Shown here in pieces: positions 1-64,000 of a DNA stretch of 64,000 nucleotides. A model generated the notes under the pieces. The model was not told where the DNA came from. It saw nothing but the letters and a program-made list of their open reading frames with translations, and did not search any database. The position numbers and the translations under genes are program-made. The first letter of the stretch is position 1; every line of letters starts with the position of its first letter. Origin of the DNA: Octopus vulgaris (lineage: Eukaryota); contig OX597834.1 of the NCBI GenBank assembly GCA_951406725.2, forward strand, positions 17,484,001 to 17,548,000, in the 5' to 3' direction.

Positions 1-992
1 AATTCTTTTATGTTTTTTTTTTTTAAAGCCAAAACACTGATTAAAAAGAAATAAAAGCCAATGGTTTGCCCTTGAATCCTATTTTTCGATATTTCGATAT
101 TTCGGAATTAAGACACCCTGTTTAGGAAAAACAAATAACAACACTAAATCTATGATTTCTTTTTCCTGAAGAAGGACATCTTAACCCCGAAATATTGGAA
201 TATAAAATAAAAGTGCTAACATTTGACCTGTCGTATTTCTTATAACTTGCATTGTCTTGGGTTTTTTAAGAACATTTGCACTATAACTTTGTTTAACCGT
301 AAGCTGGCCCTAACTGGGTAAACCTATAATCAGTCATTCCAGCCATAGCCATCCAGCTCGGTAATAGCCGAGACAGCTATATGCCAGTGCTATCATTTGT
401 TTTCCAATAGCAATATAAATTTCAGTCTTGTATTAAGAGTTGATTTAATTGACTGCATCTCTCCCCCAAAATTTGCAGCTTTCTGTGTATGTCGGAAACC
501 ATTAATATTATCAATGTTTGACAGTATTATGCTTCTGCTGTTGTTTAGCCCCCACCCCACCCTGGTCAGCTCTGTTCAAGTTTATTTTGGACTTCATTAT
601 CTTAGATAGTCTCCTTTTAATGATGATGGTGTGATTTGAGAGATTGGGAGGTAAAATGACACATACACTGTATGTGTTGTGTTTAAGCTGTGTTTCTTTA
701 CATTTTCGGTTCAAATCCTGCAGAAGTCGATTTTTACCTTTCATCTCTCTCAAATCAACTAATTAACTGTAATTTTCTCCCCACCCCCCATCACCAAGTA
801 GATGATTTTGTAAATATTTGGTATAAACAATTGTTGTGGGTGGCAGAATTGGTAGGTTATTGGACAAAATAAAATGCTTTGGGGCATTTGCCCTGTGTCC
901 CTTTATGGCTGAGGTCAGCTCATAACTGAGATAAATTATTTTCAACTGTTTTCTCTGAATTCCAAAAGTATAGTCTTGATTTCTTATATAGA

Positions 993-1256
993 AATCATCA
1001 TCAATTTCATCATCATCTTCATCATCATCCTCATCATCATTTTCATCATCATCATCTTCATTATCATCACTATTACCACCACCACCACCACCACCATCAT
1101 CACTACCGTCATCATCACTGCCACCACCACCACTACCACTATCATCATCACTACCACCATCATCATCATCATCATTATCATCAACATCATCATTATTGCA
1201 TCTTCGTCGTTGTCTTCATCATTGTCATCTACATCATCATCTTCACCCACCATCAT
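993..1256. repeat. Compound (CAT/CAC)n trinucleotide microsatellite
   Basis: Runs of catcatcat and caccaccac; explains ORFs 976..1287 and 984..1307. Confidence 0.95.
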
Positions 1257-1536
1257 TTTACAGAAAACATCTATGCTATTTATATGATGGCTTATGCTAG
1301 AAAACATTAATCATTAGTATTTCTAATTTAGACAAAACCAGCCTAGGCACATTGGGGAAAAAAAACTGTGCGTACACCACATCAGATAGTTTGAGAAGCA
1401 CTGCTCTATTTTATCAGTCCGATAAGAGTCAAGATGAAAGTTGATCTTGATTAGGCTTGAACTCAGAATCTAAAGAGCCAAAATAAATACTGCAATAAAT
1501 AATGCTCTTACAATTCTGCCAATCCACAATGGTCAC

Positions 1537-2106
1537 AAGGCGGCGAGCTGGCAGAAACGTAAGCATGCTTAGCGGTATTTTGTTTGCCGTTACGTTCTGA
1601 GTTCAAATTCCGCCAAGGTCGACTTTGCCTTTCATCCTTTCAGGGTCGACAAATTAAGTACCAGTTACGCACTGGGGTCGAGGTAATTGACTTAATCCGT
1701 TTGTCTGTCCTTGTCTGTCCTCTCTGTGCTTAGCCCCTTATGGGTAGTAAAGAAATAGGTATTTCATCTGTCTTTACGTTCCGAGTTCAAATTCCACCGA
1801 GGTTGACTTTGCCTTTCATCCTTTCGGGGTCGATAAATTAAGTACCAGTTATGCACTGCGGTCGATGTAATTGACTTAATCCATTTGTCTGTCCTTGTCT
1901 GTCCTCTCTGTGTTTAGCCCCTTGTGGGTAGTAAAGAAATAAGTATTTCATCTGCCGCTATGTTCTGAGTTCAAATTTTGCTGAGGTCAACTTTGCCATT
2001 CGTCTTTTCAGGGTCGATAATTTAAGTACCAGTTGCGTACTGGAGTCGATCCAATCAACTGGTCCCCTCCCCCAAAATTTCAGGCCTTGTGCCTAGAGTA
2101 GAAAAG
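1537..2106 (+). mobile_element. SINE family B trimer (tRNA-like head, Meta-domain-like body; tails B2-B2-B1)
   Basis: Head aaggcggcgagctggcagaa, B-box gagttcaaattc, body gcctttcatcctttcggggtcgataaattaagtaccag three times at ~183-bp period. Flanking 16-bp direct repeat aatccacaatggtcac (1521) / aatccataatggtcac (2107). Confidence 0.9.
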
Positions 2107-2406
2107 AATCCATAATGGTCACCGATTTCTGAAAGTTTTGAGTCTATTAAATGGTTACAAGTATTTTACTGGTACTTATTTTATCGATCTTGATATGATA
2201 AAAGACTGACTCAGCTCTAAGGTTCTTTGAACTCGGAACGGAAGCGGATGTGACTACATATGGCAGGGCTTTCAATTTCATTTCCTCTATTGATTCTATC
2301 TTGTGTTGGATATTGTTTCGCCTTCACCAACTATCAACAGGAAATGTCTAAGACTACATCATCTACTCACTGAAGAATATGTATGTGTGTGTGTTTGTGT
2401 GTGTGT

Positions 2407-2560
2407 AGGTATGGCTGTGTGGTTGAGAAGTTCACTTTGCAACCATATGGTTTTGAGTTCAGTCCCACTGCTTGGCACCTTAGGCAAGTATTTTCTACAA
2501 TAGCCCTGGGTTAACCAATGGCTTGTGAGTAAATTTAGTAGGGGAAAAACCATAATTTGT
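2407..2560 (+). mobile_element. SINE family A, 5' half
   Basis: ggctgtgtggttgagaag...gagttcagtcccactg...ggcaccttaggcaagt. Confidence 0.8.
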
Positions 2561-2577
2561 GTCACATATATATATAT

Positions 2578-2672
2578 AAATTTTTTTCAGAATGAGGTAA
2601 AAAACCCAAGGCTGTGTAGATTTTAGAACATTTATAGAGAGAAGGTCTTACAGCTGTTTCCAGGATATTTAT
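2578..2672 (-). mobile_element. Penelope-like terminal fragment with the 3' half of a minimal hammerhead
   Basis: Minus strand reads GAAA-CAGCTG-TA-AGACC (2660-2644). Lies between (TA)n and (CA)n; the CUGANGA half is missing. Confidence 0.4.
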
Positions 2673-2852
2673 TACACACACACACACACACATGCACATG
2701 CACACACATGCACATGCACACACATGCACATATTTATATATGTGTTCTACTAAGGCTGGTTCTACAAAAAACGGCTGTAGTAGGATTGATTGAAAATAAG
2801 AGTAGCTGAACCCTTGTGCCAATGGAATTTGATGAAAACTGTTTTGATATAT

Positions 2853-3080
2853 ATTTCTTTACTACCCACAAGGGGCTAAACACAGAGAGGACATACAAGG
2901 ACAGACAAATGGATTAAGTTGATTACATTGACCCCAGTGCGTAACTGGTACTTAATTTATCGACCCCGGAAGAATGAAAGGCAAAGTCGACCTCGGCGGA
3001 ATTTGAACCCGTAACGTAACGGCAGACGAAATACAGTACGCATTTCGCCCCGGTGTGCTAACGTTTCTACCAGCTCGCCA
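2853..3080 (-). mobile_element. SINE family B (B2 tail)
   Basis: Reverse complement of head, body and tail tttagccccttgtgggtagtaaagaaata. Confidence 0.9.
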
Positions 3081-3603
3081 GAGAAATTAACTAAAAGTTT
3101 TATCCTCTTATCTCTTGCTATTTCTGCTGTTTAGCACCAATACCACCCAGAGAACACGACTCTATAAAATTTAGAGCTAAGATTAAGAATGCATTTGTGG
3201 TACTAAATTTAAACAATTGCAACGATTAGAATTCCATGGTTTGTCTTTTTTCTTATTTTTTATGACTGCACCGTCAGTTAAATACAGCCTGACAGACAGG
3301 CTGTGTAGCTAATTAAAAAAAAGAAAGAAAAGAGACCCCCCCCACCCCACCCCGAGAGAAGAATTAGTGAAATAATAGAAATAGTTGTTAAGAAGAAAGG
3401 AACTGGCAGCCTTTACTGAAGCAGGGAATAGCCAGGCAGTGAATGTAAGAATGTGTGGGCTTCTGCAGAACAGTTGCACTGTCTCTAATAATCTTGGAGG
3501 ACAGCATTTCTCTCTGTGTAAACATGTGCTGATGAAAATGCATGCATATGCATATGCATATGCATTCACTGCAGGCAAGCACGCATAGGAATACTTGTCT
3601 ATT

Positions 3604-3763
3604 AGGAGTGGCTGTGTGGTAAGTAGCTTGCTTACCAACCACATGGTTCCGGGTTCAGTCCCTCTGCGTGGCACCTTGGGCAAGTGTCTTCTACTATAGC
3701 CTCGGGCCGACCAAAGCCTTGTGAGTGGATTTGGCAGATGGAAACTGAAAGAAGCCCATCGTA

Positions 3764-3809
<46 letters not shown>

Positions 3810-4345
3810 CAACAATTGAGGGTAAAATTAATTAGTTATTAATCAATTTCACCAAGTATTCAGTATGTAAAAGGACCATTTAAGGCGAATTCAAAATATT
3901 ACATTAATATAAAAGGGCTTAGTAAAATAAATTACTTTGCCACATACTGAACTCATTAGAAATAGCAGCCAAAAAAGTTTTTTAGCTATTTCTAATACTT
4001 AAAGAAAATTTCTCTCAGATAGTGTTTACTCAGAATAACCCACGAAGGTATGGGGGTAAAAAACATTAAAAAATCACAAGTGCAAAGATTATTTGAGAAC
4101 GTTACGTTTCTAGATCAGCCAAATAAAATTCGATGTTTGTGTGTCTGTGTTTGTCCCCCTAGCATTGCTTGACAACTGATGCTGGTGTGTTTATGTTCCC
4201 GTCACTTAGCAGTTCGGCAAAAGAGACCGATAGTATAAGTACTGGGCTTACAAAGAATAAGTCCCGGGGTCGAGTTGCTCGATTAAAGGCGGTGCTCCAG
4301 CATGGCCGCAGTCAAATGACTGAAACAAGTAAAAGAATAAAAGAG
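3604..4345 (+). mobile_element. SINE family A, full length, with a ~330-bp insert in its central (TA)n
   Basis: Head ggagtggctgtgtggtaag with B-box gggttcagtcc, ccttgggcaagtg motif, (TA)n, foreign AT-rich DNA 3805-4135, then 3' half ending ccagcatggccgcagtcaaatgactgaaacaagtaaaag. Confidence 0.9.
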
Positions 4346-4794
4346 TATATATATATATATATATATACATGCACGTGATTCCCTTTCAGTATTTCTGTAT
4401 TTGCATATTGTGCATATTATGCACATATCAGGTGCATGCATGTTTTAGAAAGATGCACGTATTAAATTTGGTATGTGTGTGTGCGCGCGTTTATGTGAGA
4501 GATATAGTGGTAGATAAGGCAGCAATTAGCGAAAAATTATAATTAAAAAAGGAAGTAGAGGGGAAAAAAACAATAAAAATTAATGGTCACTTTTGCCCCT
4601 TTCAGCTTTCTGAGAGGTCGATAAAATAAATATCTGGCCTTTATGATGGGCATAGGGAGTCAGTGTAGATGCCATCTACTATAGATGGGTAGTGGGGCCC
4701 TTATATTTGTCACAATTCCAACAAGGGGGGAAACCATTTAAAGTAAAAGAAATAATCGTAGAAGAAATCTTGTTGAGAAATCACACCATACTTG

Positions 4795-4888
4795 GTGTGT
4801 GTGCGTGTGTGTGTGTGTGTGTGTATGTATGTGTGTGTATGTGTGTGTGTATGTGTGTGTGAGTGTGGTGTGTGTGTGTGTGTGTGTA

Positions 4889-4921
<33 letters not shown>

Positions 4922-4984
4922 GTGTGTGTGTATGTATGTGTGTGTATATGTGTGTGTGTGTATGTATGTGTGTGTGTGTGTGTC
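4795..4984. repeat. (TG)n/(TATG)n microsatellite
   Basis: Direct reading. Confidence 0.95.
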
Positions 4985-5278
4985 AACATATACGTAGATT
5001 GAGCATAAACACACACACACATGTACTTAGAGACACACCTCATTCGTGTTTTTATGTCTAGGGAGTAGTAGTTGTATATAAGGTCTATTGATTGAAATAT
5101 TTCTAGTACCTTCTTCTTTGGATTCCTTATGTTTCTCGTCATAGCTAGAGCTCAAGGTTATCTACAGCTTCATGTTGTTGTTGTTGCTTCTATATCCATC
5201 CCACATTTTAGAACATTATGCAGGCAACTGACTTTAACCGTGGGAAAGTGAGAATTTAACTCTTGTCAACAATTTTTT

Positions 5279-5856
5279 CACACACATGCACACACACACA
5301 TATATACACAGGCAGGGATGGACAGACAGACACACACACACAAACACATGCATACACACACAAGCAGGGACAAACAGACACACACTCACAGGTGGGCATC
5401 GCACACACACATGCACACACACACACAGGCAAGTAGCCACACACACATGCATACAGAGGCAGGCAGCCACATACACACACACGTGTGTACGCAGGCAGGC
5501 AGCCATACGCACACACACACAGACAAGCTTGTACACACACACACACACATTGAGGCAAGCAAGCACACACACATACACACACACATGTAGGCATGCACAC
5601 ACACACACATACACACAGGTAGGTGCATGCACAAACACACACACACACACTCACAGAAGCAGGAATCCATGCATATACACACACACACACACACACATAC
5701 ATGTAGGCACACACATATATACATATGCAGGCTCAAACACAAACGTACACACATGTACAGACACACACATACAAACACATACACAGATGCGGGCACACAG
5801 GTACACAAGCAGACACTCGTAGGCAGGCCCATCCACACACACACACACACACACAT
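5279..5856. repeat. Degenerate (CA)n tract punctuated by caggca/gcaggc motifs
   Basis: CA runs separated every ~20-35 nt by aggca-type motifs. Confidence 0.85.
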
Positions 5857-6225
5857 TCATTTTGGTGAGCATTGACTTGTACAGTAGGGTTTATAGATTC
5901 TGTCCCCCCCCCCATCTTCCACTCCCTCCTTCATTTTTTTTTTCTCTGCCTGACTTTCTTCCAGTCTTTAAGTCTTGGTCTGCTTTTCCTTCCTCACTGA
6001 CTGAATCAGATAAAGCCAGCTAAACTACACTTTGACAGTGTTGAATGATAGATCTGCCCCTACCTCTCTCTCTTTCTGATACCAGCCCATGGTACTTAGC
6101 TTACTCCTTGAGGAGCTACTATATGGTCATACGACTTGCTAGGAATAGCAGTTAAATATCCCTCAAATCATACTCTGCAGCAGTGGTTCCAACCCTTTTT
6201 TTTTTTGTCACTGATGGCATGCTTT

Positions 6226-6443
6226 AGTCCTTTAGCGTTTAAACTGGCCATATCAAGCCAAAATATTTTACCTGTTTTATATTCAGACTGGCTGGATCTG
6301 GCTTCTTGTACTTACCCTATAATGCCACTAAAAATAGACAGTCTTATCAAAATCTCAAAGCTATGAGATAATGCATGATTTAAAACAAAGTGAAGAAATA
6401 AGCATTACATTCGACAGAATAATGTAAATGCTAAAGAGTTTAA
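6226..6443. mobile_element. Decayed piggyBac-type MITE (family F)
   Basis: Ends cctttagcgtttaaac ... aatgctaaagagtttaa; same body at 15945-16156 and 52674-52916. Confidence 0.6.
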
Positions 6444-6540
6444 AGCAAATGAAATTATTTTGGCACACTTTGAGCATTGTCTGACATCAAAAAAGAAAGA
6501 TATGTGTTTAACCTAAATATAGCAGCTAAATATTCCTCAG

Positions 6541-7012
6541 TGGAGGCGTGTGGCTTGGTCGTTAGGGTGTCAGCATCATGATCATAAGATTGTGGTTTCG
6601 ATTCCTGGACCGGGTGATGCGTTGTGTTCTTGAGCAAACTGCTAAGTTATGGGGGATGTAAATAAACCAACACTAGTTGTCTAGCAGTGGTGAGACACAC
6701 ACACACACATGATGAGCTTCTTTTAGTTTCCATTTACTCAATCTACTCACAAGGTTTTGGTTGGCTCAGGGCCCAAAATGCCATGCAGTGGGACTGAACT
6801 TGAAACTACGTGGTTGCAAAGTGGGCTTCTTAATTACATGGACACACATGTTTATAAATGATGGGCCATCACATAGTTTCTACTTACAAAATTCACTCAC
6901 AAGGTATCTGGTTGGTCCAGGGATATAGTAGAAGACACTTGTACAAAGTGGGATTGAACCTAAAACCACGTGGCTGCAAAGTAGGTTTCTTAACTACACA
7001 ATCATACTTGCA
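6541..7012. mobile_element. SINE C head (+, 6541-6637) abutting two decayed SINE A copies (-)
   Basis: ggaggcgtgtggcttggtcgttagg...ggtttcgattcc...gtgttcttgagcaa, then two reverse copies of the A head. Confidence 0.7.
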
Positions 7013-7067
7013 CCTAATTCTTTTGTATAATATGTTTTAATATGTTCTTCTTTTCAAATATACAATA

Positions 7068-7640
7068 TAGGCACAGGTGTGGCTGTGTGGTAAGAAGTTT
7101 GCCTCCCAACCACATTACTTCTGGGTTCAGTCCCACTGCGTGGCATCTTGGGGCAAGTGTTTTCTTCTATAGCGTTGGGCTGACCAAAATCTTGTGAGTG
7201 GATTTGTTAGATGGAAACTGAAAGAAGCCCATTGTACATACATATGTGTGTGTATGTGTGTGTATTTCTTTATGCCCCACCACTGTTTGATAACCGGTCT
7301 GGGTGTGTTTATGTTCCCATAACTTAGGTGTATGTGTGCGTGCGCATGTGCACCTGTTTATCCTCCACCACTAACAACTGGTGTTGGTGTGTTTATGTCC
7401 CCATAACTTAGGTGTATGTGTGCGTGCGCATGTGCACCTGTTTATCCTCCACCACTAACAACTGGTGTTGGTATGTTTATGTCCCCATAACTTAAGTGCT
7501 TGGCAAAAGAAACTGATAGAATGAGTACCAGACTTGAATAAAGGAGAAAAAAACAAAGTATGAGTGTCAATTCGTTCTACTAAAGTTCTTGAAGGCAATG
7601 CCCAGCATGGCCACTGTCTAATGACTAACCAATAAAAGAT
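7068..7640 (+). mobile_element. SINE family A with internal 84-bp tandem duplication
   Basis: A head and 3' half; aactta recurs at 7321, 7405 and 7489. Confidence 0.85.
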
Positions 7641-8257
7641 AACAGACAGAACTGTAGTTATTCTTTAACCCTAGGTCATCCTTAGTGAGTGTACCTATAA
7701 TCAAAGCCTTTCCACACAGCCATACCAGTGCATAAACAATTTTTAAACTTGTTATCAGCTAGTTTTCCTGCTTTCTTTGATAACCAGTAACAATTGCTGA
7801 CAAGAGGTAAATTTCAGTTGAACCAAACATTCTTTTAGCTTATGTCATTCAGTGAAAATCGCTGGGTTTTACCTGAATAGTCAACAATTTTCTGGTGTGG
7901 ACAACGCATGAATGAGGAAATGGGGAGAACAGGTTTTGGGAAGGGGTGTGACTGACTTATCAGTTGCTTTTTTTTTATTATAAAAATTTTTTTTTTACTT
8001 TCTTTTGTTCCTCACTCCTCCCTTAACTCAACCATGTGAACATTACATAACTTTCATATATCCGTGTTTGCTAACATAAAAGGCACAAAGGTTAATCAGA
8101 CACACCCCAGTTTTTTTCAGCACTGCATATTCAGAGAAAAAATGTTTTTAGTGCTTGCATTAAAGCATGTAATATTTAAAGTCATCTTGCAGTCGATCAC
8201 AAAGCATTACAAAAGTACCTCAGCTACAACAGAGAATATTACTGTATATAAAAAGTA

Positions 8258-8402
8258 AGCATTTCGTCTGCCTTTACATTCTGAGCTGAAATTCTAATGA
8301 GGTTGACTCTGTCTTTCATCCTTTCGGGGTTGATGAAATAAGTACCAGTCATGCACTGGGGTCGATGTAGTTGACTAACCTCCCCCCCAAAATTTCAGGC
8401 CT
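8258..8402 (+). mobile_element. SINE family B, 5'-truncated (B1 tail)
   Basis: Body motif plus cccaaaatttcaggcctt. Confidence 0.75.
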
Positions 8403-8514
8403 TTTATTGTTTTTTTAACCCACTGCCATGAAAATGTTGTAATAATTTGCTTTATTTAAATTTTCCTTGTAAAGTTTTGATTTACACCTAGATTTTCCCC
8501 AAGTTTATGGTGCC

Positions 8515-8742
8515 TAACCCTTTTGATACCAGCCTGCCTAAAACTGCCCCAGGTTCTATGACCTAAATTCACTATTTTAATGTTATCTAAGTTATAATCT
8601 TCAATCAAAATTTTACACTAATTTGTTCCAGACCCCAGCTTAATAATGAGAAAGTTGTTTTACTAAAATGCTTCATTATTTTAAAATTTAATTGAACCAA
8701 AGGCAGCTTATGTTGACAAAAATACGGTAACAAAAGGGTTAA
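8515..8742. mobile_element. piggyBac-type MITE (family E)
   Basis: taacccttttgatacc ... ggtaacaaaagggttaa; terminal inverted repeats with TTAA-type flank. Confidence 0.75.
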
Positions 8743-9399
8743 TCCACCCAGTGATACTGTTTTGTGTTCAAATACCTTCGGGCGGGAATTTTATCTTCCC
8801 TCCCACCAGGGTTGAAAAATTAAGCAACTATGCTTGAGCCAATGAGTGAACCTTTATGCAGATGCTTGACTTGCTAGTAATAATAGCTAAAGCTCCCTCA
8901 AATCACACCCTATTATCTTTCAAAGTAACGGACACATTGGATAACATCATGCCTGCATTATGTCTGGATAAAAGGCGGCCAACTTTGTCTTTCATCTTTT
9001 TAATAAAATAAGTACCATTTGAGCACTGGGGTCGATGTAACCGACTCCCCCCCACTCCTCAAAATTGCTGGCCTTGTGCCAGAATTTTATAAGAAAATTA
9101 AGAGAAAAGCCTGAGGAATTTATTTTAAGATATAGGAAAGTAACTTATGGAAGACATTAACTCAAATTATCCTGATATGAATAATTCTTTGGAACTGAAT
9201 TTAATCTGTGGTTTTCTGCCTGTGACCTACTGTTACCAACACTATATTGAAGTACTGTTGGGATTTAAGAAAATCTAATTTAAGATAGAAAAAAAAAATA
9301 AAAAGAAAAGAAAAAGATTGAATTTCATCTGCAAATAACCTGAGAAATTCTTATCTGCAAGTGGGAAGTATTTGTGTGTGTGTGTATGTGTGTGTGTGT

Positions 9400-9913
9400 G
9401 TGTGTATATATGTACACAGACACACTGACATACTAAGTATTTATGTGTATACACTAATATGTATTTATGTGTATGCAATATGTATGAATGCATATACACA
9501 ATAATATGTGTTTGTTTCTATACACTGAGAAATATTGTATACTAATATGCATTTGTGTGTGTGTATGTAGTAAGAAATATTTATGTATATATACTTGTAT
9601 GTATTTGTATGTATTCAGCAAGATATATTTATGTGTATATACTTGCATTTATTTATGTGTATACACTAATATATATATATATGTATGTGAATAAAGTAAG
9701 ATGTATTTATGTGTATACATTAACATGTAGGCATAGGAGTGGCTGTGTGGTAAGTAGCTTGCTCACAAACCACATGGTTCTGGGTTCAGTCCCACTGCAT
9801 GGCACCTTGGGCAAGTGTCTTCTACTATAGTCTCAGGCCGACCAAAGCCTTGTGAGTGGATTTGGTAGACCGAAACTGAAAAGAAGCCCGTTGTATATAT
9901 ATATATATGTATG

Positions 9914-9966
<53 letters not shown>

Positions 9967-10199
9967 TATTAGGAATAAATCCAAATTTACAGGAAAAATC
10001 AGATTTAGGATTGAATCCAATTTTATAGTAAAATATTATATTATATTAATTAGAGACAAAACCACTATATGCAAATCAAACAAAGAAGATTAAGCCAATA
10101 CATAAAAAGTTTTATATAAATTAAATATAATTAAAACTTTTTATGTATTTTAAGTCTTTCTTTGTTTGATTTGCATAATAGTGGTTTTGTCTCTAATTA

Positions 10200-10231
<32 letters not shown>

Positions 10232-10665
10232 ATGTATGTGTGTGTATATGTTTGTGTATCTGTGTTTGTCTCCCCCAACATCACTTGACAACCAATGCTG
10301 GTATGTTTATGTCCCTGTAACTTAGCGGTTCAGCAAAATAGACCGATTGAATAAGTACTAGGCTTACAAAGAATAAGTCCTTGGGTTGATTTGGTCGACT
10401 AAAGGCAGTGCTCCAGCATGGCCGCAGTCAAATGACTGAAACAAGTAAAAGTGCATGTATTTATGTGTATACACTCGCATTTATGTGTATACGCAAATAT
10501 ATATATTTATGTGTATAAAATAGGTTGTATTTGTGTGTATACATTAACATGTATTTATGTGTATACACTCGCATTTATTTATGTGTCTACACTAATATAT
10601 ATATATATATATACTTATGTGTATAAAGTAAGATGTATTTATGTGTATACATTAGTATGTATATA
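9400..10665. repeat. Degenerate ~22-bp AT-rich minisatellite (gtatttatgtgtatacact) split by a SINE A insertion
   Basis: Unit recurs over 9430-9727 and resumes over 10454-10660. Confidence 0.75.
9729..10453 (+). mobile_element. SINE family A, full length, with a foldback insert in its (TA)n
   Basis: Head at 9729, 3' half 10260-10452, insert 9961-10208. Confidence 0.9.
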
Positions 10666-11090
10666 TATTATGATTTTTTTTATGGGGATATAGTTTCAAC
10701 ATTCCTGTAAAATATTTTTGGGTCCTGACTCTTAATTAAAAACATTTGGGATCGACAGCCAATGAATCCCAGTATCAACAACTGAGTTTGGTTTCATTCA
10801 GCTTTAATAAATTCCGGATCATGTATTCTCACTTAACTAGATTTTATAATATATCTGAAAATAATTTTTTGTTTTTGCTGCGTTCATGGATTCCCATGAC
10901 TCTCTGTCATCATCCAATTCCATTATTATGAAATTTGAATTGGGAGTTTGAGTCATAGGGACTCTTTCATTAGCTGATTGCACAACCATGGATGCCACCC
11001 CTATGGAGTTGCAGTTACTCTCTTAATAGAGTTTGGTGATCCTGACAATTGGTCTTCTAGGATTGCTTCACCCAGCATCGATGTAAGAAG

Positions 11091-11091
11091 A

Positions 11092-11125
<34 letters not shown>

Positions 11126-11135
11126 ATACTAATAC

Positions 11136-11166
<31 letters not shown>
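11091..11166. repeat. (TAC)n/(TAA)n microsatellite
   Basis: Direct reading. Confidence 0.95.
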
Positions 11167-11586
11167 TGATGTAAGTGACCCCACTGATAAAAATATATCT
11201 GTAAAGGAATTTGACAAATTTAGTAAATATAAAGACCTGGAAATTGAAGTACAAACGATGTGGCATCTTAAAGCAAAAGCTGTTCCTGTTATTGTAGGTG
11301 CTGTAGGTATGATAAAAAAAGTGATGTCAGAAAAATCTAGACAACATCCCAGGAGAACCATGTCTCAGAGAAATCCAAAAGATTGTGCTGATGAGTACTG
11401 CCACATTTTTAGAAAAATCCTATCAACTTAAATGTTTGTGTTGTATTACATGGAGTTATTTTGCTACTGCCCCGGCCACTTCACCTCCCCAAGCTTTCAG
11501 TTATACTGTAACATCCTTCATTTGCCCTAGGGTGTTGGGTGTGTCTTGGCAAGTGAATTCAACAAACATGCATATTAAAAGTAAAT
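11165..11586 (+). pseudogene. 3' fragment of an R4/Dong-clade non-LTR retrotransposon (restriction-like endonuclease C-terminus plus 3' UTR)
   Basis: Translates IDVSDPTDKNISVKEFDKFSKYKDLEIEVQTMWHLKAKAVPVIVGAVGMIKK, frameshift, LDNIPGEPCLREIQKIVLMSTA. This fits the IDVxxP...KxxKYxDL...PVxVGAxG pattern of R4/Dong RLE domains. Flanked by TAA/CAA repeats. Confidence 0.85.
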
Positions 11587-11617
11587 AACAACAACAACAA
11601 CAATAATAACAATAATA

Positions 11618-11832
11618 ATCCTTTCTACTATTGGCACAAGGCCTGAAATTTGTGGGGAGAGGGTAAGTTGATCACATCGACCCCAGTGTTTCACTGGTAC
11701 TTATTTTATTGCCCCCGAAAGGATGAAAGGCAAAGTCAACCTCGGTGGAATTTGAACTTAAAGCGTAAAGATGGACAAAATGCTGCTAAGCATTTTGTCT
11801 GGCGTGTTAACAATTCTGCCAGCTTGCTACCT

Positions 11833-11834
<2 letters not shown>
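11618..11834 (-). mobile_element. SINE family B (B1 tail)
   Basis: Reverse head and body between (TAA)n tracts. Confidence 0.85.
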
Positions 11835-11862
<28 letters not shown>

Positions 11863-11865
<3 letters not shown>

Positions 11866-12182
11866 GCAGCATTATTAAATCTCTAGTTTTTCGAAATCAG
11901 TGACGGAAGTTACTAGAAAACCACATATATTTGCATACAGGCTTTCCCTTTCATCGTGATCTGGTGATTACCGCCCGTTGACAAGAGGCAACAACCTCGA
12001 AACCGCGGTCTGGTGCGTATCACTTAGGCTTACGAGAAAGGGATGGCCTCCCTTTGCAAATACCATAAGGGCACAGATAGTGTGCCTAAAGCCAGCTGGA
12101 GACGATGATCTCCTGGGGCTAAAAGCTACAGTAACACCCACCCTTTGTGGTTAGCCATATTGAGATGGCTGTTATACTTTAC
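11863..12182 (+). mobile_element. Non-coding, highly structured hammerhead-bearing element inserted in (TAA)n
   Basis: Unique 320-bp segment bounded by (TAA)n on both sides; multiple hairpins; contains the motif below. Confidence 0.6.
11939..12049 (+). ncRNA. Type I hammerhead ribozyme, U3-A8 core variant, extended stem I
   Basis: Core TTGACAA (11978-84), stem II GAGG-caacaa-CCTC, GAAA (11999-12002), palindromic stem III ACCGCGGT, cleavage triplet GTC ending 12010. Stem I pairs 11945-11977 with 12011-12043 with single-nt bulges. Confidence 0.75.
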
Positions 12183-12206
12183 AATAATAATAATAATAAT
12201 AATAAT

Positions 12207-12345
12207 TCTTTCTATTATATGCACAAGGCCTGAAATTTTGGGGGTTTTGTATAGTTGATTACATTGGACCCAGTACTTGTTCTGTAGACCTTGAAAGGAT
12301 GAAAGCAAATTGACTTTGGTAGAATTTGAACTTAGAACATGAAGC
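12207..12345 (-). mobile_element. SINE family B, decayed
   Basis: gcacaaggcctgaaattttgg...aaaggatgaaagc...aatttgaactt. Confidence 0.7.
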
Positions 12346-12514
12346 CAGAAAAAAGTAGCGAACACTTTCTATCTCTGAAATTCCCTCACAAGACATTGGT
12401 TGGCCTGGAGCTACTATAGTAGAAAACGCACTTGTCCAAGGTGCTGTACAGTAGGAATGAACCCAAAATCATGTGGTTTCATAAGGGAGCTTCTTAACTG
12501 CCACACAGCTGTTA

Positions 12515-12850
12515 AAATCATTTTGTAACATGTAAGTCTTTCAACAAGATGTTCAAACTGAATGAAATAATCGCTCACTGCTGTCTCCCGTGGACTTCGA
12601 TATTGTTCAAATGCCACAAATGATTTATATGCAATAAATATTAATTGGTTTAGATCTAATCTCTACCATCAGCATTTAAGATGGTAATCCATTTTGCAGT
12701 ACAGCCTCTGTGGTTTTTTTTTTTTCTCCTTTAAACATTCAGAGCACAATTGGGGAGCTGTCTTTATGAGTTATAAGCTGATCAATAATTTCCAAATTTG
12801 CTCTTCTTTCCTTGAGGGTTCTTCATTTTCAGGTTTTAGCTGAGGTGGCA
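12515..12850 (-). pseudogene. Possible Copia-type LTR retrotransposon gag relic
   Basis: Minus strand gives ...KSFVAFEQYRSPRETAVSDYFIQFEHLVERLTCYKMIL, preceded by broken EQIWKLL..KTAP..EAVL..LNADG pieces. Resembles the invertebrate Copia gag FExxxR..S..DY..xFE.L...L pattern. Confidence 0.4.
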
Positions 12851-13164
12851 CAAGTAATTTCAAATCCATTTTGTATTTATTAATCATTGTTCTGCTACCA
12901 ACGTTGAGCAAAAACTGACAACACTTGCAAACATAGGAAAAGCAACATACTGTATTTGATCATATACCGGATGTGCCCCTAGGGTGGCAAGCTAGCAGAA
13001 TTGTTGGCATGCCAGGTTAAATGCTTAGCAGTATTTTGTCTCTTTTTACATTCTGAGTTCAAATTCTGCTGGGTTTGACTTTGTTTTTCATCCTTTTGGG
13101 GGTTGTTAAAATAAGTACCAGTTGTGTACTGGGATTCATTTTATATCTCATTAGTGCATGCTAA

Positions 13165-13490
13165 AACTTCTGGAACTCTGTTGGCTATGGCAGTGAGGGT
13201 TCTAGTTGATCTGATTAATAGAACAACCTGATCATGAGATTAACGTGCAACTGACTGAGCACTTGACTGATATGTGTACCCTTAACATAGTCCTCAGAGA
13301 GTTTCAAAGTGACTCACAGAATGTGGACAAGGCTGGCCCTTAGAATTACAGGTACAACTTATATTTGTCAGCAGAGTGAACTGGAACAATGTGAAATAAA
13401 GTGTCTTGTTCAAGGACATTACACGCTGCCAGAAATTGAACTCACGGTCTTACGACTGTGAGCCTAACCACTAAGCCACATGGCTTCACA
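13165..13490 (-). mobile_element. SINE family C (CORE-like) variant
   Basis: Minus head gtgaagccatgtggcttagtggttagg...gagttcaattt, gtccttgaacaagacactttatttcac; homologous to 56510-56817. Confidence 0.8.
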
Positions 13491-13834
13491 TGCCATGGTT
13501 ACAGATGATAGCAGTAGTTTGCTAACTGAACTGGTTGGTCCCGGTCATTGACAATCTGTTGTCTGTTTAACTGCTCAGCATCTACTGATATTCACCATTG
13601 ATTCAATAAGATCCGTTTGCTGAAATAGTTCACATCCACCATACTGTATCCCAAGATTTCAATGTGCCCTGCTTTGGGCAGTTACTTTCCGTTTAACCCA
13701 TTGCTGGGATCCTGATGGGTGCTTCTACTTCAGGGCAGAGCAAACCTGAAAACAATAGGAACTAAGAGGGAGTTCCACACACTTCAATCCCTGGAACTAC
13801 GGAGCCAGTGCTCCGCTACTAGATGCAGTTTAAA

Positions 13835-14267
13835 GGCATGGCTGTGTGGTAAGTAGCGTACTTCCCAACCACATGGTTCTGGGTTCAGTCCCACTTTGTG
13901 GCACCTTGGACAAGTGTCTTCTGTTATAGCCTCAGGCTAACAAAAGCCTTGTGAGTGAGTTTAGTTGACAGAAACTGAAAGAAGCTCATCGTATATGTGC
14001 ATATATATATATATATATATATATGTTTGTCTATGTTTGTGTGTCTTTGTGTCTGTGTTTGTTCCTACATCACTGCTTGACAACTGGTGTTGGTGTGTTT
14101 ATGTCCCTGTATCTTAGTGGTTTGGCAAAAGAGGCCAATAGAATAAGTAAAAAAAATATAATATATAGGGGTCGATTCCTTTGACTAAAAATTCTTCCAG
14201 GTGGTGCCCCAGCATGGTTGCAGTCTAAAGATTGAAACAAATAAAAAAAAAATAAAAGATAAAAGAT
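13835..14267 (+). mobile_element. SINE family A, full length
   Basis: Head, central (TA)n, 3' half and aaagat tail. Confidence 0.9.
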
Positions 14268-14460
14268 AGGTAGTTACCCAGGACATGAACCCTAAAAACA
14301 CAAAGCTCTTAAATGCTGCAACATTACATGAATTTGCTCTGTGGCTTTGTTAGTCAAGCAACTAAAATGAACAAGTTATATATTCTCAGCTGATACATGA
14401 CCGTAATATAATGCCAATTTATTTTTTTGTTCTAATGTTGAAAAATGTGACTATATTAAT

Positions 14461-14692
14461 TTAACTCTGTCGATACCAACCCACCTGAGACCGTCAGCGG
14501 TTCTATGATACAAACTTGCTATTTTAAAGTGATCTCAATTATAATTGTTCATCAAAATTTCATGTTAATTTATGTTTGAAACACCAGCTTAATTAAGACA
14601 AATTTATTTTACTACATTCTTAATTATTCTCAAGCTTAATTGAAACAAAAGCAGTGCATTTCCACAAGAATACGGTAACAAAAATTTTTTAA
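14461..14692. mobile_element. piggyBac-type MITE (family E), decayed
   Basis: ttaactctgtcgatacc ... tacggtaacaaaa. Confidence 0.6.
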
Positions 14693-15248
14693 ATTTATTT
14701 CTGTTACAGTTTTGTTTAACAGAATACAGTAAAAGCAGAAACTGCACACAATAACGTATTTCTTACTTGCTTAAAAATCCTGATTTAATATTAAACTTGG
14801 ATAATTAGCATCATGGAGTCTGTTTTATATTAGTTTTAAACTGATTTGTTTAACCGAGAAAGGTAGTAATAATAATAATAATAATAATAATAAAAGCTCA
14901 ATTATTGTATGAAAAGTTTAATACATCAACATAGAAAATGGAATGACACAGCTGTTAATTAGCATCTAATAAAAATGAAGTTTGTTCATTTACCATTGCT
15001 GTTTATTTTAATTATTGTTATTTGTTTAATCTTAACATATATTGGATCGCAAATATAAACCAAATATTGAATTAACCTTAAACACCCAGTTGTTCCTACA
15101 AGTTTAATGAATAATAGTTACTATAGTAAGAGAACAAGTACAGGAATCACTGATTTGGAAAAAGCATAACTTGCAAAAATTTAAAATATATTAGATCTTG
15201 GAATTATTTTAGAGTACGCTTTGAACAATGAGGTATTCATAAAGGTTT

Positions 15249-15659
15249 GCTCTTTACTCTTTTACTCTTTAACTTGTTTCAGTCATTTGACTGCTGCCAT
15301 GCTGGAGCACCGCCTTTAGTTGAGCAAATCTACCACAGGACTTATTCTTTATAAGTCTAGTACTTATTCTATCGGTCTCTTTTGCCGAACCGCTAAGTTA
15401 CGGGGACGTAAACACACCAGCATCAGTTGTCAAGCTATATGTGTGTGGGGGACAAACACAGACACACAAACACACACACATATATACATATATACCATGG
15501 GCTTCTTTCAGTTTCCGTCTACCAAATCCACTCACAAGGCTTTGGTCGGCCCGAGGCTATAGTAGAAGACACTTACCCAAGGTGCTCCGCAGTGGGACTG
15601 AACCCGGAACCATGTGGTTTGTAAGCAAGCTACTTACCACACAGCCACTCCTGTGCCTA
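15249..15659 (-). mobile_element. SINE family A, full length
   Basis: Near-consensus reverse copy. Confidence 0.92.
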
Positions 15660-15677
15660 GTTATTATGAAATATATT

Positions 15678-15899
15678 GGTTTCAAATTTTGGTACAAGGC
15701 CAGTAATTTCGAGGGAGTTGGGTAAGACAATTACATCAACCCCAGTATTCAACTGATACTTACTTTATTGACTCCCAGAAGAATGAAAGGCAAAGTTGAC
15801 CTCAGTGGAATTTGAACTCAGAATGTAAAGACGGACAAAATGCCACTAAGCATTCTGCCCAGATTGCTAATGATTCTGCCAGCTTGTTGCCTCATTTGA
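15678..15899 (-). mobile_element. SINE family B with 13-bp TSD
   Basis: Flanks tatgaaatatatt (15665) / tatgaaacatatt (15900). Confidence 0.85.
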
Positions 15900-17123
15900 T
15901 ATGAAACATATTTGAGTTTGGAAGTATTTTGAAGGTTCACTTTCACCCTTCCATGTTTAAACTGGTTGTATCCAGCCCAAATGTTCTACCTGTTTTATGC
16001 TCAAATCTGCTAAACCCTTCTCTACAATGTCATTCTAAAAATAAATAATTACATCATTGAAATCTCAAAGCTATGAGGTAAAGCATGTTTAATTCAAAAC
16101 AATGTGAGTAAATATGCATTAGATTTGATAGAGTAAGCTGAATGCTAAAGAGTTAAGCATCCAATCAGTCATGAAATTTCAAGCATTTAATATAAATGTA
16201 CTGGTTCTTGGAAGTATTTTAGGGTGCCCCTTAAACACATAGCTGTTCATAAAAGTTTAAGTATTTAATATAAAATGTATTTGAGCTTGGCAGTGTTTCA
16301 GAATTTTCCTGAAACAACCTGTCATTCATAAGAGTTCGAGGTAGTATACTATAGTGTTATAATAGTAATAAAGCATTTGGTATTGGGGCCCTACAAAAGT
16401 TGGGAAGATCCTGAAATTTTGGGAAGACCCTGAAAATGTGGGTCCCAAAAGACATGGTTAAACTGGTGCTATGCATAGAATATATTTGGAATTGAAACTA
16501 TCAGTAAATGGAGGTCTTGATAAATATTTAGAGTATTTCCTAGTTTTAACCTATCTCTGTCAAAGAATCAAATATTTATTGCCCAGAAATTTGGCTGGTT
16601 GCTAAACATTAACATTTTTATGTATTTCTCTTTTAGTGCTTTGTTTTTCTATTAGTTCTTCATCTTTCATTTTTTAGCCCTTCATCTTCTAGTTCTGCTT
16701 CATAGGTTACTAGACTTTTGCAATAATTTCACAGAAAGCTTTTAATTTTTTTTTTTTTTCGACCTTCTACAGATAGGTAAAGGGAAGTTTGTATAGAAAG
16801 TGTATTTTTCCCCCAAGATACAGTACTTTAGTGGAATTGGACTTCAGAAGCATCAACTAGTAGTCTTGTATCTTTAGAGGCCATTCAGATATTTGCGTCA
16901 TTATTTGACTCTTTGATTCCATGAACTTGTCTGCTGCAATGTTAGCAGCAGCCACAGCAACAACAAAACAAACAGTGTGATATCCACTAGAATTGTGCTT
17001 GTTGTGAAACCATATGTAAATTGCTAAAAAAAAAAAAGATATAAATCCTTTAAAAAAAGCAACTGTGTGTAAATCCATTAACATGTGTGTGTGTGTGTGT
17101 GTATAAAATAATAATAATAATAA

Positions 17124-17410
17124 GCAGAAAACAGGTGTGGTATTCGATGCTTTATTAGACATAGACGTGTTTCAGCAGAATGCTGAAATAATTACATAAC
17201 AGTAACAAACATTATGCAATCAGGCACTTCACCTCATCAGTGTCCTGTATGAGGTTGATGCTCCACATTGTACTACATTGCATACTGGAGTGGGTTATGG
17301 GACCAACTACTGAGCCCATTTGGTTGCGTGTTGCACTTTACTGTGTACTTCTATTTGTATATTTTGTGCTTGAAAGCAATCATATTGATTCTAGTGTTTA
17401 ATACTGGACT
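17124..17410 (-). mobile_element. Penelope-like 3' end with a degenerate hammerhead
   Basis: Minus strand: PVLNTRINMIAFKHKIYK* remnant, then CTGATGA (17240-34) ... GAAACACGTC (17173-64), then AATAAA (17156-51). Confidence 0.55.
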
Positions 17411-17461
17411 ACACACCACACACACTGCTACACACAAACTCACACCACTACATACATACAC

Positions 17462-17501
<40 letters not shown>

Positions 17502-17504
<3 letters not shown>

Positions 17505-17788
17505 CGTGATCGACCAGGCTATCAGATGTTTCCAGACATCGCTGGTCACAATGCGCTTCGCATTGTTTTAGCCTTTAAATGATGCCATCTCGCTGGCTAA
17601 GCGAGCAGGCCAACAGAAGAAAGAGTGAGAGAAAGTTGTGGCGAAAGAGTACAGCAGGGATCACCACCATCCCCTGCCGGAGCCTCGTGGAGCTTTAGGT
17701 GTTTTTGCTCAATAAACACTCACAACGCCCGGTCTGGGAATCGAAACTGCGAATCCGCTGCCCTAACCACTGGGCTGTTGCGCCTCCA
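17502..17788 (-). mobile_element. SINE family C variant inserted in (TA)n
   Basis: Minus head tggaggcgcaacagcccagtggttagggc...gtttcgattccc. Confidence 0.8.
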
Positions 17789-18384
17789 TATATATATATA
17801 TATGATGTTTGGCTCTAATACATTTTCTATCTACTAAATTTCTCTGACAATTATTAAATAACATGAGGTGATAGAAAGAATAGGAGGAAACCCTCACCCA
17901 ATGGTGGTAGGTGTGCAGTAGAGTCAAACCGAGAACTATGTAAGAAGTAAACTTCTTCACATGAAGTCTGTGTTTACACCAACATGGTTTACAGTGTTTT
18001 TAGATTTGTACACCAACCATTGTTAAGTGCAGCAAAAACAATTATGGATTTTAAAAATCTGCAAGAAAAAAAAATACAAAGAAAACAAAGCAGAACAGAA
18101 ATAATTGCAATTTTAATAAATTTCATTTATGAAAGAGAAGAAAAAAATTATCTCATTTTTAGAAGTCTGCTTCATTTATATATATATATATATATGAGAA
18201 TAATGTATGAAAAAAGATATACGTATATATATATATATATATGTATTTTTTTTCATACATTATTTTCAATTCTGTCTTTTATTTAGTCGACAATATTTGA
18301 ATTTTTGTTTTTTTTTTTTTCTGACTTTTCATCTAATTTTCTGTTGTCTGTTGATTATTTACAAAATTACTCTCCTAAAATATA

Positions 18385-18396
18385 TATTACTATTAC

Positions 18397-18476
<80 letters not shown>

Positions 18477-19182
18477 TTATGTAAGGTGGTGAGCTGGAAG
18501 AATTGTTAGCACACTTGACAAAACGTTTGGTGGCATTTCATTCACATTATGTTCTGAGTTCAAACTCCACTGAAGTAACACTGCCTTTCATCCTTTCGGG
18601 ATCAATAAAATAAGTACCAGTCATGTACTGGAACCCAATGTATTCTGACTAGCCTTGTGCCTATAGCAGAACAGACTACTACTACTACTACTACCACTAC
18701 TACTACTACTACTACTAAGGCAGTGAAGTGGTAGAATTGTTAGTGCACCGGACAAAATACAGCATTTCTTCCAGCTCTCTGTGTTCTGAGTTCGAATTCT
18801 GCCAGGGTCAACCTTGCCCTTTCATCCTTTCAGGGTCCATAAAATAAGTACCAATTGAGCACTGGGGGTAGTAGGGGGGTGGGGGTCAGCGTAATTGACT
18901 GGCCCCCTCCCACAAAATTTCTGACCTTGTGCAAGAATTAGAAAGAATTATCATCATCATCATCATCATTGTCATCATCAAGATGGTGGACTGGCAAAAT
19001 CGTTAGCTTGCCAGGCAGAATGCTTAGTGGCATTTTGTCTGTCTTCACATTCTAAGTTCAAATTCAATTGAGGTCGACTTTTCCTTTCATTCTTTTGGGG
19101 TCAAGTAAGTACCAGCCTCACTGCAATCAACCTACATTCCACCCCAAAATTGCTTGCCTTGCACCAAAATTTGAAGCCATTA

Positions 19183-19214
<32 letters not shown>

Positions 19215-19455
19215 GTTAAGGCAGCAAGCTGGCAGAATCGTTAGCATGTTGGGAAAAATGCTTAGTGGCATTTGGTCTGTCTTTATGTTTTGAGTTCAAA
19301 TTCTGCCAAGGTCAACTTTGCCTTTCATCCTTTTGGGTTCGATTAAATTAAGTTCCAGTAAAACACTGAGGTTGATGTAATCAACTAGTTCCATCCCCCC
19401 AAATTTCAGGCCTTGTGCCTATAGTAGAAAGGATTGTTACTATTATTGTTATTAT
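18385..19455 (+). mobile_element. Array of four head-to-tail SINE B copies separated by (TTA)n, (CTA)n, (CAT)n and (TTA)n
   Basis: Heads at ~18483, 18717, 18979 and 19217, each followed by body and B1-type tail. Confidence 0.85.
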
Positions 19456-19476
19456 TTCCAATATCGGAAGCAAGCT

Positions 19477-19737
19477 GTCGAGAATTCAGTGCAGGTAGTC
19501 AGGACATGTTGTTAAAATGCAAAATAATCACATTCTGAAAATTCTTTTGTATGACCAACAAACGGAGGGTTTCCACAGTAAAGGAAGACTCCCTCCTTTA
19601 GGTATTTAAGGACAAATTACAACAATCACTAAAACCTTTACAGCTTAATGTAACCTGTTGGGAATGTTATTGCCTTGATCAATCAAAGTGGTGTAAAATG
19701 TGTCATGATGCATCTAAGCAGTTTGAGTTCAAGAAGC
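19477..19737 (+). pseudogene. RTE-clade LINE ORF C-terminal relic
   Basis: QCR*SGHVVKMQNNHILKILLYDQQTEG..KGR / FKDKLQQSLK...WE...DQSKW...FE matches the RTE pattern RWxGHVxRM..P.xLLYG...GRP...KD.LK...WE..A.DR..W. Confidence 0.75.
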
Positions 19738-19739
19738 TG

Positions 19740-20231
19740 GGCTGTGTGGTAAGTAGCTTGCTTACCAACCACATGGTTCCGGGTTCAGTCCCACTGCGTG
19801 GCACCTTGGGCAAGTGTCATCTACTATAGCCTCGGGCCGACCAAAGCCTTGTGAGTGGATTTGGTAGACGGAAACTGAAAGAAGCCCGTCGTATATATGT
19901 ATGTATTAGAAGAAATGAGGTAATCAGAAGATCAGATGGTTTATATTTACAGATATTTATTTATATATTACATTTTTTACATATATATCATATCACTGAG
20001 ATCATTAGCGCTTTCTTCCATATATATATGTATGTGTGTGTATGTCCCCCCAACATCGCTTGACAACCGATGCTGGTGTGTTTACGTCCCCGTAACTTAG
20101 CGGTTCGGCAAAAATGGACCGATGTAATAAGTACTAGGCTTACAAAGAATAAGTCCTGGGGTCGATTTGGTCGACTAAAGGCGGTGCTCCAGCATGGCCA
20201 CAGTCAAATGACTGAAACATGTAAAAGAGTA
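19740..20231 (+). mobile_element. SINE family A with a ~115-bp insert in its (TA)n
   Basis: Near-consensus halves; foreign DNA 19905-20020. Confidence 0.9.
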
Positions 20232-21002
20232 ATAAAATAACTTTGTGGTGCAATCAACAAACACAGTTGTCGAATCCCAGGTAAAATTAAAATCATCGTC
20301 GTCTCCATTGTGACTTCATAACAAAATCCATACCTGGACTTGAATTATATTCACACAACCATTTTAAAAAGATGCATCATCTTTTATGCTTAATCCTTTT
20401 TTGATTCTTTTTTTTTCAAGCACTTATGTCAAAATTGACAAGAGTGACCATTTATTATTGCTTGGGCAGTGAAGTGGCAGAGTCGTCAAAGCATTGTAAA
20501 AAAAGATGCTCTGTGGTATTTTTTCTGGCTCATTGCATTTTTTTGATTTCAGATTCTGCCAAGGTCAACTTTGCTTTCATCCCTTTCATCTGTGTGTGTG
20601 TGTTTCTATGGCAAAATTGACTGAGTCTTACTGTCTATGTCATATATTCATGAGCCAATATGAGACCTTGTATATAGTAGCTCAGTCTGCTAGAAATAGT
20701 GACCGAATCTCCCTCAGATCAAACCTAACCATTAAAGAGAAACAAAAACAAAGAAGACATTGAATAATGCAATCTGGGGTACCCAGTGCTTGAGAGAAAA
20801 CATCTCAATGATCACAGCAGTAAATGGTCTTTGATCATTCAAGGTTGACTCAAATGACGTAGTCTATAGTCGGGTACATCAATGTCTTGTTAAACTAATT
20901 TATGTATTGATCAGAATCGTTAAATCATCATCATTGCTTTTATCATCATCATCATTATCATCATCATCATCATCATCACTGTCATCATTTCTATTTATGT
21001 AA

Positions 21003-22095
21003 GGTACAAGTATGGCTATGTAGTTAAGAAGCTTGTTTCCCTGTCATGAGGTTTCAGGTTCATTCTCACTGTATGGCACCTTGGGCAAGTGTCTTCTACT
21101 AGTCTGGGGCCAACCAAAGCCTTGTGAGTGGATTTGGGAGACAGAAATTAAAAGAAGCCCATTGTGGATGTGTGTACATGCATGCACATGAGCACACACA
21201 CACACAAACACACACACACAAACACACACACTCATATATGTGAAGGTGCTTGGCTTAGTAGTTAGGGTGTTGTATTCATGTTTGCAAGATCAGGGTTTCG
21301 ATTTCTGGACCTGCAGTATATTGTGTTCTTAAGCAAAACACACTTCATTTCACATTGCTCCTGTCTACTCACCTCACCTCTAACTGGGCAACCCTGTGAT
21401 AGACTGATCTTCTGTCCAGGGGGAATATTGACTTATCCACATAGCCAATGGGATGGTATCATTTGAAAGCTACGACATGCATCATAACCAGTGGTGTATA
21501 ACAACATCCAATAATTTGGCCAATACAAGGAAATGTGTGTGTGTGTAATGGTTGTAAACAAGTATTACTGTCATACAAGTGGTGTTGTTTGTTTCCAGCC
21601 TTTCGTGAAAAAAAAACCCATGTCAGATCATGGGGGAAATATTACCTTTCTTAGAAACAAATCAGGGTTGGTGACAGGAAGGGTATCTGACCATAGAGTA
21701 AAAGTAAAGTTAACTTCTTGAGTCATAGTGACTCATAAGGGCCAGTTTCCTAGTTTCATGACGTATATATTCCCTACTTGGATGGGATGCCAATCCATCA
21801 CTGGATTACTCATTTTTGCTGGCTGAGTGCACCGAAGCAATGTGAAGTGAAGTGTTTTAGTCAAACAGATTGACCCCCAGGACTTATTTTTTTCTGTCTC
21901 TGATTCTCTCTTTATTTTATACACCTACAGCCATATACGACCAGCTTTCGCACAATTTCCACGTACCAAAATCACTCACATGACATTGGTTGGCCTGAGG
22001 CTATTAGTAGAAGACATATGCCCAAGGTTCTGTACCTTGGGATTGAACCCGAAACCATGTGGTCGCAAACGGAACTTCTCAACAACATAGCCATG
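21003..22095. mobile_element. Cluster of decayed SINE A and SINE C copies in both orientations
   Basis: A head at 21003 (+), C head at 21241 (+), C-type piece 21720-21865 (-), A head 21935-22095 (-). Confidence 0.7.
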
Positions 22096-22679
22096 TTCTA
22101 CATTTGTAGTCTCAACCACACAGCTGTGCCTGATTCAATGTTGTTCTTCTTTTGTTTTTGACAAAGTTCACAGAGAATTTGTTTTTTCCTAGAGATAGGT
22201 GGTTATTGATCAGCCAATATGGAAGTTAATGATCAAAAGACTTGCTCTGTGTGTGTGTGTGTAATGATGAAAGAATACCTGAAACAACAAAGTATTCTAA
22301 TCAGTCCTGTGGGGGAGGGAACGGGGAGTTGAAGGTAGACATTAACATTAAATTAACAACACTTGATAGACTTTCTAGGTTCATTGATTTATCGGCCAAT
22401 GTGAGACGTCATAGTTTATAATATATGATTGATCTAATGTTTTGTCCTTTGCTAGTTTGATTTTGTTTATAATTTATTAAAGTCTTTACGTAAAAGTAAG
22501 CTTGTCCACAATATGAATTATTGTGTCTGATGGTTTTTAAAATACACTCTTCTTTTTTCCCCAAAAATATAAAAAAAAAAGCAAAACCACCCTAGGTTCT
22601 ATATGTGAAGTTGGGCCTCTTACAGGCTTTAATGCACTAAAACCATTTTTTCTTCTTGAATATACCTGCTGGTGTTGCT

Positions 22680-23142
22680 GCTGCCATGTAAAAAGCACCT
22701 GCACTAGTGCCACATAATAAACACCTATGCTGGTGCCATGTAACAAGCATCTGTACTGGTGCCACTTAAAACCCACTTGTGGCATGTGAGAAACACCTGT
22801 GTTGGTGCCACGGGAAAAGTACCTGTGCTGGTGCCACCTAACAAGCATCTGTACTTCAAATACATCTGTGCCAGTGTCACCTGTGTTGGTGCCATCTAAA
22901 AGCACCTGTGCCTGTTTCACATAAAATGTACCTGTACCGGTGTCTTAGAAAAAGCACCCAGTACCCTCTGTAAAGTGGTTGGTGTTAGGAAGGGCACCAA
23001 ACTGTAGAAACCGTGCCAAGAACAAACAACTGGAGCCTGGTGCAGTGTGCAACTTTGCCAGCTCTGATCAAACTGTCCAACCCATGCCAGCATGGAAAAC
23101 AGATGTTAAATGATGATGATGTTAATGATGTTAAATGATGAT
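22680..23142 (+). mobile_element. RTE LINE 3' UTR (family D) with expanded ~26-bp internal minisatellite
   Basis: About ten units like cacgtaaaaagcacctgtgctggtgc, then ggtgttaggaagggca...ccatgccagcatggaaaacagatgttaaatgatgatg. Confidence 0.8.
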
Positions 23143-24039
23143 GCGCTGCTGAAATCAGGTTACTTCTCATATGCTCATGCATCTTCTATGCTATCAAATA
23201 CAGCATGAAAGTTCAGGACGTATCTGACCTGTACAGAGATCATATTCACTGCTGTCTATCATTGAGAAAGTTTCTCAGTTTAGGTAAAATGGGTTTAAAA
23301 GACATCAACAGTCATTTCAAAGCAACCCCTGGCAGAAGCGGTGAATGCATTTCTAGCTTCTTTGCTATCATCTGCACCTTGTACAGCAAGAGAGACAACC
23401 ATGAAATGACTTTCAGAATTTTGTTTTTGCAATCTGACAACATGGTTTGATTTGAGGCTGAAATGAAGTCACTCAGATGAGATGGAAAAATATATTGTTA
23501 TTAAAAAAGACCTTTTAATCTGTATTAGGAGTCTGTGTAATAACTAGCTTGCTGTATAACCTGCTTACTGTGTTTGCCTTTCTCTTTTAGTAAATACTAG
23601 CAAGCTCGCTGGCAAAATATTTATAGAGTTGATTTGCTTGTTGCATGGACATGACTGATGATAATTAATCAACAAACTTGATTAACCTTCTCGAATATCT
23701 AAAATGAAACTTTAACTTCAGTCCATAGTTATTTTCGCAAACAAGCATAAAATATATATAACCATGCAACCAAGCCCCCAACCCTCCAAAACTACTGGCC
23801 TTGGGCCTAAATTTGAAACCATTATTGTTACTGTTATCTTAATAACAGTTTATTATGATATTATTATGGCTGGCACAGTTGGTAGTGTACTGAGCAGTGA
23901 TTAATTTTGCTGATTAATGACCAAGTTCAAATCCTGTCAGTTAGTTTCAACATTGTTTTCTTTTTTCCCCACCATTGTCTGCAACAGACCCCCCCCCCCA
24001 TCATCATCATCATCATCATCAATCATCAATCATCAATCA

Positions 24040-24075
<36 letters not shown>

Positions 24076-24089
24076 TTCTTCTTCTTCTT

Positions 24090-24265
24090 CTTCTAACATC
24101 TGCTTTCCATGCTGGCATGGGTTAGACAGTTTGACTGGAACTGGTAAACCAGAATGCTGTACCAGGTTCCAGTCTGATTTGGCATGGTTTCTATGGCTGG
24201 ATGCCCTTCACAATACCAACCAATCCAAGAGAGTGATGGGCGCTTTTTACGTGTCACCAGCATGG
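24090..24265 (-). mobile_element. Family D RTE 3' end with (GAT)n-derived tail
   Basis: Reverse of the D consensus, next to (CAT)n at 24000-24075. Confidence 0.8.
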
Positions 24266-24466
24266 ATGTCATTTCACTGGCAATGGCCAGGCTACAGTTG
24301 CTCCAACATATCATCTATGTGTTTGTGTGTGTACGTGTACAATTTCTATTATACTATAGAAATTTATACAGCTCTAGTGGTATGTGGATTAATGAATAAT
24401 TGTCACATACTATATTTACATAATATCAAGGTCTCTTTCATTCTTTTGTTGTCTTACCATTACTAT

Positions 24467-24524
<58 letters not shown>

Positions 24525-24527
<3 letters not shown>

Positions 24528-24834
24528 TGATGGGCTTCTTTCAGTTTTCGTCTACCAAATCCACTCACAAGGGTTTTGGTCGGCCTGAGGCTGTAGTGGT
24601 AGACACTTGTCTAAGGTGCCACACAGTGGGACTGAACTAGGAACTATGTGGTTGGGAATCAAGCTTCTTACCCCTCAGCCACTCTTGCGTGAAGAGCTTC
24701 CAGCTGTAGAAACTCTGCCAGATCAAGATTGGAGCCTGGTGCAGCCATCTGGCTCGCCAGCCCTCAGTCAAAATCGTCCAGCCCATGCTAGCATGGAAAG
24801 TAGACGTTAAACGATGATGATGATGATGATGATG

Positions 24835-24881
<47 letters not shown>

Positions 24882-25009
24882 CATGGTTCCGGGTTCAGTC
24901 CCAATGTGTGGCATCTTGGGCAAGTGTCTTCTGCTATAGCCCCAGGCCGACCAATGCCTTGTGAGTGGATTTGGTAGATGGAAACTGAAAGAAGCCTGTC
25001 GTATATATG

Positions 25010-25042
<33 letters not shown>

Positions 25043-25230
25043 TTGTCCCCCTAGCATTGCTTGACAACTGATGCTGGTGTGTTTACGTCCCCGTCACTTA
25101 GTGGTTCGGCAAAAAGAGGCCGATAGAATAAGTACTGGGCTTACAAAGAATAAGTCCCGGGGTCGAGTTGCTCGACTAAAGGCGGTGCTCCAGCATGGCC
25201 GCAGTCAATTGACTGAAACAAGTAAAAGAG
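24525..25230. mobile_element. Nested SINE A (-), family D 3' end (+) and SINE A (+)
   Basis: A head reverse 24525-24685, D 24690-24835, 5'-truncated A 24881-25230. Confidence 0.85.
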
Positions 25231-25664
25231 TATATATGTATATATCCCTGGTGTCCTGAAACCAACTGTTTTTTTTTTTTGTATGTCTTTTTGTTTGTCT
25301 CGTAACAAAAATGCCAGTCACTTGAATTGTGTTGTGTGTGGGAATCTTCAAACAAAGAACTGTAACATTGTTTCTTCTGCTGACTAAGAAGAATCTACTT
25401 TCTTTTCTTTCTTGCTTGCTTTCTGTTTGTAAATCTAAGATATATATATTTTTTTAACTTGGTTCTTTCATGAGCAGGAGAAGAATAAAAAAGCCGAAAA
25501 GCAAATAAAAAGAGCATAATTTAGAGAAATAGTAATACAGGGATCTATTGACTGATATCTTAATGTGTGAAGTGGGTTATTTTATTTCCTGCTTTAGTAT
25601 TAAATGAATAATCTTGTATTGTATTTTAACTTTAACCATGTATGAACCAATATGTTAGCCTCAG

Positions 25665-26010
25665 CTCTCTCTCTCTCTCTTAGCTATGTCTCTCTCTCTC
25701 TCTCTCTTAGCTATGTCTCTCTCTCTCTCTCTCAGTTATGTCTGTCTCTCTCTTTCAGCTGTGTGTATCTCTTTCTCTCTCTCACATCTCTCTCTCTCAC
25801 ATCTCTCTCTCTCACATCTCGCTCTCTCACATCTCTCTCTCTCACATCTCTCTCTCTCACATCTCGCTCTCTCACATCTCTCTCTCTCTCACATCTTTCT
25901 CTCTCTCTCACATCTCTCTCTCTCTCTCTCTCTCTCTCACATCTCTCTCTCTCTTATATCTCTCTCTCTCTCAGCTGTCTCTCTCTTGCAGCTCTCTCCC
26001 TCTCTCACAG
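25665..26010. repeat. (CT)n tract with 15-bp higher-order unit cacatctctctctct
   Basis: Direct reading. Confidence 0.9.
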
Positions 26011-26195
26011 CCCCTCCCCCCATTAGTGCTGTCAAATTCAATTTACTTGGTTACTGAAATGAGAGAAGCTGCAATCTTATATTGTCTCCGTCTCTCACCA
26101 CCAGAATCTGTTGAACAACATCATAGACTTAGCTTTTTTTTAAAGATGCTTCTTCTTTATCATTATTAGTTGGATAATGATGAAACTTTTACACT

Positions 26196-26236
<41 letters not shown>

Positions 26237-26286
26237 CTGTGTGCATACACATATATATTGTGTATGTTTGTGTTTGTGTGTATATA

Positions 26287-26321
<35 letters not shown>

Positions 26322-26550
26322 GTATAAATGTTTATATATATGTATGTGTATATATAGATGTGTGTGTATATATATATGTGAGTGTGTGTGTATATATATA
26401 TATATATGTATATATGTTTATATATATGTCTGTGTATATATAGATGTGTGTGTATATATATATATATGTATATATGTTTATATATATGTCTGTGTATATA
26501 TAGATGTGTGTGTATATATATATATGTGTGTGTGTGTGTACATATGTATG
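26196..26550. repeat. (TA/TG)n tract with ~60-bp higher-order duplication
   Basis: Lines 26401 and 26461 are identical. Confidence 0.9.
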
Positions 26551-26957
26551 TTTTAGTTGACTGTTGTCTGTTGCTACAAAATCATACACAAATAGGTTAC
26601 AGTAATTATTGAAGGATGAAGAAAAAAACGTGAAAGAGAAATGGCTTTTGCACAGAAAAACCCAGACATTTAGATAATCAAAATGACAATGCTTTTTTTT
26701 TTTTTTTTAGCTTACGCTGCACCCCTGCACCCCTTCATTAAGCAAATAAATAAATAAATTGCACAAATTGGTAGAGGCATCACTATGTGGATAATAAGTT
26801 TGCTTTGTGACCATGTGATTTCAGGTTCAGTTCTGCGTGGCACCTTGAGCAAGTTTCTTTTTTCTACTGCAGTCTTGGCTCAACCAGTGCCAGTTGAATT
26901 GGCGCTGATGGAAACTACAGAAGCCCATCATGTGCACACATGTGTGATGTGTGTGTT

Positions 26958-26994
<37 letters not shown>

Positions 26995-27221
26995 AACGCA
27001 AGTGTTGACAGTCTGCAATTAACTACAGCTAATTAATACAGGGTATTGGTTAATTTTCTGAATATCCTGCTCGTAAAACACTAAGCATTAATGGGTTAAA
27101 AAGGAAAAATTAAATGTTTAAGATAGATAAATGAAAGAATGGTTGTTACAAGATCTGCAGCAAGGCTTCAGGGAATGACAATATGACTGTTTTTAAGGAA
27201 AGGCTTTTACAGTCACAAAAT

Positions 27222-27982
27222 CAGTGGTTTTCAACCGGGGTCCATATAATCCCTGGAAATCCATATAAGATGTTTGGAGGGTCACGCTAGCAATATAGTA
27301 AATTGGGAATCTGCAGTAGTATTTTAAAGGTCCATGTGAAGTTTTGGTTTAAATGTATGTATTGCAAGAAGCATCTAGGAATTTTCTCCATGATGGAACA
27401 CAGTGAATGGCTTGCTTATGGAATGTGCCAGAAGGATATTTGCAGCTGGGTTTCTTTCTCTGATATTTTATATAGTTCAACCTATACAAGTGAACATGTG
27501 ATAAACAAAATTGGAGTTTTGAAAGAAGAATTCAAGCACCTTTTGAGCATTGGGTCTCACAGAGGTAATGGCAAATGACTGAGGCCTTTGGCAATATGCT
27601 TTGCTTGAGAAGACCCTGCAAGCCAAGTGAAATCATAGCTGTGACAGATACTGGTGTCACGCAACTGGCACCTACCTGTACCAGTGGCACATAAAATCAC
27701 CCAGTACACTCTCTGAGTGGTTGGTGTTGGGAAGGGCACCCAGTTGTGGAAAGCATGCCAAATCAGACTGGAGTCTTGTGCAGCCCCTCAGCCTTCCAGC
27801 CCTGGTCAAACCATCCAACCCATGCCAGCGTGGACAACAGACATTAAATAATGACGATGATGATGATGATGATGATGATGAATCTATGAAATTAGTTCTT
27901 AAACATTGAATGGCTATGGGTTCCACCAGGATAAAATGGTAGACAAAGGGGTTCATAGGTTAGAAATGGTTAAGAACTACTG
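27222..27982. mobile_element. hAT-type MITE interrupted by an RTE fragment
   Basis: TIR-like ends cagtggttttcaacc ... ggttaagaactactg. Confidence 0.55.
27530..27881 (+). pseudogene. RTE LINE ORF end joined to the family D 3' UTR
   Basis: ALGLTEVMAND*GLWQYALLEKTLQAK* runs straight into the D sequence and (GAT)n tail. Confidence 0.75.
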
Positions 27983-28404
27983 ATCTAAATGCTTTCTTAT
28001 AAAAACCTCACAGAACTTACATAGTTACCAGTTTTTCAGATAGTCATCTCCTATTGTGAACAATTCTATTTCTGTTGAACAAATCCTGTTTCAAAATATT
28101 AACCTGTTTCAAAATATTAACCTGTGTATTATTAAATATTAATATTGACTGATATTTCTTATCTTTTCCCTTGTTATCTCATCTAATTTAAGAATGGAAT
28201 TCATATTGTTCACATTAATGTTGTTGTTGTTCACAAGAAGGTTATATTAACGAGTGAATATTCATATTTATTTATGAATATATTTTCACTTTCCAAACCG
28301 GTGTTAAATGTCTGGGATATAATTTAGTTTTTTAGTATTTAAACTGGCCATAATCTGACCCGAATATTCTTCCTGTTTTCTGTTCAAACTGGCCAGATCT
28401 GATG

Positions 28405-28650
28405 TCCCTCAAGTGAAGACCTTTCCTCTCCCGGGTTGTTGGTTTGAATTGTCATCAATGCTTCCGTATCTTTGTTTTTTTCTTCTTGGGAAGAAGTGCT
28501 CCATATTTGTCTGGTCTCTGTTCAATCCTTTGACCCATTTAGCTTGGCAGGTCCTACCAAGAACTTGTGCCCCACTGGCTTAGCTCTTAGGGTCATTGAG
28601 GCTCGAGCCACCACATCACAACAAGGACTGGATCTTGTGGTGGTTTTGAC
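28405..28650 (-). mobile_element. RTE-type 5' UTR module (BovB/Bov-A-like)
   Basis: Minus strand ccttgttgtgatgtgg...gcctcaatgaccctaagagctaagcc...ggtagg...gggtcaaagg...gagaccagac resembles the conserved RTE 5' region. Confidence 0.55.
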
Positions 28651-29810
28651 TAAGTACACTTAGATAATCTTTGTAAAGGGAAGAATATTATAAATTTAAT
28701 GAAACCCAGTATATTACTATCATTATTACTGGCTCAAAATTGGTTATACATTTATGATACACAAAATATTAAAATTTTCTTTTTGTACAATTCCTAATAA
28801 TATTTCATTCTCAAAATATAACAGGATTTTTAAAAACATCAGATGTCTATGAAGGTCCACCACAGTAATGCCGGAATCAAAGGGGTTCATAAGTAGGAAA
28901 ATGGTTGAGAACCACTGCTCTGGATAGATGAAAGGTGCAATTAATCCCTGGAAATGATTTTCTTCATAAAAAAAAAAAAAAAAAAGAATGCAAAGCTCAG
29001 CACAAAATGTTATTTACAAAACCAGACATTGCCATCACTTATTACCTGGTCTAACAACTGTGTGTATAAGCTTATTTAATTCTGTCTATCTATATCTCCC
29101 TGTTGTAATTGAAGTTAATAAATTGTATTCAGTTTCTACTGACGTGGATATTTTGTCTATAAGCAACTAGTTGCAGATTTCCTTCCAGCAATTGGAATAT
29201 TTTGCAGTTTCTGTCCAACAGTTCTGCTTCAGCATTCTACAATTTGTACGGATTTATTATTATAAGGCCTGAATGTTTTTATTAATTAATTTGTTTATTA
29301 ATTATCAATTCTAGTTTGACTATTTTTGTTTCGTTTTTCTTGCAGTTTGGTTACAAGTATCTTAAAGCTATGTAGTTCCTTACCCATTTCAACATTTTAG
29401 TACTGTCCAAACTTGTTTCAACTAGGAAGCAATTAAGGTTATTTTTAATGAAATGTAATAATTAGATAATTTCATTTCCATTCATTAGGCGGATTTTGGG
29501 ATGGGGCAATGCAGCGGGAGAAGTTTTAGACAAAGAAAAACAAAAGAAACATTATTTCTAACTCAAATGTTTTGCTGTGTTTCTCTTATTTTGGGTGATT
29601 GATGGTTTCTATTGTTGCTTCACTGAGATTATCAGTTGCGTTGAAAGTAGAGCGATGGTGATTACAAACTTTAATTTAGTTCTTTAAAGTGCTCAATTAT
29701 GAATCCAAAAATAGGAGGTTCAAATATTGCTTAAGCCTTTTGACACCAATCCACTCAAAACTAGTCTTGGTTTTTTGATTCTTAAGTGCCTGTTTTAAAG
29801 TTAAACTTTC

Positions 29811-30236
29811 CTACTTACTTTTACTTACTTTTACTTGTTTCAGTCATTTGACTGCGGCCATGCTGGAGCACCGCCTTTTAGTCAAGCAAATTGACCCCAG
29901 GACTTATTGTTTGTAAGCCCAGTACTTATTCTATCGGTGTCTTTTGCCGAACTGCTAAGTAACGGGGACGTAAACATACCAGCATCGGTTGTCAAGTGAT
30001 GCTAGGGGGACAAACACAGACACACAAACATATACACACACATACATACATACATATATATATACATATATACAACAGGCTTCTTTCAGTTTCCGTCTAC
30101 CAAATCCACTCACAAGGCGTTGGTCGGCCCGAGGCTATAGCAGAAGACACTTGTCCAAGATGCCATGCAGTGAGACTGAACCCGGAACCATGTGGTTGGT
30201 AAGCAAGCTACTTACCACACAGCCACTCCTGCGCCT
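29811..30236 (-). mobile_element. SINE family A, full length, inside a family E MITE
   Basis: Near-consensus; MITE halves at 29732-29810 and 30237-30300. Confidence 0.9.
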
Positions 30237-30300
30237 TCCATCAACATTTCATGTTGAATTATGTTCCAATCACCAGCTTAATACGGACAGTTATTTTACG

Positions 30301-31092
30301 AGGCATAGCTGTGTGGTAAGAAGCTTGCTTTCCAAATACATGGTTCCAGGTTCAGTTCCACTGCATGACACCTTGGGCAAGTGTCTCTTACTATAGCCTC
30401 AGGCTGACCAAAGCCTTGTGAGTGGATTTGGTTGATGGAAACTGAAAGAATCCTAGATGCCTGTCGTGTGTGTGTTTGTGTGTATATATTTACATTTATA
30501 TATTTTATAAGCTTAAAGCTTATAAGTAACCACTGTGTATTGACTAAAGAAAACGGTCTAATATTGGGGCATATAAGTCCTTGATGGAAAAGAGTAGGGT
30601 CTCCGTCAAGGGATTATATGCCCCAATGTTAAACTATTTTCTTTAGTCATTACATGGTGATCACTTAGAAGATTTAACCCTTTTGATACCAACCCGGCAG
30701 AAACCGGCTCTGGCCCTGTAGTACAAAATGTCTTGTTTTCATAAGTTCTGAATTAAAATCTTCCACGAAACCTTAGTCACAATTTATGTTCCTAACACTA
30801 GCTGAAAGATAACGAAGTTATTTTGCTAAATTCCTTGTTATATTTAAAATTAATTGACAGAAACACAGAGCATCTCAATAGAAATACAGTAACAAAAGGG
30901 TTAAGCATAAAAAATATATATATCCCACAACCTGCTTGACAAGTGGTGTTGGTGTGTTTACATCCCTGTAACTTAGCAGTGTGGCAGTAGGCTTAAAAAA
31001 GAAAATGTGTTTTTAGTTGATTCATTTGACTTAGAATTCTTCAGGGTGGTACCCCAGAATGGCTGCAGTCCAATGACTTATACAAATAAATG
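30301..31092 (+). mobile_element. SINE family A hosting a foldback and a nested MITE
   Basis: Head 30301-30450, 3' half 30925-31092. Confidence 0.85.
30678..30900. mobile_element. piggyBac-type MITE (family E) with TTAA TSD
   Basis: TTAA-cccttttgatac ... gtaacaaaaggg-TTAA. Confidence 0.85.
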
Positions 31093-31245
31093 AAATTTTT
31101 TCCAAAGTCATTTAAAGCAAAGAGAGTGTATTTCAATAAAAGTGTGGTTATGAAAAGGTTAATTAAAATATTTTGCATTATACCTCTATGTGAGAGATTA
31201 TGAGTCTTGCCTCAGTTCGTTAGAAGTGTCTGAGGCAACCATTAA

Positions 31246-31466
31246 CCCTTTCATTACCAACCCGGCCAAAACCGCCTCTGGCTCTGTAATACAATTGTCC
31301 TGTTTTCTTAAGTTTTGAATTAAAATCTTCCACCAAACCTTAGTCACAATTTACGCTACAAACACTAGCTTAATGGTAACTAAGTTATTTTACTAAATTC
31401 TTCGTTATATTTAAAATAATTGAAAGAAACACAGAGCATTTCAAAATAAATACGGTAATGAAAGGG
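31246..31466. mobile_element. piggyBac-type MITE (family E) with perfect 13-bp TIR and TTAA TSD
   Basis: TTAA-ccctttcattacc ... ggtaatgaaaggg-TTAA. Confidence 0.9.
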
Positions 31467-31751
31467 TTAAGTAAGTGTTGGAAGTTTGTGGAGCTGTTTA
31501 CTTTGTTGACGAGTAAAGGATTTTGTCTCTGTTGCCTAAGAAGACTAGATTTGAAGCATGTGTAAGAAAAAGTGTGATGATGTGTGATAAAGTAAGATGT
31601 AGATGCAGACGAATGAATGCGTGTGAAGATCAGAGAGAAATTAATTTTTGCTGGATGTGTTGTAATACTAACTTATGTGTGAAAAATTGGAACACATCAA
31701 GATGGAAAAGTCAGTGGTTGCACATTATTAAACACGATAACCAGATATGTG

Positions 31752-31754
<3 letters not shown>

Positions 31755-31795
<41 letters not shown>

Positions 31796-31911
31796 TATGT
31801 GTGTGTGTGTTTGTGTGTGTGTGTGTATGTATGTATATGTATGTGTGTATATATGTATGTATATATACGTATATATATATATGTATGTATATATATAAAT
31901 GTATGTATGTA

Positions 31912-31964
<53 letters not shown>

Positions 31965-32107
31965 GTATATATATATATGTATATATGTATGTATATATAT
32001 ATATATGTATATATGTATGTATGTATATATATATGTATGTATGTATGTATATATATATGTATGTATGTATATATATATGTATGTATGTATGTATATATAT
32101 ATGTATG

Positions 32108-32139
<32 letters not shown>

Positions 32140-32157
32140 TATATATATATATATATG

Positions 32158-32226
<69 letters not shown>

Positions 32227-32424
32227 GTGTGTCTATATATTCATGTGTGTGTGTATATATGCATGTAGTATATATGTGTGCATGTGTATGTGTGTATATA
32301 TGCATGTAGTATATATGTGTGCATGTGTATGTGTGTATATATGCGTGTGTATATACGCGTATACGCGTTTATGTGTGTATGTGTTTGTATGTATATATCT
32401 GTTTGTGTGTGTGTGTGTGTGTGT
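31755..32424. repeat. Long compound (TG)/(TA)/(TATG) microsatellite
   Basis: Direct reading; explains ORF 31523..32449. Confidence 0.95.
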
Positions 32425-33059
32425 AGATTTTTTATGGCAGGAAATATGATTGCACTGTATTAATGGCTGTGTGATGGGGATGGTTAATGAGTGCTGGGGG
32501 TGGTGGTGAGAAAAGGAGGTGGAGGGGGGAGAGGCAGTGCACAGAGGACAGTTTTGATTGAAGAAAACAGAAAAAAGTTATGAGAGGAAGAAGTAATGAG
32601 AAGAGGTGTGTTGATGTTGTGCCTCAGAGATGAGGCGATAACGAAGTGAGAAGTGGCAATGAAATGGGGTATTGGCAGCAGAACCAGCTTAGCCATTCCA
32701 GCTGAGAAAAACCATGTGAAAATGATGATGATCATGATGATGGTGATTCATGGGTCTCAGTTATATTTTTGTTTCAGTTTACGATTTCTCCAAGAAATTA
32801 GCAGTTTTTTTCTTTTACTTTCTGTTCTTTTACTTTTTTTTTTTCGGGTTAAAGAGACTTTCTAGGGGCAGGCATGGTTACGTGGCATGATATTTGCTTC
32901 CCAATCAAATGGTTTTGGGTTCAGTCCCACTGCATAGGACCATGGGCATGTTTCTTCTACTATAGCCCCACATCAACCAAAGCCTTGTGAGTGGATTTAG
33001 TAGGCGGATTTGAATGAAGCCCATCATATACGTGTGTGTGTGTGTGTGTGTGTGTGTAT

Positions 33060-33416
33060 GGACCAAGATACTCAGTGTGTTGCTGTACTTGGCAAAGGAC
33101 CAAGATACTTGGCACCTTACTGTGCTTGACAAAGGACTGAGGTGTATGGTGCCTTTCTGTACTCTACAGCAGAAGTGTTAAGGCCGCTCCCCCTGGTGAA
33201 GAGGATTAGTCTACAAGAGTCCTTTGCCAGTGCCATGTAAAAGCACTCATGTGGTACCACATTAAAAGCACTCAGCACACACACTGTAAAGTGGTTGGCA
33301 TTAGAAATCATGCCAAACCAAACTGGAACCTGGTGCAGCTCTTCAGCTTGCCTGCTCTGGTCAAACCGTCCAACTCATGCCAGCTAGGACAATGAACATT
33401 AAATGATGATGATGAT
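33060..33416 (+). mobile_element. Family D RTE 3' end with repeated ORF-end motif
   Basis: ggaccaagatac-type motif three times, then the D tail. Confidence 0.65.
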
Positions 33417-34021
33417 AATACTATGATCAACATGAAGAGAAGTAGAGTCAATTATATTGCTTAAGGTTTCAGTACTTTGCATAAATGTAAGATGTGAACC
33501 CCTGGACATTACTGGCTTGACTCCTGGGACTCACAGGGCCAGTTACTCAGTTTCCGTGGTGTTTAAGTGACCAAGATCACAACATTCCACCTGGTTGGGA
33601 TGCCAGTCCTTTGCAGAGTTAGTCTTTTCCAGCTGAGTGGACAGAAGTGTTTGGAAATGAAGTGTTAAGTGTGCCAAAACTGCAAACACTTACAGACCAA
33701 ATGGCCTATATATTATAGATACGAGAACTGCCAAGAGAATATTTATAGAGCATTCTGTTACGTTGTTTTTATTGATTTCATAATTCTTGAATTATTTATT
33801 AACACAGTGTATAAAGCTATTTAAATTTGTGGGGAGGCATTGGCGGTGTTGATAGAGAACTTGACAAAATAACTTGTGCTCTTTGCTCACACCTCTTTAT
33901 GTTCAGAGTTCAAATCTCACTGTGGTAGACTTTAGCTTTTATCCTTTTAGGAACTCCTAAAATACACAGGGTTTGATTTTCATCAACTCTTTCGTCCCCA
34001 CCAAAATTTGTGGCTCTATAC

Positions 34022-34370
34022 CAGTGTATCTCAATGTTTTTCTTTTCCTATGGACCCCTTTGAAAGTTCCTATTTTACTCAGATGGTCCCCCATAGCCAT
34101 TCGATGTTTAAAAAATCCTATCATATTTTAAAAATTAAAGATTATTAGGACTTGTATAAAAATATTGCTAAAATATTTTGTGTATTCTTTTACTTGTTTT
34201 AGTTATAAGACTGTGGCCATGTTGGGGCACCACCTTGGAGAATTTTTAATTGAATGAATCAACCCATGTACTTATTGTTTTTTTAAAAGCCTTATACTTA
34301 TTCTATTGGTATCTTTTGCTGAGCTGCTAAGTTACAGGGTTGTAAACACAAAGTAACACATACACACACC

Positions 34371-34412
<42 letters not shown>

Positions 34413-35113
34413 TATCATCATTGTTTAACGTCTGTGATGATGATATCTATATATATGCACAATATATATACACACACAACAGACATCTTTCAGTTTCCAT
34501 CTTCCAGATCCACTCACTAGGCTTTGATTGGCTCAAGGCTATAGTAGAAAACACATGCCCAGTGTGCCATGTGGAAGGACTGATATCAGAACCATATAGT
34601 TGGGAAACAAGCTTCTTACGACACAGCTATAATTCTGTAAAAATATTGGGCACGTAAAAAGCACCAACTGATTGTGGCTGTTGCCAGCCTCCTCTGGCCT
34701 CTGTGCCGGTGGTACGTAAAAAGCACCTACTACACTCACAGAGTGGTTGGCATTAGGAAGGGCATCCAGCTGTAGAAACACTGCCAGATCAGACTGGAGC
34801 CTGGTGCAGCCTCCTGTGGCTCCTGTGCCAGTGGTACGTAAAAAGCACCTACTACACTCACAGAGTGGTTGGCATTAGGAAGGGCATCCAGCCGTAGAAA
34901 CACTGCCAGATCAGACTGGAGCCTGGTGCAGCCTTCTGGCTTCCCAGACTCCGGTCGAACCGTCCAACCCATGCTAGCATGGAAAATGGACGTTAAACGA
35001 TGATGATGATGATGATGATGATTTTGTATATTGTAGAAGTATAATCAATTTTATTGCCGATAAATTTTAACAGCAAAATCTTATATGGAACCCCAAGGGC
35101 TTAAGAACCACTG
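34022..35113. mobile_element. hAT-type MITE containing SINE A (-) and family D (+)
   Basis: cagtgtatctcaa ... ttaagaaccactg; SINE A 34186-34630; D 34648-35021 with a 122-bp tandem duplication. Confidence 0.65.
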
Positions 35114-35680
35114 CTTTATGTCAATAAATAAAGTGATGCAATTGAGTATCTCCTCCCTCAAATTTGTGCTCTCTTATTGATCTTAGAAATATCATAATCT
35201 ACACACACACCCATCTACTCAGTACCCTGACTGTATCAGTCCTAGACCAATCAAAGTGAATGCCAACCACTTAGACCACGAGGTTAGATAACATCTATTT
35301 GCTTGTACCCTCCCCCCGTTGCACTCCTTCCCCCACCCTTATTTTAAAGGCAGTAGAAGGAGCTTTATTGGGTATCTCTTTTTTTTCTTCTATTTTACTT
35401 GTTTCAGTCATTGGACTGTGGCCATGCTGGGGCACTGCCTTGAAGAGTTTTAGTTGAACAAATCAACCCTAGTACTTGTTTTTCTGCTTTGATGTTAAAA
35501 AAAGAAAAAGGATGCCTGGTACTTATTCTGTTGGTCTCTTTTGAAAATTTTGAAACTGCTAAGTTACAGGGACATAAACAAACCAACACTGGCTGTCAGG
35601 TGGTGGTGAAGGATAAACATGAAGATACACATCATTCACACATACACACACGTGTGTGTGAATATATATATGTATATATA

Positions 35681-35882
35681 AAGTTAATCCAAACATGAAA
35701 ACACAAAGAGAAAACACAACAACGCGAGGACGTGGAACAAATATAGTATTATTGGACGCTCAGAAAAGAAGGCAAGAAGGAGGGTTTAACGTTTCGAGCG
35801 GAGCTCTTCGTCGGAAACACAGGAGAAGGGAAGATCCAGAGAAGGGAAGACAGTGGGAAAAAAATTGCCAACGGTACACACC
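35681..35882 (-). mobile_element. Penelope-like terminal repeat fragment in (TA)n
   Basis: 200-bp unique segment flanked by TA repeats; carries the hammerhead below. Confidence 0.65.
35784..35818 (-). ncRNA. Minimal type I hammerhead motif (U4C core variant)
   Basis: GTTT-CCGACGA-A-GAGC tcc GCTC-GAAA-CG-TT-AAAC: stem I GTTT/AAAC, stem II GAGC/GCTC, palindromic AACGTT. Confidence 0.65.
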
Positions 35883-35902
35883 ATATATATATGTGTGTGT
35901 GT

Positions 35903-36182
35903 GTGAAGGTGCATGGCTTAGTGGTTAGGGTATTGCACTCACAATTGTGAGATCGAGGCTTCAGTTCCCAGATCAGGCATTGTGTTGTGATCTTCAGCAA
36001 AGCACTTCATTTCATGTTGCTTTGTGTCACATCGTGCACCTGTACAGAGGCAATGTCAATTTGATAGAAGGAACGAACTTCTGTGAACACAAACATTTGA
36101 CCAATATAAACAAATCATCTGTGTGATTGTTCTGCAAGAAATTGCAGGACCCTCATACATTGTTTAATGACGGGAGATTCCA
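35903..36182 (+). mobile_element. SINE family C
   Basis: gaaggtgcatggcttagtggttaggg head and cttcagcaaagcacttcatttca core. Confidence 0.75.
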
Positions 36183-36224
36183 TGATATAATGCATACAAG
36201 ATGGGCTTCTTTCAGTTTCTTTCT

Positions 36225-36454
36225 TATTTCTTTACTGCCCACAAGGGGCTAAACACCGAGAGGACTAACAAGGACAGACAAATGGATTAAGTTGATTATA
36301 TCGACCCCAGTGCGTAACTGGTACTTATTTAATCAACCCAGAAAGGTTGAAAGGCAAAGTCGACCTCGGCAGAATTTGAACTCAGAATGCAGCGGCAGAC
36401 GAAATACCGCTAAGTATTTCGCCTGACGTGCTAATGATTCTGCCAGCTCGCCAC
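36225..36454 (-). mobile_element. SINE family B (B2 tail) inserted in SINE A, 16-bp TSD
   Basis: ctttcagtttctttct on both sides. Confidence 0.9.
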
Positions 36455-36784
36455 CTTTCAGTTTCTTTCTACCATATTCACTCAGAAGGCATTGGTTGGG
36501 GGCTATACTAAAAGACACTTGCCCAAGATGTCACTTAGTGGGACTGAAACTGAAATATTTGGTTGCAAAGTAAGTTCCTTAACCACACAGCCGTGGTTTG
36601 TTTTGATTACAGCCATTACCTGGAATAGTGTTCACCTGTTAAAACCTGTATCTCGTATATTGACCTGTTATTATTTCTTATTGCAGTGAAGTATAACTAT
36701 CATTGCTGACATTGATCTGAGGCTAAAAAGATAATGTTCTCAATGATGGTACATAAATATATGTATATGTATATATATATATAT

Positions 36785-36822
<38 letters not shown>

Positions 36823-36936
36823 ACGTAACATGCATGCACACGTATGCTCAGACACATATATATTTACTTATATATATGTGTGTGTGTGTGTTTAGTTATT
36901 TACATACATATCTACGTAAAGACACACACATAGAAG

Positions 36937-36968
<32 letters not shown>

Positions 36969-37172
36969 TATGCATGTAGTTACATGCACATGTGTATGTA
37001 TATTTACATGCACATGTAATGTATAAATACATTTCATATATACGTACATATTGTTACTTGTATATACTTGTCTGTGCATGTGTGTGTGCACGATTATGTA
37101 CTTACATATTTATGTATATATTTACACATCAGCATACACCTATATACCTAAATATATATTTACATGTAAGCC

Positions 37173-37494
37173 TGTATGTATGTATGTATGTATGTATGTA
37201 TGTATGTATGTATGTATGTATGTATGTATGTATGTATGTATGTATGTATGTATGTATGTATGTATGTATGTATGTATGTATGTATGTATGTATGTATGTA
37301 TGTATGTATGTATGTATGTATGTATGTATGTATGTATGTATGTATGTATGTATGTATGTATGTATGTATGTATGTATGTATGTATGTATGTATGTATGTA
37401 TGTATGTATGTATGTATGTATGTATGTATGTATGTATGTATGTATGTATGTATGTATGTATGTATGTATGCATGCATGCATGCATGCATGCATG
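37173..37494. repeat. Perfect (TATG)n of ~300 bp grading into (CATG)n
   Basis: Direct reading. Confidence 0.97.
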
Positions 37495-37877
37495 TCTACA
37501 TACATATATACATACATACGTACACACTGTTATTGTTTGTTTGTATATATATATATATACATGTAACTGTAGTTAGATGTACACAGACATGCATATATTC
37601 ATGAGTTTATGCACACATACGTACATAGGTACGGCTTTGTTGATGTTGCTGCAGTGAAAGGAGAAGGATCTAACCTAGATGTCTGTGTGTGTGTGATAGG
37701 TTTTATCACAAGACAATCCAAGCTAGGAGTCTAGTCAGTGGGGGGCGTCTGTTGCTTTTCATCTTTCCAAAGGATCAATTGAATAAATAAAGCCATCGGT
37801 AAGTTATTTAATTATTGTCCCTTTTCTTTTATATATATATATATATATATTCATGTACACATGCATATACACACGTA

Positions 37878-37915
<38 letters not shown>

Positions 37916-38434
37916 CTCTCTCTCTTTCTCTCACACATACTCTCTCTCATGCAGTTATACTCACACTTGCACACACACACATACAGTAACCTTGAGACTA
38001 TTGGTAAACCCCCACCCCCAGTCTCTCAACCTCTTTCTGTTATTGTGTTTTCAGTCTCCATACAAATGTTTTTGGAGATATTCATTGTTAGCTCATATAT
38101 ATATATATATTATATATTATATATTATATATATATATAGCTATATATATATATCACTAACAATAAAATATTATATATATATATATATATATATATGGAGC
38201 TTGCTTCCTAGCTACATGGTTTCGGGTTCAGTCTGCTATAGCCCCGGGCCGACCGGAGCTTTGTGATTGAATTCGGTAGGCGGAAGTTACTGCTGTGTGT
38301 GTATATGTGCGTGTAGGTGCTCAATGCCTCTCTGAAAGAGAGAGAGGGATATATATATATATAGATATATATCATTAACAATAAAACATTATATTTTTTA
38401 TATATTTATATAAATAAATATATTTTATTGTTAA

Positions 38435-38487
<53 letters not shown>

Positions 38488-39621
38488 AGTACATGAGACT
38501 TAGATTGCCCTGTGCATATGTGAGTTCACTGTTCATGTATGTATGTGTTCATTGATCATGTGTGTGTGTATGTGTGTATACACTGGCCTCTGTGTGTGTG
38601 TTATTATACGTACATACCTTAGGTAAATGTCTCCTACACAATCTTCCAAGCCTTGTGAGTGAAACTGGGTTCTTGGATATTGTGAGAAATTCCTTCTCAC
38701 ACACACTGACTTGTTGAGATTGCCTAAGGATTATGTTTAGAGTGCAAGTGTTTGTGTGTGTGTGTGTGTGTGTGTGAGTCGAGAGAGAGAGAAACACACA
38801 CACACAAAGGCTATATAATTGTCTCTAATTTAGGCACTAGGGCGGCAATTCTAGAGGCTGGGTGTTAGTTACATCAACCCCCATCCCCTCCAATCCTAGA
38901 CTGGTACTTTCTCAACCTTGGAGAGACGAAAGCAAAGTTATCCTTGGTAGAATTTGGACTTGGAATGTAAAGAACCAGAGCAAACACTGCAAAGCATGTT
39001 CTTTTTGATGCCTAAATAATTCTGCCAACGCAGTACATAGTTCCATTGAAGGAACAACTGAAATATCCATAATTGAAACTGGTATTCATCATGGAAAGTG
39101 ATAAGGAAGAAGTTCTAGAGATTGAACACAAGACCACTGCCAGTCTGCCTTCGCAGTATTGTCTATGGCCAGATGTTCTTTTGATGCCAACCCTCACCGT
39201 TTTCGCTGGCCAAGCTGATATTTTCCCATAACTAGATATGTTTTTCATAGAAGACTGGAAACATGCAATATCGCTCTGTGTGATATTGATGCTTGTTTAC
39301 AACCTGACATGATGAGAGAGAGAAGTGTAAAACATGGTGGAAACAGCACTTGAATACTAAAGGCCGAATAGAGTACTGAATTTTATTGAAGCTGCAAAAC
39401 TTGACAAACCATTAGCCTGAGTTTCACATAACCAACCATCAAATAACAGGTGAACTTCTGGAATTATACAGTGGTTCATAATGTTCTATAAGTTTACTTC
39501 TGTCTCATTATTGATTGCATTCATTCAACTTGGAGTAATGATTTGGTAATGATTTTCAACTCCAATAAAACTCCCCCACTCTCTCTCTGTCTGTCTCTCT
39601 CTCCTCCTCTCCCCCTCCCCC

Positions 39622-39653
<32 letters not shown>

Positions 39654-39867
39654 CTACAAACACATCCACGGACACAGTCACAGACACATGCACTTGATGA
39701 GAGCAGTGTGTTTTTTGGTACCTTTTTGTTGGTTTCTTGGCAAGAGTTCTCTGCTGTGATATTTTCTTCAAGATTCAGAATATGACAGTGGTTGATTCCC
39801 CATGCCAACCTTCAAACAACGACCATAACTTCCTTTTGATGCTGCCTTGGTTTAGGAAAAGTGTTTC

Positions 39868-40282
39868 TTATTTCTTTATTGCCCACAAGGGGCTAAACAT
39901 AGAGGGGACAAACAGGGACAGACAAATGGATTAAGTCGATTACATCAACCCCATTGCATAACTGGTACTTAATTTATCGACCCCAAAAGGATGAAAGGCA
40001 AAGTCGACCTCAGTGAAATTTGAACTCAGAACGTAACGGAAGACAAAATACCTATTTCTTTACTGCCCACAAGGGGTTAAACACAGAAGGGACAAACAAG
40101 GACAGACAAACGGATTAAGTCGATTATATCGACCTCAGTGTGTAACTGGTACTTATTTAATCAACCCTGAAAGGATGGAAGGTAAAGTCAATCTCAGCGG
40201 AATTTGAACTCAAAACTTAGTGGCAGACGAAATACCGCTAAGCATTTCGCCCAGCGTGCTACCGTTTTTGCCAGCTCGTCCT
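39868..40282 (-). mobile_element. SINE family B dimer (B2-B2)
   Basis: Two bodies and tails; junction aaagaaataggtattttgtc on the minus strand. Confidence 0.9.
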
Positions 40283-40385
40283 GATATGTCACGTTTTAGT
40301 CAATAAATGGATTGTTTTTGTGATGAAAATAAAGCATAGGACAAATGTTTTAAAGTTCTTTTTCCCATTCATTCAGTATGTCACA

Positions 40386-40670
40386 TGGAGGCACATGACT
40401 TAGTGGTTAGGGTATTCAGTTCATGATCGTAAGGTCTTGTGTTCAATCCCTGGTGGTACATTGTGTTCTTGAGCAAGACACTTTATTTCACGTCACTTTG
40501 GTATACTCAGCCAGCAAAGATGAGTTGTATTTGTATTTCACAGGGCCAGCCTTGTCACACGAGAACTATGTTACAGGTACACATGTCTGAGGAGCGCTCA
40601 ACCACGAGCAGGCTATTCTGTTGATCGGACAAACTGGAACACTTGTTGTTGTAGCCCTCGGGGTACCAGT
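40386..40670 (+). mobile_element. SINE family C
   Basis: ggaggcacatgacttagtggttaggg...gtgttcttgagcaagacactttatttcac. Confidence 0.8.
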
Positions 40671-40877
40671 TAGATTGGCACCCTTTTTATCAAGCTGTTT
40701 TGACTTTCAGTGTTCTGCGAACGTTGAATAAATGTTGGATGTCCAATGTTTAGTTCTGTAAACTCACATGTTATTTTGCATGTACCTGTTTCAATAAATC
40801 GTTCTAATTTTTGGCATGAGACAAGGGAAAGGGCAAGTCAATTACATTGACCCCAGTACTCAATTCTTTCTTTCTTT

Positions 40878-41070
40878 CTTTTACTTGTTTCAGTCATTTG
40901 ACTGCGTCCATGCTGGAGCACCGCCTTTAGTCGAGCAAATCGATCCCGGACTTATTCTATCGGTTTCATTTGCCGAACCGCTAAGTTACGGAGAAGTAAA
41001 CACACCAACATCGGTTGTCAAGCGATGTTGGGGTGGGACAAACACAGGCACGCAAACACACACACACACA

Positions 41071-41126
<56 letters not shown>

Positions 41127-41284
41127 CGACGGGCTTCTTTCAGTTTCCGTCTACCAAATCCACTCACAAGGCTCTGGTCGGCCCGAGGCTATAGTAGAAG
41201 ACACTTGCCCAAAGTGCCACGCAGTGGGACTGAACCCGGAACCATGTGGTTGGTAAGCAAGCTACTATCCACACAGCCACTCCT
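40878..41284 (-). mobile_element. SINE family A inside an older SINE B
   Basis: Near-consensus reverse copy. Confidence 0.9.
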
Positions 41285-41573
41285 TTATTTTATAGACCTT
41301 GAAAGAATGAAAGGTAAAATTGACCTCTGTGGTATTTGAACGTCCAGCTAAAAGATATGCTGCTAAACATTTTGTCTGGGGTTGTAATAAATTTATTTGA
41401 CCTGCGTTAACAATGACCTTAATTATATCTGCATTGTTTTTTTTGACTATTTCCTGTATGTGTTTATTAATTTGATGGGTTTTTTTTTTATCCAAAGATC
41501 AAAGTGAATTGAAGCTCCTATATCCCATAAATAACAGCAAATCAAACAACATTATATAAACATCATAAAAACG

Positions 41574-41790
41574 CTCTTCTTCTTCTTCTTCTTCTCCTTC
41601 GTCTCCTCCTTCTCCTCCTTTCTTCTTTTTCTTCTTCGTCTCCTCTTTCTCCTTCTCCTCCTCCTCCTTTCTTCTTTTTCTTTTTCTTCCTCTCCTTCAT
41701 CTCCTCCTCCTCCTCCTCCTCCTCCTCCTTCTCCCTTCTTCTTTTTCTTCTTCTTCTTCTTCTTCTCCTCCCTCCTCCTCCTCCACCTTC
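41574..41790. repeat. Polypyrimidine (CTT/CCT)n tract
   Basis: Direct reading. Confidence 0.9.
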
Positions 41791-42239
41791 AGTTTCTCTT
41801 TTTGTTTTACTTCTGTTGTTGGTTCACTTCAAAAATGTTTCCTCAACTCTTCTATCTCTTCTTCCCTGTTGTCACTGCCTTATCAAAATAAAATCAAGGT
41901 GAAGGATGAAATAAACCAACAATTTCCTCTTCTTATCTCTATCTCTTTTCTCTTTGTCTCTCTTTCAATCGCTATCTTTCCCCTACTTTCCCATCCTCTT
42001 TCTCTCTCTTTTTCACTCTCCCCTCTCTTTCTTTATCTGTCTCCCTCTCTTTTTCTCCCTCCCTCCCCTCTTTAAAGACACCACACCCTATCTTTCATAT
42101 CATACCCCCACCCCCAGCCACCTATGTAGTTGCATTTAGTTCCTTGTAAAAATCCACCTGTGACATTGAAAAGAGCAGATCCAATAATCTCCTTCCCACC
42201 CATGTCCCACCAAACTTTAGCGACATGATCACAGTACTA

Positions 42240-43255
42240 ATAGGGATTCCTTCTAGGGGCACAAGGCCACACATTTGTTGTGGAGGGACATAGATGACTG
42301 GGATCAGCATCAGTACCCATTTTACTGTTCCTGGATGGCAGATGAAGACAGTCCCAATGAAATTTGAACTCAGAATAGAAGGGGATGTAATGAAATACAA
42401 GAAAGTATTTTTGTCTTGTGGGGCTACAATTTCTGTCCCTTGACCATCCTAATTTCTAATTTAGGCACTAGGCCAATAGTTTTGAGGGAAAGGGGTCAGT
42501 CAATACCTATTTCTTTACTACCCACAGGGGGCTAAATACAGAGAGGGCAAACAAGGACAGACAAATGGATTGTCGATTATATCGACCCCAGTGCATAACT
42601 GGTACTTATTTAATCGACCCCGAAAGGATGAAAGGCAAAGTCGACCTTGACGGAATTTGAACTCAGAACGTAACGGCAGACGAAATACGGCTACGCATCT
42701 CGCCCGGTGTGCTAACATTTCTTCCAGACCGTCGCCATTGAGTCAGTCAATACCATCAACCCCAGTATGTGCCTGATACTGAATTTTATTGACCTTAGAA
42801 ACACGAAAGGCAAAGTTAGACTGTGGCAGGATTTGAACTCAGAACGTTGGAAAAATATTATAAAGTATCATCCAACACTAATGATTTTATCAACCCACCA
42901 ATCTAATAACGGTTTCAAATTTTGGCACAAGGCCTGCAATTTCGGAAGAGTGGCTAAACTCAATGTTCAACGGTGCTTACTTTATCGACCCTGAAAGGAG
43001 GAAAGGCAAAGTTGACCTCGGTGGAATTTGAGCCCAGAATGTAAAGATGGATGAAATGTCTTTAAGCATTTTGCCTGGAATGCTAATGATTTTGTTAACT
43101 CCCTGCCTTAAATCCACCACCCAATTAGTAACTATAGCCCCTTCTAATTTTGGCACATGGCCAGCAGCTTTTAGGGGAGAGGCAAGTAGATTACATTGAC
43201 CTCAGTATTTAACTGGTATTTTATTTTATTGAGCTCGAAAGGATGACAGGCAAAA
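42240..43255 (-). mobile_element. Stack of SINE B copies, including a young B2 copy (42509-42738) with TSD gtcagtcaatacc
   Basis: Repeated ggcacaaggcc...gaaaggcaaagt...atttgaactcagaa modules. Confidence 0.8.
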
Positions 43256-44202
43256 TTTTATTGGCTAAACTGGCAAAATGACCATTCCTAAATACAACAA
43301 TATTGATAGTAACATTTTCCTTTTATGGCAAAATATGCACCCAATTCAATAAAGCTATGGTTACTCTGATTACTATGTATAAAATGCAAAATATTTTAGT
43401 TTTTCGTAGATTAGGTAGGCATAATTTGCTCCTACCTTTCAATCTCAGTATTAAAACTACACATAGTACTGCTGTGGTACACGTGCTGTGTACATTCCTG
43501 CAACAACATTTTCTTTGCGCTCTATAAAGGAAGAAGTAAATCTGCCTTCAACTCAGTCGTGTGCCTGTGTTTTGCTTATTTTTTTGTGTGTTTTACTGCA
43601 TAAACATCACCAACTGCTTACCCTGAGTAATTACTAACGGCACGTGCCTGGCACATGGTTTGAAATTTAGCTTACTTTATCAAAATAAGTTTTAACATAA
43701 ATCTCGTATCTTTAAATTTGCAATTTAACGTTTTAATTAAAATATAAAACCACGAGAAAGTAAAACACTTATAAATAGATTTACAATCTACCGACTAAAA
43801 ATTTTGATCACCTCACACAGAATTTAAATTTAGGTGAGGGTCCTTGTTGTGGTGAAATCCCGACACCCCTCTGGGATAGCAAGTCTACCAAATCCACTCA
43901 CAAGGCTTTGGTTGGCCCGAGACTATAGTAGAAGACACTTGCCCAAGGTTCCACGCAGTGGGACTGAACCCACACAGTGAAGGACAGTGTGGTACGTGCA
44001 GGTGTTTTGTGAAGACAGTTGTAGAAGTTGTCAAGAAGAGATTTTGTTTGCTCTGTTTGTTTCTGATTTATATTTGTATTGTTATAACCTCGTTATAAGT
44101 CCACATTATAAAGTAACATATACAGTGAGTTCAAAGAAGGACAAAACAGTGTTGATGAGACACAACAGTCCTAGTCAATTACTTCAGCTGCAGTGCTCAG
44201 CT

Positions 44203-44346
44203 GGTGTTAGGAAGGGCATCCAGCCGTAGAAACACTGCTAGATCAGACTGGGCCTGGTGCAGCCTTCTGGCTTCCCAGACCCAAGTTGAACCGTCCAACC
44301 CATGCTAGCATGGAAAGCGGACGTTAAACGATGATGATGATGATGA
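44203..44346 (+). mobile_element. Family D RTE 3' end, young
   Basis: ggtgttaggaagggcatccagccgtagaaac...cggacgttaaacgatgatg. Confidence 0.85.
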
Positions 44347-45084
44347 CCCTGAAAGGATGACAAAGCAAAGTTGACCTCGGTGGAATTTGAAGTCAGACCA
44401 TGGAGCTGAATGACTCAGTTTTCAGAAGTCTTGGAATAATGGTCTTCACCTTTCAGTTAGCCTCTGTCTGTTTGTCTGTCGCCTAGGATAACCATGTATC
44501 CTCTCTACATTCAGCTTGCTGCATAATAATTTTCTTTCTACTAAAGGCGCAAGGCCTAAAATTTTGGGTGAGTGCCCTGGTCAATTACTTCAACCCCCAT
44601 GTGCAACTGGTACTTTATGTTATTAACCCTGAAAAGGATGAAAGGCATAGTTGACCTTGGCTGAATTTGAAGTTAGAACATAAAGACAACAGTGAGATTT
44701 GAAACCAACCACTGTTCTGACAGCGATGTCTAAACATAGGCACAAGGCCACGTCATATTTCAGATGAAGGGCATATTCTGTCATATCGAACCCAGTAAGT
44801 AACTGGTACTTATTGATCCTGGAAAAAAATGAAAGGCAGTTGACTTAGATAGGATTTGAACTCACAGCATATAGACATATCTGAAGGCACGAGGCCAAAA
44901 GTTTTGTATGAGGCTGTTAGGTGATTAGTGTAAACTCTGGAACCTATTTAATGGGACTTGGGAAGATGAATTGCAAAGTTCAGCCTGGTAGATCAACTTT
45001 GCCATTCGATAGTAATAATCATTTTTTTATTGAAAGGGAAAATCAATGATTTGCTGGAGCCAGTCAGAGGGTCTTTACATACCC

Positions 45085-45515
45085 ATTCAATCTGCTAGAA
45101 ATAGCAGTCAACTCTCTAGCAAATCACACCCTATTGCTACAAAAAAACCTGAAGGACACATTTAAAAATATAATCAAAGATGGGATGAGAGAGCTAGTTA
45201 TAGCAGCCAAATCTCATATCACACCCTACTTCTGTCAGAAAAAAAAGAAAAACATCTGAAGGGCACATTTGAAAAAGTGGTCTTAGATACACTAAGATGA
45301 GATGAGTGAGAGAGCTCCTACATAGCCACTCAGCCTGCTAGAAATAGTAGCTATTTCTCAAATCACATTCTATTATTGTAAAAATAATCTGAAGGACACA
45401 TTTGAAAATATAGCCCTGGATATACTAAGATGGGATGTCACAGCTGGAATTGTATTTTTTTTTTGTATTCCTGTCTTAGGTCTGGTCTATCATAGCTTAC
45501 CCGGGGTTAAATAAC
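45085..45515 (+). repeat. Dispersed repeat (family G) with internal triplication
   Basis: ctagaaatagcag...atcacacccta...ctgaaggacacattt...aagatgggatg three times; single copies near 6136, 8870, 20687 and 58735 (-). Confidence 0.65.
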
Positions 45516-45924
45516 CATGGATCACTTCTTACCACTGGACAGGTTGCTTTGGCCATTTCTGTCCACTTGGATATAGATGTAGTAGTGATGGTGGTGGTAG
45601 TAGTAGTGGTGGTAGTGTTGTAGTGGTAGTGGTGGGATGGGGGTAGTAGTCATGGTGGTGGTAGTAGTAATAGTTGCTGCAGTAAGCTAAAGGAGGTATG
45701 AAGAGGTAGGGCCAGGGTGTGGGGCAGGAGCTGGTGGTGATGGAGGAGATGGTGGTGGTAGTAGTGGTGGTGGTGCTGGCCAGCCGGGAGATTAACTGCA
45801 ATAATTGTTTGCTCAAACCAATCGAACATAACTAGTGATCAATATCCAATATAAACAATATGAACGTAATATATAGTTGACTGTGGCATTAATATAATCT
45901 GTACAAGCAGCTGTTATACACACA

Positions 45925-45959
<35 letters not shown>

Positions 45960-45997
45960 CCACCCACACCCACACACCCACATACACACAAACATAT

Positions 45998-46040
<43 letters not shown>

Positions 46041-46072
46041 TATATATATGTATATATAAATATATATGAATG

Positions 46073-46116
<44 letters not shown>

Positions 46117-46489
46117 TATGTTTGTATGTATGTGTGTGTGTATATATGTATGTATGTGTGTGTATGTATATATGTATGTATGTGTGTGTATGTATATATA
46201 TGTATGTATGTGTGTGTGGGTGTATATATGCATGTATATGTGTGTTTGTATATATATGTATGTATATGTGTGCGTATATATATGTATGTATGTATATATA
46301 TTTGTGTATGAATTCCTGAATAGCTGAATTTTGTTGTTGCTATTGTTGTTGATGTGAAAAAAAATAATTTGCAGATTTTAATATTATTTTTATGTTTCAT
46401 GAAAGATCATTCATTACTCTCTCAACTATTAAAAAAAAACAAACCAAAACCAAAAAAGAAACCTAAAGTACTTTGGTCACAAAATAAAA

Positions 46490-46668
46490 GAATAAGACTT
46501 TTATTAGAAGGAAAGATAAATGGCAAAAACACCCAAGAAAGATCTTGAACAAACTGGCTTGATAACATCAAAGACTGAACGAAACTGTCATATGGTGAAT
46601 GTGTAAGAATGGAGATCCTTGGTATTGAACCTGCCAAGAGCTGATGACACCTAATGATGAGGATGAAA
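46490..46668 (+). pseudogene. RTE-clade LINE 3' relic
   Basis: RLLLEGKINGK.. / S*TNWLDNIKD*TKLSYGECVRM ... gatgacacctaatgatgaggatga. Confidence 0.75.
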
Positions 46669-46858
46669 GGGAGTTATGAATTAAGTTTTAAACCCAGCTA
46701 ATTGTATTTTTTTAATTCTAAATACAGTACTTAGATTAACTTGGCCCTTGGCTTTTTCTACTCAAAAGGGATTGTCAACCCAATATTTGACATGATATTT
46801 ATTAGCTTTAAGTACTTGGAGATATATTATTCCTATGTGTGTGTATATATATATATAG

Positions 46859-47186
46859 TGAAGGCGCATGGCTCAGTGGTTAGAGAGTCAAGCTTATGAT
46901 CGTGAGGTTGTGAGTTCAAATCCCAGACCGGGCTGTGTTGTGTTCTTGAGCAAGACACTTTATTTCACGTTCACTCAGCTGTAGAAATGAGTTGCGACAT
47001 CACAGGTGCCAAGCTGTATCGGCCCCTTTGCCGTTCCCTTGGATAACACTGGTGGCGGGGAGAGGGGAGGCCGGTATGCATGGGTGACTGCTGATCGTCC
47101 ATAAACAACCTTGTCCGGACTTGTGCCTGGGAGGGTAACTTTCTAGGTGCAATCCCATGGTCAGTGTCGTGATCGAAGGGGGTCTC
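46859..47186 (+). mobile_element. SINE family C (tRNA head with CORE-like segment), full length
   Basis: A-box tggctcagtgg, B-box gagttcaaatcc, gtgttcttgagcaagacactt; ends cgaagggggtctc. Confidence 0.9.
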
Positions 47187-47416
47187 AGACTCAAATATAT
47201 ATATGTATATATATATATATATATATTTATAGTTATGGTATATTCTGTGAAGATTGCAATAGAGTAAAGTGTAAAGCTCGTCCACCTTCAGATTTCACCC
47301 TGTGGTTTATAGGAAATGAATGGAGAATGAGAGAAAGAGACAGACAGAGACTGTATATGTGTGTGTGTATGGTTGGTTGGGTTAGTTAATTGATAAAAGA
47401 AAAATTTTATCTCTGT

Positions 47417-47831
47417 AATATATGTGTGCATATGTATGTATATCTGTGCATACACACATGCACACGTACCTATATCTGTGTATGTATATGTATGTATATC
47501 TGTGTGTGTTTATGTATGTATAACTGTGTGTATATGTATATCTGTGTATTTATTTGTATATATATATATATATATGTGTGTATGTGTGTTATGTATAATG
47601 TGTATATATATATGTATGTATGTATGTATATGTATGTATGTATATATGTGTATGTATGTATGTATGTATATATATATATGTATCTATATATATGTATGTA
47701 TATATATATATATGTATGTATGTATGTATGTATATATATATATGTATGTGTATATATATATATGTATGTGTATATATATATATATGTATGTGTATATATA
47801 TATATATGTATGTGTATATATATATGTATGT

Positions 47832-47863
<32 letters not shown>

Positions 47864-47953
47864 TTGTATATATATGTATGTGTATATATGTATGTATGTA
47901 TATATATATGTATGTATGTATGTATATTCATATATATGCATGCATACATATGT

Positions 47954-48007
<54 letters not shown>

Positions 48008-48032
48008 CGTGTGTACAGATGTGTATATGTGT
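47417..48032. repeat. Long compound (TA/TG/TATG) microsatellite
   Basis: Direct reading. Confidence 0.95.
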
Positions 48033-48277
48033 GCAACCATATGCATACAGTGGACTTCTGCCCAATTTCTGTGAATGAAATTTCAATATGAAAGCTTTGT
48101 TCTACCTAATGGTAGAAGATCCTACTGGTAGAAGATCCTAATGGTAGATGATACTCACCCAGCTGCTCAATACCATGTTGTGAAGTCAGATTTTTTAACT
48201 GAACAACCCTTGCTACACCCATGATGAATGGTAGAGGCTTTTCTGCGAAGTACAATACATTATGTTTCTTTACACAT

Positions 48278-48688
48278 TTAACCCTTTTTAGACCAACTTG
48301 CCCAAATCTGCACTGATTTGGGGTGGTTTTGGCAGTGGAGTTAGAAAGGATTTATTCCTCCGCTAGCGATATAAACAAGCATGCATTTTGCACCAAAAGC
48401 CTCTACTCCCATGTTATCTACTGTTGTAAAGTTTGTTCTAGCATAACATCCACATTTAAGTGCGGTTAAATATTATCTCTCGGTATTAATACAGCTTCCG
48501 TTGCTAATATATACTTCTGTTTAAGGTGAGACTAAATTAAATTCGTCTGTCAAAATTCCATGCTAATTGACATTCCAAATACCAGCTTAGTAATGACAAA
48601 TTTATTTTACTAAATACATCATTATTTTCAAAATTTAATGAAACAAACGTATTTTTATCACGAGAGAAATTTGGTTACAAAGGAGTTA
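48278..48688. mobile_element. Family E MITE, long variant
   Basis: ttaaccctttt ... ggttacaaaggagttaa with extra internal sequence. Confidence 0.6.
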
Positions 48689-48714
48689 AAGATTACTTTA
48701 GAAATTATCAAATA

Positions 48715-48910
48715 ACTCTTTTACTCTTTTACTTGTTTCAGTAATTTGACTGCGGCCATGCTGGAGCACCGCCTTTAGTCGAGCAAATCGACCCCGGAGC
48801 TTATTCTTTGTAAGCCCAGGACTTATTCTATCGGTCTCTTTTGCCGAACCGCTAAGTGACGGTGACGTAAACACACCAGCATTGGTTGTCAAGCGATGTT
48901 TGGGGGACAA

Positions 48911-48943
<33 letters not shown>

Positions 48944-49120
48944 CACATATATACGACAGGCTTCTTTCAGTTTCTGTCTACCAAATCCACTCACAAGGCT
49001 TTGGTCGGCCCGGGGCTATAGCAGAAGACACTTGCCCAAGATGCCACGCAGTGGGACTGAACCCGGAACCATGTGGTTGGTTAGCAAGTTACTTACCACA
49101 CAGCCACTCCTGCGCCTATA
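48715..49120 (-). mobile_element. SINE family A, full length
   Basis: Near-consensus. Confidence 0.92.
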
Positions 49121-49649
49121 AGGCAAAATTTGAAGGTTTGAACACACCTCACCCAATCCACACTTCATTCTCTCTCTCTCTCTCTCTTTCTCATATCTCA
49201 ATTTCTCCCCTCCCTCTCTCTGCGTCTCTCGCTCTCTCCTCTTTTCATTGTTTGTAGCTAATGCAAAAGAATGTGTTCTGAACATAACCTGGTAACTCGT
49301 ACCCTGCCACCCTTGCGTTTGTCTCTCTCTTCAAACATCTTGGTAAGGATTTGCATTTTAGTTTCCCCTCTTGTTGCAGTTGACTTGCAGTATTTTCACA
49401 TTCTTTCTTTTTTTAAACCTTTTGTTGTCAGTATGGTAGGTGGGGTGGGGTGGGTGGGGTGACTTAGATTTTTGCAAGTTTTCATATGCACCTACCACAC
49501 CAGGTGTGAGAGAAAAACTGTACAATGCACAAATACTCTTACACATTCACCTGAATTATACTAAACAATACACACACACACACACATATCTATATATATA
49601 TATATCTTTATCTAATCTACCGATATTTATTTACCTACCTACCTGCCCA

Positions 49650-49717
49650 ACTACCTATCTCTCTATCTACCTGTCTGTCTATCTATCTGTCTGTCTGTCT
49701 GTCTACCTGTCTATCTG

Positions 49718-49748
<31 letters not shown>

Positions 49749-49846
49749 GTCTATCTATCTACCTGTCTGTCTGTCTGTCTGTCTATCTGTCTATCTATCT
49801 ACCTGTCTGTCTGTCTGTCTATCTATCTATCTGTCTATCTATCTAC

Positions 49847-49906
<60 letters not shown>
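49650..49906. repeat. (TCTA/TCTG)n tetranucleotide microsatellite
   Basis: Direct reading. Confidence 0.95.
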
Positions 49907-50350
49907 AAGATGGGTGAATGTAGCAAGAATGGCACGTATGAATGACGAAGCCACCTTGAGCATAGTCCTATGAACCCAGAAATCGAAAACAGAGAGTTGC
50001 TTATTTGCAAAAAAAAAAAAAAAAGAAATATAAAATGTGACATCATTGACCGAGGTTACCGTGGTCTTTTCCGTAGGCTTTTCTTTGCACGGGTAAACCT
50101 CACCTGTCCTCCCCTTTACACTTCATATTGACATTTCTGTGATAACGATCCCTATTGATCAATTTTTTTCCTCCCCCCTTTTTTTAAACCCCCTTTTTTT
50201 TGTCCTCTTTCTCTCCTTTTACGATCCCTTTTGATCGAAACTCCCCCTTCCTTTTTTTTTTTTTTTTTTTCTTTCTTAAACCTTCAAAAGAAAAGCTCTA
50301 CCTTGTAATTTGTTCTATCTGTGTGCAGCCCTGTGTGGCTAATAAAGAAA
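49907..50350 (+). mobile_element. 3' end of a Tx1-like LINE inserted in (TCTA)n
   Basis: ORF end RWVNVARMARMNDEATLSIVL* (stop 49973), pyrimidine-rich structured UTR, terminal aataaagaaa; TCTA repeats on both sides. The clade call rests on a short peptide. Confidence 0.55.
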
Positions 50351-50988
50351 CATATCTATCTATCTATCTACATACATATATACATACACAATGGGCTTCT
50401 TCTAGTCTCCGTCTACCAAATCTAGTTACAAGGTTTTGGTCTGGCCAAAGTTGTAGAAGAATACACAAGCACAAAGGGGAATGCAGTGGGACTGAACCTA
50501 GAACCACGTGATTAGGAATCAAACTTCTTATCACACAGCCATGCTTGCATGTAATCTTGAAAAAGAAAAAGGAGAAAAAAAAAAAAGAAAAAAAGATTGG
50601 ATAGTCATGGTTGGAATGCCTTTGATCCTAGATCTGCTCGGTCAGGCTGACCTGGAGCTAAACAAAACAACAACATCCTAATTGTAAAACATTTTTAATA
50701 TGCAATTATTGTTAAAAGAATGTTATCTCCGATTTAGGAGAAGAAAATTGTTATTTGGCCTCTGATGCAATGATTAGTTATTTGCTGTTTTATAATTAGT
50801 GATGATATAGATTAAATGAGTGATCTCACTAATTACATCAATGTTTTAAAAAAATATCTTTTCTTTTCAAATATTTAAAAAATGTTCGTTATGGTGCGGG
50901 CATGGCTGTGTGGTAAGAAGCTTGCTATCTAACCACATGGTTTTGTGTTCAATCCCACTGTGTGGCACCTTGGGCAAGTGTGTGTGCA

Positions 50989-51045
<57 letters not shown>

Positions 51046-51349
51046 GAGAGAGATGTTTGCAATTGCACAGGAAAAAATTTTATTAATAAAAATTTTTTGA
51101 ATTTTCAGAAGTCTTGGAATTATGGTCTTCACCTTTCAGTTAGTTTCTCTGTCTCTGTTCTTTCTTTCACTCCAACTAGGATAACCATGTATCCCCTCTA
51201 CAGCAAGATACTTGCTTCTGTCCATCTATCAGGGTTTAACCACTCATCACGTGGCACAAAGCTACTTCCTTCAATTCCACCCCACCCCATCCTTTCAGTT
51301 AAGGTGTTTTTGTCTTGCAAGTTATGTGGTGGCTGAGCTGGTAGTGGCG

Positions 51350-51545
51350 CCGCATAAAAAGTATTCAGCCCACTCGGTAAAGTGGCTGGTGTTAGGAAGG
51401 GCACCTAGCTGTAAAAGCCATGCCAAATCAGGCAGTGGAGCTTGGCACAGTCCCCAGGCTTACCAGCTTCTGTCAAACTGTCCAACCCATGCCAGCATGG
51501 AAGACAAACGTTAAATGATGAGATGATGTTGATGATGATGATGAT
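51350..51545 (+). mobile_element. Family D RTE 3' end
   Basis: D consensus and (GAT)n tail. Confidence 0.8.
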
Positions 51546-51951
51546 TACACACACACACACACACACATATATGTGTGCAGGATATGTTTGGTTAGGCTCT
51601 GCAAAATTTGACATTTATATGAATGATATTACTATTTGCTCTTATCTGTCGGGTTTCTCTCAGCCATGAAGTGCATGTATATCAGGGCAGATCTTCGTTT
51701 ACTGACATTTAACTTTTTCCTGATCATATTTCTAATGAAAGACACTGCTTATGTGCTTCAGTTTATTTTGAAAAAAAAAAATTTTTTTGAGAAATCTAGT
51801 TAAATACTTTACTTCATCATTAACTCTTCATACTAACCTTCCTAATATCAAATCCATGTTTGTGATATAAACTTCCTATTTTAAAGGGATCTTAATGAAA
51901 ACCATCCATCAAAGTTTCATGTTAATTTATGTTCCAAACACCAGCTTAATA

Positions 51952-52294
51952 GGAGGAGACCCCCTTCGGTCATGAATGACCATGGGATTGCACTTTGAAA
52001 GTTACCCTCCGAGACACAAGTCAGGGCAAGATTGTTTGTGGAAGGCTAGCAGTCGCCCATGCATACCAGCCTCCCCTCTCCACATCACTGATGTTATCCA
52101 AGGGAAAGGCAAAGGCCGATACAGCTCGGCACCAGTGATGTTGCAACTCATTTCTACAGCTGAGTGAACTGGAGCAATGTGAAATAAAGTATCTTGCTCA
52201 AGAACACAACACAACACACAGCCCGGTCCAGGAATCGAACTCACAACCGCATGATTGTAAGCTCTACGCTCTAACCACTGAGCTATGTGCCTTC
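51952..52294 (-). mobile_element. SINE family C inserted in a family E MITE, 14-bp TSD
   Basis: acaccagcttaata at 51938 and 52295. Confidence 0.92.
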
Positions 52295-52673
52295 ACACCA
52301 GCTTAATAATGACAGTTATTTTACTAAGTTCTTTTTGTTATTTTCAAAATTTATTGAAACAAAAAGCAGTGTATTTCCACAAAAATACATTAACCGAAAT
52401 GTTCATCTTGTGTTTAGAACAAAAATCAAGTTCTTGCATAAAATTATGAAGGAAGCTTTTAGTTTGATACTTTTGCTACCATATTTCTGTTGAAATACAC
52501 AGTGATTTTTTTTCAATTAATTTTGAATATAATTTTGAATACAATAGTAAAATAATTTCAGAATTGTATTTGTCTTGCAAGTGACTTGATCTGAGACAAT
52601 GGGTTGAAACTGAAGCAACTCCATCATGGAAAAGCCATTTAATAACACACAAAACTTTAAAATTCACTTCAGT

Positions 52674-52916
52674 TCTTCAGCATTCAGATTTCTCTATCCA
52701 ATGTAATGCCTATTTATTCACATTGTTTTGAATTAATCATGCATTCATCTTGTGGCTTTGAGATTTCAATGATGTGATTGTATATTTTTAGAATGACATT
52801 GTAGGATAGGTGTGAGAGGCCAGATCTAGCTGGTTTGAACATAAAACAGGTAGAATTTAAACAGGCTGTATCCAGCCCAAGGCTAAATATGGCCTGTTTG
52901 AATGATGAAGGGTTAA
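52674..52916. mobile_element. Family F MITE
   Basis: ttcagcattcaga ... tgaatgatgaagggttaa. Confidence 0.65.
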
Positions 52917-53600
52917 ATCTGTTTCATGAAGTATTGGAATTTTCATTGTTCAACAGCAGCCTGAGTCTCTAACACAATTCCTCTGCAACTCTGTTGTCAA
53001 TAAGCAGGTCACAGTTGTGCTGTGAAGATTTGAACCCCACATGAAACAAATTTAAAGTGAATTTTGTAATTCTGTGTGTTTATTAAATGGCTCTTCCACA
53101 ATGTAGTTGCTTAGTAAAATCATTTGGTTGAGCTGACGGAATTGTTAGCAAATCACACAAAATGCTAAGCAGTGTTTGTTTCAGGTTTTTACATTCTGAG
53201 TTCATATTTTGCCCAGGTTAACTTTGTCTTTCATTCTTTTGGAGTCACTAAAATATCGTACCAGTCAAGGACCAGGGTCAGTGTACTCCAAATTGCTGAC
53301 CTTGTGCTGAAAGTTGAAACAGTTATTAAGATAGTGTGGAACATAAACTTAAATGGGATTTCGATGGACGATTATAATTTACATCATTTTAAAAGAGGAA
53401 GTTTGTTAAAATCACTACCATATTATTTTCAAAATTAATAGAACTAGGGTGGGGGCTATCAGACTCAGTAATGTACTATTGAGCCTGATACCTCTACCTT
53501 TGTTCTCTTATAGTATGAACATCTTTAAAGCAGTTTCATATCATGGGAATAGTGCTTTTCTCATGTAGCTTGGGTTCAAATGAGCTGACAGAATTCTTTC

Positions 53601-53835
53601 ATCATCATCATTGTTTAACATCCGTTTTACATGCTGGTATGGGTTGGATGGCTTAACAGGAGCTGGCCAGCTGGGGAGCTGTTCAAACTCCAGTTGTCTG
53701 TTTTGGCATGGTTTCTACAGCTGGATGCGCTTCCTAACGTCGACCACATTACAGAGTGTGCTGGGTGCATTTTACCTTCTGCCGGCATGGGTGCATTTAC
53801 ACAGTCCTGGCATGAATGCATTTTACATGGCACTG
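53601..53835 (-). mobile_element. Family D RTE 3' end
   Basis: Reverse of the D consensus. Confidence 0.8.
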
Positions 53836-54913
53836 ATAAAGAATTGATGAAATATAGGCAAGAGTGGTTTCAGCTCATCAATGCTTGGTTCAGTATTAAA
53901 TCAGCTCCTTGAGCTATTCACCCTCCATACAAGGAATTTGACAGCAGCAGTGGGGTCAAATGTAATGATATTGGGAGATCAATAAGGAATTGACAAAGAA
54001 TAAAATTATATGGAGAGATGCTGTATCATAAACCTCCAACCCCCCCCTCTCCAATACCTGTGCTTGCATAGAGAAACACTCATCATGATGACAATGACAA
54101 TGATGATGATGATGATGATGATTGTTATTGTTGAGTTGATAGACAGTTAATTGTTGAAGATTGTTTGTTACACAATTGTAAAACCTAAAGTAATTTTGTA
54201 TGTAGCTTTGCTTTTAAACCCGTGCCCTCCCCCCCTTGCCCAGCTTTTCATCTTTGCCAATTGTGTTAATCTTGTAAATGATACAGCGGTGATGTTAATA
54301 AACCTATTGTGTGCAGTAGCATACATTGTACACAATCTCCTTCAGTGCTCTCTCTCTCTCTCTCTCTCTCACTCTCACACACACACATAAACATTGCATT
54401 GTGCAGAGATCCAGTGAAGGCCTCACTGATTAATTTACTCTTCTCTCCATCTGGTTGTACTTAGTTAACATCATCATTGTTTTCCGTCTTTCTGTTGATG
54501 AAATTATATTTCCATTGTCATCGTTTTCTTCTTTTTCCATAATCATCAGGATTTTGCATCCATTTCTCTCTAGTATGGGTTGGATGAGTTCACAATACTG
54601 TGCAGCTTTTCTCACACACACTTCAGTCTCCCAGCTTATTCTCTGCTGTTTAATATATACAACTTGTTGGTCGTCTTCATATTATGAATCCCTGTTATTA
54701 TCTATTAATAAAATAAATGTTTCTGGACAGATGGGTTTAATAAGGCACAATTGCCAAATCTTTTGATCTCAGTTTTATTTTACTCAGTTTTGTGCTGACC
54801 TGGGCTAAATAACAGACCATACCTTGTTCATTCTTCTCCAATCACTAAAAATGTACAGCTGTCACTATGTGTGTTTCATCAAAACATAACACTTCTTAAA
54901 AAACTTTATACTG

Positions 54914-54946
<33 letters not shown>

Positions 54947-56509
54947 GTAGGAAGAGAGAATGTAACTTTGTTATCAAAAGAAATAGTTCTCTGAATTAGT
55001 TTCATGATATACACTGCATGTCCAAATTGACATAGATGAAAAGTAATCTGCTTCACAAGGCAGTGTTGACATAGCAAAACATTCCAGTAATCTCTGTTGA
55101 TTTAACCTATGTATGAAAACTATGGTTGAAGTCGTTGTTGTCATCATCATTATCATGATTATTATTTAACATCTGTGTTCCATGTTGGTATGGGACAGAG
55201 ACTGGCAAGCTGGAGGGATTACACCAAGCTCTGCTGTCTGCTTTTGCATAATTTCTATGACTGGATGTCCTTCCTGATGTTAACCAATTTCAGAGTGAGC
55301 TGGGGTGCTTTTTATATGGCACCAACTGCAGTGAGATCACCGACTGACTTGGAAGACGAGGCAAATTTCAGTATTGAGGGAAGTGGCTTTATGTCAGATG
55401 ATGAGAGGTTAGAGCATCAAGCCTAACACACATTGTACTTCTGGATTGATGGAAAGGAATATTCGCTTGAGTTGCAATATTGACAACGTCAGAAGCAGCT
55501 TTGGTGTTAGTGGAAGTGATGAGCGAGAGTAAGTAATGGTAGAAATGTCATTTAAAACTGTTGCTGTTGTGACTTGGTGATGTCAGTGTGAAAATTTCAA
55601 AGTAATGATATGAGGTGTGAACACAGAAGTAGAGAAGTATTGTAGACTTGTTCTTTGAATTGGGGTAAGTTAGAATATGTAGTAAGAATGTTTTAGCAAA
55701 TATAGAAGAATCCTGAAATAGAGACTACATAAATAGGGAGTGTTTTAATTTAGTGGGTTAGGTGCAGGCATGGCCGTGTAGGCATAGGAAGTGGTTGTGT
55801 GGTTGAAAAGCTTGCTTCTTGATCATGCGATCATGGGTTCAAGTCCAATTTGCATGGCACCTTGGGCAAGTGTCTCCTGCTGTAGACTCAGGTTGACCAA
55901 AGTCTTGTGAGAGGATGTGGGAGACAGAAACTGAAAGAAGTTTGTCGTGTGTGCGTGCGTGTGTGTGTGTGTCCTTGTCTGGACATGTGGCATTTGTAAA
56001 TGAGCATCATCATCATCATCACACAAACGATGTTGTTTATTTTTTGTCTTCCATGACAAACCTGTCCAGCCACGGGAAAATATTTACCTTGCTTGGAAAC
56101 AGGGGAGGATTGACAGCATTAGGGGCATACAGCTGTGGAAAATCTGCATCCATCAAATTCCGCCTGACCCATACATGCAATGAAACGTGGGCGTTGAATG
56201 GTGATCATAAGAAAAGTATCCCAATTAAAACTTGGAAGCAATTAAGAAAAGCATATTTTTTCGCATGTCATTCAGCATACCTGACTGGAATATATTGTAA
56301 CACATGACAGTTCCAATTAAGTAGTTATTGTATAAGAGACAAGACAAACTTCAGTAAGAACTAAAGCTTTGAAGTCAGTCTTAATAAATTACTGCCAAGC
56401 AAGAAAAGAGCAAGACTCTTTCTTATTATTATAACAATCTGTTGTGTTACAGTATTACAAGAACAAAGTCCCTTTCCCTAAAGAGTGAAAAATAATTGCT
56501 GATAGACAC

Positions 56510-56817
56510 AACTGGCACTCTGTCGGTTACGACGACGAGGGTGAGTGCTAGTTTATCTAATCAATAGAACAGCCTGCCTATGAAATTAACGTGCAAGTGG
56601 CTTAGCACTCCACAGACACGTGTACCCTTAACATAGTTCTCAGGGAAATTCAGGGCAACGCAGAATGTGACAAGGCTGGCCCTTTGAAATGCAGGTACTG
56701 CTCATTTTTGCCAGCTGACTGGACTGGAGCAACGTGGAAGACTAACGCGCCGCTGGCTATCGATCTCACGACCTTACGATTGTAAGCCGAATGCTTTAAC
56801 CACTAAGCCATGCGCCT
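56510..56817 (-). mobile_element. SINE family C variant
   Basis: Minus head aggcgcatggcttagtggttaaagc; homologous to 13165-13490. Confidence 0.85.
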
Positions 56818-57419
56818 TTGCATAGACATAAGGGCAATAATACACATAGAGGGAAGTACAAATTAATTAAAACGCGAAGAAGAAAACTAAGTTCATTACA
56901 TTTCTTAGTTTCATACATGTGTTTCTGTGGTGGTGGGCATGTCTATATTGTTTTTTTGGGTGTTGGTGGTGAAAGTGGTTCCATGTTTGCTATGAATTAT
57001 TGAAATGCCTTTTCGTATTCTTCCTAATTTAAAGCCGGTGGAGCTTGCAGAATTGCTAGAACATCAGACAAAATGCTTAATGGTGTTTCTTCGGATTTAG
57101 TGTTCTCAGTTCAGATTCTGTCGACGTTGACTTTATCCTTCATTTTCTTTTTGGTAGGGGGGGGGTCGATAAAAAATGTACGACAGTGTTTGTTTGGCTG
57201 AGAAACTCGATTTTTTTTTAAATTTCAAAATGAACAGGTTTCTTGCTAATTTAAAATTCAGTTATTCGAAGGAAAAAAAAACAAATACAAAAGTGTATGA
57301 ATGTAAGGGAGATAACTCCCATTTATTATTATTTTTTTGCGACTAACACTGGTGGAACATTGAATAATCTCCCTTGTAATATAAACCGTTTTTATTGTCC
57401 TGACAGTTTATCAGTGGTT

Positions 57420-58008
57420 CAAGGCGGTGAACTGGCAGAAACGTTAGCACGCCGGGCGACATGCTTAGCGGTATTTCGTCTGCCGCTACGTTCTGAGCTC
57501 AAATTCCGCCGAGGTCAACTTTGCCTTTCATGCTTTCGGGGTCGATTAAATAAGTACCAGTTACGCACTGGGGTCGATATAATCGACTTAATCCGTTTGT
57601 CTGTCCTTGTTTGTCCCCTCTGTGTTTAGCCCCTTGTTGGTAGTAAAGAAATAGGTATTTTGTCTGCCGCTACGTTCTGAGTTCAAATTCCGCCGAGGTC
57701 GATTTTGCCTTTCATCCTTTCGGGGTCGGTTAAATAAGTACCAGTTATGCACTGGGGTCGATATAATCGACTTAATCCGTTTGTCTGTCCTTGTTTATCC
57801 TCTCTGTGTTTAGCTCCCTGTGGGTAGTAAAGAAATAGGCATTTCGTCTGTCTTTATGTTCTGAGTTCAAATTCCGCCGAGATCGACTTTGCCATTCATC
57901 CTTTCGGGGTTGATAAATTAAGTACCTGTTGCGTACAGGGTCGATCTAATCGACTGCTACCCCCACTACACTCCAAAAATTTTGGGCCTTGTGCCTAGAG
58001 TAGAAAAG
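57420..58008 (+). mobile_element. SINE family B trimer (B2-B2-B1)
   Basis: Same architecture and junctions as 1537-2106. Confidence 0.92.
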
Positions 58009-58060
58009 ACTGTATGAATAGATACAGTTCTATATTTAAGGTATGATAAATTATGTACTT

Positions 58061-58162
58061 TATTTACATTTGATGGACATTTGTCCTCATCTTCTTTGTT
58101 GTTAACACAACATTGTGTTAACAACAAACAAGATGAGGACAAATATCCATCAAATGTAAATA
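58061..58162. repeat. Near-perfect palindrome, 50-bp arms, 2-nt spacer
   Basis: 48 of 50 positions complementary by eye. Confidence 0.92.
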
Positions 58163-58993
58163 CTGTATGAGTGGTTTCCAACCTTTTCACTGCCAAGGAC
58201 CTCTTTTACTTAAATGAGTTTTTGCCTTGGACCCCAGGATATTGAAGAGTCTGTCAGCTTAACATGTTCACGGACCCCTAGTAGTACCGTTGCGGACCAC
58301 AGATTGGGAGCCACTGCACTATATTATTCTTGTGTAGTTTAACTTGTCTGTTCAGTAAACAGGGTCATCTGTTGGGCAATTATCGCGGGCACATTCAAGT
58401 AAGGCTGCAGATGTTACGCTGTTATACCTGGTTAGACTGTTGTTTTTGTTGTGGTTGCTTTTTTATAGCCCCAAGCTGGCTTCAATGTAGCACATATGTG
58501 GTCACAGGCGTTCCAACTGCGACCATTTTTTTTTTTTTTAGTTTTTCAGTAAATGCATATAGCCATTTGGTAGTTGAATGTCATGAAACAAGTGGAAAGG
58601 GATGAGAGCTTTTGGGGAGTTACAATGTGCTGAAATGGCCCTGCATAGAAACAAAATAAAAGCAAAATAAAATAAACAATTTGTGAGAGCAGAAAGCCAG
58701 CTGAGTCTTGCCTGAGTCATGTGAATGCTAAGACAGTAGGGTGTGATAGGAGGGAGATTTTATTTGCTATTTCTAGTGTGTAACATAACCCCATTGAGGT
58801 CCTTGTTGGCTGGTAGCTTCATTGTTGAGGCATGTGCTGATCACCTGTAACAATCCATAACATAAAACCTTTAGCTTGTCTCTCCCACAAACTCTTTTGT
58901 CTCTAAGAATTGCAAATCAGCGATCGTTGTCCCACTGCCTGAGTAACTACTGGTGACTGTGTATGACAGCTCTCCAGTTATGTCTTGCGTTTG

Positions 58994-59600
58994 GGTGCAG
59001 GTATGGCTGTGTGGTAAGAAGTTTGCTTTCTGACACTTGGTTTCAAGTACAGTCTCACTGTGTGGCACCTTGGGCAAGTGACATCTACTCTAGCACTGTA
59101 CCAATCAAAGCCTTGTGAGTGGATTTGGTTGATGAAAACTGAAAGAAGCCCATTGTATGTATGTATGTATGTATGTATGTATGTATGTATGTATGTATGT
59201 ATGTATGTATGTGTGTATGTATTTGTGTGTGTGTGTGTATGGATGTAGGTGTGTGTATGGATGTAGGTGTGTGTATGGATGTAGGTATGTGTATGTATGC
59301 CTGTATATGTATGTGCTTGTGTGTGTTTGCATGTGTTTGTGTGTGTTTGTGTGCATGCACGCAGAAGTATTTCTGTCTCCTACCATTGACTTTATGCATT
59401 AGTTCTAAAACGAGTGTCAACCATCATGGGAGTGGTGTCCATCGTTTCCAATCTTCTGTGGAAAACACGTCTGGCATTGAGGAAATATTACCTTGGTTGG
59501 AAACAGGTGAGGGTTGGCAACAGGAAGGGCATCCCACTGTAGAAATATCCACCTCAAAGTATTCCGTCTAACCCTAACAACATCACTGATGATGATGACA
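58994..59600 (+). mobile_element. SINE A head, microsatellite and alternative 3' half
   Basis: A head followed by gggttggcaacaggaagggcatcc and a (GAT)n tail; same layout at 55762-56205. Confidence 0.7.
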
Positions 59601-60577
59601 TGATAATGATATGATTATGAAACCCTTTGTGAGATTGGTCTATTTAATTTCAAATGCAATTGAGTAAATGAATTTTTTTTTTTAAACTTCATGACTTAAA
59701 AAAGCTTTATTATATCACAATGTAACAGAACCTTAGACTGCCCTGACATTGTTTCAGTTGTTATCAGCTGTCATTTACAGCTTAAATTAAATACTTTTGC
59801 CTTATCATGTTCTTAAATAATTTCCTGTTAATTTTGTTTTTTCTGTAGTTTAGCACTTTGAGCTTTACTCATAGTTTTCTTAGGTCAAACTCTGTCTTGA
59901 TTTCACAATCAATTGCTATTTGTTTAATCTCTTCTATCAATATTTTTATTTCATTTTATTGACATTTATTTATTTTAGTTGTTCTGAATCGAATGATTTC
60001 CAATCAGAGCTTCTAGTTTGTGTGTTAAGCATTGTGTTGATTCACTAACTACATCAGTCTCTGTGAGTGAGTCTACAGCTGTTTATCAGGACTTGGAAGA
60101 ACCACTGCATATAACTATTCAAAATGTAAATGATATATTACTAACATATCCGTCTTCATAAGCACATAGCTGCTAGCAAACATTACAAACCACCACCAAA
60201 CCACCACCACCACCACCACCACCACCACCCACCACCACCACCACCTCCACCCTTCACTTTTTTCTCCTTGCACCCTTCATTATTTAAGGAGTTACGGTTA
60301 CCCTTCTGCCTGCTTTGGTACACAATTTTTTTGTTGTCATTTTTGAGGACGTTCCCCGTATCAAGTGTTTATTTGTTTGATATCTGTTGCTGCACAAATA
60401 CCGTTCGTGTGCACGTAGTAGCTTGATACTGTTTCCTATAGCAGCAGCTGCACCTTTATTTATTATTGTCTCTTTGTCAAGCATTAAGGTAAGAGCCTTT
60501 TATAAGTTGCTATCAGTTAGTTAACCCAGAGGGTCGCGGTTTATTCTGTAACCAGGAAGGAATTATATCGTTTATCT

Positions 60578-60965
60578 TTTATTGGTTTCTGTCATTGGAT
60601 TGTGGCCATGTTGGAGCACTTCTTTGAAAGGTTTAGGCAAACAAATCGACCCTGGTAGTTTTTTTTGTTTGTTTGTAATCCTGACACCTATTCAGTTGGT
60701 TTTTATTGCCGAACCGCTGATGTTACGTAGACGTAACAAACCTAGCACCGGTTGTCAAGCAGTGGTGACTGATAAACGCAACAGAAAGACACACACACAC
60801 ACACACGTGATGGGTTTCTTTCAGTTTCTACCAAGTAAATCCACCCACAAGGTTTTGATCAGTCTGGGGCTATAGTAGAAGACACTTGCTCAAGGTGCCA
60901 CGCAGTGGGACAGAACCCGAGACCCAGTAGTTGGGAAGCAAATGTCTTATCACACAGCCACGCCA
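60578..60965 (-). mobile_element. SINE family A, diverged
   Basis: Reverse head and 3' half. Confidence 0.8.
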
Positions 60966-61394
60966 ACGTATTAGCGTCAGCGTTCATCGTTGTTGTTGGA
61001 GTTAATGGTTTTAATATTCCCATTCTGTGCTGAGACACAAGTCTAACAAGTCTGCAATATCTAAAAACCTTTCGTTACTTTCAGTTTCGTGTGATGACAT
61101 CTTCGGTGTTGGTCTTTCGAACAAGTTCAATACAAATTACTTCACCTCAAACAGTTTACTCTCCCATTTCCACTTAAACTTTATATCATCAAGTTATCTC
61201 CCTTCACTTGGTGATTATAGATTAGCAGCAGAGTTATCTCTCTTACATTGACTGTCTTGAAACGTACGTTTTGACAACTGTCAGGTAAATTAACGTTTTA
61301 ATTTAATTTAATTTAAAATGTATAAAGATAATTTGAGGAATGGAAAACTCGGAGTAACGGAATAAAGAAGAGTGAAGCATCAGCTTCGAAAAAA

Positions 61395-62487
61395 TGAATA
61401 CATCTCTGCACCAACGCACTGTTTATTCTTGCACAACTGAACTCATTTCTCTGTTGGCTCATCTCTACCAAATCGTTGTCTAGGCATATTAACCACTTAC
61501 CCAACAATTATTTTGAAAATAAATGTATTTTTTCAGACATATTTTTTATTAGTTTCAGTCAATACATGCTCTATAACTCTTTCATCTATATACAAAGAAA
61601 AAAATCAAAAGGACTCATTGTCACTGCCAGACGTATAAAGTGAGCGAATATACTCGTATATGTCAAAAAAGAGTTTATAATAGACGAAGGAACTCGTTTG
61701 CTGTCGATTTTGGCGAGTCTATCTTTTGACAAGTTAACTCGCCAGAGATAGAAAAAAACGATTTCGGTCAAAACGCATATATTCGTTTCTGCCGGGTAAG
61801 GGGTTAACATTACACATCCGACAGGGCGTGCTTGCTTCGTTACTCTCTAACATTTACACATCCTCTGCAGTCAGTGCCCGTGTCTCATTACCATGCACTT
61901 TGCTCACAAGTTACATACAACTTATCCTTTTACTTAAAAGGGAGAATCCCTTTGATACTGACAGAAGTAGTAACTCACTCAATTTCCCCCCCACTTTGTC
62001 TGTACTTTTGCAGTACCCTATTTCAGAACTCACAAACTGTTATCTCAGTTGCCCAAGTAACAGAGACTATCAACTATTTGTATAGAACCTTCCAAACTTT
62101 GAAAGTAATTCATTTTACAACTACACCAACTGTTAATTATCCCTGTTCATTTGCCACATATTAAGTCTTTATTCACCGTGAGTCCTGTACATCCCATAGT
62201 TCACACCTTGTACACTATATGATGTTTCTTATTACTTCCTTTTATGCATATTGAATCTGACCATTTCTGTGGTGTCAGCCAAATGCTTTTTTATTCCGTT
62301 TACTAAAACTTTTGTTTTTCTGCAGTTTATTCTGGGGCCTTTCACTTTTGCATTTAGAATTTTCTTTTGTAAGTTTTTTTTCACAGATTCTGCTGTAAGG
62401 ACTAGGTTATCAGCATATACTAGTTCCTATGGAACAGCCAGTTTTAAACTAGCCATTGTGTAACTTGGAGAACTGTAGTAAATGAGG
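61395..62487 (-). pseudogene. RTE-clade LINE reverse-transcriptase relic, split by a MITE
   Basis: ELVYADNLVLTAES (YADD-like), KTKVLV, IVDSLCYLG, HGNETRALTAED, NEAS..RMCNV, then VQE..RW beyond the MITE; many stops and frameshifts. Confidence 0.85.
61493..61803. mobile_element. piggyBac-type MITE with TTAA TSD
   Basis: TTAA-ccacttaccc ... gggtaagggg-TTAA; LINE homology resumes on both sides. Confidence 0.8.
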
Positions 62488-62692
62488 TGTGTACATATGC
62501 ATGTACCTTTGCATGTGTATATATGTATGTATATACATGTGTTTATACACATACATATAAATACGTGTGTATAGGTATGTGTATGTATACACATACATAT
62601 AGACACGTGTGTATGTATATCTATGTATATAATATGTGTGTATATATGTACGTATGTTCATGCACAGATTCACACATGGTTGTATGTATATG

Positions 62693-62956
<264 letters not shown>

Positions 62957-63104
62957 GAAGTTTTTATATGGGTCCCTTCAAAACTGGAAGGGGTACTCTC
63001 GGGCAGGTTGGTATAGAAATGGTTTATACTGTGGTTAGTTTCTCTACCCATATCCATCTGTCTGTCCGTCCGTCTGTCTGCCTACCGGCCTGCGTGTCTA
63101 TCTA

Positions 63105-63155
<51 letters not shown>

Positions 63156-63284
63156 AGGACCCTCACCCACTTCCTCTAATTTTTGCTTTTTTATCATCAC
63201 ATTTGATAACATAAAAAGACACACAGGCATATTAGACTCACCCAAACTTCAGTTGTGCATATTCAGAAATTTGCAAATACAAGG

Positions 63285-63667
63285 GCGTCAAAATCGGGTT
63301 CCTGCAGAGGGTCTGTGGAGTAACCTTACTCGACAGAGTGCATTGCTTGGAGATGAGGGAGTTTCGTCAGCTTGAGCCGCTTACTTCTCCAGGTCACAGC
63401 TCCGGTACAATGAATGTGATTAGAATGGTGCAGGAAAAGATCACAAAGATAAATACTTCAAGCCAAGCCAACCAGTTGGAGGCCTGGTTAGTAGACCAAG
63501 AAGGAGATAGTTGGATAATAAGCCATAGTCTCAGTGGGTCATGCTTGGGAATCCAGCTGGAAAATATAATGACAGTGGCGTCTGATAGGACCCTATGAGG
63601 TTTGTGAGGACTCCACTTCCATGACCCTACAAGCAATTGTGGGTGGAGAAAATGGATGGATGGATAA
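63285..63667 (+). pseudogene. RTE-clade (Rex3/Expander-like) LINE 3' relic
   Basis: RSQLRY..VIRM, SLSGSCLGIQLENIMTVASDRTL, ending gaaaatggatggatggat. Confidence 0.75.
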
Positions 63668-64000
63668 ATAGGAAAGGAGTTTTTCGTGCAGTAATGCATC
63701 TAATATTTAAAGCAACTTCACACATAGGGTCCTGAGTTGGGGGGGCTTTTGTTTTCTTTGAGACATTTTGGTGGGGGAATGTGCATCTTGTATGCTGTCA
63801 AACACGGTAATTTCTCTCTGTTCTTTACAGAGCTTTTAGTCAGATAATCATAGGTCTAATTTTTCTTTTGTCATGTACGTGAGTTAAGTTCCACATAAAA
63901 CCACCACGACCACCACCACATTGCTACCATCACTGTGACAGAAGTCACGACTGCAAATTCAGACAAATATGTAAGGCAAACTTTCATTTCTTGAATGTTC

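Follow-up and report, generated by a model that had tools for sequence, protein, structure and literature searches.

A truncated copy of a high-copy 355-bp hammerhead repeat, a likely non-LTR retrozyme, in the Octopus vulgaris genome

Layout of the locus and its hammerhead motif

The window, which is the whole 64,000-nucleotide stretch of Octopus vulgaris DNA analyzed in this study (contig OX597834.1, positions 17,484,001 to 17,548,000), contained at positions 11092-12350 one TAA-type array system with four nested insertions: a LINE relic, a SINE-like repeat, a retrozyme-like element, and a second SINE-like repeat. The relic (11167..11583, + strand), recognized through its RT relatives, was a 3' fragment of a Dong-like LINE, comprising the endonuclease end (11168-11431) and the 3' UTR, and it carried a separate TAA/CAA tail. 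An abundant short interspersed repeat, which we take to be SINE-like, occupied 11620..11833 (strand not assigned) and had 26 further matches in the window; a second, shorter copy at about 12207-12350 was identified by sequence matches in the window. Scanning of 60 out of 147 candidate frames for a host gene yielded no Pfam match. Possible short exons with acceptor and donor sites were seen on the + strand at 19602-19748 (no Pfam match) and just past the window end (L238, ~560-640).

The element itself (11866-12182) was a two-armed, 5'-truncated insertion with only one hammerhead. The direct arm (11885..12182, + strand) covered unit positions 57-355, ended at the fixed 3' end of the family, and was 94% identical to the tandem unit of L023. 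The inverted arm (11866..11884, - strand) was a piece of the ~49-nt tail (unit 33-49 plus 2 nt) and matched unit 33-49 of L019 at 17/17 nt. The same layout, an inverted tail piece with a direct arm, was observed in L009. The insertion lay between a (TAA)n array (11834..11865, + strand) and an (AAT)n array (12183..12206, + strand), both part of the host site and outside the element, the right one masking any target duplication; TAA flanks were rare in the family. An initial annotation made from the letters of this DNA had described a 320-bp unit flanked by (TAA)n; the flanking arrays were correct, but the true unit was 355 bp and the window copy was a truncated form of it. The longest ATG-started frame in the copy was 32 aa and the longest stop-free stretch was 64 aa, in agreement with the reported absence of an ORF. 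Because the copy has only one hammerhead, no monomer release is possible, and it is likely a dead-end, inert insertion.

A type I hammerhead motif was located at 11972..12017 (+ strand) by sequence and script check and was further identified by covariation between sister families. The core (11978-11984) ran from U3 at 11978 through U4, G5, A6, and C7 to A8 at 11983 and A9 at 11984. Stem II (11985-11998) consisted of four Watson-Crick pairs (11985-11988/11995-11998) closing an A-rich, 6-nt loop 2, the GAAA of the hammerhead lay at 11999-12002, and helix III (12002-12009) was a perfect 8-nt palindrome. Stem I (11972-11977/12011-12017) contained one G-U pair and one bulged U. The predicted cut site GUC (G16.2-U16.1-C17) was at 12008-12010, with the predicted cut after C17 at 12010. 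The motif therefore combined a 3-8 pair, G12-A13-A14, A15.1-U16.1, an NUH site, and three helices, and the U3-A8 type I hammerhead, its GUC triplet, and all 11 stem pairs listed in the initial annotation were recovered at their positions. The full hammerhead descriptor gave 1 match in the 64-kb window and 0 in 300 dinucleotide shuffles.

By fold and stem coordinates, stem I was prolonged by an extended bulged rod (11928..12062, + strand), and three small hairpins (12070-12086, 12098-12113, and 12153-12170; together 12070..12170, + strand) were identified by fold and stem check in the 3' part of the unit; similar 3' hairpins were predicted in sister units. The 320 nt had an MFE of -110.7 kcal/mol (z -5.6), and equal stability was reached in 0 of 100 shuffles. 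Helix III and the active core were both absent from the single-strand MFE structure. Helix III brought no energy gain as a monomer (-8.4 vs. -8.6 kcal/mol), and its self-duplex was calculated at -14.1 kcal/mol. The palindromic helix III is conserved in a manner that would fit dimer formation. A search of window positions 9000-15000 against Rfam detected no hammerhead family at E<=10, and the retrozyme family was absent from the best 30 genome matches of Rfam Hammerhead_1. Library searches thus do miss the U3-A8 motif, as had been predicted for strict searches.

The repeat family and its insertion anatomy

The unit, defined from natural tandem copies, was 355 bp long and protein-free. In the 2.8-Gb genome, a first look gave 2834 candidates, a figure that should not be read as a copy number; the 40 candidates that were scored contained 41 near-full-length matches, and the 40 other near-full-length matches were 93-98% identical to the window copy. 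Exact intact U3-A8 cores numbered 199 genome-wide, compared with 0 in the reversed control, so that the further genomic copies foreseen by the initial annotation form an abundant family. Two hammerheads in tandem were found in L019, L023, and L157 and, as adjacent intact cores 355 bp apart, in C9. The longest array, in L157, held about 2.7 units, and long arrays were not seen. Units were 350-360 bp in size, had a GC content of 40-45%, and were highly self-paired (circular folds of four natural units, z -4.6 to -6.7). They fall within the 170-400 nt of metazoan non-LTR retrozymes, and like these they are non-coding, self-paired, and equipped with one type I hammerhead. Tandem hammerheads are a property of the family and not of the window copy, and copies are dispersed in high number with signs of retrotransposition. 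The unit was present at 85% or higher in contigs from four runs, each run having a different organism code. Assembled contigs also cover the unit and include the head-to-tail joint in 3 of 4 runs, but this joint is uninformative on expression or circles because genomic tandems give an identical one.

Insertion anatomy was surveyed in 76 loci after 14 repeat fetches had been dropped; L143 and L162 were counted separately, although they appear to be duplicates of a single locus. The right end was the unit end in 48 loci, the tail end in 26, and another position in 2. An inverted 5' arm was present in 43/76 loci, of which 35 had a tail at exactly one end and none at both; the tail was ~49 nt long, optional, and limited to one end. 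Partial tandems occurred in 35/76 loci. Target duplications of 7-17 nt were found at 21 of the 51 non-microsatellite loci, against a mean of 0.63 (maximum 3) in shuffled pairings. The right flank was TA in 21 of the 76 loci, TAA in 2, and CA in 1, while the other 52 loci were flanked by ordinary DNA. Extensions beyond unit position 1 at the 5' side ran into the 3' end of the preceding unit and not into an ORF. Tandem copies were thus observed, TAA flanks were exceptional, and no ORF was attached to the unit. Taken together, the dispersed non-coding unit, its tandems, its scars resembling those of Penelope-like elements (PLEs), and the lack of an attached ORF support the proposed retrozyme-like, non-autonomous retroelement.

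In a sample biased to long copies, 5' truncation points fell within 5 nt of the predicted cut in 2/79 cases, and 91/128 pieces read through it. The lack of a 5'-end pile-up and the read-through are compatible with a circle, but just as well with RNA that stays uncut and a ribozyme that is slow or silent. Divergence between repeats of one insertion was 4.2%, compared with 4.6-5.2% for unrelated copies. In L152 and L159, adjacent pieces carried cores of different subfamilies.

A small retrozyme insertion was also seen inside a non-autonomous repeat at L147:2400-2812 (+) and in L011 (reverse, ~470-880), which we take to be Helitron-like from its 3' hairpin followed by CTAG, in TA. The retrozyme fragment consisted of an inverted tail piece and unit 293-355, with a 12-bp duplication, and versions of the host repeat with ~81% identity occurred in L210, L027, L172, and L125. 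The junction of this repeat corresponded to a loose end at window position 12121 in 4/4 runs, so the fragment was apparently multiplied as part of the host repeat.

Sister families and the U3-A8 core

Sister families A2, B, and D shared the whole unit with family A at 88%, 70%, and 57% identity, respectively, and a distant sister family, C, was detected at E 3e-16. The core was intact in 36/52 family A pieces. With some pieces interrupted by junctions, the 3-8 pair was U-A in 47/52 pieces of A and C-G in 32/37 of A2, 25/28 of B, and 11/16 of D. Helix III was self-complementary in 48/52, 33/37, 20/28, and 14/16 pieces of A, A2, B, and D, although the 8-mers differed between families. In 28 rows hand-picked near seeds from 133 pieces, the window copy, which has one extra base in stem I, being left out, 10 of 15 pairs changed on both sides, and 89.5% of pairing cells were paired compared with at most 47% in slid controls; these values reflect about four related lineages with few independent changes, and not 28 events. 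Helices I, II, and III and the 3-8 pair covaried, so the covariation of stem I, stem II, and the 3-8 pair anticipated earlier was found between families A, A2, B, and D.

In a tree calculated after removal of the core and stem II columns, whose bootstrap had not settled, 37 U3-A8 rows grouped as a clade (100/95) nested in A+A2 (99/97), B and D falling outside it. A further five rows with U3-A8 or U3-G8 were unresolved among A2. Because the U3-A8 clade nests inside A+A2, U3-A8 is, on the sequence evidence, a derived, lineage-wide compensatory change. The earlier interpretation as compensation rather than decay was upheld by this fixed pair switch on a core-free tree. CpG decay as a source of U3-A8 was rejected, since position 3 does not belong to a CpG and the lineage is fixed for this pair. 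The 10.1-11.1 pair was present only in family A and absent in A2, B, and D, and the U3-A8 lineage had gained it as G-C; L144 combined U3-A8 with the old unpaired 10.1-11.1, and L158 had both changes. A2-type cores gave 168 exact matches, and part of A2 had C4.

Among the 100 rows listed of the 199 exact cores, helix III occurred in three pairing forms (60, 27, and 13 rows) and never in the non-pairing form, which was found in 1 of 52 family A pieces. CpG decay is unlikely as the sole source of helix III variation, because the basal palindrome is CpG-free and the single variant that cannot pair hardly occurs; some later copies with helix III variants may be decay products.

Mobilization and alternative explanations

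Autonomous PLEs with RT and GIY-YIG domains were present in the genome as young copies, several of them with intact 781-aa RT-endonuclease frames, in a sample of 150 scored out of 6136 GIY-YIG candidates and 30 plus 14 fetched loci. The PLE proteins had a CxxC linker motif of Neptune/Nematis type. Terminal repeats were found in PLE loci L092 and L097; they carried a U3-A8 hammerhead motif, a palindromic helix III, TA arrays at ends or flanks, and an optional ~41-nt tail, and another PLE had a C4 core. The young PLE family at L092 and L094-L098 (G000 C16, C4, C5, C6, and C7) had frames of 479 aa and 781 aa (RT + GIY-YIG), and its copies were 98-99.6% identical, with TA flanks and the U3-A8 motif in the terminal repeat.

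Against the 44 PLE loci, the unit showed no homology beyond the hammerhead core by blastn and nhmmer, the only hits being sister-family copies. In tblastn with two PLE proteins, copies of families A, A2, B, and D were all free of a fused ORF, and the 30 Rfam hammerhead loci gave no match; the unit thus has no RT + GIY-YIG ORF between repeats, as an autonomous PLE would. PLE hits in L054, L099/L105, and L130 were rejected as fused ORFs and represent separate insertions. The unit homologue 1.3 kb downstream of the PLE ORF in L099 was rejected as a partner, being a separate insertion of sister family B. Since the insertion scars are PLE-like, we infer a PLE as the carrier class, and PLE machinery likely mobilizes the retrozyme family.

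Dispersed copies, head-to-tail junctions, a fixed 3' end, inverted arms, target duplications, and hammerhead covariation led us to conclude, with good confidence, that the element represents a truncated member of a high-copy U3-A8 hammerhead family with a non-coding unit of 355 bp, likely a non-LTR retrozyme and likely copied by PLE RT and GIY-YIG endonuclease. In the proposed cycle, tandem copies would be transcribed, two hammerheads would pair via the palindromic helix III and cut after C17, and the monomers would be ligated into ~355-nt circles. The PLE enzyme would make a staggered cut in TA/AT-rich DNA, and reverse transcription would be primed from each side, once from the unit end and once, opposite, from the tail end, passing the ribozyme site because the template would be circular or uncut. 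Repeats within one insertion were barely closer than unrelated copies, a difference too small to point to copying round a single circle. A further point against the explanation is that the ~49-nt tail is longer than the 30-40 bp reported for PLE tails.

With the 10.1-11.1 pair missing from families A2, B, and D and C4 occurring in part of A2, an efficient ribozyme may be dispensable for spread. It could be argued that the family is a non-autonomous PLE derivative, a bare terminal repeat with its tail, for which tandem transcripts that are linear and uncut serve as template, with a slow or vestigial hammerhead and no part for circles. The absence of a 5' pile-up at the cut, the frequent read-through, the short arrays, the weak cores of sister families, and the weak in vitro activity described for PLE hammerheads (PMC4209133) all agree with such a template. 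Nevertheless, covariation of stems I, II, and III and of the 3-8 pair extends over four lineages, a 10.1-11.1 G-C pair arose in the U3-A8 lineage, and a non-pairing helix III is rare. This points to selection for the fold in source elements and makes the explanation rather improbable. Even less probable, and indeed very unlikely, is that the unit is the terminal repeat of an unsampled autonomous PLE, present in the window as a 5'-truncated copy. In favor of this, PLE insertions are mostly reduced to a single terminal repeat (Li et al., 10.64898/2026.07.22.740005) and our PLE sample covered 150 of 6136 GIY-YIG candidates, but the 5' extensions reach the preceding unit and never an ORF, and no ORF fused to the four families was seen with the two PLE proteins.

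The initial annotation had suggested that the neighboring Dong-like LINE could supply a TAA-targeting machinery, or that the element is itself the structured end of a TAA-targeting LINE. The relic ~280 bp away is real and is a fragment of an abundant LINE whose full-length relatives carry an RT ORF of 1303 aa and end in (TAA)n, and the window copy does sit in a TAA array. The label rests on an RT match, the TAA tails, and an endonuclease motif that we assume to assign the relic to Dong-like LINEs; the 87-aa relic was not recognized by Pfam. As a carrier, this LINE is highly improbable: the unit profile, compared with 14 relic loci and with two full-length elements that have 1303-aa frames, showed no homology (best E 0.23), with no shared 3' end or (TAA)n tail, and TAA right flanks were confined to two of the 76 copies. 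The one-sided tail, inversions, and partial tandems are PLE features, and TAA arrays also house SINE-like repeats, so co-location needs no common machinery. The idea of a structured LINE end likewise failed, as no ORF was attached and the unit repeats head to tail. Full-length Dong-like copies with intact 1303-aa frames were seen in L235 and L236, and L235 had a second fragment inside its TAA tail.

Natural U3-A8 cores, animal retrozymes, and a PLE link are already in print. Animal non-LTR retrozymes include mussel units of 350-390 bp, and PLE mobilization has been proposed for them (Cervera and de la Pena 2020, PMC7229834). The octopus family resembles them in unit size, GC content, self-pairing, one type I hammerhead per unit, head-to-tail junctions, and PLE co-occurrence; it differs in its U3-A8 core and in occurring mostly as monomers or partial dimers with inverted arms rather than long arrays. 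The main text of that report does not mention octopus or cephalopods, and our literature search found no report on cephalopod retrozymes, although its supplement and bioRxiv supplements may list some. Terminal-repeat hammerheads of the Schistosoma PLE Cercyon also have the U3-A8 variant (Cervera and De la Pena 2014, PMC4209133), and PLE terminal-repeat hammerheads share with the octopus unit the U3-A8 covariation, the palindromic helix III, mostly single dispersed motifs, and proposed dimer activity. Unlike them, the octopus unit has no attached ORF, and it has a 4-bp canonical helix II and a long helix I, compared with 7-8 bp and a short one in minimal PLE hammerheads (PMC4209133). C3-G8 covaries to U3-A8 in several natural hammerheads shown to be active in vitro, and repeat-type hammerheads have a palindromic stem III (Perreault et al. 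2011, PMC3088659); in octopus, by comparison, a single retroelement lineage and its sister subfamilies allow the switch to be traced.

Hallmarks described for PLEs are partial tandems, 5' copies in inverted orientation, and a tail of 30-40 bp on one side (Craig et al., 10.1101/2021.04.23.441226), and the octopus insertions show the partial tandems, the inverted 5' copy, the one-end tail, and a TA-microsatellite bias of endonuclease-bearing PLEs, but the unit has no RT or endonuclease and a longer tail. In vertebrates, retrozymes have been proposed to be non-autonomous PLE derivatives of PLE origin (10.64898/2026.07.22.740005). In that study, 24 of 57 Xenopus families matched a PLE terminal repeat, whereas the octopus unit matched none sampled here, and 8 of 9 Xenopus retrozyme dimers were without in vitro cleavage. 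Although each ingredient was previously published and the window copy is likely inert, the family would extend animal retrozymes to the octopus genome, and it indicates that Rfam and strict CUGANGA searches overlook whole high-copy families. The insertion scars offer direct genomic support for the proposed mobilization of retrozymes by PLE enzymes, and the subfamily series provides natural variants for testing what catalytic activity such elements need.

A more ambitious reading, which we put forward tentatively as an unlikely one, is that a single line of retrozymes spread successively with a C3-G8 core, a C4 variant, and a U3-A8 core, restored its 10.1-11.1 pair, and changed the helix III palindrome via a wobble intermediate, so that the family would be a dated natural experiment in ribozyme core evolution, converging on the core types of autonomous PLEs in the same genome. 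In its boldest form, the palindromic helix III would pair two RNA templates, which would explain two-armed insertions with arms from different subfamilies.

The C4 core (C at position 4) had spread in subfamily A2 (L136-L164), in an unrelated hammerhead family (L197, L198, L206, L207, L217, and L218), and in a PLE terminal repeat (L099:4800-4845). A hammerhead family with stem II extended by ~60 nt, matched by Rfam Hammerhead_1, occurred in L191, L192, L195, L204, and L210. Family C was represented at L091:3737-4290 by a 360-bp tandem with a U3-A8 core, and its 6-nt helix III palindrome equals that of the 781-aa PLE, making family C a candidate link between the retrozymes and this PLE. Adjoining it, L091:1268-3052 contained three tandem 594-bp units, 99% identical, with inverted pieces.
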